Positions 1 to 33,751 are shown, numbered from the stretch's first letter. The stretch is 33,751 nt of DNA from Candidatus Nanohalarchaeota archaeon (GCA_017610385.1 JAFCCC010000007.1:1-33751); one strand, 5' to 3'. Notes: a model not told the origin generated them from the sequence alone. A program made the numbers and translations.

Positions 1-70
1 TATTAATTTACAATAGTCAATTGATATTTTATAAAGAATGGGGTGCTATTTTATAAAAAATAGATAAGAA

Positions 71-568
71 CTATGTTTTTTTAAATGAGAATTTTTTAAG
101 TTTATTTGGTGCAAAAACTAAAGAATAAACAATAAATCCAAACAACACCGCTAATAAAATACTTGCTGATATAATCCACCAGACCTTGCTTTTCGGCTGA
201 TTTTCAGAAGTTTTGAGTAAGCAAACTCCATTTTCACATCCAAATTCACAAGTCTCTTTTAATACAAAACTACCATTTATACATTCATTTAAACTTAATC
301 CAATACACTTTAGTTCTCCGTCTGTGCAATTTGTTATTACATCTTCATTAGAATCATTAGTTGTTGTAGTTGTTTCAGCTGTGATTTCCGTAGTTTCACT
401 ACTATTAGTAGTAACTGAAGCACCGCCACTAAGAGTAGAGCCACTAGGACTACCAGGACTTCCTGTAGTTACTGTTCCCGGTTGACCAGAAACAAAAGTA
501 ACACCCACCACTACAAAGAAAAGTAACAGTACAGTAAAAACTACAGTAATTTCAGATAGGTTTTTCAT
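71..568 (-). CDS. Membrane-anchored surface protein (signal peptide, Ser/Thr-rich linker, Cys-rich module, C-terminal TM)
   Basis: Hydrophobic N-terminus, S/T/G-rich stretch, CTDGELKC...CEFGCENGVC module, C-terminal TM followed by basic tail. Confidence 0.7.
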   Translation of the reverse strand: MKNLSEITVVFTVLLLFFVVVGVTFVSGQPGTVTTGSPGSPSGSTLSGGASVTTNSSETTEITAETTTTTNDSNEDVITNCTDGELKCIGLSLNECINGSFVLKETCEFGCENGVCLLKTSENQPKSKVWWIISASILLAVLFGFIVYSLVFAPNKLKKFSFKKT

Positions 569-806
569 TGTACTATTATGAAAACATGCCGAGACCGAGT
601 ATATAAAGATATTTATAAAGGAAATTTTGTGAAATAAAAAAATTCCAGAGCTCTTTGAAGAGTCAACGGCAGTTAAAACGCGCGTATTTAAAATAAAGGA
701 AATTTCTACATTCTTTAAAAAATTTATAGAAAATTTAGAACCTCTTTTTTATTAATTTTTTCATCATATTTGAATTATTTCAAAGAATAATTTAAGTAAT
801 TATTAA

Positions 807-1637
807 TTAACTGGAATTCAAAAATTTTCGTAGAGAGTTTTCTTTGCTTTTATGGGGAGTTAACTTAACTCTTTGGAAGTCTTTCGCAAAAACAACTTCG
901 CAGGAATTTTTTAGATTTTTTTTAAGCCACCACTCTTCTCGTTTAATAGAACCATACAACATAGCTAATCCAAAATGATGAAGAACTACTTTCTCTGGCT
1001 TGATTTTATTTATAATAGTCAAAACATCTTGTGTACTCAAATGGCCCTTCCAAGGATTGTTTTTTGGTCTAAGAACATTTATAAAAAGGATTTTGCAATC
1101 TTTAAAGAAATCGATTAGACCATCAAAATAAATTGTATCTGCAATATATCCTAATGAAAAACCTGTCTTTTTTATTTTAAAAGAAAGTGTATTTGGATCG
1201 CCATGCTTAGATTTAATAAACGAAAACTCATAATCACCAAATTTCTTTATTTCTTCATTATGAATCTCAATTACCTTTTCTAAACTCTTTAAATGATAAT
1301 TATCTATTTTTTGAGCAAAATTATAGTCTTTTTCTTTTAATCCGTGTAAGACAGTAGTATTTGTTATCAATGTGCCTTTTTTGTTGGTTGCACCAGACGT
1401 AATTGCCTCAATAATCACTTCTGCATCATTACAATGATCGATATGTGCGTGAGTAACTAAAAGTAAATTTAATTTATTTAATGGAACTTTTTGGGATAAC
1501 GCATGAACTAATGCGCCGGGGCCTGGATCTACAAGAAGTTTTAAAGAATCTAAGTCAAAATAAACTCCACCAGTCCGTCTCATTTGTTTTATTGAGCACA
1601 TTCGTCCTCCACCAGTGCCAAGAAAAAGTGCTTCCAT
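807..1637 (-). CDS. MBL-fold metallo-hydrolase
   Basis: FLGTGGGR N-terminus, VDPGPG, THAHIDH metal-binding motif, ADT and LHH motifs. Confidence 0.9.
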   Translation of the reverse strand: MEALFLGTGGGRMCSIKQMRRTGGVYFDLDSLKLLVDPGPGALVHALSQKVPLNKLNLLLVTHAHIDHCNDAEVIIEAITSGATNKKGTLITNTTVLHGLKEKDYNFAQKIDNYHLKSLEKVIEIHNEEIKKFGDYEFSFIKSKHGDPNTLSFKIKKTGFSLGYIADTIYFDGLIDFFKDCKILFINVLRPKNNPWKGHLSTQDVLTIINKIKPEKVVLHHFGLAMLYGSIKREEWWLKKNLKNSCEVVFAKDFQRVKLTPHKSKENSLRKFLNSS

Positions 1638-1722
1638 AAGTATGTTTTTATAGTTCTTTGTATAAAAATCTTCTATCTCAATAAGTACTATAAAATATAT
1701 TTAGGTGAATTTAAGCTAAGAG

Positions 1723-3402
1723 GTGATTAATTTCAAAAGAACAATCGTAACTTCTGCATTACCATACATTCATGGAATTCCGCATTTAGGAAACATTTGT
1801 GGTAGTATGCTTCCGGCAGATATTTTTCACAGATTTTTGAACCTAAAAGAAGAAGAAAATATCTTTATTTGTGGTTCAGATACTCATGGAACCCCTATTG
1901 AAATAGCGGCGCAGAGAGCAGGAATTAAACCAGAAGATTTTGCCAATAAAAATCATATTGCAGTTAAAAAAGTTTTAGAGGGTTTTAATTTGGATTTTAC
2001 ATATTATGGAAAAACTAATACTCAATTAAATAAAGAAGAAACTTACAAAATTCTAATCGGTCTATATAAAAATGGATATATTATAGAAAAAGAAGAATCG
2101 CAACCATATTGTAAGAACTGTAAAAGATTTTTAGCAGATAGGTATATTGAAGGAAGGTGTCCCTTTTGTGGTGGTCTAGCAAGAGGTGACCAATGTGATG
2201 ATTGTGGAAAATTATTAGAATCTATTGATTTAATTGATCCTGTCTGCAAATTGTGTGGTAGACGGAAAATTGAAATCAAAAAAACTAAAAACCTGTACTT
2301 ACAATTAAATAAATTCACCAAAAAATTGAAAAAGTGGATTGATGAAAAAGATCCAATTCCATTCAATAAAAAACAGGAAGTTTTAAACTTAATTAAAAAT
2401 GGATTAGTAGATCGATGTATTACTAGAGATATTTCATGGGGGTTTCCAGTTCCCGCTAAAGACTTAGGATTGAACGAAGACATCTACAAAAGTAAAGTAA
2501 TTTATGTGTGGTTTGATGCTCCAATTGGCTACATTTCAATCACTCAGGAGTATTTTAAAGAACGTGGGAAGATGTATTTGTGGGAAAGATATTGGAAAGA
2601 TAAAAACTGCAGAACAATTTATACTTTGGGGAAAGATAATACCATATTTCATTCTATAATTTTTCCAGCAATGTTAATTGGCTCTGGAGAGAATTACAAT
2701 CTACCAGATAAAGAAATGATTCATGAATATCTCCTTTCAGAGGATATTAAATTTTCTAAGAGTAGAGGAACGGGATTAGATTCTAAAAAAGCACTTAAAT
2801 TACTTCCCGCAGATTACTGGAGATTTTATTTATCGTATATGCTTCCAGAAGAACAAGATACAAAATTCTCATGGAAAGATTTAGAAAACAAAATAAATAA
2901 TGTTTTGAATGATGGGGTTGGTAATTTCGTAAATAGGACACTAACACTAACAGAAAAGTGGTATGATAATAAAATTCCGAATGCAGAATTAGGTGGGAAA
3001 GATCAGAAAATATTAGAAAAGGCAAAAGAAATAATCAAAAAATATATTGATCATTTTGAAAATTTCAGAATAAAGAAGGCGTTAGAAACCGCTTTAGAAA
3101 TTCCAAGACTAGGAGATAAATTTCTGGGGGATGAAGAACCCTGGAAAAATTTAGAAAGGAGAAATGAAGTTTTATTTGTTTGTGTAAACTTAATCAAATT
3201 GACTGCAGTTTTATTATGGCCATTCATACCCGAATCCTCCGAGAAACTCTATTCGATGCTTAATCTAAAAGATAAAATAATATTACCAAAACTAGATGGC
3301 CTGTTATTTGAATTATTAGAAGCAGGGCATAAATTAGGTAAAAAGGAAATCCTGTTCCAGAAAATTGACGCTAAAAAATTGCAAGAACAGGCGGAAAAAT
3401 AA
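1723..3402 (+). CDS. metG: Methionine--tRNA ligase (catalytic and anticodon-binding part, no C-terminal OB domain)
   Basis: TSALPY..G.PHLGN (HIGH), GSDTHG, Zn knuckles, YVWFDA, GKDN..FH, KFSKS; GTG start after GAG. Confidence 0.97.
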   Translation: MINFKRTIVTSALPYIHGIPHLGNICGSMLPADIFHRFLNLKEEENIFICGSDTHGTPIEIAAQRAGIKPEDFANKNHIAVKKVLEGFNLDFTYYGKTNTQLNKEETYKILIGLYKNGYIIEKEESQPYCKNCKRFLADRYIEGRCPFCGGLARGDQCDDCGKLLESIDLIDPVCKLCGRRKIEIKKTKNLYLQLNKFTKKLKKWIDEKDPIPFNKKQEVLNLIKNGLVDRCITRDISWGFPVPAKDLGLNEDIYKSKVIYVWFDAPIGYISITQEYFKERGKMYLWERYWKDKNCRTIYTLGKDNTIFHSIIFPAMLIGSGENYNLPDKEMIHEYLLSEDIKFSKSRGTGLDSKKALKLLPADYWRFYLSYMLPEEQDTKFSWKDLENKINNVLNDGVGNFVNRTLTLTEKWYDNKIPNAELGGKDQKILEKAKEIIKKYIDHFENFRIKKALETALEIPRLGDKFLGDEEPWKNLERRNEVLFVCVNLIKLTAVLLWPFIPESSEKLYSMLNLKDKIILPKLDGLLFELLEAGHKLGKKEILFQKIDAKKLQEQAEK

Positions 3403-3470
3403 TCTATTATCTATAATATATTTTGTTCTAACAATATGCTTTAAATAGTAAAGTATATATTTACTTCTTA

Positions 3471-4121
3471 TTGGTGAAAATAATGCCTGTATCAGGAATA
3501 CTGCCTATAGTCGTTGTAAATCAGGATTTTTTTACTGTACGCTCTGGCAAAGGAATACCTCTCACAAATTTACAGGAATGTGATGGTTGGCTACAAGGAA
3601 ATAACGGAAGGTACGCTCCTAAAAAGCCCTTAGGAAGGATTGGAGACTATAAAGTATTGTTTCCTTATGCAGAAATAAATGGAAGTGATCCAATCGCAGT
3701 TATTGGATTTTCTAAAGGATACGATATCTCACTAAGAAACCGATCTGGATATGAAGTGCGTATGTGTGATCCTTTTGAAAATAAAGTGCTTTTAGTCAGA
3801 TCGGAAAGAGATCCAGAAGGTTTTATTATAACGAAATATGTTTCTGCGGATCTCCAAGATGTAAAAAATGCATTAAAATCTTCTAAAACACCTAAAAGAG
3901 ATCTAATTAAACTATTTTCTAATGAAACAGCCATATTGGACTCTGATTTAATGATTTCTCTAACTGAGTCTCCGAAAGACGGATTAATACTAACTTCAAT
4001 TCCTGCAAGTTGGGTAGAGGAACAATATGGTTTACCAAATAGATTACGTGAAAATACCATACAAGAAATGCCTCAGGGATGGAAACCAGTATATGGATTT
4101 GGAAAATATTTTGGAAAATAG
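3471..4121 (+). CDS. Hypothetical protein (ORFan); start may be the internal ATG
   Basis: 216-aa ORF filling the gap between metG and the OB-fold gene; no recognisable motif. Confidence 0.65.
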   Translation: MVKIMPVSGILPIVVVNQDFFTVRSGKGIPLTNLQECDGWLQGNNGRYAPKKPLGRIGDYKVLFPYAEINGSDPIAVIGFSKGYDISLRNRSGYEVRMCDPFENKVLLVRSERDPEGFIITKYVSADLQDVKNALKSSKTPKRDLIKLFSNETAILDSDLMISLTESPKDGLILTSIPASWVEEQYGLPNRLRENTIQEMPQGWKPVYGFGKYFGK

Positions 4122-4170
4122 AACCATTAAAGTATTAAATAATTCTTTGTAAAACACATATTAGATTAAA

Positions 4171-4497
4171 ATGATTTCATTAAAGGAGTTTTTAAAAATA
4201 GATTTAAGAACAGCGACCATTGTTGAAGTTAAAGATCATCCTAACGCAGATAGATTATATTTGATGAAAGTTGATTTAGGTAATGAAATTAAACAATGTT
4301 GTGCAGGAATCAAGTCACATTACTCTAAAGAAGAGTTAACAGGAAAAAAGGTTGTTGTTGTCGCGAATTTGGAACCAGCAATGCTTCGAGGCGAAAAATC
4401 AGAAGTTATGTTGTTGGCGGCAGTAACAGAGAGAGATGAAGATATTGTTTTACTTCAACCAGAAAAAGAACTTTCAAATGGCGTTAAAGTTAGATAA
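4171..4497 (+). CDS. Stand-alone tRNA-binding OB-fold protein (MetRS C-terminal domain / Trbp111 / CsaA family)
   Basis: F.KIDLR...I.EV.DHPNADRL....VDLG, VVVANLEPA.LRGEKSE.MLLAA. Confidence 0.93.
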   Translation: MISLKEFLKIDLRTATIVEVKDHPNADRLYLMKVDLGNEIKQCCAGIKSHYSKEELTGKKVVVVANLEPAMLRGEKSEVMLLAAVTERDEDIVLLQPEKELSNGVKVR

Positions 4498-4530
4498 AAT
4501 TTATAAAAAATAAAGACCTTTTTATTTATC

Positions 4531-5319
4531 TTAGACTTTCATCAAAATTCTTTTTAATCCTCGAAATACAAAACTTGGTATTTCCAGTCCTTTCAAATTT
4601 TTTAAGTCTTCTTTTTTTGTATAACCCGTCATTACAAGACCCGTTTGCATGCCCATTAAATTCCCGAATTTAATATCTGTTGCAGCTCGATCTCCGATTA
4701 GTAAAGACTCACCAGGAAATATTTTGAATTCATTTAAGAAAACATGTTTTGCGTAATCACTTGGCTTTCCGATAACTTCATAATCTTTTCCAGTGGCCAT
4801 TCTAATTCCTTCTGCAATGGCCTTATCTCCAGGATAAATTTTGTCTCCAATAATCCAATATTCTCCCGTTCCAGTAACCCAATGCTTGGCACCACGTTCA
4901 ATTAATTCACATGCTTTTCCAAGCTTCCAATAATTTACATTTCTATCCAACGCAGTTAAAACATGATCACAATTATCACTTATTTTAATATTTTCTCTCC
5001 CGAGCTCTTCAATTAAACCTGATTCTCCAATTACATAAACTTTATTAATTCCCAAACGAGCGAATGTTTTCGCCGCAATGTAACTAGCAGAAATTACCTG
5101 TTCTGTCTTTGTTCTAATTCCAAAATTAGTTAATTTTTTAGCAAACCCAGCCCGAGAAAGAACAGCATTATTTGTAATATAATATACATTTATTCCTCTC
5201 TCTTTCAAAGAATCAATAGTTTCTCCGGCACCCTCAATTAAATGAGTCCATTTCCATATTGTCCCATCTAAATCAAATATAACATTTTGAATATTTTCAA
5301 GTTTATCTGTACGATTCAT
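4531..5319 (-). CDS. HAD-IIA family hydrolase (NagD-like)
   Basis: FDLDGT, ITNN, GKPS, IGDR..TDI..G motifs; start placed at ATG 5319 behind AAGGA rather than the TTG at 5346. Confidence 0.92.
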   Translation of the reverse strand: MNRTDKLENIQNVIFDLDGTIWKWTHLIEGAGETIDSLKERGINVYYITNNAVLSRAGFAKKLTNFGIRTKTEQVISASYIAAKTFARLGINKVYVIGESGLIEELGRENIKISDNCDHVLTALDRNVNYWKLGKACELIERGAKHWVTGTGEYWIIGDKIYPGDKAIAEGIRMATGKDYEVIGKPSDYAKHVFLNEFKIFPGESLLIGDRAATDIKFGNLMGMQTGLVMTGYTKKEDLKNLKGLEIPSFVFRGLKRILMKV

Positions 5320-5361
5320 TTTAATCCTTAATTGTATTCTTAACAAACTTAATAAATCTTA

Positions 5362-5454
5362 TGAATTAAACTTAGAAGAATTTGAATTAAACCTAATGGG
5401 TTGAATTAAATTTAAAATGAATTTGAAATAAGCTTAAAAGAATTTGAAATAAGT
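5362..5454. repeat. Five degenerate direct repeats with ~21-bp period in the divergent HAD/nurA intergenic region
   Basis: TGAA(T/A)TAA(A/G) cores at 5362, 5383, 5402, 5424, 5445; exact GAATTTGAAATAAG at 5419 and 5440. Confidence 0.7.
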
Positions 5455-5461
5455 AAAAATT

Positions 5462-6526
5462 ATGCAAGATTTAAATTCAATTATTAATTCGATTCAAAAA
5501 ACAGAAGAAGAAAAAAGATTATTTGCAAAATATCTTAGAGAAACAGAGTATTTTATTTCCTCTGACCGTCGAGTTCTTGAAAACAAACTTTTTGAAAAAT
5601 CAGGTATTGCTAAATTAAATGAAATTATTATTTCTGGTGTAGACGGAGGGTTAATTAAACAAGAAATGCATGGAATTGATATAATTTTAACTAGGGCAGT
5701 TGCTGCATTATTTTTATTCAAGGATGGAAAATTAAGTGCAGCGAAATATCTTCCAAGCAAAATTCCAAAGCCAGAAGTTACTGCATTGTATTCTATTGAT
5801 CGGCAAGAGTTTGAAGTTTCTAGTTCTCTTTTAAGAATAGAAAAAGAATTAAGAGTTGCAATTCTGGCGCTTGATGAAAATCCTCATATTTTGCTTATGG
5901 ATGGATCTATTGTTCCTCATCCAATGGATCAACCAGCCAAAGACTCTAAATTTATTCAATATTATGAAGAAATCATTTCGCTTTATTCTCAATTATACAA
6001 AAAAGCCATAGAAAAAAAGGTTCTTTTGGCGGGGATTGTAGAAGATTCACGAAGCAAAACTTTTTGTAAGATTTTAAAAGAACGAGTTCTGCAAAATAAA
6101 AAATTTGATTCTATATTAAATAAATGCTCAGATACAGGACTATTATATTATTTATTAAAGCAAGGAGAAAGATCATTTATTTTTCGGTATGCAAAAGATC
6201 CACAAAGAAATTCTTGCGTGAGTATGTTTCAGGAAAAGGATCAGATTTATTCTTTTTATTTAAGAACAGTAAAAGAAGATAATCCAATTAGAATAGACTT
6301 TCTAAATATAGGAAATCCATTGGAAATTGCTAAAAAAATCAGTTCTATTGTCTATCCTACTTCTACTATGAATAGGGTTTACGGAATTCCGCCTGTTTTA
6401 ATAGAAGCCGATCAAAGAGCAAAATTAAGTCCATATGACATAGAACTAGTAAAAAGGGCAATTTTTTCTAAAATTGGTCCGATTACCGCAATTAAGGAAT
6501 TAAGAAGAAAACGCAGACCATTCTAA
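5462..6526 (+). CDS. nurA: NurA-domain nuclease
   Basis: GVDGG, E.E helix, LLMDGS, LAGIVEDS, RIDF, YGIP..LIEAD..A. Confidence 0.85.
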   Translation: MQDLNSIINSIQKTEEEKRLFAKYLRETEYFISSDRRVLENKLFEKSGIAKLNEIIISGVDGGLIKQEMHGIDIILTRAVAALFLFKDGKLSAAKYLPSKIPKPEVTALYSIDRQEFEVSSSLLRIEKELRVAILALDENPHILLMDGSIVPHPMDQPAKDSKFIQYYEEIISLYSQLYKKAIEKKVLLAGIVEDSRSKTFCKILKERVLQNKKFDSILNKCSDTGLLYYLLKQGERSFIFRYAKDPQRNSCVSMFQEKDQIYSFYLRTVKEDNPIRIDFLNIGNPLEIAKKISSIVYPTSTMNRVYGIPPVLIEADQRAKLSPYDIELVKRAIFSKIGPITAIKELRRKRRPF

Positions 6527-6563
6527 CGAAAAGTAGTTAAATCAACTTGAGCAATATTGTTTC

Positions 6564-6992
6564 ATGAAAGTGTCTGAAATAATGAGCAAGAAAATAGAAA
6601 TTATTCATGAAAAAGAATCTGTTGAAACTGCTGCAAAACTTATGGTTGATGAACATATTGGTGCACTGATCATTCTTGATAAAAATGAAAAATTAGAGGG
6701 TATGATTACAGAAAGAGACATTCTAAAATTGATTGCAGCTAAGAAATCAGTTAAATGTGAGGTTAAATCAGTTATGACTCGAAAATTGATTACAATTTCT
6801 CCAGATGCGATTTTGGAAGAAGCAGCAGATCTAATGAAAGAGTATAAAATCAAAAAACTTCCAGTAGTTGAAACTGAAAGCCTGGTCGGAATTATTACTG
6901 CAACAGACCTAATTAAATATGAAGATAAATTAGTAGAAAAGTTGTCTGAGATTTTCTTATACACCAGAAAGAGACCGTTTATGGCTGGCTAA
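6564..6992 (+). CDS. CBS-domain pair protein
   Basis: MKVSEIMS, GMITERDI, VMT...ITISPD, KKLPVV, GIITATDL. Confidence 0.93.
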   Translation: MKVSEIMSKKIEIIHEKESVETAAKLMVDEHIGALIILDKNEKLEGMITERDILKLIAAKKSVKCEVKSVMTRKLITISPDAILEEAADLMKEYKIKKLPVVETESLVGIITATDLIKYEDKLVEKLSEIFLYTRKRPFMAG

Positions 6993-6995
6993 CGG

Positions 6996-7084
6996 CTAGC
7001 TCCGTTAACACGCTAGGCAGCATTCCTTCGGAAGCTACCTTCATTAAGAATTTAGTGGCTAGCGAGTTACGAGCATAACTTATT
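6996..7084. repeat. Composite hairpin element sharing modules with tRNA introns
   Basis: TAGCTCCGTTAACACG (6997-7012) is identical to 23564-23579; AGCGAGTTA (7061-7069) is the reverse complement of 30204-30212; several short stem-loops. Confidence 0.65.
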
Positions 7085-7117
7085 TCACACTATCCCAAAA
7101 ACCAGAACGTGCGGTAG

Positions 7118-7468
7118 TTATCGGGACTTAGAAATCTTATCAAGAGTTAATTCACAATTAGGCGCCATTTTAAAAAATTCTCTGAGTTTTACACAAGGGT
7201 ATTGTTCACAATAGGCACAGTTCTTAATATTTTTGCCAAGTCCGCATTTTCTTATTTCACAGGAGTATTTGCAGTGGGTGAATTTTACTCCTTCTACTGT
7301 GCATCCTGTACAATTAATTTCATCTGGTTTAATTTCTGTCTTAAATTCTTTTGACCACAGTTTAGCTGTCTCTTTTCTTTTTTCATGGTCATTGTTCTTT
7401 GTTGCAATAAATGCGGGACATTCATTACAAATTAATCCGCAAAATCCAATTATTTTTTCAGTCATCAA
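7118..7468 (-). CDS. DUF3795-like Cys-rich protein
   Basis: CGLICNECPA, C.GC, CEIRKC, NCAYC.QYPC..L pattern. Confidence 0.85.
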   Translation of the reverse strand: MMTEKIIGFCGLICNECPAFIATKNNDHEKRKETAKLWSKEFKTEIKPDEINCTGCTVEGVKFTHCKYSCEIRKCGLGKNIKNCAYCEQYPCVKLREFFKMAPNCELTLDKISKSR

Positions 7469-7631
7469 TTAAGAAATTGGTGTAAGAGAATAAAAAAGTT
7501 CGTTAAATGATTGTTAACTGAAATTGACCGCGGGGTCGCCGAATTCCACTCATATTTTGAATTTTCTTTGTATTTTAATAAAAAATATAATTTTGGAGAG
7601 GGTAAAACAACAAAAAACTTTAAACAATCTT

Positions 7632-7985
7632 TTAAGCAGAAACCGGATGATTTAATTCTACTTTTTGCGTTTCCAGTTCCTTTTGAATAAAGTAATCAGA
7701 GATTTTGCTGTCCATTTTTATTAGTTCCTGAACCAAAGAGTTTTTTTCGTTAAGCTGGTATAATTTGGCATTGGCTATTGCTCTTGTCTGCTCTACAAGG
7801 CCTATTTCCACCAATTTTGGAAATATTCTATGGAGGCTTGACCACGAAACCCCAGAGTTTTCAGAAATATCTGATAGCGTGTAGTCATATAGTCCTCTTT
7901 CAGCTAACAGGAAGTCCATAACCTTTATCATTGGCGAATTTCCAAAAACTCTTCTGAACGAGGATATGTCTTCCATACTTATCAC
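7632..7985 (-). CDS. Winged helix-turn-helix protein
   Basis: FG.SP.IKVMDFL, DYTLSDIS..SGVSW..L, L...GLV..TR.I..AKLY.LN. Confidence 0.8.
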   Translation of the reverse strand: MISMEDISSFRRVFGNSPMIKVMDFLLAERGLYDYTLSDISENSGVSWSSLHRIFPKLVEIGLVEQTRAIANAKLYQLNEKNSLVQELIKMDSKISDYFIQKELETQKVELNHPVSA

Positions 7986-8096
7986 TTCTTATTGTTAATT
8001 ATTATTATTCAAAGTATTTAAATTTAACTATTATGAATTTAATTTTTGGTATAATACCATATATAAAATATAAATACCTCTTTATAAATTATCATC

Positions 8097-8333
8097 ATGG
8101 ACGAACTCAAAATTCACATACTCAGAAAACTTTACAGACATACTTACATTGGCAGAAGGCACATAGCTATAACAGATTTACAACAGGGATTACCAAAAGA
8201 AAAGAGAATAATGAAAGACATAAAACAAGCAGTTAAGGAACTAATAAGCGAAGATTATTTGATACCTCACCACATAGACCGGGTTTCTATTAACCCAAAA
8301 ATGTTAAAGGAAGTTAAAGAGTGTGTGGAGTAA
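8097..8333 (+). CDS. Small hypothetical protein, probably wHTH-like
   Basis: ILRKL....YIG.RH....DL..GLP...IKQAVKELI...YL...RVSINP; divergent from the wHTH gene. Confidence 0.65.
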   Translation: MDELKIHILRKLYRHTYIGRRHIAITDLQQGLPKEKRIMKDIKQAVKELISEDYLIPHHIDRVSINPKMLKEVKECVE

Positions 8334-8455
8334 TATGAGGATTGCTGGGATAAAATTACATATAGCTTCGTGAATCGAATTCTAATTAGAAGTTTACAAA
8401 GTCCGAGCGCTCGGATTTTTACTTTATATTCAAATTAAACCAAGTTTGAAGTATT

Positions 8456-9307
8456 ATGAAGAGTTACTTATATGTTGTTTTAGCGACATTATGTTGGAGT
8501 TTTAGTGGGATTTTCATTAAATTAATCGCAAATTCCATTCCATTCATGACGCTTGTATGTTATAGAGCCATTTTCATGTTTTTATTTCTTTTAATTGTTT
8601 GTTCCGTAATTGACAGAAAAACTTTTAAAATCAATAAATCTGATCTTAAAAATTATGTTCTCATTGGATTTCTAATGGCATTAAGTTTGATTTTATTTAC
8701 TAGTGCGATGTATTTTGCCCCAGTTCAAAACGTAATTTTAATCACATATATGTATCCTTTTTTTGTTCTTATTTTTGCATATTTCATTCTTAAAGAAAAA
8801 ATTACAAAAACAAAAATTAGTACGCTACTGATTGCGATTACTGGTTTAGTTATTTTAAACCCTTTGCAAAGTGATTCTATGATTGGAAATTTACTTGCGT
8901 TGGGAAATGCAATTATTTGGGCCCTGTGTATGACACTAATGCGTCATGAAGATATCAATCACGGAATTGGAGATACAATGTGGTTTGGTCTATTTACATT
9001 GATTTTTGTGATACCAATGCCATTTATTTTTGGATTTGGAACTTTATCAGGAAATTTCGTTTATTTACCTGCTCTAGGAATTATTAGCTCTGGGCTCGCT
9101 ATTTTGTTATTTAATCGAGGTTTAGAAAAATTAGATGCAGAAATAACAGCTATTATGGCGTTGATTTCTGAGCCTTTATTTGCAATAATATGGGCAGCCA
9201 TTATTTTATTAGAACCATTAAATTTACGAGTAATCCTCGGTGGTACCATAGTAATTCTTTCTGGGATTTATCTACAAATGCATTCGAGAAAATTAAAAAT
9301 AAGTTGA
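8456..9307 (+). CDS. DMT/EamA family transporter
   Basis: About 10 TM helices, two EamA repeats, P.FV...A..ILKEKI and EPLFA...A...L.E motifs. Confidence 0.92.
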   Translation: MKSYLYVVLATLCWSFSGIFIKLIANSIPFMTLVCYRAIFMFLFLLIVCSVIDRKTFKINKSDLKNYVLIGFLMALSLILFTSAMYFAPVQNVILITYMYPFFVLIFAYFILKEKITKTKISTLLIAITGLVILNPLQSDSMIGNLLALGNAIIWALCMTLMRHEDINHGIGDTMWFGLFTLIFVIPMPFIFGFGTLSGNFVYLPALGIISSGLAILLFNRGLEKLDAEITAIMALISEPLFAIIWAAIILLEPLNLRVILGGTIVILSGIYLQMHSRKLKIS

Positions 9308-9308
9308 G

Positions 9309-9330
9309 AGGTCGATTCTTAGGCCGACCT
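9309..9330. terminator. Inverted repeat between convergent genes, possible bidirectional terminator
   Basis: AGGTCG (9309-9314) ... CGACCT (9325-9330) spanning the short gap between two stop codons. Confidence 0.4.
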
Positions 9331-10075
9331 ATAGAATTTCATAAGTAATTGAAACTGTAGCTCGAAGTTCTACATCTGCGGGCTGAATTGAAGTTGATTC
9401 CATTGCTCCGAAGGTATCTTTTGTATAACCCAAGTAACGATTAATCGATCCGTAATAAAAGTTACTTTCAGAAATACTTCTGGGTTTTCCTAAAGATAGT
9501 CCTAAAGAATCAGCTAAGCTATTTGCTTTTTCCTTTGCTTTAACTGCCGCACTGTCTAAAACCTGAGCTTTAACTTCTGCTTCTTTATCCTTTGAAAGAG
9601 TGTAAGTTACGCTCTGAATTACATTTGCTTCAGCACCAACAGAATCATCTATAATCACCCCAACATCATCTAGGTTTTTTGTGGTGATTTTTAAGATGTG
9701 TGTTGTTTCAAAGCCAAGACTTGTTCTCTTTTCTTTTGAATAATCATATTTTTCGTAGATATTGAAAGAATATGTTTCTATATCTCCTGAAAGAACTCCT
9801 AATCTCTTAATTACACGAATTATGTTATTAGAAATTTGTGAATTCTGTTCTAGACTTTCCTTGGAGGTATCTGCAAGAACTTTGACTCCTAAGAATATTT
9901 CCGCTTGGTCTGGCTCTACAGAGTTTTCTACAGTTCCACTTACTTGAATTGTTCTAGGATCTTGTGTATTTACCTGGAATTTTGAGCTAGATACGGTAAC
10001 TAATCCAGCAGCCAAAATAATAGCAACAACTACAAGTCCGAATTGAAGTGCGTTTTTTGTTTCCATATTTTTCAC
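9329..10075 (-). CDS. SIMPL (DUF541) domain protein
   Basis: N-terminal TM, RTIQVSG......PD.A.I.LGV, A...AK.KA..LA..LG..LG...SISE. Confidence 0.9.
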   Translation of the reverse strand: MKNMETKNALQFGLVVVAIILAAGLVTVSSSKFQVNTQDPRTIQVSGTVENSVEPDQAEIFLGVKVLADTSKESLEQNSQISNNIIRVIKRLGVLSGDIETYSFNIYEKYDYSKEKRTSLGFETTHILKITTKNLDDVGVIIDDSVGAEANVIQSVTYTLSKDKEAEVKAQVLDSAAVKAKEKANSLADSLGLSLGKPRSISESNFYYGSINRYLGYTKDTFGAMESTSIQPADVELRATVSITYEIL

Positions 10076-10078
10076 CTT

Positions 10079-10618
10079 TTATTTTTTTCTTTTCCAGTAA
10101 GAGTATGATAAAAGTCCGATCGTAACTAAAATTAATCCAATATACAAAAATGGAACACAATTCGAGGTTAATTGTGTAGACTTTGTTCCTCCTTGCACCA
10201 TCGCATCTCCAACAACATTCATGGATTTTATTAACATTTCTGGTTGATTAAAAGTAATTCTTGGAATATTTCCATTAATAAATTCATTTAAAAAAAGAGT
10301 TACAAACGCCCCAATTCCCAAAACAAACGAAATAATTGTTGTACTTAAAATCAACGTTACTGTGGTTTGTGGAATGACTAATCTTTTTCCCTGTTGCGTC
10401 AAAGAATAAATAACTCTTTTTCTTCCTTCTATGGCTTCTCGCTTAACTAAACCCGAATTTTGCAAAACTTTTAAATGTTCGACAATAGTAGATTTATGTT
10501 TTCCTAATATTTGTGATAAATATGTTGGGGTTGTGCCTCTGCGGCCTAATTCTTTTAATATTTCTGCTCTAGTTTCAGAGGACAATGCTTCAAACACATC
10601 TCGATTAATTTCCGTCAT
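10079..10618 (-). CDS. ArsR-type wHTH regulator with C-terminal TM helices
   Basis: FEALSSETR.EILK.L, LS..LG..KSTI.EHL..L..SGLV, YSLT..G, then two hydrophobic helices. Confidence 0.85.
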   Translation of the reverse strand: MTEINRDVFEALSSETRAEILKELGRRGTTPTYLSQILGKHKSTIVEHLKVLQNSGLVKREAIEGRKRVIYSLTQQGKRLVIPQTTVTLILSTTIISFVLGIGAFVTLFLNEFINGNIPRITFNQPEMLIKSMNVVGDAMVQGGTKSTQLTSNCVPFLYIGLILVTIGLLSYSYWKRKK

Positions 10619-10742
10619 AATTCTCTATAAATAAAGAATGTTTGGCCATTTATAAATGGTTTGCAGATTGTTTGGTCAGAAGCAAACAAGTGTTTTATTT
10701 AAAATCAAAGATTGGTTGGTTATACCCAAAAAATAGAAAAAT

Positions 10743-10764
10743 AAGGGGGATTTGGGTCCCTCTT
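10743..10764 (-). terminator. Stem-loop plus T-tract after the NYN gene
   Basis: AAGGGGGA-N6-TCCCTCTT next to the stop codon, followed by T-rich sequence on the minus strand. Confidence 0.5.
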
Positions 10765-11260
10765 AAATTAAATATTGGCTGGAATTATGGTCTAAATCTA
10801 AGAAATGATCAGCAGATTCTTTACTTTCTTTGGATGCTGATTTTCCAAAAGCCATAACTTCTACTCTAACTCCTTTTGACTTTAAATCATTTATAAGTGC
10901 TTGAAAATCTCCATCACCTGAAACTACAATAACTACATCCACTTTTGATGATATATTCAATGCATCAATTGCAAGACCCATATCCCAATCTCCTTTTTTT
11001 GCTCCACCATAAAATGTTTTTAGTTCTTTTATTTTAACTTCATATCCGATTTTATCTAAAGCATCAAAGAAAGATTGTTCTTCGGGGATATCCGCTCTAA
11101 TAACATACGCTAAAGCCCTAATAAGTCTTCTGCCTTGTAAACCTTTAGTCAAAATATTTTTGAAATTGACTTTCTTTCCGTAGAGATTCTTCGCTGAATA
11201 ATACATATTTTGTACATCAACAAAAACCGCCACTTTTTGCTCGTTGTGTATTCCACTCAT
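10763..11260 (-). CDS. NYN domain protein (LabA/DUF88)
   Basis: VAVFVDVQN, KGDWD.GLAID, VSGDGDF; start placed at ATG 11260 behind GGAG. Confidence 0.92.
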   Translation of the reverse strand: MSGIHNEQKVAVFVDVQNMYYSAKNLYGKKVNFKNILTKGLQGRRLIRALAYVIRADIPEEQSFFDALDKIGYEVKIKELKTFYGGAKKGDWDMGLAIDALNISSKVDVVIVVSGDGDFQALINDLKSKGVRVEVMAFGKSASKESKESADHFLDLDHNSSQYLI

Positions 11261-11361
11261 TTTAATCTCCTTTAATATTTGAGCTGATTCAAATAAATCT
11301 TTTAAATATATAAAACTCACACAAACAACAAATTTTTATAACAGGAAACCAAATTATTAAT

Positions 11362-11727
11362 ATGGTTGATCAATTATATCCTGAAATCTCGAAAAAAGAC
11401 TTTGAAAAGATATTAAAAAAAATAGCAATCAACGAACAAAAAGAAGACAGAAAAACACTAGAACAAGAATTAAACTCTCAAGGAGATATTAAAGAGTCCA
11501 CACTAGAAAATAAAGAAACATCACATTTCATAGAAGAAAACAAAGAAAATCTAAATCTACCAAAAGAAACACCAGATAGTGAAGTAGAAAAGAAAGTTAG
11601 CCAAATTGAAAAAAAAGCTGTTTCATTAATAATTGCTCATTTGCGAAAAAAAGGTTATTCTGAGGATTTCGTGAAAAAAAATATTGATTTAATTGAAGAC
11701 GCGGTTTATGATATTTTGTATATGTAA
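11362..11727 (+). CDS. Hypothetical protein
   Basis: 121-aa ORF with host-like composition and a charged linker. Confidence 0.65.
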   Translation: MVDQLYPEISKKDFEKILKKIAINEQKEDRKTLEQELNSQGDIKESTLENKETSHFIEENKENLNLPKETPDSEVEKKVSQIEKKAVSLIIAHLRKKGYSEDFVKKNIDLIEDAVYDILYM

Positions 11728-11780
11728 TTACAAGGATATTTTGCGGACCATACTTATTTTAATATTTTGTAGAGATTTAA

Positions 11781-11954
11781 TCACTTTTTAATTTTTGAAT
11801 AAGAAACATGACCACAGTTTCTACAAACTTTTTTAACAAAGTCCACATTTTCAAAATATTTTAACGAATCTTTTATTCTACGTTCTTTTTCAGAATCCAT
11901 CGGTTCTAATCTAACTTTTGAACCACACAACACACAATACATTTTAAACCTCAT
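11781..11954 (-). CDS. Small zinc-ribbon protein missing from the ORF track (start 11954 or 11942)
   Basis: Manual translation (MRFK)MYCVLCGSKVRLEPMDSEKERRIKDSLKYFENVDFVKKVCRNCGHVSYSKIKK*; two CxxC; ATGA overlap with the upstream stop. Confidence 0.7.
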   Translation of the reverse strand: MRFKMYCVLCGSKVRLEPMDSEKERRIKDSLKYFENVDFVKKVCRNCGHVSYSKIKK

Positions 11955-12337
11955 GGAAGATAATTGTATTTTGGTTCCAATGGAACTTTCTTGGGTTTTT
12001 CAACTTCCTCTTTTTCACTATGGTGTTTTTCAGTTATATGTTTGTCTAATACTTCTCTTGATTCAAACTTATCCTCGCAATATGGACAAATGTAAACTTC
12101 TATTGGTTTTTGTTCTTCTGTGGTTTTCTTTTCTGGATTAGAAGTTGCTTTAGTCATGACAGAGAAAATAAATGCAATTATGCCTAAACCACATAAAACA
12201 TAGCCTGCAGCATCTAACATAGTTCCCAATCCCTGAGCACTGAAAAAAGATAAAGTCCTTTTTAGCATTTTATTTGCTAAAATAAGAAAAAGTCCGATTA
12301 GTGCGGTACCCAAAGAGATTGCAATTGGTCCTTCCAT
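11951..12337 (-). CDS. Two-TM membrane protein with C2H2-type zinc finger
   Basis: Two TM helices, YICPYCEDKFESREVLDKHITEKH; ATG 12337 preferred over TTG 12385. Confidence 0.75.
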   Translation of the reverse strand: MEGPIAISLGTALIGLFLILANKMLKRTLSFFSAQGLGTMLDAAGYVLCGLGIIAFIFSVMTKATSNPEKKTTEEQKPIEVYICPYCEDKFESREVLDKHITEKHHSEKEEVEKPKKVPLEPKYNYLP

Positions 12338-12391
12338 ACTTCCAAATTGAATTTTGTAATTTATCAATTTTTCCTTACAAAACAATATATC

Positions 12392-12401
12392 CTATCGGAA
12401 C
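12392..12401 (+). promoter_or_regulatory. CTATCGGAAC motif, copy 1 (candidate Orc1/regulator site)
   Basis: Exact 10-mer also found at 13438-13447, on the other side of cdc6. Confidence 0.4.
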
Positions 12402-12416
12402 GCTTAATATTCCATT

Positions 12417-13433
12417 ATGTATGATAATTCTATTATTCAAAATGCCGAAGTTCTAAGAGAAAATTTTCTCCCAGAAACGTTATTTCATAGACAAACACAA
12501 ATTAAATCAATTGAACGAAATTTAAGCCCAATTTTAAAAGATCAAGAAGGGAATAATGTGATTATTTTTGGTCCACCAGGAGTTGGAAAAACCAGTAGTT
12601 CTAAATACGTGACTCGAGAACTTGCAAGAAATACAACCAAATTATTTAGAGCCTATGTTAACTGCTGGGTACATTATTCTTCGTTCAAAGCAGTGTATAA
12701 AATTCTAGAGCAAACTTCAAGTATATTAACGATTTCCAGGAAAGGTACAGGAACAGAAGAATTATTAGAAAAATTATCAACAATTTTAAAGAATAAAAAA
12801 GGAGTTATTATTTTAGATGAAGTAGATCAACTAGAAGATGATCGTTTATTATATGATTTATTAGAAATACAAAATTTATCATTGATTTTAATTGCAAACA
12901 AAGACACTTTTCTATATGATTCTGATCCGAGAATTCAAAGCAGATTATTGGGTTGTGATAGAATAAAATATACAAATTATTCTATACAGGAACTTGTATC
13001 TATTCTAAAAGATCGGGCAAAATTTGGGTTAATGCCTGGGACAATTTCAAATGAAATCTTATTAGAAATTGCTAAAAATTCTGGGGGGGATGCTAGAATT
13101 TCTATTTCTATATTGAGAATTGCAGCGCAGGAAGCAGAAGAAAACAATCAAGACAAGATTATAATAAATAATATTAAGAACTCTGTACAAACCGCCACTA
13201 TTGAAAATAAAAGAAAAAGCATTTCTCAATTAAACAAACATCAAAGACTTCTTTATCAAATTATTGAAAAGAATAATAAGATTGGTTCTAAAGAATTATA
13301 TGAAAAATATTATAGTCAAACTAAAGAAACAGTTGTGGATAGAACACTAAGAAAATATCTATCAAAATTAGAACATTATAATTTAATTTCTTGTGAGGGA
13401 AACGGGCGCTGGAGAAAGTACAATTTAAAATAA
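12417..13433 (+). CDS. cdc6: Cdc6/Orc1 family AAA+ ATPase with C-terminal wHTH
   Basis: L...FLP..L.HR, GPPGVGKT, YVNC, IILDEVDQL, RIQSRL, GDAR, wHTH ending G.GR. Confidence 0.93.
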   Translation: MYDNSIIQNAEVLRENFLPETLFHRQTQIKSIERNLSPILKDQEGNNVIIFGPPGVGKTSSSKYVTRELARNTTKLFRAYVNCWVHYSSFKAVYKILEQTSSILTISRKGTGTEELLEKLSTILKNKKGVIILDEVDQLEDDRLLYDLLEIQNLSLILIANKDTFLYDSDPRIQSRLLGCDRIKYTNYSIQELVSILKDRAKFGLMPGTISNEILLEIAKNSGGDARISISILRIAAQEAEENNQDKIIINNIKNSVQTATIENKRKSISQLNKHQRLLYQIIEKNNKIGSKELYEKYYSQTKETVVDRTLRKYLSKLEHYNLISCEGNGRWRKYNLK

Positions 13434-13437
13434 GAAA

Positions 13438-13456
13438 CTATCGGAACATACGGAAC
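13438..13456 (+). promoter_or_regulatory. CTATCGGAAC motif copy 2 plus a tandem CGGAAC
   Basis: ctatcggaac-ata-cggaac upstream of TATA-like TTTTTAAA of the next gene. Confidence 0.4.
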
Positions 13457-13514
13457 AGTGCATTGAGTGGTCTTTTTAAAACAACCTTAGTCAAGTAAAG
13501 TTTAGTGATTAAAA

Positions 13515-13778
13515 ATGAAACATATTATCTCCCCTCAAACACTTGCCAATTTAAAATTACAACAATGGCAAAGTTCAATGAACTTTAATTCCTTAGAAAA
13601 AAGTTCATATACTAAATTGGCCACTAAACTTGGTCGAAATGATTTGTTTAATGATTCAATGAGTAATGATGTGTCTGTTCCTTTGTTACTTTCAATGATT
13701 GTCTCGCTAAAAAATGAAATAGAAGATATGCAAGATGAAATTGAACTTTCACGAATTCATGCTGTCCAGGGGGCCTAA
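13515..13778 (+). CDS. Small helical hypothetical protein
   Basis: 87 aa, GTGA SD-like site, C-terminal PLLLSMIVSLKNEIEDM amphipathic/coiled-coil helix. Confidence 0.7.
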   Translation: MKHIISPQTLANLKLQQWQSSMNFNSLEKSSYTKLATKLGRNDLFNDSMSNDVSVPLLLSMIVSLKNEIEDMQDEIELSRIHAVQGA

Positions 13779-13784
13779 CCCCCT
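13768..13784 (+). terminator. Stem-loop overlapping the stop codon, followed by a pyrimidine tract
   Basis: AGGGGG-CCTAA-CCCCCT then T/C-rich run. Confidence 0.5.
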
Positions 13785-13946
13785 TTCCTACTTCTTTCAC
13801 CTTTCTCATATTTTTTATTTCTACTAGAATCTACTAGACGTTTGGCATAGAACTAAACATTTTGCAAGATTTGAAATAATATTGAGTACTAACTAGTAAT
13901 ATTATTTAAAGATTCTAATCCAGTTGCAATTATGGTTGTGATGTAA

Positions 13947-14609
13947 ATGAATAGGGAAGGCTATTTTATTGGATTTTTTCCGCCAGGAGACATACAAAAA
14001 ATACATAGACGGTGGGTAGAGAGTAATCAGACTCTTCTTATTAGTCAGGGATGGGAACCTTACGAAGATACGATTGTAGAGTGGATGCCAAAGTCTATAA
14101 TTCCAAAAATGGGGCGTTCAAAAGATTTAAAGAAAATAACAACGCATGCAACAGTAATTTATGTTGGAGGAATAGATGAAGAAATGGGGGACTTGTCTAG
14201 AGGATTAAGAAATTTATCAGGTCATTGGCGTTGTTCTGATAAAAGACCTTTACACTTTGAAACAGACGGCATAACTTATCTTCCTGGAGGACAAAACCCA
14301 GCATATCTTGCTCTGGTTCTGCAAGAAATATATGAGAGGGATGGTGAATCTTATTTGGCAGAAATTAGAGCAGATATAGATTCATTAAGAAAAAGTGTAT
14401 GTGTGGATACAAAAAAAGCTATTTCAAGGTATTATGAGCCGCATTTAACTCTTGCACGTGCTGGAGAATTATTAAACGCTAAAAAAGATGCTCCCATATT
14501 TCAATTACCGTTTTCTCAATCATTTGAAATTAATTGGCTTTACCTTGTAAGAAGCACAACAACTCATTCAAAACATAAATATACGGTTTTGGAGGCTTTC
14601 GCAATTTGA
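13947..14609 (+). CDS. Divergent 2H phosphoesterase (LigT-like)
   Basis: YFIG N-terminus, THATVIYVG and PHLTLAR (two HxT), LYLVRS....KY.VL..F ending. Confidence 0.8.
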   Translation: MNREGYFIGFFPPGDIQKIHRRWVESNQTLLISQGWEPYEDTIVEWMPKSIIPKMGRSKDLKKITTHATVIYVGGIDEEMGDLSRGLRNLSGHWRCSDKRPLHFETDGITYLPGGQNPAYLALVLQEIYERDGESYLAEIRADIDSLRKSVCVDTKKAISRYYEPHLTLARAGELLNAKKDAPIFQLPFSQSFEINWLYLVRSTTTHSKHKYTVLEAFAI

Positions 14610-14618
14610 GGTAATAAA

Positions 14619-15272
14619 ATGTCAGAATCTAATTACTTTGTTGCGATACTCTGTCCAGAACCAATAACCAAAGAGCAATCAGAGTTTTTAAGAACATATG
14701 ATAAAAAAATAAGAGACTGTAATTGGATTCCTGTAAAAGACCATTTTGAAGGTCGTTCTGACTCTACGCACCTAACCATCAAATATTTTGGAAGCTTAAC
14801 TCGGGCACACGCTAAATGGTACACAGAAAAAGTTAGGGATCTAATCAAAAATGATGCATTATTCAGAAATAGAATTGGAAGATTATATTTAGGAACTACA
14901 GATATAGGATATCTAGAAGATGATAAGAAACCTACCGCAATGGTTTGGAAAGTGATTGAAGAAGAATATGAAGGTAGAGCTAAAACATTGAGGGAACTTA
15001 TTGACAAAGCTTTTGATGAACTTATTACAGAATCTCAAGAGATCTCAACAGAGGATTTTCCAAAAATAGAAGTCCCAGAACACGTATTTGATTTGGATTT
15101 GCACCTAAGTTTAGGTAGATCTCAAAAAGACAAAACACCTAAAAAAGTTCTGGGTTTAACCGCTCCTGAAGGTGGAATTTGGACTACAGACTCTTTTCAT
15201 TTAGTTGAAAGTAATAGAAAAGAAGACGGTTCTGTAATTTATAGAATTTTTGATACTATTTCTTTAATTTAA
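14619..15272 (+). CDS. Divergent 2H phosphoesterase (LigT-like), second copy
   Basis: YFVAI, THLTIKYFG and LHLSLGR, FHLVES....G..IY.I...I.L ending; GAGGT SD overlapping the upstream stop. Confidence 0.82.
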   Translation: MSESNYFVAILCPEPITKEQSEFLRTYDKKIRDCNWIPVKDHFEGRSDSTHLTIKYFGSLTRAHAKWYTEKVRDLIKNDALFRNRIGRLYLGTTDIGYLEDDKKPTAMVWKVIEEEYEGRAKTLRELIDKAFDELITESQEISTEDFPKIEVPEHVFDLDLHLSLGRSQKDKTPKKVLGLTAPEGGIWTTDSFHLVESNRKEDGSVIYRIFDTISLI

Positions 15273-15303
15273 GATTTAAGTCTTTGTTTGAAAAAGATAA
15301 ATT

Positions 15304-16506
15304 ATGGGGCATTTAAAATTCAAAATTAATTCAGAATACAAACACATGAGAACCGGCGTTTTAGAGGTTCCACATGGAAAAATAGAAACTCCGAATTTTG
15401 TTCCTGTTGCTACAAAAGCCACTGTAAAAGCACTATCTTCTGAAGACATGAAAGAATTAAATTCTCAAATCTTAATGTGTAATAGTTATCATTTATATCT
15501 TAAACCAGGGCTCGATGTAATTAAAAAATTTAACGGTCTTCATAAGTTCATGAACTGGAACGGTCCGATTATGACAGACAGTGCAGGGTTCCAAGTATTT
15601 AGTTTGGGTTTTGGAATGGAACATTTTGCGAATAAAATCGGATCTTATTTTATAGAAGATCAAAAGCAAAGTAAGGCAAAAATTAAAAAAATGGCGAAAG
15701 TAACAAATAAGGGCGTATGGATTGACTCCATTTATACAAAAGAAAAGATTCTTTTTACTCCCGAAAAATCAATGCGGATTCAAGAAGCTTTGGGATCAGA
15801 TATAATGATTGCATTTGATGAATGCACATCTCCGTACGCAAATAAAAAATATGTAAGTGAAAGCTTGGAAAGAACGCACAAATGGGCAAAAAGGAGTTTA
15901 GATGCGCACAAAACAAAACAGGCACTTTTTGGAGTTATTCAAGGAAGTTATTTCAAAGAGCTAAGAATTAAAAGTGCAAAATTTATTTCTAATTCCGATT
16001 TTGATGGTTTTTGTATTGGCGGAAGTTTGGGAAAGTCTAAAGCAGAAATGCACAAAATATTAGAATGGATTACAAAGGAAATTGACCCTGAAAAACCTAG
16101 ACATTTGCTTGGAATTGGGGTCGTAGAAGATTTTTTCAATGGCGTTGAAAGAGGAATTGATTTGTTTGATTGCGTTGGCCCTACAAGAATCGCCCGGGCC
16201 GGTTTAGTTTACGTTTCTCCTGAATGCGGCGGCACTGTAAAAAATAAATTTAGAATAAAAGTAACAAGAACCGAATTTGAAATGGATAAAAAACCAATTG
16301 ATTGCACTTGTAATTGCAAAGTTTGCCAAAACTATTCTCGTGCATATATTCGACATCTATTCAAATCAAAAGAATATTTAGCATATTATTTAACATCTTA
16401 CCACAATTTGCATTTTGTTTTAAACTTAATGGAACAAATTAGGGAAAGTATAAAAACTGGAACATTTTTTGAACTCAAGAAAAAATGGTTATCGAATAAC
16501 ATTTAA
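15304..16506 (+). CDS. tgt: Bacterial-type tRNA-guanine(34) transglycosylase
   Basis: HG.IETP.F.PVAT, N.YHL.L.PG, TDSAGFQVFSL, FDECT, GVIQG, RHLLGIG, DLFDCV.PTR.AR.G, CxCxxC..YSRAYIRHL..HN; no PUA domain. Confidence 0.95.
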   Translation: MGHLKFKINSEYKHMRTGVLEVPHGKIETPNFVPVATKATVKALSSEDMKELNSQILMCNSYHLYLKPGLDVIKKFNGLHKFMNWNGPIMTDSAGFQVFSLGFGMEHFANKIGSYFIEDQKQSKAKIKKMAKVTNKGVWIDSIYTKEKILFTPEKSMRIQEALGSDIMIAFDECTSPYANKKYVSESLERTHKWAKRSLDAHKTKQALFGVIQGSYFKELRIKSAKFISNSDFDGFCIGGSLGKSKAEMHKILEWITKEIDPEKPRHLLGIGVVEDFFNGVERGIDLFDCVGPTRIARAGLVYVSPECGGTVKNKFRIKVTRTEFEMDKKPIDCTCNCKVCQNYSRAYIRHLFKSKEYLAYYLTSYHNLHFVLNLMEQIRESIKTGTFFELKKKWLSNNI

Positions 16507-16536
16507 AATTTACAAATAATATTAGTTTTTAGTGCG

Positions 16537-17523
16537 ATGGAAAAATTCAATAAAAAATTTTCAATTGGTTCTTTACAAGATGGCCAAGAAATAGATGATA
16601 TTTTCGTAGTTAAAATAAAAAAGAAATTTGCGCCATATGGAGAAGGAAAAGGGTTTTATTTCAATTTATTATTAACAGATGCAAGTGGAAAGAGTATTGA
16701 TTACAAATATTGGGGTAGTGCGGAAGAATCCAAAGTTAAAACTCTTTTTGAATCAATTTCAAATGATTCTGTACTTCGAATTCAGGGAAAAGTTCAAAGC
16801 TACAGGAATAAATTAACGATATCAACAAATGAACCAAAAATATGTCAAGTTCTACTTCCAGAACAATTTGATTCAGAGTTATTTATCAAGTCTCCAAAAT
16901 GGAATATAGATAATATGGTTAAAGAACTGTATTCACAAATTAATTCTGTAACTAATTCAGAATTAAAATCGCTCCTAGAGTCTGTTTTTCTTGATGAAAA
17001 AATACTCAACAAATTTAAAATACATCCAGGTGCGATACAAATACACCACAACTGGAAAGGAGGCTTATTACAGCACACGTTAGAGGTTGTAAAAATATGT
17101 GAACTTATGTATACCTTCAATAAAACGTTAGATTTGGATTTAATGATTACTGGCTCTTTACTTCATGATTTAGGAAAATTAGAAGAATTAGAAGTTACAT
17201 CCAGAATAAAGGGAACAAAAGCAGGACAATTACACGGGCATATAATCCAAGGAATTATGTTCTTAACAGAGAGATTAAATAAGTCTAAAATGGACTTAGA
17301 TTTGAAAAATAAACTAATACATATTTTAATTAGTCATCACGGAAAAGAATTTTATGGTTCTCCAAAAACACCAATGATTCCTGAAGCATTTGTAATTTAT
17401 CATGCGGATGAGTTAAGTGCAAAAGTAGCGGAGATTACAGAATTCATTGAAGATTCAAAAAATGATACAGATGATGATTTTATGTATAGTGCAAGAAATA
17501 AACGTAATATATTACTCAGATAA
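16537..17523 (+). CDS. YhaM/Cbf1-like OB-fold + HD domain 3'-5' exonuclease
   Basis: L.D.SG.I....W OB region, P.A...HH...GGLLQHT.EV, LLHDLGK, GHI, ISHHG..F.GSP..P..PEA......D. Confidence 0.92.
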   Translation: MEKFNKKFSIGSLQDGQEIDDIFVVKIKKKFAPYGEGKGFYFNLLLTDASGKSIDYKYWGSAEESKVKTLFESISNDSVLRIQGKVQSYRNKLTISTNEPKICQVLLPEQFDSELFIKSPKWNIDNMVKELYSQINSVTNSELKSLLESVFLDEKILNKFKIHPGAIQIHHNWKGGLLQHTLEVVKICELMYTFNKTLDLDLMITGSLLHDLGKLEELEVTSRIKGTKAGQLHGHIIQGIMFLTERLNKSKMDLDLKNKLIHILISHHGKEFYGSPKTPMIPEAFVIYHADELSAKVAEITEFIEDSKNDTDDDFMYSARNKRNILLR

Positions 17524-19419
17524 AGAACTACATATGAAATCTCCTGTTTTTTTATGTCCATATAATTGACATAATTTTTTACTCATGGCTTTACTAGACC
17601 ATGCCCGACCAGAATAAATTTTCATTACAAAAGGAAGTTCTGAAGTAAGATACCATTTAACAGTACAGTATTCGTAGCCTGTAGGAGGACAAGAAACCTC
17701 ACAAGCGGTAGTTAAATTTTCAAAAAGTAATTCTTCCTTATTTTCAGTACAAACACCACAACAAGTATCATCAAGAGGACTACAAATTTCTCCGTCTAAT
17801 TTACATGCCGGCGGTTTATTTTCAATTGTTTTAGAAACACAATTTCCCATCTCACACAATTTATCTTGTGGACAAGTATAATTAATCCATTTTTCAACAG
17901 GGGCACTTTCGCAAATAGAATAAGAGGTATTATTTACACAAACTTTTTCGCCGACAGTGCAGATTAGTTCTTTTTTAGGACAAAATTCAAAGCTGTGTAA
18001 TTGACAAAGAGAATCCTGCAATAAATATATGCTAGTATTTACTACAATCATAAAACTTTCTAACAAAGAAACTCTATTCTCTAAATTTGAAATTTTTAAT
18101 TTTAAATCTTTTGTCTCAGTTTCTATCTGAGTAATAGTATCAGTTAATTGAAAAACAACATTTTCTAAATTTTGTAGTCTTTCATGTATTGAACCATTTA
18201 CACTCTTATTGTCATCTGGAACCTCCAACTTGGGGTTTAGGTTTTTCCCATTGATTAATCCATATCCATACAAATTATCACGATCTTTTTCTCCTAGATC
18301 TATTGCATCAGAGTCCATTAAATCTCTAATTTCTTGATTTGTTTTATTTGAATAGGCTTGTATGTAAAGTGCTGCTACAGCAGATACCTGGGGCGTAGCA
18401 GGACTAGTTCCACTCATATACCCATAAGTTGAGTTTAATTTAGTAGAATAAATGGAAGTTCCTGGTGCTGCAAATTCTATTTCAGCTCCTGCGCTAGAAA
18501 ATGTGGCAAGAGTATTCTCTTCATCAGTTGCAGAAACTGCAATTACCGCATCAAATGCCGCAGGATAATTTACTGTACTAAACTCTTTGGCTCCTTCGTT
18601 TCCTGCTGCTGCGACTAATAAAATTCCTTTAGAATACAAATCATTAACTGCATCTTCTAAAATTTCAGATTTTTCAGGAGTTCCAAAACTCATAGAAACA
18701 AGGTCTATGTGATGGTCTAAAGCCCATTGAAATGCAAGCAATACATCACTGAGATATCCTACACCATCTTGATTCAATACCTTTAGAGAATATATTTCAG
18801 CATCAGAAGCAATTCCTAACGTACCAATATTATTATTAGAAGCAGCAATAATTCCTGCCATGTGTGTACCATGACCATGATCATCTAAAGGAAATTCATG
18901 TTCGTGTACAAAATCATAACCTCCATAATAATTTTCAAAAAGGTCTTCATGGGAATAATCTATTCCTGTATCTAATATAGCAATTCTAACGCCGTTTCCC
19001 GTTAAATTGTATTGAAAAAGATCTGAACAGTAAATGTTCTTTAGGTTCCACGGAATTTTTTGAGTAGATGAATTTTCCTGAGCAAATAACGAAACTTGAA
19101 CATCATCCCCTACAAAATCCACAGACGCATCATGCTTTAAACGATCTAATTTAGATGAATTTATTACTACACTCACAAAATCTTTTTTAATTTCCTTTTT
19201 TATTTCTCCAGAATATTTTGCTACTATTTTAATTGGATCTGCTTTAATAGTCCTCCTAATTAAAAATCCCTTTTCAACATCCTTAAATTTAACTAAAACG
19301 CGTTTTGTTGAATTATTTATTTCTTGTGCTGATATGACATTAATAAGTAAAAAAAGAATTAAAAGTAAGCAAAAAATTTGGGGTAGTTTTTTTGGAATTC
19401 TCAAATCCACAAGATTCAC
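17512..19419 (-). CDS. Secreted S8 subtilisin-like protease with coiled-coil and Cys-rich C-terminal extension
   Basis: Signal peptide, propeptide, AILDTG / HGTH / AAAGN / SGTS.ATP catalytic motifs. Confidence 0.93.
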   Translation of the reverse strand: MNLVDLRIPKKLPQIFCLLLILFLLINVISAQEINNSTKRVLVKFKDVEKGFLIRRTIKADPIKIVAKYSGEIKKEIKKDFVSVVINSSKLDRLKHDASVDFVGDDVQVSLFAQENSSTQKIPWNLKNIYCSDLFQYNLTGNGVRIAILDTGIDYSHEDLFENYYGGYDFVHEHEFPLDDHGHGTHMAGIIAASNNNIGTLGIASDAEIYSLKVLNQDGVGYLSDVLLAFQWALDHHIDLVSMSFGTPEKSEILEDAVNDLYSKGILLVAAAGNEGAKEFSTVNYPAAFDAVIAVSATDEENTLATFSSAGAEIEFAAPGTSIYSTKLNSTYGYMSGTSPATPQVSAVAALYIQAYSNKTNQEIRDLMDSDAIDLGEKDRDNLYGYGLINGKNLNPKLEVPDDNKSVNGSIHERLQNLENVVFQLTDTITQIETETKDLKLKISNLENRVSLLESFMIVVNTSIYLLQDSLCQLHSFEFCPKKELICTVGEKVCVNNTSYSICESAPVEKWINYTCPQDKLCEMGNCVSKTIENKPPACKLDGEICSPLDDTCCGVCTENKEELLFENLTTACEVSCPPTGYEYCTVKWYLTSELPFVMKIYSGRAWSSKAMSKKLCQLYGHKKTGDFICSSLSE

Positions 19420-19598
19420 CTTATATTTTTCCCAAGCCCCACATAAAATTAGAATAAATCATATATTAAAATTTGCTAATTTTTTAAAGAATAATATAAA
19501 GAATATTAGATAGGCATATAAAAATGACTGTGAAATAGAAAGTAAGCTTATATACTCAATAGATAAGATTTACTACTAGTAAGTTACCGAGGAATATA

Positions 19599-21029
19599 AT
19601 GCAACTTAAATTTCATGATCCACATTTTGAAAAAGATAAAGAAGAGTGGGAAAAACTAATTCTAACAGGAAATATAGAACTTGCAAAGAAAATATATTGG
19701 GAAAAATTGTATCCTACTGTAGAAAAAAGATTTTTGAAAAGAATGAAAAACCGCAAAGTTTCAGAATATGATGTATTGATTATTCCTATGGGAATGGCAG
19801 CACAATATTATATTCTACAAATTAAAGCGCTAAATCCTAAAAAAGTGTATTTTCTGTCGACTCCTGAAACAGAAAAAGAATATTTAGGAAAGATCATTGA
19901 AATGACTAACTTGCAACCGTCTCAATATCACAAAGAATTATTTGATTACGCCACGATTAATGCACCCGAGGCGTATGATGCGATTAAAAAAATAGTCAAA
20001 ACTAACAAAGGCAAAAAAATTGCAGTGGATATCACTCGTGGAAAAAGAAGCATGATTGCTGGAGCGTCCTTGGTAGGAGAATTCTTCGATTGTGATATTA
20101 TTTATGTATACAAAGGTTGGCTGCCAAATCTCAGATTAGGGGACCCCGGAACAGAAGATTTAGTTATTTTGGATAGTTCATTGTATTTATTTGGAGATTT
20201 GGAAAATAATTACGCCATACAATTATTCAATAACTATGAATATACGTCTGCAAGTGCCTTATTTGCAGTTTTAAAGAATAGGTCTCGGGATCCACGAATT
20301 TTTGAGATTAAAAACCTAATTAGTGATGCTTATGCGTATTGGGATTCCTTTAATTACAAAGCAGCAGGTAGAAAAATAGAAGAATCACTTAAAAAAATTA
20401 ATCAATATAAACTGCAAATTTATCCAGATCCCAAATTAAACTTAAATTTAAAGGTTCTGAAGGTTTTAGGTGACCTGCAAGGCACTAAAAAAACTTTCGA
20501 AGTGATAAAAAATGTACACTTAGTATCTCATTTAATCAGTGATTTGTACTGCAATGCCAGAAGAAGGGAAAAACAAGGGCGATTTGAAGATGCTGTATCT
20601 CGATACTATAGAATTATTGAATTAATCGCTCAAAATAGGCTTGCTTTAAGAGGAATTAGTACTGGAAATCCAGATTTTACAAAGATAGCGCCATATTTAA
20701 AGGAATTTAAAAAAACTGCTGAACAAGTTTATGTACAGGTTAAGTCTTTTCCAAGTAAAATTCCATTAATGGACGCTCAAGTCCTTTTGTATGTAATGAA
20801 AGACGATTTGTGGGAGGCGTCTACTCTTTCTTCTCTAAAAAAATTATATGAAACTATACTTCTAAGAGACACGTCTTTAATAGCTCACGGAATTAGAAGA
20901 ATAGATCGAAAAACATTTCTTAAGTTCGAAGATGTAACTAAAAAATTTATTTATACATTCTTTGAATTAAATAATTTTAAATTTGGAAATTTTTTGCAAG
21001 AACATAGACACATTTCCTTAGATGATTAG
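19599..21029 (+). CDS. CARF-HEPN protein, TIGR02710 (Csm6-like) family
   Basis: Rossmann strands LIIPMG / P.KVYFL.T / IAVDITRGKRSM; LFN.Y.Y..A; A...WD.F....A; NA.RR...G...DAV.R.YR.IE...Q; HEPN-like RDTSLIAHG. Confidence 0.85.
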   Translation: MQLKFHDPHFEKDKEEWEKLILTGNIELAKKIYWEKLYPTVEKRFLKRMKNRKVSEYDVLIIPMGMAAQYYILQIKALNPKKVYFLSTPETEKEYLGKIIEMTNLQPSQYHKELFDYATINAPEAYDAIKKIVKTNKGKKIAVDITRGKRSMIAGASLVGEFFDCDIIYVYKGWLPNLRLGDPGTEDLVILDSSLYLFGDLENNYAIQLFNNYEYTSASALFAVLKNRSRDPRIFEIKNLISDAYAYWDSFNYKAAGRKIEESLKKINQYKLQIYPDPKLNLNLKVLKVLGDLQGTKKTFEVIKNVHLVSHLISDLYCNARRREKQGRFEDAVSRYYRIIELIAQNRLALRGISTGNPDFTKIAPYLKEFKKTAEQVYVQVKSFPSKIPLMDAQVLLYVMKDDLWEASTLSSLKKLYETILLRDTSLIAHGIRRIDRKTFLKFEDVTKKFIYTFFELNNFKFGNFLQEHRHISLDD

Positions 21030-21095
21030 AAAAGAATTGGGGGTACTCTTAAATACATTAACTTTAATCGTTATTATGAAGTAGTAAAGATTAAA

Positions 21096-23192
21096 ATGTC
21101 GTACTTGCCTGAGGAAACCACACATTTGGGAATGGTTTATCGATTAGCGCAGATAATTGATTATCAGAGTAGGGGCAATGCAAGAACATATCTTAAAGGA
21201 AGCGAAGCGATTCGTGTTATGACAGATGGCTCTTCTGGAGATTTCAGTCATAGGGGCGATCCTACAACAGTAGATCCAGAATTAATTTCTGATATAGACA
21301 TTACAGTATTAGACGCGCCGACAGATAAGCGAGACATACTACCTGGTGCAGAATTCTTAGCTTCATGTATGTATGAACAACACATTAGACAAATGAATCA
21401 GGAAAGAGTTTATCCGCAAAAATTTGAACGTAGATCCGATCTTCCTTTAATGTCTGCTTTGGTTTATGCTCCAGGGTCTGGCTGTGAAAGAGTTTGGGAG
21501 TTTGAACTTTTAAAGGGGGGTTCAAAAGCATTAAAAAGAGCAATGCATGGGAAAGGATTTTTAAGATCTACAACAATGCTTAATTTGGTTAATGGAGAAA
21601 TAGTGGGCTTACCAGGATACAAAGAAGATTTAAAGAAAGGTATACTCAGAGCAATTCATCTAGAACTGCTTGATGAAATACCACACTATAACGTATGGGA
21701 ACTAAGAAATGAAATTAAAAGTGGCAATGGAGATTTAATTTTTGAGGGATTTCCTAGACCCGATCATCCTTATTTAGATCCAATGTCAGTAAAAGCATTT
21801 TATGAACATTTATTGGGTGTTGCAAAATTACCACATGTAGCACAATACATTTTATCAAGAGAGGTATTAACCTTGGATCCTAAAACCAATAAATTATTTG
21901 AAGAAATTCAGAAAAGACTGGGAACGCCATATAGTCCAGAATATCTTCTTGATGACGTGTCTCTAAGAGCTTCTTGCGGAGCACGTATTAAGAAATCACA
22001 TATGACCGCACGACATACGGTAAGAGCATATTGTCAACTTACAAATTCCGTATTTTCCAAAGATTTTGGACCAGTATTTGACTTAGCAGGGGTATATGAA
22101 AATTTAGGCGATGAAAATGCTGGTTTGGATTTAAAAACTAAGTCGATTATTGCCTTTGAACACTATATGAATCAGGATCCTCAAGAAAGACATCTTGCAC
22201 TAACATATGCTATCCCTCTATTTTATGCATATAGGTATGCAAAAAAAACAAGTGAAGAGCAAATTAGTAGGCGTCTTAGAGAGTTAGAGGAGGAATATGG
22301 TGATGAAGAATTAAAAAATTTGGTAGATTCGTCAGAACTGGATCATGTTGGAAAACAATTAGAAAATTTAAAGGAGGAGTTAGAAAGGGATGTTCATAGA
22401 AAACGTGTGGAACTCATAAAAGGCTGTGCGAGAAAATATATAAACAGAAAAGATCATGAAAAAGAAGTATCTCTTCTTTTATCTCTTGCGGAAAAGTATT
22501 ATGACAAGTTTATGGATGAAACCCCCATAAATTCTTTAGATATTGCAAATGTTGCTGCAGATATGGCAACGAGTTTAGAAAAAACAAGATTGGCACCAGT
22601 TCATCTTTTAGATCTTTATGATGCAATATGGACCAGCGAAGGAAGCTATGCAAATGAAGTTCTGTTAAACGGCAGATCTATTGAACAAATATTACATGAT
22701 ACTGAGCCACTCATAGGACTTCCAAGTATCTTAAATCCTTTTTTTGTTCCTCCTAAAGGCGTTTCTCCAAAACAAAGAGCAATAGAAACTGCAACAAAGA
22801 ATAATTGGCTAAATGCACTTGAGACCACTCAAAAACCAGTAGTAACGGCAGGAACGGTATTGGGAGAACTCAATGAATATGCAAAACGTGTCCTGATACC
22901 ACAAATAAGAGAAAATGGAGATCATTTAAAGAGGAATACCTTTACGAGACCGGTTCGAGACGTCTTCTTTAGAGAATTATTACGAAGACAGACTTCTGGA
23001 GAAATTACCACCGGACCCGACGCATTACAACTGTTGGTCAATATGACTAAAAAGTTAAATGTTGCTCAAATGCTATTACCGGTTTTCAGGGGAGATAAAA
23101 TAGATTTAAAACCATTAGAAAATACATTGAGCAAAGTAGAACCAATAGATGCCACATTTCGAAATGGCGCAGACAAACATACAATTGAATAA
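21096..23192 (+). CDS. Highly divergent class II (CCA-adding/poly(A) polymerase-like) nucleotidyltransferase
   Basis: YLKGS...SDIDITV (motif A), GEIVGLPGYKEDLKKGILRAI (motif C), C-terminal PVVTAG...Q.SGEITT..DAL tail typical of class II CCA enzymes. Confidence 0.65.
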   Translation: MSYLPEETTHLGMVYRLAQIIDYQSRGNARTYLKGSEAIRVMTDGSSGDFSHRGDPTTVDPELISDIDITVLDAPTDKRDILPGAEFLASCMYEQHIRQMNQERVYPQKFERRSDLPLMSALVYAPGSGCERVWEFELLKGGSKALKRAMHGKGFLRSTTMLNLVNGEIVGLPGYKEDLKKGILRAIHLELLDEIPHYNVWELRNEIKSGNGDLIFEGFPRPDHPYLDPMSVKAFYEHLLGVAKLPHVAQYILSREVLTLDPKTNKLFEEIQKRLGTPYSPEYLLDDVSLRASCGARIKKSHMTARHTVRAYCQLTNSVFSKDFGPVFDLAGVYENLGDENAGLDLKTKSIIAFEHYMNQDPQERHLALTYAIPLFYAYRYAKKTSEEQISRRLRELEEEYGDEELKNLVDSSELDHVGKQLENLKEELERDVHRKRVELIKGCARKYINRKDHEKEVSLLLSLAEKYYDKFMDETPINSLDIANVAADMATSLEKTRLAPVHLLDLYDAIWTSEGSYANEVLLNGRSIEQILHDTEPLIGLPSILNPFFVPPKGVSPKQRAIETATKNNWLNALETTQKPVVTAGTVLGELNEYAKRVLIPQIRENGDHLKRNTFTRPVRDVFFRELLRRQTSGEITTGPDALQLLVNMTKKLNVAQMLLPVFRGDKIDLKPLENTLSKVEPIDATFRNGADKHTIE

Positions 23193-23262
23193 AAGAAACA
23201 CAAATAATTGAATTAATTTAAATTAAGTAAGTTTGAAATATAATTTAGAACAAAGTTATAAT

Positions 23263-23484
23263 ATGACTGTTATTTTGTACATTTTAACTGCAATGATTTT
23301 CTATGATTTTTCTCTACATTTTTTAAGACTTATTTTGGGTTTAGAGCAAGCAAGAAAATTAAAATTTTATTGGCCTATTTTTCTTATAGGAAATCAAAAA
23401 AGGTATGAAATATTCTGGACGATTTATTGGGGAACTGCCTTTATTTTAACAATAAGTTATATTATTGTACAAACTAAGAGTTGA
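23263..23484 (+). CDS. Small membrane protein
   Basis: Two hydrophobic helices; ATG 23263 preferred over TTG 23233. Confidence 0.6.
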   Translation: MTVILYILTAMIFYDFSLHFLRLILGLEQARKLKFYWPIFLIGNQKRYEIFWTIYWGTAFILTISYIIVQTKS

Positions 23485-23519
23485 GTATTTAAACTTCGTG
23501 TTTAAACTTAAGAAAAGAG

Positions 23520-23757
23520 GGGGGTATGGGGTAATGGCATCCTTACCGGCTCCAGAGAATAGATAGCTCCGTTAACACGATAATGTGTCGCTCTATGCAC
23601 GAGCACATATAATCTTGTTCAGAGTGAAGTGAGTTGTTTACAACTCGCTGTGTTGATTAAGCTGACTGCAGCTTATTTGGAGCGATGAGTCCGTAGGACA
23701 ATGACTTAATACTTATGAAGACACCGGTCGATCCCGGTTCAAATCCGGGTGTCCCCA
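23520..23757 (+). tRNA. tRNA-Trp(CCA) with 167-nt intron at 37/38 (23556-23722)
   Basis: Acceptor GGGGGTA/TGTCCCC, anticodon arm ACCGG-CTCCAG|A-CCGGT, T arm CCCGG-TTCAAAT-CCGGG. Confidence 0.92.
23650..23688 (+). ncRNA. Intron-encoded C/D-type guide predicted for Cm34 of tRNA-Trp
   Basis: TTTGGAGC (23676-23683) pairs with GCTCCAGA (23549-23556); ATGA D-box variant at 23685; N+5 base pairs with C34; C-like GTGTTGA at 23650. Confidence 0.6.
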
Positions 23758-23796
23758 AACACATTATTTTTTAATCAGTAGAACAAAATACTATTT

Positions 23797-24534
23797 ATGA
23801 TTCCAAAAGTTCTTAGTGATTCAATGGGTTTCTTATGCAAGCATCCGGGATTTTTTATTCCTAGATTAATTGATTCTACAAATTGGAGTTTTATATTGTA
23901 CTTTTGGTTAAGACAAATTTTCAATCTTACAACCAATCATCAAATACAACACCTTTATTCTATTTTACTTGTTTTACCAATAGCATTTTTGTTTTGGCAA
24001 ATTACGATTATTATCAATAGCATGTATCCTGTTTTAGTCAAGCAATTTAGAGTAAATGGCTTATTAAAAATGAAACAGGCATTTCAAGAAGCATTGTACA
24101 AATACCCTCATGCATTTGTAGGAAATGCGTTGCCTATAGTGATAATGGCTCTTTGTTCACTTCCTTTTGGAGGATTAGCAATTTGGGGATATCTTGGAGG
24201 CATTAAAATTCTATTATACGTTGGAAGTATATTGGTTGCCGTTGTTGCCATAATTGGAAGTATTATTTTCTTTTTTTCGCCAACTGCAGTAATTTTAGAA
24301 AAAGGCAATCCACTCAATGCAATAAAGCATGGGATAAAATTATGTAAATCAAATTTAAAGGAAGTCACATTTTTCACAATATTTTCATTCTTGGTTTTGT
24401 CATTAGCAATAAGATTTGGTGGAACCTTACAAGAATATGGAATTGTTGGATTTTTTTTAAGCAGATATTTGGGTGCTATTATCCTAACCTACACCTCTGT
24501 AATAAATCCTAATATTTACATAGAATTAAAATAA
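23797..24534 (+). CDS. Multi-pass membrane protein
   Basis: About 6 TM helices with the FF.P.AVILE......AIK.G..L.K.N pattern of archaeal membrane hypotheticals. Confidence 0.75.
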   Translation: MIPKVLSDSMGFLCKHPGFFIPRLIDSTNWSFILYFWLRQIFNLTTNHQIQHLYSILLVLPIAFLFWQITIIINSMYPVLVKQFRVNGLLKMKQAFQEALYKYPHAFVGNALPIVIMALCSLPFGGLAIWGYLGGIKILLYVGSILVAVVAIIGSIIFFFSPTAVILEKGNPLNAIKHGIKLCKSNLKEVTFFTIFSFLVLSLAIRFGGTLQEYGIVGFFLSRYLGAIILTYTSVINPNIYIELK

Positions 24535-24679
24535 TGCCGAGGGCGAGACTCGGACTCGCGACCTCCACGTATCTCAACATAAATCATGGAAAACGTGAGT
24601 TTTCTCATTACTCACAAAGATACGTTTATGAGCTTCGCCTAAGATTATGTGGCGCTCTAACCAACTGAGCTACCTCGGC
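24535..24679 (-). tRNA. Elongator tRNA-Met(CAT) with two introns: 30/31 (24634-24648, 15 nt) and 37/38 (24571-24626, 56 nt)
   Basis: Spliced: GCCGAGG TA GCTC AGTTGGTTA GAGC G CCACG CTCATAA CGTGG AGGTC GCGAG TCCGAGT CTCGC CCTCGGC A; both introns form BHB motifs. Confidence 0.9.
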
Positions 24680-24737
24680 ATGATCTATCAAACTTTCCGT
24701 AGAATACTATTTAAAAGTGTAATCTGTTTTCTAATAT

Positions 24738-25004
24738 ATGGTAAAAATGAAAAATGGAACAAAGTCTACAATTTGTGTTTATTGCGGAAAAACTGCCACC
24801 AGAATGAACAAATGGAAACAACCCGTTTGTAGCGAACATGTAATCAAAGGAGAGAAAAAAAGAGATTGCCCAGAATGTGGCGCAACTATGGTTTTACGCA
24901 AAGGAAAATTTGGTTATTTTTGGGGTTGTTCTGCATTTCCCAATTGTGATAAAACACTTTCCATACAACAAGAGTTAGATTTAGACAAAGATAAAAAAGA
25001 GTAG
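24738..25004 (+). CDS. Stand-alone topoisomerase-type C4 zinc-finger protein
   Basis: CPECGATMVLRKGKFGYFWGCSAFPNC plus N-terminal CxxC...CxxH. Confidence 0.85.
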   Translation: MVKMKNGTKSTICVYCGKTATRMNKWKQPVCSEHVIKGEKKRDCPECGATMVLRKGKFGYFWGCSAFPNCDKTLSIQQELDLDKDKKE

Positions 25005-25022
25005 CTGTATTAAAGTTAATGT

Positions 25023-25109
25023 GGGCCTGTGGCTTAATTGGATAGAGCAGCTGGCTTCGGCCTTTTGGGAGTTACCAGCAGGTTGGGGGTTCGAGTCCCT
25101 CCAGGCTCA
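25023..25109 (+). tRNA. tRNA-Arg(TCG) with 13-nt intron at 37/38 (25061-25073)
   Basis: Acceptor GGGCCTG/CAGGCTC, anticodon arm GCTGG-CTTCGG|A-CCAGC, BHB helix CTTC/GGAG, T loop TTCGAGT. Confidence 0.92.
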
Positions 25110-25172
25110 CTTTTTTAAATCAGGCAAAGTATTAGTGCATTTTATTTAAACATATGAACAGAAGTTTGTTGT

Positions 25173-25496
25173 ATGCAAGAAGTAATTCAAATGCTTCCCG
25201 CGCACTTGAAAATAGGTATTATAGCAAGTATTGGCTCAGCAGTATTAATTATTGCGGCAGGAATTTTCTTATTAAATTACTATAAAAATTTCTTTATTGG
25301 GGAAAACCCTAAAGAATGGAAATTAGCTGCTTTTGGTCTAATTCTTTATGGTTTATTCGTACCTATAGACATTGCGACTATTTTAATACTTTCTGAGAAA
25401 TATTTGTTTTTATTGTGTTTAGCACAACTAGTTGGTCCGTTAGTGATTCTGTTTGGTTTCTTAAAGGCATTTAGATCCAGAGAGGGCATAATATGA
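25173..25496 (+). CDS. Small 3-TM membrane protein
   Basis: Three hydrophobic helices, YYK.F..G...P.EWK motif. Confidence 0.7.
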   Translation: MQEVIQMLPAHLKIGIIASIGSAVLIIAAGIFLLNYYKNFFIGENPKEWKLAAFGLILYGLFVPIDIATILILSEKYLFLLCLAQLVGPLVILFGFLKAFRSREGII

Positions 25497-25789
25497 TTTC
25501 TCTAGCACTTTTAATTCCAAATATTGTTCTAATTACGCTTTTTGCAATTGATGGGCTTTTAATCTATAAATACTATAAAAGATTTTACGAAGGCCCAAAA
25601 CTGCCGTCAGAATGGAAAATTTTAATCTTAAGTTTAATCTTATTTCCACTATTAAGTAAAATCTCTGTTTTAATATTACGAACAAATCCCAGTACAAATT
25701 TGGTTGTGTTTTTATATGTAATTCCACTACTTACTGCAATGGTTTTAAGCAGTAGTACCTTAATTCTATGGAAAAAACACAAGTTATAA
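25493..25789 (+). CDS. Small 3-TM membrane protein, paralogue of the upstream gene
   Basis: ATGA overlap; same YYK.F..G...P.EWK motif. Confidence 0.7.
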   Translation: MISLALLIPNIVLITLFAIDGLLIYKYYKRFYEGPKLPSEWKILILSLILFPLLSKISVLILRTNPSTNLVVFLYVIPLLTAMVLSSSTLILWKKHKL

Positions 25790-25803
25790 TACTCTATAAG
25801 TAA

Positions 25804-26133
25804 GTGATAATGATGACCAAAACAGATACTCTAACAAATTTAGTAAAAGAACGAATTGAAATTTTGTTTGATGAGGCTGAGAAAGCATTTAAAACGCACC
25901 CAGAACGATCAAATCGTTATGTAGAACTTGCTCGCATATTATCTATGAAAATCAATTACAAATTACCAAAAGAAATCAAAATGAGGTTTTGCAAATTTTG
26001 CTATGCGTATCTTGTTCCTGGAGCCAATTGTAAAATTAGATTAAATTCGAATAAAAAAGTAAAGACTATTCAATGTGAGGTGTGTGGTAAAACTAGAAGA
26101 ATTCCTTATTCTCAAAGAAATTCACCAAAGTAA
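25804..26133 (+). CDS. rnp4: Ribonuclease P protein component 4 (Rpp21)
   Basis: ERI.ILF..A, RYV.LAR..S.K, FCKFC...LVPG.N..IR, C..CG..RR.P. Confidence 0.95.
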   Translation: MIMMTKTDTLTNLVKERIEILFDEAEKAFKTHPERSNRYVELARILSMKINYKLPKEIKMRFCKFCYAYLVPGANCKIRLNSNKKVKTIQCEVCGKTRRIPYSQRNSPK

Positions 26134-26958
26134 TGATAATCCTAACCAAATTAAAAACCCAATTAAGGCCCCAGAACAAACTGCGGGCAGTCCTGGATAA
26201 ACTTTTCCTTTTTTTGCTCGAAACATTAAAAATGAAAGAAATAGTGCGGAAACTAAAATTGAACTAATACTTGCCCACAAACCAAACACTCTAAAAATAG
26301 AAATGGAGAAAATCATTGGAATTATAATATCACCACCACCTAAAACACCTACTTCTGTACCTATTTTTCCTTTTTCTGATTTCTGACTGCGTTTAGATTC
26401 CTTCGTTTTTTTCTTGTGATACATGAATGCCATCAGGGTGTTTGTTTTAAATCCAGATTTGGCTAAAGAAACCATGTGTTTTGTAAAGTGCACTGCAATA
26501 ATATCATATACGGATAATAACATTATAATCACCAAAGAAGGAATTACACCAACAGTCACTCCAAAAAAAGATCCTGCGCCTGCGAAAGCGCACACACAAA
26601 TTAAATTTTGAACAAACAAAGATTTAACAAAGATTCTAATTAAAACCGCCGAGATTGCAAGAAGTACTGCGATAATAAAACTGAAAAAAGACCCAAAAAA
26701 TAAAAAAGTTGTGGAAAACAAAGCCAAATAAAACCATCCCTTGATTAAAAAATTCACTTTAAATTTATACAAAATTAGAATTATTGCTGTAGCCACCATC
26801 AAAGACAGGAAAAAATACAGTCCAGAAATCGGATTGGAGTTTGTGATCACGGTTTCTTCAACAACCTGTGTAGTTAATAATTGAGATGCCGATAGCAAGC
26901 CCAAAAGATTACTAATTAAAAACAAAATTAAAGGAATGAACAAAAATTTTTTTTCCAT
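26122..26958 (-). CDS. Presenilin-family intramembrane aspartyl protease
   Basis: Multi-TM; YD..AV..TKHMV.LA, LGGGD and PGLP motifs. Confidence 0.9.
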   Translation of the reverse strand: MEKKFLFIPLILFLISNLLGLLSASQLLTTQVVEETVITNSNPISGLYFFLSLMVATAIILILYKFKVNFLIKGWFYLALFSTTFLFFGSFFSFIIAVLLAISAVLIRIFVKSLFVQNLICVCAFAGAGSFFGVTVGVIPSLVIIMLLSVYDIIAVHFTKHMVSLAKSGFKTNTLMAFMYHKKKTKESKRSQKSEKGKIGTEVGVLGGGDIIIPMIFSISIFRVFGLWASISSILVSALFLSFLMFRAKKGKVYPGLPAVCSGALIGFLIWLGLSLLW

Positions 26959-27032
26959 AGCAGTTATTTTTATTCAGTTCTTAAATGCTTTCTTTATTTT
27001 TCAAAAAGCAAATCAGTTCGTAGTATTAAAAA

Positions 27033-27413
27033 CTAATCAATTAGAACTGCGTTTACAATCCCATGTTGACCTGGTCTTGAGGTTACTTTTGCGTTACCCT
27101 TTTCTGTAGAAATAATTGCGCCTTTTGTAATGATATCTCTTCGGATATAATCCAAATTAGCGTGATTTTCAATAATATCAATTATTTTCGCCTTTGTTGC
27201 CTTACCGGTTTTTGTATTTGTCAAATTAGCGAATTCTGCTCTTTTTAATCTAAGTTTTAGGTTTCCACCCTCTACTCTACTCTTTAAAAGCCTATTGGAA
27301 CCTAAATGAGTTTCAGTAAAATTTCTACCTCTATTAAATTTTCTTTTTCTTCTTAAAGTTTTATATTTTCCAGAAGTACTTTTTCTTCTTGATCTTAAGT
27401 TCCATACAGCCAT
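27033..27413 (-). CDS. rps8e: 30S ribosomal protein S8e
   Basis: SRRK.T.G, R..GGN.K.RL, RR.IITKGAII.T..G.AKVTSRPGQ.G.VNAVL. Confidence 0.97.
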   Translation of the reverse strand: MAVWNLRSRRKSTSGKYKTLRRKRKFNRGRNFTETHLGSNRLLKSRVEGGNLKLRLKRAEFANLTNTKTGKATKAKIIDIIENHANLDYIRRDIITKGAIISTEKGNAKVTSRPGQHGIVNAVLID

Positions 27414-27492
27414 TTTAGTTCTACTGAAGATTTAAGCTAAAAGTTTAAATACCTATATGTTTCTTAGTAACATAGTTATGGGGGAAAATAAC

Positions 27493-27711
27493 ATGTCACA
27501 GAGACCATTAGATGTTTTAGACAATTCAAAAAGCAAAAGAGTCATTGTCAAGTTAAAAAACGGTAGTATAATCTCAGGAGTATTAAGAGCTTTTGACTTA
27601 CATTTAAACATGTGGTTGGAAGAAGCCGAATTAGAAGACAAAGACGCAAAAACAAAGTTTGGAAAGTTATTAGTCAGAGGAGATAACGTAATAATTATTT
27701 CGCCCGAGTAA
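27493..27711 (+). CDS. Sm/Lsm protein
   Basis: RPLD.L.......V.VKLK.G....G.L.AFD.HLN..L..A, LVRGDNV..ISP; precedes rpl37e as is usual in archaea. Confidence 0.95.
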   Translation: MSQRPLDVLDNSKSKRVIVKLKNGSIISGVLRAFDLHLNMWLEEAELEDKDAKTKFGKLLVRGDNVIIISPE

Positions 27712-27801
27712 TTAAGGTATTCTTAATAACAAATGGTGTTTCGTTCTATACGAACTAAAATAAGGGATATCTGAATTAAACTTTCATTGAGAGGTATTGA
27801 A

Positions 27802-27975
27802 ATGGGTACAGAAGGCGCAATGCGCAAAGGAAAAAGAAATAAACATGTCCATGGCAAATGTAGACGATGTGGTAAAGGCGCGTTTCATTTAAGTAGAGGC
27901 ATCTGTGCAGCGTGTGGTTTTGGAAGAAGCAAAAAGATTAGAAGATATGGTTGGATGAAGCTAAGAAAAAAGTAA
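27802..27975 (+). CDS. rpl37e: 50S ribosomal protein L37e
   Basis: GKRNK..H..CRRCG...FH.....CAACGFG.S.K.R.Y.W; GAGGT SD before ATG 27802. Confidence 0.95.
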   Translation: MGTEGAMRKGKRNKHVHGKCRRCGKGAFHLSRGICAACGFGRSKKIRRYGWMKLRKK

Positions 27976-28092
27976 TAAAACTAATAAAAAGTAATTGTTC
28001 TTTTATCTGAAAACCGAACACAATATAAACTTGTTCTAAAAAATGTTAGTATCATACCTATTACTAACAAGAAATATCATGAGGTATTTGAT

Positions 28093-28241
28093 GGGCTCGT
28101 AGCTCAGTTGGTAGGAGCCTTTTTGCACAGGCAAGCGCGCAAAAACTCTCGGGAAAAGTACGCTTCCGCAAGTAAAAAGGTCCGACAGAGAGCACACGGC
28201 TCTTAACCGTGGGGTCGCGGGTTCGAGCCCCGTCGGGCCCA
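28093..28241 (+). tRNA. tRNA-Lys(CTT) with 76-nt D-loop intron (about 20/21; 28113-28188)
   Basis: Spliced GGGCTCG TA GCTC AGTTGGTA GAGC A CACGG CTCTTAA CCGTG ... CGGGCCC A; relaxed BHB GTTG/CGAC with GT|A and AG|A bulges. Confidence 0.9.
28118..28170 (-). repeat. 53-nt hairpin element, copy in tRNA-Lys intron (inverted relative to the Gly copy)
   Basis: Reverse complement aligns ungapped with 33171-33223 at 42/53 nt (manual count). Confidence 0.8.
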
Positions 28242-28312
28242 TTCAGTTTTCTTGATTTAAGGTTTTCTAAAAAGTAGTAAATATTATAAATTACAAGACA
28301 TATTTTCTCTGA

Positions 28313-28915
28313 ATGACTCAGAGAATTTACGAAACCATCTTAGAAGAAAAATCAGTTAGTTTAAAGGAATATGGGTTAACGTTAAAAAAACTAGAAGCAC
28401 TAAGACACACAGCGCCCACAGACCTTGTATCTTCTTTTAAGAATTCGCCGTACTTAAACTGGTTGGGTGAAGAAAACTCCTGTGAAATTCCTTTACAATT
28501 ACAGGGAACCTCCTTTGCCGAGCTCGTTGATCTATATTTTTCACAAGAGGGAACAATATCTCGTGGAACAATGTACACAGATATACTTAAAATCACAAAA
28601 TCAATAATGTGGATTGCAGAGATAGACAATCACACGGTGGGGGGAATTTGGTATGAACCACAAGAAGCCCTTACAGGAATCTTACCCACGCACATCATAG
28701 TTAATCCAGAATTTAGAGAATACGGCATAGGTTCTGCATTAGAAGAGATTTCTTGTGAAAACCTAAGGCATCAAAACAGATATAAGCGGCCATTAATTTT
28801 ACAAATATGTTGGCCAATCAATAGAAAAGAGACAGAACCAGCTTGGTTCAAGAGAAGAGGTTATTCTATACAAAAATCTAGTTTTATTTATTGTGCACAA
28901 AAAAGCATTGAATAA
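28313..28915 (+). CDS. Divergent GNAT-fold acetyltransferase
   Basis: WIAE.D..TVG, IIVNPEFREYGIGSAL (motif A), WFKRRGY. Confidence 0.7.
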   Translation: MTQRIYETILEEKSVSLKEYGLTLKKLEALRHTAPTDLVSSFKNSPYLNWLGEENSCEIPLQLQGTSFAELVDLYFSQEGTISRGTMYTDILKITKSIMWIAEIDNHTVGGIWYEPQEALTGILPTHIIVNPEFREYGIGSALEEISCENLRHQNRYKRPLILQICWPINRKETEPAWFKRRGYSIQKSSFIYCAQKSIE

Positions 28916-28947
28916 TCTTAATAAATAGTCGAATTCTAAAAGTAATT

Positions 28948-29643
28948 ATGAATACATTTAGAGTCAAGGTTCTAGAAATTCAGGAAAATGTTCCTAATGT
29001 ATTTTTCATTAGATTAGAACGACCAAAGAACTTTAAATTTCAAGCAGGGCAATTTATTTTCATTAAAAAGATTGTTAATCAAATTCCGGCAATTCGCGCG
29101 TATTCTATTTCAACAACGCCACAACAAAAAGAATATTTTGAATTATGCGTAAAAAAAGTTTCTGGGGGAAAGGTTTCACCGATTTTATGCTCTTTAAAAA
29201 AGAATCAGATTTTAGAATTTAAAGGGCCTGCCGGACGATTTACCTTAGATAAGGACATAAAAGGAGAACTTGTTCTAGCGGCAACTGGAACGGGAATTTC
29301 TGCTATTAAAGGAATCCTCGTAAATGCTCTAGAAACTGGCTTCAAGAACCAGATTTATTTGTTTTTTGGCGTTAAAACTCAAAAACACATCATCTATAGA
29401 AAAGAATTAGAGAAACAAAAAAAAAAATACAAGAATTTCCATTTCATCCCAGTCTTAAGCAGGGAAAATTGGGTGGGAGAAAAAGGTCACGTTCAAGATC
29501 CAATTAAGAAATACGCGAAGAAACTAAATTTAAATGAAACACACATGTTTATTTGCGGAATTCCGTTAATGGTTCAAGAAACTAAAAAATTGGCCTTAAA
29601 ACTCGGGTTTCAAGAAGAAAACATGCATTTTGAGCGGTGTTGA
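28948..29643 (+). CDS. FAD/NAD(P)-binding oxidoreductase (ferredoxin reductase-like)
   Basis: F.AGQF, RAYSIS, GG..S, GP.G.F, ATGTGI, FICG.P.MV, HFE. Confidence 0.92.
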   Translation: MNTFRVKVLEIQENVPNVFFIRLERPKNFKFQAGQFIFIKKIVNQIPAIRAYSISTTPQQKEYFELCVKKVSGGKVSPILCSLKKNQILEFKGPAGRFTLDKDIKGELVLAATGTGISAIKGILVNALETGFKNQIYLFFGVKTQKHIIYRKELEKQKKKYKNFHFIPVLSRENWVGEKGHVQDPIKKYAKKLNLNETHMFICGIPLMVQETKKLALKLGFQEENMHFERC

Positions 29644-29661
29644 TAAAAATAATAAAATAAT

Positions 29662-30108
29662 TTATAAGTTTAAACCCATTTCATAATGTTTTATTTTAAA
29701 ACCTATTTTTTTGTAAAAATTAATTGCATTGGTATTGTTCGTTAAAACGGCCAACCGCAAGGTTTTTGTTTTGTGTGCCTTTGACCAAGTTTTAAAGTAT
29801 TCGATAAGTTCTGTTCCAATTCTATTTTTTCTGTAGTTCGGCAATACAAAAATATCATCCAAGTAAGCAACTTTTTCATAAGTATTAGAAATTAAGGATG
29901 CAATTAAAAAACCAAGAAGTTTAGAGTTTTCTTCGGCAATTACCAAGATACGTTTTTTATTTGAAATCAATCTTTCAAACTCTTCTTTTATTTTTTGAGA
30001 TGAACTTTCGAGATTAGTTCCGGCTTGCTCGTTATATTCTCCAAGAGCTTGTTTTCTTAAGAATTCATAAGACATATAATCTTCAGGCAGAATGGTTCTA
30101 ATAAGCAT
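29662..30108 (-). CDS. GNAT family N-acetyltransferase
   Basis: IFVLPNYRKNRIGTELI, L.V...N..AINFYKKIGF. Confidence 0.9.
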   Translation of the reverse strand: MLIRTILPEDYMSYEFLRKQALGEYNEQAGTNLESSSQKIKEEFERLISNKKRILVIAEENSKLLGFLIASLISNTYEKVAYLDDIFVLPNYRKNRIGTELIEYFKTWSKAHKTKTLRLAVLTNNTNAINFYKKIGFKIKHYEMGLNL

Positions 30109-30190
30109 AATATATAATTGGAGTGTTTATACAAAAAGACGCACTAAAGAAACATTTTTATAAACTTGTTCTCATTACCTCTTTAGTTAT

Positions 30191-30287
30191 AGTGAGTTAA
30201 TTATAACTCGCTGTGTTTGTGAATTTTGTTCACAAGTTAGAAAAACTCGTAAGAGTTTTACGTGATGATCAAACTTTCAGAAGTTTG
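30191..30287 (+). repeat. Array of four hairpins directly upstream of tRNA-Ile
   Basis: Stems at 30191-30212, 30217-30235, 30242-30259, 30270-30287; first 27 nt match 23628-23654 at 24/27. Confidence 0.75.
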
Positions 30288-30420
30288 GACCCGTAGCTCA
30301 GTCGGTTAGACATCCTAAATCAAATCGATTGCTGGGATGGCCCAAAGCGCTACATTCGTTTAAAAGACGCAGGCGAAGCTGATAACGTAGAGGTCGTGAG
30401 TTCAAGTCTCACCGGGTCCA
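30287..30420 (+). tRNA. tRNA-Ile(GAT) with two introns: about 22/23 (30310-30345, 36 nt) and 30/31 (30354-30377, 24 nt)
   Basis: Spliced GGACCCG TA GCTC AGTCGGTTA GAGC G CTACG CTGATAA CGTAG AGGTC GTGAG TTCAAGT CTCAC CGGGTCC A; first boundary could shift by 1 nt. Confidence 0.88.
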
Positions 30421-30426
30421 TTAAAG

Positions 30427-30873
30427 CTATTTTTTAGTTAATAATTCATAAGCTTGCTTTAGAATGTCTCTTTGTTCTTTGTACGTAAGAATAGCTTTTG
30501 CATCCCGATAATTCAAGAAAAACCCGCGTTTATGCTCTGCGTCTGGATTATCTTTAATACTAATATGGGCCTTGGCAGGAACTTCTACTAGAAAGGGCGC
30601 AAATTCTGCTTTAATTTTTTCGCCATCTTGGGAATATTGCCAGGTATAAAAACCATTTAATTTTCTAATGCTTAAAATATCAGTAATTCCGGTTTCTTCT
30701 TTTATTTCTCTTTTAATGCATTCTTCATATGATTCTTCTATCCTTAGTCCTCCCTTGTTAATTTCCCATCCATTCCAGTGTAAAACACGTTCGAAAACGG
30801 CAAAATGATAATAACCTTCAATTTTCTTGTATACCAACGCAAAAATACCTTTTCTAATCTTCATTTTCATCAC
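30427..30873 (-). CDS. NUDIX hydrolase
   Basis: W...KGG....E....C.KREIKEETG Nudix box, EH. Confidence 0.9.
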   Translation of the reverse strand: MMKMKIRKGIFALVYKKIEGYYHFAVFERVLHWNGWEINKGGLRIEESYEECIKREIKEETGITDILSIRKLNGFYTWQYSQDGEKIKAEFAPFLVEVPAKAHISIKDNPDAEHKRGFFLNYRDAKAILTYKEQRDILKQAYELLTKK

Positions 30874-30960
30874 GAACTATTGGAAATTTATTAAAATTAC
30901 ACTACAATCATATTTATACATAAAAATATAACTGTAAATTAACGTCTTAGGTGTTAAATT

Positions 30961-31581
30961 ATGTTTAACTTTCTAAAAAAGTTTTTGTCTTTATTCTCTA
31001 AAAAAAGAGAGGCTATAAGTATTGGAATTTATGGTCCACCAAATGTAGGAAAAAGTACTCTAGCGAATAAAATCTCTTTAGACTTTACTGGATCGGAATT
31101 AAGTGCTGTTTCGGAAATACCGCATGAAACAAGAGTAGTTCAAAAAAAAGAGCGTGTTGAATTGGCTATTGACTCTAAAACAATGATCATAAATTTATTA
31201 GATATGCCCGGAATTTCAACAAAAGTAGATTTTCGTGATTTTGAAGAATTTGGCATTAGTGAAACAGAATCCAAGAATAGGGCAAAAGAAGCGACAAGAG
31301 GAATCGTAGAAGCGATTAAATGGTTGGATAATGTTGATGCGTGTTTGGTTGTTTTTGATTCTACAAAAGACCCATATACTCAAGTAAATATTACGATTAT
31401 AGGCAATTTAGAAGCGAAAAATATTCCGATAATTATCGTAGCAAATAAAATTGATTTGGACGATTCAGACCCGCAAAGGATCGCGGATGCATTCCCACAG
31501 CATCCAATGATTGAAATCTCTGCTAAAGAGAATATGAACATAGATAAATTATATAAAACAATATTTGATAAGTTGAGGTAA
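30961..31581 (+). CDS. oapA: Era-like GTP-binding protein (OapA family)
   Basis: GIYGPPNVGKSTLAN, S.IPHETR, D.PG, R..EAT.G..EAI.WL, DPYTQVN, NKID, ISA. Confidence 0.9.
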   Translation: MFNFLKKFLSLFSKKREAISIGIYGPPNVGKSTLANKISLDFTGSELSAVSEIPHETRVVQKKERVELAIDSKTMIINLLDMPGISTKVDFRDFEEFGISETESKNRAKEATRGIVEAIKWLDNVDACLVVFDSTKDPYTQVNITIIGNLEAKNIPIIIVANKIDLDDSDPQRIADAFPQHPMIEISAKENMNIDKLYKTIFDKLR

Positions 31582-31583
31582 AA

Positions 31584-31991
31584 ATGCTTGCTGTACGAAA
31601 AGATAAGAATAAGAAAAAGGGGGTTAGAATCGAGTTCATTTCTAAGGATAAATTAAAAGAAAAAGACTTTGATGAGAAAGTAAACTTAATTTTAGAAAAA
31701 GTGAAAGATAATTCTATTTTAGTTTTAGAAGAAGCATTAAGCCCAGAAGAAAAAAGAGAATTAATTACAAGATCTGTTGAAAGTATTACAGAGGAATTTC
31801 CAGGTATTGAGTTTTCTGGGCTGGAGAATCACTCTGCTTTTTTTGATCGTCTTTTAAATAATCTATCCAAGAAGTTTTTAGGAAAAGAAAGAAAAAGAGG
31901 GTTAACCATTGTTGGAAATTCTAATGTAATGGAAAAGATCGCAGAAGAACGTGACTCTGTTTCCTTATTAGCAAAATTTGACAGATTTTAG
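31584..31991 (+). CDS. oapB: DUF2073 protein (OapB family)
   Basis: EK...IL..V....I.VLEE.LSP.E...LI, F.GIE, GLTIVG; second gene of the oap cluster. Confidence 0.85.
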   Translation: MLAVRKDKNKKKGVRIEFISKDKLKEKDFDEKVNLILEKVKDNSILVLEEALSPEEKRELITRSVESITEEFPGIEFSGLENHSAFFDRLLNNLSKKFLGKERKRGLTIVGNSNVMEKIAEERDSVSLLAKFDRF

Positions 31992-32000
31992 AGGTTAAAA

Positions 32001-32516
32001 ATGCCACACATTTGTATGAACTGCGGAAAAAGGTACGAAGATGACTCTGAAGAGCTTTTAAAAGGATGTGAGTGTGGATCAACATTATTCTTATTTGAAA
32101 AAGAAACAGAAGGGGTTGAAGAAGACGAACCAAAAGAAACAAAGGGGAAAAATTCAAAAGAAACTAAAAAATCAAAGAAAGCATCTAATAAAAAATATAG
32201 AGATTCTTTAGTAGAAGAAATCGACTCATTTTTGAAGAATTTAAAGGACAAATTCAAAAAAAAGAGTGAAATTAAGTTTGATTTGGAATCTATTAAGGTA
32301 ATTAAAGAAGGGGTTTATGAAATTAACATTGGAAGACTTTTGGAAAAAATGCCATTGATTATAGAAATCAAAGAAGGTAGCTATAATATTCACCTACCCT
32401 CTGCATTTAAACCAGAAGAATTTGAGACCTTTGATATTAAAGAATTAGAAGATCTACGCGCATTAATTGTATCTAAAGGCAAAAAGGGTGCTAAAAAAAA
32501 GAAGAAGACCAAATAA
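32001..32516 (+). CDS. oapC: Zn-ribbon protein (OapC family)
   Basis: MPH.C..CG....D.S..LL.GC.CG...F, ESI.V...G.YEIN...L, EG.Y.I. Confidence 0.88.
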   Translation: MPHICMNCGKRYEDDSEELLKGCECGSTLFLFEKETEGVEEDEPKETKGKNSKETKKSKKASNKKYRDSLVEEIDSFLKNLKDKFKKKSEIKFDLESIKVIKEGVYEINIGRLLEKMPLIIEIKEGSYNIHLPSAFKPEEFETFDIKELEDLRALIVSKGKKGAKKKKKTK

Positions 32517-32568
32517 CCCCCTAATTATCTAATTTCAAGCGAAAAATAATGATAAAATAGAAAAATAA

Positions 32569-32596
32569 AATTGGGCGGTAGTATTATCCGCCAATT
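32569..32596 (-). terminator. Stem-loop plus T-tract at the end of the DUF5679-like gene
   Basis: AATTGGGCGG-N9-CCGCCAATT overlapping the stop; TTTTATTTTT follows on the minus strand. Confidence 0.55.
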
Positions 32597-32724
32597 CTGA
32601 AAACTTTTGTTCCACATTTCGGACAGGTGCCTTTTGTAGCAGGCCTTCCGTTCTTCATAATAATTTTTTGTGGATTTTTAATTTCAACCTTTTCTTTACA
32701 TTTTACGCAATATGCTTGTACCAT
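32584..32724 (-). CDS. DUF5679-like small Zn-binding basic protein missing from the ORF track
   Basis: Manual translation MVQAYCVKCKEKVEIKNPQKIIMKNGRPATKGTCPKCGTKVFRIGG*; AGGTG SD. Confidence 0.88.
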   Translation of the reverse strand: MVQAYCVKCKEKVEIKNPQKIIMKNGRPATKGTCPKCGTKVFRIGG

Positions 32725-33113
32725 ATTAACACCTAATAGTAAACTACCTTTAGACGGTATATATAAGTATGCACAAATCCCTTATAAATGACGCTCAAAA
32801 TACTCTAAAAAGAGGTTTAATTTCTTTTTGTTTTTATCGGTGTTTTTGAGAACAAACATGAAAAAATAACTTTTCCTAGTTCTGTCAAATTACGATGAAT
32901 AACTCAAAATGTGAAGCTTTATTTTTACGTATTTTTCTTTCAGTTAGATCAATTCAAGAACTTATGAATTGGAAATTAGTGGGGCACAGAGACGTGAAAA
33001 CAACACAGAAATGAATACTCCACAAGAAATTAACAAATTATATTTTTGCGTTTGGATCAACACATTTAAACATATAAAAGCTTTTAAACACAGAGTCAAT
33101 TTAATTAAAATAT

Positions 33114-33263
33114 GCGTTGTTAGTCTAGGGGCATGACACAACCCTGCCAACTTATTGCACTATAACTTTATGCGGAAGCGTAATTTTCATCAACGTTTTT
33201 GCACGTTTACTTGGGCAAAAAGGTTGAGCGGTTGAGGCGCGGGTTCAATTCCCGCACAGCGCA
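33114..33263 (+). tRNA. tRNA-Gly(GCC) with 79-nt intron at 37/38 (33150-33228)
   Basis: Acceptor GCGTTGT/ACAGCGC, anticodon arm CAACC-CTGCCA|C-GGTTG, T arm GCGGG-TTCAATT-CCCGC. Confidence 0.9.
33171..33223 (+). repeat. 53-nt hairpin element, copy in tRNA-Gly intron
   Basis: TGCGGAAGCGTA-NTTTTC-N6-GTTTTTGC-N12-GCAAAAAGG; inverted homologue at 28118-28170. Confidence 0.8.
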
Positions 33264-33296
33264 CTCTAACAGAGAGTTCGGTTTAATCATTAGTTT

Positions 33297-33599
33297 TTAA
33301 TAGTGTTTGTCAAGATACGCCAAAAGCAGGATAATTCCAAGACCAATTAATGCTCCTTGAGTGGTTTTTAACTTTTGAGCGATTTCTTTAAGTTGATTTT
33401 CTCTTTGAGTTGTAAGATTTACGTACTTTATCTTTTCAGCTTTTTCAGTATCTATTTGTTTTTTTGCACTAGTCAGTTCTCCTTCACTTTGCAATAAAAT
33501 ATCCAAAAGCTTTGGGTTTCTCCTAAGTTCGTCTATTGCTTCTTGAGGTTTTTCTTTTAAGAGATTTATCAAGCTAGTTCTAAATTCTTCTGTTAACAT
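33297..33599 (-). CDS. Coiled-coil protein with C-terminal TM helix
   Basis: 100-aa ORF, heptad-rich, hydrophobic C-terminus. Confidence 0.65.
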   Translation of the reverse strand: MLTEEFRTSLINLLKEKPQEAIDELRRNPKLLDILLQSEGELTSAKKQIDTEKAEKIKYVNLTTQRENQLKEIAQKLKTTQGALIGLGIILLLAYLDKHY

Positions 33600-33751
33600 A
33601 GTTCTTAAGTGATATCTTAAGTTTATATTCTTTTCGTTATTTCGAAGAGGAATTGGGAATAAGAAATATAGACATCTAAAAGAAGTTAGTGGAGATAGAT
33701 TCCTGGGTGCAAGGTTTAAATTACTTACTAGATATAATTTATATATGGTGT

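Follow-up and report, generated by a model that had tools for sequence, protein, structure and literature searches.

Within the window analysed here, a 33,751-nt stretch of an archaeal genome, a tRNA-Trp(CCA) gene with a 167-nt intron at about 23556-23722 was located on the plus strand (23520..23757) by ARAGORN with introns allowed, a tRNA-Met(CAU) gene with two introns lies on the minus strand (24535..24679), and a tRNA-Ile(GAU) gene with two non-canonical introns was annotated by hand on the plus strand (30287..30420, borders provisional). The last of these was missed by both ARAGORN and the Rfam tRNA model; tRNA-like ends at 30287-30423 were matched by the tmRNA model, and a permissive deletion trial gave Ile(GAU) more often than any other reading (1900 of the accepted constructs). 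When the window was scanned with Rfam 15, only tRNA reached the gathering threshold, and permissive Rfam scans of the two sites described below and of the tRNA-Trp intron of one related genome returned chance-level matches only.

A 27-base segment of the tRNA-Trp intron (23628-23654, AGTGAGTTGTTTACAACTCGCTGTGTT) recurs upstream of the tRNA-Ile gene (30191-30217, AGTGAGTTAATTATAACTCGCTGTGTT), both read on the plus strand, with 24 of 27 bases identical, and a second match at three or fewer mismatches appeared in none of 100 dinucleotide-preserving shuffles of the window. All three mismatches are confined to the closing pair and loop of a hairpin designated H1, an 8-bp stem (AGUGAGUU/AACUCGCU) that contains a U.G pair, is topped by a closing pair and loop that vary, and is followed by GU; the closing pair is G-C at the tRNA-Trp intron site and A-T at the tRNA-Ile leader site. 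An earlier sequence-only reading had reported this identity and this swap of the closing pair, both of which were verified, and the hairpins of different sequence that it placed 3' of each site are present in MFE folds. Judged by its sequence, the match is true homology between two copies of H1.

In the tRNA-Trp intron, on the plus strand, H1 (AGUGAGUU-G-UUUA-C-AACUCGCU, 23628..23649, from the sequence and the MFE fold) has GUGA just 5' of it and is followed by a C-box-like GUGUUGAUUA (23650..23659, read from the sequence) and by a second, H4-like hairpin, AGCUG-ACUG-CAGCU (23660..23673, MFE fold). Next to these lies a putative cis guide unit for 2'-O-methylation of C34 (23676..23708), identified with a script test of the N+5 rule and the MFE fold, which consists of the guide UUUGGAGC (23676-23683, G23680 opposite C34), AUGA (23685-23688), the hairpin GUCCguaGGAC (23689-23699) and AAUGACUUA (23700-23708); the guide pairs with the anticodon loop in the MFE fold of the tRNA-Trp precursor. 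H1 of this intron is predicted to be a loop-capped stem between a D-like GUGA and the C-like GUGUUGAUUA, upstream of the C34 guide, the boxes of the unit being GUGA and GUGUUGA with the first GA of the C-like box missing. Model R1 aligned 23627-23675 to its H3/C-box/H4 half, and the string class of GUGUUGAUUA recurs in the rRNA-spacer copy. The tRNA-Trp unit has 36 of 47 bases in common with the leader of the rRNA-spacer tRNA-Ala, with three compensatory pairs and none broken; relative to the rRNA-spacer copy, one compensatory pair lies in the hairpin at 23660..23673.

Archaeal box C/D sRNAs have guides of about 10-12 nt, and the target nucleotide faces the fifth guide position 5' of box D or D'. 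The second intron of the tRNA-Met gene carries the guide UUUGUGAGU (24618-24610) and AUGA (24608-24605, both on the minus strand), and the nucleotide opposite C34 is exactly 5 nt upstream of the AUGA box. The same rule, under which C34 faces the fifth nucleotide 5' of AUGA, is obeyed in 5/7 tRNA-Trp and 2/2 tRNA-Met precursors. The intron guides of both tRNAs form duplexes of 7-9 bp, and both introns have a second motif C'/D' of the form AUGA-hairpin-UGAxUUA. A GTGAGT...ACTCAC stem that had been put forward as a relative of H1 is indeed present in the second tRNA-Met intron, but its kinship to H1 was rejected, since the stem fits the N+5 rule of a box C/D-type C34 methylation unit and is better explained as a C34 guide.

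The second H1 site lies 75 nt upstream of the tRNA gene at 30287-30420 and belongs to a plus-strand cassette of 99 nt and four hairpins that forms the tRNA-Ile leader (30189..30287; 114 bits, and 40.6 bits with R2, the model of the order-wide cassette described below). It is composed of H1 (30191-30212), H2 (30215-30237), H3 (30242-30259), ACGUGAUGAU (30260-30269) and H4 (30270-30287), the final G of which is position 1 of the tRNA. A TATA-like TTTTTATAAA (30155..30164, plus strand), the presumed promoter of the leader-tRNA unit, stands 26 nt before H1, and TATTTAAAAA is found at a comparable distance upstream of two other copies; the cassette fills the gap between this putative promoter element and tRNA-Ile position 1. 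The host genome holds seven copies of the 99-nt cassette at 103-114 bits and one divergent copy at 53 bits, and the four-hairpin consensus has six pairs with double changes among seven copies. The boxes of the tRNA-Ile-leader copy are UAGA and GUGAUGA. Throughout the host genome, the D-like box of the cassette is UAGG or UAGA, not CUGA, and only the second GA is invariant in GUGAUGAU; because of these departures and the lack of the first GA in the tRNA-Trp C-like box, a canonical kink-turn is not assured. A second motif C'/D' is absent from both the 99-nt leader cassette and the dispersed order-wide cassette.

Exact-stem copies of H1 number 16 in the 788-kb host genome (10 forward, 6 reverse), compared with 0 in 69 other genomes of the same order and 0 matches to a reversed-pattern control. 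Enrichment near tRNA genes, which the sequence-only reading had anticipated, was found: 7/17 H1 copies are in a tRNA gene or no more than 100 nt away from one, where randomisation averaged 0.31 (2000 trials, maximum 3 copies near tRNA). A want of further copies and of covariation had been set beforehand as grounds for refutation; the 16 exact-stem copies are there, as are compensatory changes. H1 and several further hairpin modules recur across the host genome in mosaic arrays, in keeping with the modular hairpin array at tRNA loci that had been described. Twelve of the 16 copies share their arrays with U-rich hairpins and lack box-like flanking sequence, and H1 is antisense 3' of four tRNAs and within a second tRNA-Trp intron. 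As a multi-copy imperfect palindrome in mosaic arrays and both orientations, the set of 16 has the traits of REP/BIME- or MITE-type repeats. That structure is being maintained, as was also claimed, is supported by the compensatory pairs of the tRNA-Trp/rRNA-spacer units and the 99-nt cassette but not by H1 itself, whose 8-bp stem is identical in all 16 copies and therefore uninformative on structure; since it occurs in both orientations, DNA-level copying explains H1 alone at least as well as RNA-level maintenance.

The 3' half of the 99-nt cassette is evidently the local form of an order-wide cassette, in which a D-like box and a strongly covarying stem are followed by RUGAUGAU and then by a palindromic hairpin. 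A search of 185,579 species genomes with the cassette pattern returned 57 loci, 53 in records titled Nanohaloarchaea, Nanohalobium, Nanosalina or uncultured archaeon and four in bacterial coding DNA; the named records with the cassette are almost only Nanohaloarchaea. Model R2 matches 42/70 genomes of the order, with about 250 matches in total. When 58 copies were aligned, in an alignment itself fitted to the model, 96.8% of cells were paired (78% in shuffles), all nine stem pairs had double changes, compensatory cells numbered 147 against 47 in shuffles (0/500 shuffles as high), and there were 21 G.U pairs against 7 A.C pairs. The apparent invariance of the inner 5 bp of the palindromic hairpin comes in part from the search pattern, which fixed them. 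The 5' box of the cassette reads C[UC]GA, the 3' box reads [ACG]UGAUGAU, and a loop caps the 9-bp covarying stem between them. In the kink-turn of archaeal box C/D sRNAs, a stem joins the C box RUGAUGA and the D box CUGA, and the order-wide cassette looks like a kink-turn of box C/D type with a loop closing its terminal stem.

Among 52 distinct copies in related genomes, those in sense orientation include nine that abut a tRNA 5' end and six inside introns, those in antisense include eight at a tRNA 3' end and six inside introns, and the rest comprise six within 30 nt of an ORF start and 17 in other contexts. Roughly half of the tRNA-associated copies are antisense to the tRNA, and in these a kink-turn cannot form. 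Box-plus-hairpin abuts the rRNA-spacer tRNA-Ala in two distant genomes. The host genome encodes fibrillarin, Nop5 and L7Ae, the proteins with which archaeal box C/D sRNAs assemble, and also RNase P RNA. We give an even chance to the reading that kink-turn and hairpin modules from intron-borne box C/D guides have been copied into RNA that is later removed. The modules would descend from box C/D units borne in introns or spacers (tRNA-Trp, tRNA-Met, rRNA spacer), and DNA-level copying, in either orientation, would have placed them in discarded RNA such as leaders, introns, trailers and spacers. There they would share the transcript of their host RNA and be cut out of it by RNase P, RNase Z or the splicing endonuclease; sense copies bearing a kink-turn may bind L7Ae, and the dispersed copies themselves would guide no methylation. 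The mobile, permuted, tRNA-linked C/D box sRNAs of Nanoarchaeum equitans are a precedent for this reading (PMC3491384). Weighing against it are the atypical boxes of the host copies, the H1 copies that lack box-like flanks, the antisense copies and the failure to find a Y1 transposase.

The placing of the palindromic hairpin also fits a processing 'punctuation' cassette, in which kink-turn and hairpin would mark where precursors are cut, acting at the 3' edge of the hairpin in sense copies and at its 5' edge in reverse ones, and so contributing to tRNA ends, splice sites and mRNAs with a short leader or none. In nine loci the end of the hairpin falls between -2 and +5 nt relative to tRNA position 1, in eight it lies at a tRNA 3' end, and in two it comes 0 or -1 nt before the dnaJ-like start codon; in the host genome it adjoins a convergent S3Ae gene at its stop codon and, between S19 and L22, stands 1 nt before the L22 Shine-Dalgarno sequence. 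It likewise meets 3' exons. In tRNA-Trp, Met and Arg introns a 6-nt strand between hairpin and 3' exon pairs with the anticodon loop, and hand reading of these introns in related genomes has GGAG, UGAG or GAAG pairing with the loop, followed by 2 nt and then the 3' exon. A BHB tRNA intron has a 4-bp helix with two 3-nt bulges at the splice sites, and by the same hand reading the palindromic hairpin stands where the outer helix of a BHB would be. We nevertheless consider this account unlikely. One complete related genome has six cassettes for 42 tRNA genes, the other tRNAs having ordinary short leaders, so the cassette is no general requirement; RNase P RNA is present and accounts for cleavage at position 1 without it; distances from hairpin to start codon range from 0 to 47 nt; and we know of no nuclease here with a cleavage site at the hairpin base. 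The fuller version, a Nanohaloarchaeota-wide RNA punctuation mark that is bound by L7Ae and directs an endonuclease to either side of the hairpin base, seems decidedly doubtful. Were it true, the cassette would define tRNA 5' and 3' ends, aid splicing of relaxed BHB introns, and give rise to leaderless or Shine-Dalgarno-first mRNAs, for example of dnaJ and ribosomal proteins.

Direct repeats of tRNA ends flank some of the insertions, 8 and 10 nt long in a related genome and 21 nt (five mismatches) after tRNA-Leu in the host; at 8-21 nt they are not target duplications of fixed length. Tandem arrays of element plus tRNA fragment were also observed. Both would suit DNA-only palindromes of REP/BIME or MITE type, recognised as single-stranded or cruciform DNA by a recombinase or transposase and devoid of any RNA role, as would the multi-copy imperfect palindromes with their fixed T.G mismatch, in mosaic arrays and both orientations, often at contig ends; the insertion sites (anticodon loop, T loop, 3' end) are, we take it, the classical integrase sublocations in tRNA genes. 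Repeats of that type come with a cognate transposase (Y1/RAYT) or with terminal inverted repeats and target duplications. Yet the Y1 transposase (PF01797) had no match in the host genome (93.5% complete), so that no copying mechanism was identified, the only TnpB-like match was below threshold, and the cassette pattern had no relevant match in viral contigs. Single-stranded C[UC]GA and UGAUGAU around a covarying stem, moreover, are an RNA kink-turn signature that DNA recognition does not predict, and the intron copies adjoin working-looking C34 guides. We consider repeats of a purely DNA-level kind, with no RNA role, quite unlikely.

Stand-alone box C/D-like small RNAs with targets in trans, expressed as passengers of tRNA precursors and freed through splicing or by RNase P or RNase Z, would have the C/D proteins encoded in the genome at their disposal. 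They have a precedent in Nanoarchaeum equitans (PMC3491384), and insertion into any transcribed context is reportedly enough for box C/D sRNA maturation (PMC7994747). The dispersed cassettes speak against such RNAs, having no second C'/D' motif, and any D'-like tetramer is spaced from the C-like box by 9 nt that fall within a hairpin. In one complete genome, the 12 nt preceding the D-like box matched the rRNA operon no better than shuffles did in 5/5 copies (64 to 255 of 300 shuffles matched equally well), and independent guide function appears very improbable. Least credible is a set of transcription signals, either a portable promoter/operator whose TATA box would be the C-like box and whose repressor site would be the palindrome, or terminator hairpins: the points where sense palindromes end, tRNA position 1 or a start codon, are what a constant spacing from promoter to start would produce, UUUUAC or UUAUGAU falls at about -31 to -21, and H1 arrays downstream of tRNAs have T5 tracts on the tRNA strand, but in a related complete genome ordinary tRNA promoters have TTTAAAA-type boxes near -40, unlike the C-like box, and the leaders are short, the TATA-like box some 25 nt upstream of the cassette's 5' end implies that the cassette is transcribed, and intronic copies, antisense copies and the covarying stem are left unexplained.

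If the modules do derive from intron-borne box C/D guides, they constitute an alignable RNA family not in Rfam, with about 250 matches in 42 genomes and strong covariation. They would then be the clearest sequence-level case so far of box C/D kink-turn units leaving the tRNA intron and spreading through a reduced archaeal genome, landing where tRNA-processing enzymes remove them. This bears on the movement of archaeal C/D sRNA genes, on the origin of non-canonical tRNA introns and tRNA fragments in DPANN archaea, and on whether leader L7Ae sites affect expression. In practice, cassettes and multiple introns conceal tRNA genes from standard finders, tRNA-Ile and tRNA-Trp having been missed here, and the repeats break assemblies at contig ends.

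A cis-acting box C/D guide reportedly resides in the archaeal pre-tRNA-Trp intron, in work said to be that of Clouet d'Orval in 2001 and Bortolin in 2003. The host tRNA-Trp and tRNA-Met introns resemble it in that the nucleotide opposite C34 is 5 nt upstream of AUGA and a hairpin and UGAUxA box follow; they differ in that the second box pair (D-like, stem, C-like) is loop-closed and circularly permuted between lineages, and that half-unit copies are dispersed, guide-less, in leaders, trailers, spacers and mRNA leaders. The punctuation mark considered above would be the reverse of mitochondrial tRNA punctuation. Bacterial REP/BIME elements are short imperfect palindromes in many copies, in mosaic non-coding arrays and both orientations. 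The host hairpins are likewise multi-copy, mosaic and in both orientations, but the host is archaeal, no RAYT-type transposase was found, the repeats have a strong association with the boundaries of tRNA processing, and one module has box C/D-like motifs.

Transposed tRNA introns are said to occur in Thermoproteales (a description attributed to Fujishima, 2010). Disruption of tRNA genes by integrating elements has also been described (PMC3293823). The present case shares with them related intron sequences across tRNA genes and positions and tRNA fragments beside insertions; it differs in having sub-intron hairpin modules that also occur outside introns, and no recombinase-carrying element was found. 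Nanoarchaeum equitans, like the host a small-genome DPANN archaeon, has mobile, permuted, tRNA-linked C/D box sRNAs, for which mobility was proposed (PMC3491384). There, D-before-C sRNAs lie in a tRNA-Met intron, beside tRNA genes and beside gene breakpoints; dicistronic tRNA-sRNA genes and intron-borne C/D sRNAs occur, and the permuted ones work as circles (PMC3491384). These sRNAs are complete guides with C/D and C'/D' and rRNA targets (PMC3491384), whereas the dispersed units described here are only half-units, each with a palindromic hairpin that is fixed; they are found in either orientation and form a conserved, order-wide multi-copy family.

Comparison of positions 23628-23654 with positions 30191-30217 bore out the sequence-only reading that the two strings have 24 of 27 bases in common, with a G-C closing pair in the first replaced by A-T in the second; the remaining differences are two loop bases. 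The match is real and far from chance, and no second match at three or fewer mismatches arose in 100 dinucleotide-preserving shuffles of the window. The common hairpin, H1, is an 8-bp stem with a U.G pair and a variable closing pair and loop. Its first copy lies within the 167-nt intron of tRNA-Trp(CCA) (23520-23757, ARAGORN with introns allowed), and its second precedes by 75 nt a tRNA gene (30287-30420) that was missed by default ARAGORN, by ARAGORN with introns allowed and by the Rfam tRNA model. Hand reading assigned this gene as tRNA-Ile(GAU) with two non-canonical introns, an assignment supported only loosely, and the brute-force deletion trial on it was permissive and left the intron borders unfixed. 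Default ARAGORN found one tRNA in the window and the Rfam model three; tRNAs with long or multiple introns (30287-30420, 23520-23757 and 24535-24679) escape standard finders.

The genome to which the window belongs comprises 788,277 bases in 18 contigs (93.5% complete, G+C about 32%; the window is contig C17) and is the sole representative of its family among the genomes compared. The exact H1 stem, closed by any loop of 4-9 nt, occurs 16 times in it and is absent from 69 other genomes of the order; a reversed-pattern control gave zero. Twelve of the 16 copies stand outside the 99-nt cassette of the tRNA-Ile leader, in other mosaic arrays that are often tandem and often at contig ends, where they are joined by AAGCCUUUU...AAAAGGCUU hairpins and other modules; H1 is a free-standing member of a modular repeat family. 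When the covarying copy in the rRNA spacer was added to the 16 exact stems (n = 17), seven copies proved to be in a tRNA gene or at most 100 nt from one, compared with 0.31 on average and never more than 3 in 2000 random placements. Sense copies occupy the tRNA-Trp intron and three leaders, and antisense copies lie 29-204 nt downstream of four tRNAs. The earlier description of a modular hairpin-array element associated with tRNA loci was essentially right. Beyond the window, a second tRNA-Trp(CCA) gene (contig C13, 67127-67376) has a 177-nt intron containing an antisense H1-like stem and the repeat modules GGAAAUgcauuaAUUUCC, GGAAACUUaacaAGUUUCC, GAGCUUUU..AAAAGCUC and UCCGAGCGCUCGGA, which also occur in front of the 23S gene and where contigs end. 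By eye, the strings ACAGGCAAGCG and AAAGTACGCTTCCGCAA are common to the intron of the tRNA at 28092-28242 and the T-loop intron of a tRNA-Tyr-like gene (contig C11, 130040-130130), and form another shared intron module.

BLAST and fuzzy searches recovered seven copies of the roughly 99-nt cassette. R1, the covariance model built on them, scores these copies at 103-114 bits; besides weaker relatives, it picks out one more copy, the eighth, which is diverged and scores 53 bits. In the four-hairpin consensus, H1 is followed by H2 (UGUGAAuuuugUUCACA), H3 (AAAACUCguaaGAGUUUU), the string GUGAUGAU directly after H3, and H4 (CAAACUUucagAAGUUUG). H2 and H3 are near-invariant and H1 and H4 variable, and six of the 33 cassette pairs are changed on both sides. 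Immediately 3′ of H4 comes position 1 of tRNA-Ile, of tRNA-Arg(CCU) or of a two-intron tRNA-Tyr-like gene. In other copies H4 is followed by 21 nt that duplicate, in diverged form, the T-loop and 3′ end of a tRNA-Leu gene just upstream; by the stop codon of S3Ae, a convergent gene; by the Shine-Dalgarno sequence that precedes L22 in the S19-L22 spacer; by the 5′ region of the S13 operon; or by one further region with no feature assigned. Three cassette copies carry a TATA-like box 21-31 nt upstream of H1, so the cassette may constitute the entire transcribed leader.

The tRNA-Trp intron carries a different arrangement, a 47-nt unit (23628-23674) in which H1 is followed by GUGUUGAUUA and a second hairpin. 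This unit shares 36 of 47 bases with the leader of tRNA-Ala(UGC), a gene of the 16S-23S spacer, with three fully compensatory pair changes and no pair broken; the comparison is stronger evidence of a maintained two-hairpin unit than the single closing-pair change. Directly 3′ of the unit, UUUGGAGC pairs with the anticodon loop and is followed by an AUGA box, a short hairpin and AAUGACUUA. Counting upstream from the box, the fifth nucleotide is the one that faces C34, as the rule for box C/D methylation guides requires, and the arrangement matches the known cis-acting guide of the tRNA-Trp intron (cited in PMC7994747). It is present in five of seven tRNA-Trp precursors from this and related genomes and in both tRNA-Met precursors, placing C34 guides adjacent to the units in the introns of both tRNAs; a search for an AUGA-type C34 guide in the tRNA-Trp intron on contig C13 found none. 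The GTGAGT...ACTCAC stem of the tRNA-Met intron, previously described as related, has the C34 guide itself as its 5′ arm (24618-24610, minus strand) and is therefore not related to H1. The tRNA-Trp introns of related genomes run in the order guide, AUGA, hairpin, GAUGAUUA, D-like box, stem, C-like box, palindrome and splice site, and the intron in the window has the two halves reversed relative to this order.

The weak R1 matches in related genomes all have one core in common: first a box containing GA, then a hairpin whose sequence varies, then (C)GUGAUGAUC and finally RAACUUuCAGAAGUUY. An IUPAC pattern of this core retrieved 57 loci among 185,579 species genomes, 53 of them in records titled Nanohaloarchaea, Nanohalobium, Nanosalina or uncultured archaeon, and the other four in bacterial coding DNA without the upstream stem. 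R2, a covariance model of this order-wide cassette built from 15 copies, matched 42 of 70 genomes of the order under stricter filters that lose weak matches, giving about 250 matches in all and no more than 14 in any one genome. Broken down by family, the matched genomes are 36 of 50, 4 of 10, 0 of 8 and 1 of 1. It scores the tRNA-Ile leader at 40.6 bits, and its other matches in the window's genome are the rRNA-spacer copy and one copy abutting another tRNA. The order-wide stem covaries strongly: in 58 copies aligned by fitting to the model, all nine pairs of the first stem are changed on both sides, paired cells amount to 96.8% against 78.0% in shuffles, and compensatory cells number 147 against 47, a value reached by none of 500 shuffles. 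In the palindromic hairpin, however, the search pattern had itself preset the five inner pairs. G.U pairs are commoner than A.C pairs (21 versus 7), which points to the sense strand. The single-stranded flanks of the stem are box C/D-like, reading C[UC]GA 5′ of it and [ACG]UGAUGAU 3′ of it; they would correspond to the D and C boxes around the would-be terminal stem of a C/D RNA, which in this case is capped by a loop. Related genomes also contain another conserved hairpin, whose loop is GGUUACGCUC and whose stems vary; it recurs 5′ of the cassette and within tRNA introns (e.g. loci L049, L052, L069, L074 and L087, and the tRNA-Trp intron in L011), and a GAAACUCnnnnGAGUUUC hairpin recurs in their tRNA flanks.

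The repeat family is enriched at tRNA processing boundaries. In a context census of 52 distinct pattern-defined copies, nine copies abut a tRNA 5′ end in sense (gap -2 to +5), six are intronic in sense just before the 3′ exon, eight are antisense at a tRNA 3′ end, six are antisense at an intron 5′ end, six have the start of an ORF (70 codons or longer) no more than 30 nt downstream, and 17 are elsewhere, about nine of which adjoin degenerate tRNA fragments by eye. Two of the six ORF cases are dnaJ-like starts (MAKEYY...; L059:1162-1240 and L076:2980-3059, from two Nanohaloarchaea MAGs) at which the palindromic hairpin ends 0 or 1 nt before the ATG, implying that the mRNA becomes leaderless on cleavage or else that the start codon stands at the hairpin foot. 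The C-like box could instead be read as a TATA box. One complete related genome has only six cassettes for 42 tRNA genes, and the remaining genes, 30-odd in number, have short leaders and ordinary TTTAAAA boxes at about -40, so the cassette is neither a general requirement nor a promoter, and the TATA reading was rejected as the main explanation. In related genome G027 (contig C1, 600447-600626 and 542336-542513), short direct repeats of tRNA ends, 8 nt (GGCGGGGT) before tRNA-Pro and 10 nt (GCGGCGTCCG) beside tRNA-Gly, bracket hairpin-bearing inserts between cassette and intact tRNA and look like insertion scars.

A role for the dispersed cassettes as rRNA methylation guides was rejected, as all five copies tested showed complementarity to rRNA no better than shuffles. 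A self-cleaving ribozyme was set aside by eye only, the GUGAUGA ... GAAA order being set against the hammerhead core and the helix order not fitting. Viral origin was dismissed, since all nine pattern matches in viral contigs are coding DNA without stem and boxes, eight of them one repeated low-GC phage-like sequence also present in a Clostridioides record. Two patterns specific to the modules of the window's genome gave no loci in metagenome contigs, and Rfam scans gave only tRNA at threshold and chance-level matches under permissive settings.

The order-wide cassette may be read as a loop-capped box C/D-type kink-turn. The window's genome encodes the C/D proteins fibrillarin, Nop5 and L7Ae (a clear gene on contig C18) as well as RNase P RNA, one 16S and one 23S. 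An ORF at 31270-31458 of the window gave a sub-threshold L7Ae-family match (20 bits, cut-off 22.1). The RNase P RNA gene (contig C6, 3321-3594, 136 bits) comes after the 23S gene (248-3192) on the same strand, at a distance of 129 nt, and is followed at about 4050-4296 by a degenerate leader cassette and a tRNA, an arrangement (from 248-3594 through the following tRNA) that suggests rRNA, RNase P RNA and tRNA form one transcription unit. The dispersed units may descend from intron- or spacer-borne box C/D units copied at the DNA level in either orientation; they would be co-transcribed with the host RNA and then removed by tRNA-processing enzymes, and L7Ae would bind them. Against the box C/D reading, the boxes are degenerate in the window's genome, most H1 copies lack any boxes, about half of the tRNA-linked copies are antisense, the dispersed units tested show no rRNA complementarity, and a search of this genome for a Y1 transposase found no such copying enzyme; a TnpB zinc-ribbon domain gave one sub-threshold match (22.1 bits, cut-off 26.3).

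The H1 module is part of a larger system, absent from Rfam, that links this genome to the order-wide putative kink-turn/hairpin cassette; the literature searched gave no account of such elements in Nanohaloarchaeota. One report states that any transcribed context is enough for a C/D unit inserted there to mature (PMC7994747). The nearest precedent for the units described here is provided by the mobile, permuted, tRNA-linked C/D box sRNAs of Nanoarchaeum equitans (PMC3491384), and the known kinds to which the system probably stands closest are mobile or permuted box C/D units and mosaic palindromic repeats.

What the first reader, a model, noticed from the sequence alone, without database searches (positions are those of the whole stretch)
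28118..33223. Same 53-nt hairpin element in opposite orientations inside two unrelated tRNA introns
Seen: the reverse complement of 28118-28170 (tRNA-Lys D-loop intron) aligns without gaps to 33171-33223 (tRNA-Gly 37/38 intron) at 42/53 nt. Blocks TGCGGAAGCGTA, GTTTTTGC and GCAAAAAGG are identical, and almost all differences fall in the loop and spacer. Both tRNAs are on the + strand, so the element is antisense in one pre-tRNA. Established: intron spread between archaeal tRNAs is usually modelled as RNA-level reinsertion or gene conversion, which would keep orientation. Inference: a DNA-level mini mobile element (MITE/REP-like) uses BHB introns as neutral sites because splicing removes it, or helps create the introns. 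No mobilising enzyme is visible in the window.
Basis: partly seen in the sequence, partly recalled or inferred. Interest (0 to 1): 0.85.

Follow-up and report, generated by a model that had tools for sequence, protein, structure and literature searches.

The report
Flipped hairpin repeat in tRNA introns
Two tRNA introns in this tiny archaeal genome carry the same short hairpin repeat in opposite directions, and the repeat belongs to a genome-specific family that also fills other tRNA introns and the spacers around tRNA and rRNA genes, which points to intron sequence being moved or flipped as DNA.

Summary
The reverse complement of 28118-28170 matches 33171-33223 at 42/53. Across 1.57 million windows of the 788-kb genome, unrelated sequence reaches at most 31/53 against the Gly copy.

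It is one module of a repeat family with 12-13 copies:
- Four sit in tRNA introns: Lys-CTT D-loop and Tyr T-loop in one orientation, Gly-GCC 37/38 and Gly-TCC T-loop in the other.
- One sits in a tRNA 3' trailer.
- The rest sit in hairpin arrays in a 276-nt tRNA-Pro intron, other trailers, 5S flanks and the tRNA-Ala/23S spacer.

A second block, about 95 nt, is also inverted between the tRNA-Trp and tRNA-Pro introns.

Removing each of the four introns restores a standard tRNA.

The family was found in none of 69 other genomes of the order. tRNA-Lys(CTT) has no D-loop intron in 10 of 10 relatives viewed.

No HUH, TnpB, DDE or GIY-YIG enzyme passes threshold, and no clear target-site duplication was seen.

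Verdict: a real DNA-level hairpin-repeat family, REP/MITE-like in behaviour but not shown to belong to either. The mechanism, recombination or flipping versus transposition, is unresolved.

The parts
28093..28241 (+). tRNA-Lys(CTT) gene: exon 1 28093-28112, D-loop intron, exon 2 28189-28241
   Evidence: ARAGORN calls tRNA-Lys(ctt) after in-silico removal of 28113-28188. Rfam tRNA partial hit 28178-28241. Exons match tRNA-Lys(TTT) at 69/73.
28113..28188 (+). 76-nt D-loop intron of tRNA-Lys(CTT) with a relaxed bulge-helix-bulge junction
   Evidence: Pairs checked by coordinate. D stem 28102-05/28190-93. One unpaired A. 4-bp helix 28107-10/28183-86. 3-nt bulges 28111-13 and 28187-89. Outer helix 28114-15/28181-82 plus 28118-26/28172-80. 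The strict motif finder does not call it.
28114..28172 (-). Repeat module copy (A type), antisense to the tRNA
   Evidence: Covariance-model hit, 58.9 bits; nhmmer E 1.1e-13; 42/53 to the Gly copy.
28120..28145 (.). Module hairpin: 7-bp stem (28120-26 / 28139-45), 12-nt loop
   Evidence: Pairs listed. Hairpin conserved across 12 copies, with some both-sides changes.
28159..28170 (-). 12-nt asymmetric head (reads TGCGGAAGCGTA on the - strand)
   Evidence: Sequence read; identical block; aligned in 5 A-type copies.
28172..28182 (+). Second copy of the A-rich arm. It pairs with 28114-28126 to close the intron (terminal inverted-repeat-like arms).
   Evidence: pairs. Terminal duplex -15.4 kcal/mol; 4 of 300 shuffles reach it. 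This helix is used in the unconstrained MFE fold.
33114..33263 (+). tRNA-Gly(GCC) gene: exon 1 33114-33149, intron, exon 2 33229-33263
   Evidence: Rfam tRNA 48.1 bits, full model. ARAGORN Gly(gcc), intron at 37, 79 nt. Recognised as Gly(gcc) after intron removal.
33150..33228 (+). 79-nt intron at 37/38 of tRNA-Gly(GCC); no strict bulge-helix-bulge found
   Evidence: Boundaries from ARAGORN. The strict hBHBh' scan gives only spurious placements.
33169..33227 (+). Repeat module copy (A type), sense to the tRNA
   Evidence: Covariance-model hit, 61.9 bits; nhmmer E 2.6e-14.
33171..33182 (+). 12-nt asymmetric head TGCGGAAGCGTA
   Evidence: Sequence read.
33196..33221 (.). Module hairpin: 7-bp stem (33196-33202 / 33215-33221), 12-nt loop
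   Evidence: Read; present in the MFE fold. My first register was off and is not used.
33147..33158 (+). T-rich arm at the 5' end of the intron, reaching 3 nt into exon 1. It is complementary to 33215-33226 (terminal inverted-repeat-like arms).
   Evidence: MFE fold. Terminal duplex -10.9 kcal/mol; 14 of 300 shuffles reach it.

Best explanation
The two 53-nt stretches are diverged copies, in opposite orientation, of a 57-60-nt module. The module has a 12-nt head, a spacer of about 12 nt, a T-run/A-run hairpin and a short tail.

The module belongs to a lineage-specific family of short palindromic repeats. These repeats fill the parts of stable-RNA genes that are cut away: tRNA introns, 3' trailers, leaders, 5S flanks and the tRNA-Ala/23S spacer.

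Shown:
- The family exists and its copies have been placed or turned as DNA, because an RNA-level route cannot invert a sequence.
- Taking the four introns out restores normal tRNAs.

Inferred:
- Copies spread and rearrange without an enzyme of their own. The routes would be hairpin- or inverted-repeat-mediated recombination: gene conversion between arrays, template switching, and flips between the T-rich and A-rich arms that close the intron.
- Either orientation is tolerated inside an intron because the splice motif is built from exon bases plus the intron termini, not from the module's interior.
- Outside introns one orientation predominates, either because orientation matters there or because the arrays are homogenised together.

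The confidence of 0.55 is for the whole statement, including the enzyme-free recombination route. That the family is real I put at about 0.97, and that it moved or turned as DNA at about 0.9.
For: The family is real:
- A profile from the two copies finds further copies at E 4.5e-8 to 1.3e-5.
- A 12-sequence profile gives 13 hits at E <= 4.2e-4.
- The covariance model gives 12 matches.
- Genome background is at most 31/53, against 36-42 for copies.

Both orientations occur in introns:
- Whole-intron local alignment scores are Lys-Tyr 50 forward, Gly-Gly 50 forward, Lys-GlyGCC 52 reverse, Tyr-GlyTCC 46 reverse. The shuffle maximum is 24.
- Among 34 tRNA regions, the only antisense BLAST hits are these two pairs plus one self-palindrome.
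- A second block (H3-H4-H5) lies in the tRNA-Trp intron, 98% identical over its 56-nt H4-H5 core. It is inverted relative to the tRNA-Pro(GGG) intron and the rRNA/tRNA flanks.

The introns are real:
- 4 of 4 become standard tRNAs after removal.
- A strict hBHBh' motif is found at the Tyr and Gly-TCC T-loop introns; a relaxed one at Lys.
- One EndA gene is present.

The intron ends are alike in both orientations, a T-rich 5' arm and an A-rich 3' arm:
- Terminal duplex for Lys is -15.4 kcal/mol, reached by 4/300 shuffles.
- For Gly-GCC it is -10.9, reached by 14/300.

Recombination signals:
- Array copies are 95-100% identical across loci, while the intron A copies are 70-80% identical.
- The Tyr copy is mosaic: its loop resembles Lys and its spacer resembles Gly-TCC.

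No mobilising enzyme:
- Y1_Tnp: 0 hits. OrfB_IS605: 0. GIY-YIG: 0.
- The TnpB zinc-ribbon domain and DDE_Tnp_1 give sub-threshold hits only.

Derived state:
- 10 of 10 relatives have an uninterrupted tRNA-Lys(CTT) D-loop.
- The paralogue Lys(TTT) shares 69/73 exon bases but has no D-loop intron.
Against: - No direct evidence for any recombination event. There are no close relatives or population reads to show an empty, filled or flipped allele at the same locus.
- The terminal arms are weak in Tyr: -7.3 kcal/mol, reached by 65/300 shuffles.
- The Gly-GCC intron shows no recognisable strict BHB, so how it is spliced is unexplained.
- The genome is 93.5% complete in 18 contigs. Many contig ends fall in these arrays, so an enzyme gene or further copies could be missing.
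- The co-orientation of copies outside introns would also fit a strand-specific transposition mechanism. It is 38 of 43 module hits within 1 kb of, or inside, an RNA gene, and 10 of 12 family copies.
- Those counts are not independent: neighbouring modules of one array travel together, and two of the modules are nearly palindromic.
- Nothing shows that the arrays are transcribed.
Confidence: 0.55

Rival explanations
1. A true non-autonomous transposon (MITE or IS200/IS605-PATE/REP-like) with terminal inverted arms. It would be inserted in either orientation by an enzyme supplied in trans, one that is missing from the assembly, carried by a virus or plasmid, or now lost.
For: - Multiple dispersed copies in both orientations.
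- Inverted-repeat-like arms at the ends of the Lys and Gly-GCC introns.
- Lineage restriction.
- Sites that are empty in relatives and in a paralogue.
- Co-orientation outside introns would fit a strand-specific single-strand transposition.
- The assembly is incomplete, with 18 contigs and arrays at contig ends.
Against: - No Y1 HUH, OrfB_IS605 or GIY-YIG hit. Only sub-threshold TnpB-domain and DDE hits.
- No convincing target-site duplication. The short direct repeats at T-loop junctions (CGAA) are equally explained by the need to pair with exon TTCG in the splice motif.
- No copies in 5 candidate viral contigs, and no exact array matches in the viral collection.
- Copies in arrays abut other modules head to tail, like tandem growth rather than independent insertions.
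Confidence: 0.27
2. The module is a functional signal selected wherever it occurs. It might be a structure or protein-binding hairpin used in transcription termination or in processing of stable-RNA precursors. Orientation would be free only where just the hairpin matters.
For: - All but one copy lie in or within 1 kb of stable-RNA genes.
- There is a strong common orientation outside introns.
- Hairpin pairing is kept, with some both-sides changes.
- The T-rich arm starts directly after the 3' end of two tRNA-Ser genes, where an archaeal oligo-T terminator would sit (the terminator rule is recalled knowledge).
Against: - Absent from 69 other genomes of the order, and the arrays are absent from 40 relatives. 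An essential signal would not be expected to be so restricted.
- Many tRNA genes of the same genome have no such flank.
- A function inside introns that are discarded is not needed.
- No Rfam family matches.
Confidence: 0.12
3. RNA-level intron mobility (reverse splicing and reverse transcription) or simple orientation-preserving gene conversion. On this view the antisense similarity is an illusion caused by the palindromic hairpin.
For: The hairpin stem (8 + 8 nt of the 53) is self-complementary and would match in either orientation.
Against: - The 12-nt head and the spacer are not palindromic and match only in reverse complement: 42/53 against 10/53.
- Whole-intron scores are 52 reverse against 18 forward, with a shuffle maximum of 24.
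- The same holds for Tyr/Gly-TCC: 46 reverse against 22 forward.
Confidence: 0.02
4. Chance similarity of two AT-rich, low-complexity introns.
For: The genome has 32% G+C, and T-run/A-run stems are common.
Against: Genome-wide background ends at 31/53, and 8 further windows reach 36-42. Independent copies are found at E down to 1e-16.
Confidence: 0.01

Closest known systems
Intron families shared between different tRNAs and positions in Thermoproteales ('large-scale intron transposition', Fujishima et al. 2010). I know this only from passages in PMC4090602 and the 2026 Asgard preprint; the paper itself is not held.
   Same: Related intervening sequences sit at different positions (D-loop, 37/38, T-loop 59/60) of different tRNA genes in one genome. 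Splice-motif constraints apply at the junctions. The mechanism is unknown and presumed to act on DNA.
   Different: - Here the shared sequence is in opposite orientations in 4 of 6 intron pairs.
- It is also shared with 3' trailers, 5S flanks and an rRNA spacer.
- The terms orientation, reverse complement, antisense and inverted gave 0 occurrences in the two texts I could search.
Bacterial REP/BIME palindromic repeats and their RAYT transposases (recalled knowledge)
   Same: Short imperfect palindromes clustered in mosaic arrays with linker motifs, in transcribed but untranslated regions, with many near-identical copies.
   Different: No RAYT (Y1 HUH) gene found. Modules in an array are mostly co-oriented rather than alternating. 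The host is an archaeon. Copies lie inside tRNA introns.
MITEs
   Same: Small, non-coding and multi-copy, with inverted-repeat-like ends in two of the four introns. Both orientations occur.
   Different: No clear target-site duplication, no related autonomous element, and the terminal arms are weak in the Tyr copy.
Mobile palindromic elements of organelle genomes: double-hairpin elements and yeast mitochondrial GC clusters. From PMC7218506 and PMC4478555 I saw only the search listing and the start of the abstract; the rest is recalled.
   Same: Hairpin-forming short repeats that spread without an evident enzyme into intergenic regions, introns and variable parts of RNA genes of a compact genome.
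   Different: A different domain of life and unrelated sequences. Here the hosts are protein-spliced BHB introns, not group I/II introns.
Small inversions of hairpin loops flanked by inverted repeats in chloroplast non-coding DNA (recalled knowledge)
   Same: The interior of a stem-loop is flipped while the flanking arms stay. This matches the layout seen when the Lys and Gly-GCC introns are compared.
   Different: Here the flipped copies are at different loci, so a flip alone is not enough. At least one transfer between genes is also required.
Mobile-element integration model of tRNA gene disruption in Caldiarchaeum (PMC3293823; abstract read)
   Same: DNA-level gain of a tRNA intron linked to repeated DNA.
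   Different: That case involves a 1.8-kb element with a recombinase gene. Here the repeats are 25-60-nt non-coding hairpin modules.

Membership tests
Archaeal endonuclease-spliced (BHB) tRNA intron | An intervening sequence inside a tRNA gene whose removal gives a canonical tRNA | tested here: met
   ARAGORN calls Lys(ctt), Gly(gcc), Tyr(gta) and Gly(tcc) in 4 of 4 constructs made in-script by removing the proposed introns.
Archaeal endonuclease-spliced (BHB) tRNA intron | hBHBh' motif (two 3-nt bulges separated by a 4-bp helix) at the exon-intron junctions | tested here: inconclusive
   The strict motif is found for the Tyr and Gly-TCC T-loop introns. Lys has a relaxed version: the 4-bp helix and both 3-nt bulges are present, but the flanking helices are imperfect. 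None is found for Gly-GCC.
Archaeal endonuclease-spliced (BHB) tRNA intron | A splicing endonuclease EndA is encoded | tested here: met
   One 181-aa protein with tRNA_int_endo_N and the catalytic domain. No second copy was found.
MITE | Terminal inverted repeats | tested here: inconclusive
   Terminal duplex energies and shuffles reaching them: Lys -15.4 (4/300), Gly-GCC -10.9 (14/300), Gly-TCC -9.4 (24/300), Tyr -7.3 (65/300).
MITE | Target-site duplication flanking each copy | tested here: inconclusive
   Junctions were inspected by eye. Only short repeats are seen (CGAA at T-loops, GAGC at Lys), and the splice motif also requires them. None is seen at Gly-GCC.
MITE | A related autonomous element or transposase in the genome | tested here: not met
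   DDE_Tnp_1 gives only a 21-bit fragment below the cut-off. No other transposase family tested passes. rve, IS110 and other transposase families were not searched.
REP/BIME with RAYT, or IS200/IS605-derived PATE | Y1 HUH transposase (RAYT/TnpA) gene | tested here: not met
   PF01797: 0 matches at E <= 1 in a genome estimated 93.5% complete.
REP/BIME with RAYT, or IS200/IS605-derived PATE | Clusters of imperfect palindromes in extragenic regions | tested here: met
   Arrays of 5 or more different hairpin modules at about 15 loci.
REP/BIME with RAYT, or IS200/IS605-derived PATE | Alternating orientation of palindromes within a cluster | tested here: not met
   Modules within arrays are co-oriented: 38 of 43 hits within 1 kb of, or inside, an RNA gene have the same orientation relative to it.
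Thermoproteales-type shared intron family | Similar intron sequence in different tRNA isoacceptors and positions of one genome | tested here: met
   Lys D-loop, Gly-GCC 37/38, Tyr 59/60 and Gly-TCC 59/60. All 6 pairs score 29-52 against a shuffle maximum of 24.
Thermoproteales-type shared intron family | Copies share orientation relative to the tRNA. This is my assumption about that family; the source paper was not seen. | tested here: not met
   4 of 6 pairs align only in reverse complement.
Intron-encoded C/D box sRNA or any Rfam family | A match to a curated RNA family, or C and D boxes | tested here: not met
   No Rfam match to the element at E <= 1. No TGATGA or CTGA in either intron by eye.

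The most novel reading that the evidence does not exclude
In this lineage, protein-spliced tRNA introns are created and enlarged by a DNA-level hairpin-repeat system. The same system builds the leaders, trailers and spacers of the tRNA and rRNA genes.

A module carrying complementary T-rich and A-rich arms lands in, or flips within, a tRNA gene. Its arms supply the outer helix of the splice motif. A few exon-complementary bases supply the central helix. The endonuclease then removes it whichever way round it lies.

That would be a concrete, observable route for the long-unexplained gain of archaeal tRNA introns. As a by-product, excised introns from different tRNAs (Lys versus Gly) would be about 80% complementary and could pair with each other.
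Probability: 0.3. Interest if true: 0.8.

Novelty: new variant of a known kind. Interest (0 to 1): 0.62.

Why it matters
How archaeal tRNA introns arrive is an open question. [quoted passage not shown] A 2026 census of Asgard tRNA genes tested copying, mobile elements and reverse transcription, and concluded that 'how they arrive remains open'.

This genome offers a readable case:
- The same short module lies in four unrelated introns in both orientations.
- It recurs in trailers and rRNA spacers.
- A 276-nt intron consists of an array of such modules.
- Near-identical tRNA-Lys paralogues have entirely different intron sets.

Together these make a DNA-level route for intron content close to unavoidable here. 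They also give specific loci where population or long-read data could catch insertions, flips or empty alleles.

The limits are real. This is one metagenome-type assembly with no close relatives found in the collections searched. There are no RNA data, and the mechanism is unresolved.

Tried and rejected
Searches for copies elsewhere:
- Genome contigs was scanned with the head plus T-run pattern. It gave 60 stretches. My own arithmetic expects about 48 by chance. None passed nhmmer at E <= 1e-3.
- 80 metagenome loci were fetched around S8e relatives, best identity 55%. There were no element hits and no syntenic tRNA-Lys.
- Viral contigs gave 0 exact matches for two array strings. The head pattern gave 5 stretches, with at most 9.2 bits.
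- BLAST of the Lys gene and the 353-nt tRNA-Pro(GGG) gene against 40 relatives matched only exon parts.
- The covariance model found matches in 0 of 69 other genomes of the order. Stricter filters apply above 40 genomes.

Expression and population data: the look-up of sequencing runs listed no run, so no RNA holder was listed.

Considered and dropped:
- C/D box sRNA or another known RNA: no Rfam match.
- Split tRNA-Pro: the '5' half' at C9:7330-7373 is joined to its 3' part across a 276-nt intron.
- The second tRNA-Tyr (C16) as an empty-site paralogue: its body is too different.
- 'tRNA-Gly(gcc)' at C9:39369: it looks like Val(CAC) by eye.
- My first statement of the Lys outer helix (GGA/TCC) overlapped the central helix by one base. 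It is replaced by the coordinate check.
- My first register for the Gly hairpin was wrong and is not used.
- The k=13 repeat scan was swamped by low complexity and was replaced by k=20.

Not done:
- Transposase families other than PF01797, PF07282, PF01385, PF01609 and PF01541 were not searched. PF00589 was searched and found three tyrosine recombinase genes, which were not examined further.
- Protein-level tools were not needed.
- Supplementary files of papers were not opened. Supplementary Note 4 and Table S12 of the Asgard preprint may bear on whether reverse-oriented intron matches were looked for.

On whether this is already in print: I found no report of archaeal tRNA introns sharing sequence in opposite orientations, or with flanking hairpin arrays. 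That rests on the full-text searches, and on term look-ups in two papers. Fujishima et al. 2010 is not held, so this is not a claim of absence from the literature.

Full report
**1. The observation**

The window is contig C17 of a 788-kb, 18-contig, 32% G+C archaeal assembly. Its estimated completeness is 93.5%.

The reverse complement of 28118-28170 matches 33171-33223 at 42/53 without gaps. The same-strand comparison gives 10/53. All 11 differences lie in the spacer or the hairpin loop.

As a natural control I slid each 53-mer over all 1,574,682 windows of both strands of the genome. For the Gly copy, unrelated sequence reaches at most 31/53 and nothing scores 32-35. Eight other windows score 36-42. 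The match is far beyond chance, and it is not a lone pair.

**2. The host genes**

tRNA-Gly(GCC) is 33114-33263 (Rfam 48.1 bits). It has a 79-nt intron at 37/38, coordinates 33150-33228.

tRNA-Lys(CTT) is 28093-28241, with a 76-nt intron in the D-loop at 28113-28188.

When the proposed introns are removed inside a script, ARAGORN calls standard tRNAs in 4 of 4 cases. These are Lys(ctt), Gly(gcc) and the two further hosts described below.

**3. A repeat family, not a pair**

A profile built from the two copies finds more copies. A 12-sequence alignment (A1) gives 13 nhmmer hits at E <= 4.2e-4. A covariance model built from A1 gives 12 matches.

The unit has four parts: a 12-nt non-palindromic head, a spacer of about 12 nt, a hairpin with a T-run/A-run stem and an 8-12-nt loop, and a short tail.

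'A-type' copies carry the head seen in the window. There are five:
- tRNA-Lys(CTT) D-loop intron;
- tRNA-Gly(GCC) 37/38 intron;
- tRNA-Tyr(GTA) T-loop intron, C11:130044-130117;
- tRNA-Gly(TCC) T-loop intron, C3:9076-9161;
- directly after the 3' end of tRNA-Ser(TGA), C9:12731-12787.

'B-type' copies have a related head and are 96-100% alike. They lie in:
- the 276-nt intron of tRNA-Pro(GGG), C9:7021-7373;
- the trailers of tRNA-Ser(TGA) and tRNA-Ser(GGA);
- both sides of the 5S rRNA gene;
- the contig end next to tRNA-Ala of the 16S-tRNA-Ala-23S operon;
- one intergenic array with no known RNA gene.

By eye, the ends of the tRNA-Pro(GGG) intron also look like the two ends of an A-type unit split by about 230 nt of array. 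No search confirms this.

**4. Orientation**

Relative to the host tRNA, the head reads on the coding strand in the two tRNA-Gly introns. It reads on the opposite strand in Lys, Tyr, the Ser trailer and the B copies near RNA genes. That is 10 of 12 copies within 1 kb of a listed gene.

Whole-intron local alignments:

| Pair | Forward | Reverse |
|---|---|---|
| Lys-Tyr | 50 | 20 |
| GlyGCC-GlyTCC | 50 | 14 |
| Lys-GlyGCC | 18 | 52 |
| Tyr-GlyTCC | 22 | 46 |
| GlyGCC-Tyr | 14 | 36 |
| Lys-GlyTCC | 16 | 29 |

The maximum over 500 shuffles is 24.

Among 34 tRNA regions, the only antisense BLAST hits are Lys/Gly-GCC, Tyr/Gly-TCC and one self-palindrome.

It also occurs in a second, unrelated block. 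A run of three hairpins, about 95 nt by eye, sits in the 177-nt intron of tRNA-Trp. Its 56-nt H4-H5 core is 98% identical to the other copies. It is inverted relative to the copies in the tRNA-Pro(GGG) intron, the 23S leader, the 5S flanks and a Ser trailer.

**5. Context: hairpin arrays around stable-RNA genes**

The family is one module type among several. All have T-run/A-run stems, and they are strung together in arrays.

Five typed modules gave 58 hits in the genome. Of these, 43 lie inside or within 1 kb of a tRNA or rRNA gene, and 38 of the 43 share one orientation relative to that gene. The five exceptions are:
- the Gly-GCC intron;
- the Trp intron, twice;
- one weak 14-nt hit;
- one hit upstream of a tRNA.

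These counts are not independent, because modules of one array travel together and two modules are nearly palindromic.

Several introns start like trailers, by eye. The same T-rich arm follows the 5' exon of Lys, Tyr, Gly-TCC and Pro-GGG, and it also follows the 3' end of two tRNA-Ser genes.

Many tRNA genes of the genome have no such flank.

**6. Splice junctions**

A strict finder for two 3-nt bulges separated by 4 bp recovers the T-loop introns of Tyr and Gly-TCC at exactly the boundaries that restore the tRNAs. In these, the central helix is exon TTCG with intron CGAA, and the outer helix is TAGCC/GGTTA. It also recovers the 100-nt 37/38 intron of Gly-TCC.

Lys has the central 4-bp helix and both 3-nt bulges, but its flanking helices are imperfect.

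Gly-GCC shows no credible strict motif.

The outer helix is built from the module's tail or arm plus a complementary piece at the other end of the intron. The intron ends therefore look alike in both orientations. Terminal duplex energies, with the number of shuffles out of 300 that reach them:

| Intron | Energy (kcal/mol) | Shuffles reaching it |
|---|---|---|
| Lys | -15.4 | 4 |
| Gly-GCC | -10.9 | 14 |
| Gly-TCC | -9.4 | 24 |
| Tyr | -7.3 | 65 |

Read together, the Lys-type intron is arm, loop, arm', spacer, head, arm'. The Gly-GCC type is arm, head(rc), spacer(rc), arm, loop(rc), arm'. That layout is what either of two processes would produce. One is a flip between the outer arms. The other is insertion of an inverted-repeat-ended unit in either direction. 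The layout cannot tell them apart.

One EndA gene is present: 181 aa, with the N-terminal and catalytic domains, and no second copy found.

**7. Age and distribution**

The covariance model finds the family in G000 only, out of 70 genomes of the order.

BLAST of the Lys gene and of the tRNA-Pro(GGG) gene against 40 relatives matches exon parts only.

tRNA-Lys(CTT) has an uninterrupted D-loop in 10 of 10 relatives viewed. These relatives belong to other families, since none of the same genus or family is held.

Within the genome, tRNA-Lys(TTT) shares 69 of 73 exon bases with Lys(CTT). It has no D-loop intron and carries two other introns instead. Intron turnover is therefore fast relative to exon change.

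No real copy was found in the species-representative genomes, in 80 metagenome loci or in viral contigs.

**8. Mobilising enzymes**

- Y1 HUH transposase: 0 hits.
- OrfB_IS605: 0 hits.
- GIY-YIG: 0 hits.
- TnpB zinc-ribbon domain: best 22.1 bits, below the 26.3 cut-off.
- DDE_Tnp_1: one 21-bit fragment, below the cut-off of 23.
- Tyrosine recombinases: three genes.

I saw no clear target-site duplication. The short junction repeats are also demanded by the splice motif.

**9. Interpretation**

Firm points:
- The repeat family is real and lineage-specific.
- It lies in the discarded parts of stable-RNA genes.
- It has been placed or turned as DNA, because the asymmetric head rules out a palindrome artefact and any RNA-level route.

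Inferred points:
- I favour enzyme-free, hairpin- or homology-driven processes: gene conversion among arrays, template switching, and flips between inverted arms.
- The reasons are that array copies are near-identical across loci, the Tyr copy is mosaic (loop like Lys, spacer like Gly-TCC), no enzyme or target duplication is seen, and inverted copies are almost confined to introns.
- A trans-mobilised MITE/PATE-like element remains a serious rival, at about 0.27.
- A selected processing or termination signal is less likely, given the restriction to one genome.

**10. Comparison with what is known**

The closest case is the sharing of intron families among Thermoproteales tRNAs. I know it only from passages in PMC4090602 and the 2026 Asgard preprint; the original paper is not held.

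In behaviour the arrays resemble REP/BIME clusters and organelle double-hairpin or GC-cluster elements (search listing only; otherwise recalled). The defining enzyme (RAYT) and the alternating orientation are not met.

Full-text searches and term look-ups in two papers found no report of opposite-orientation sharing, or of sharing with flanking arrays.

**11. Verdict**

- Novelty: a new variant of known kinds, namely shared archaeal tRNA introns and palindromic repeat families.
- Interest: 0.62. It gives a concrete handle on how archaeal tRNA introns gain sequence. It rests on one assembly, without relatives, reads or RNA data.

Noticed in passing
G000:C13:67127-67376 (tRNA-Trp) versus G000:C9:7021-7373 (tRNA-Pro GGG): A block of three hairpins, about 95 nt by eye, lies in the tRNA-Trp intron. 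Its 56-nt H4-H5 core is 98% identical to, but inverted relative to, the copy in the 276-nt tRNA-Pro intron and the copies near 23S, 5S and tRNA-Ser. This is a second, younger case of the same phenomenon.
   Followed up: partly
G000:C13:~15647 (+) and G000:C9:~11970 (-): Two further tRNA genes share an identical 92-nt T-loop (59/60) intron in the same orientation. It is unrelated to the family studied.
   Followed up: partly
G000:C11:148624-148787 versus window 28093-28241: tRNA-Lys(TTT) and tRNA-Lys(CTT) share 69/73 exon bases but no intron position. TTT has introns in the anticodon loop and T arm; CTT has one only in the D-loop.
   Followed up: yes
G000:C3:41693-42015, C8:45741-45947, C10:10215-10413, C13:126373-126639, C13:146641-146755: A second kind of composite hairpin array, about 300 nt long. 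It often ends directly at the 5' end of a tRNA gene with a conserved small hairpin. Three of the five copies have no recognised RNA gene beside them.
   Followed up: partly
window 31584-32516, and the gap 32517-33113: Genes for the origin-associated proteins OapB and OapC (Pfam) precede a 600-nt non-coding gap before tRNA-Gly. A replication origin may be near.
   Followed up: no
G000:C13:61352-61894: The genome has only one splicing endonuclease gene: 181 aa, N-terminal plus catalytic domain, no paralogue found. Yet it has many introns at D-loop and T-loop positions. [quoted passage not shown]
   Followed up: partly
G000:C6:248-4296: 23S rRNA, RNase P RNA (C6:3321-3594, 136 bits) and a tRNA gene lie in a row, followed by hairpin modules.
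   Followed up: no
window 23520-23757 and 24535-24679: Two more intron-bearing tRNA genes in the window. ARAGORN calls tRNA-Trp(cca) with a 167-nt intron; its T arm is at 23733. Rfam finds a tRNA on the minus strand spanning 145 nt. Neither shares 20-mers with the arrays.
   Followed up: no
G000:C11:33582-33610, and loci L014, L016 of relatives: A small hairpin followed by TTTGATCATCAC lies right after tRNA-Lys in relatives from another family. In reverse complement it lies right before tRNA-Arg(CCT) in this genome. This flank motif seems conserved across families, unlike the arrays.
   Followed up: no
G000:C13:131714-131780: An 18-nt motif occurs twice about 47 nt apart in a 460-nt non-coding region beside a hairpin array. 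No Rfam match.
   Followed up: no
G000:C14:23213-24004, next to the tRNA at C14:24432-24524: A tyrosine recombinase ORF of 489 aa lies beside a tRNA gene, possibly an integrated element.
   Followed up: no
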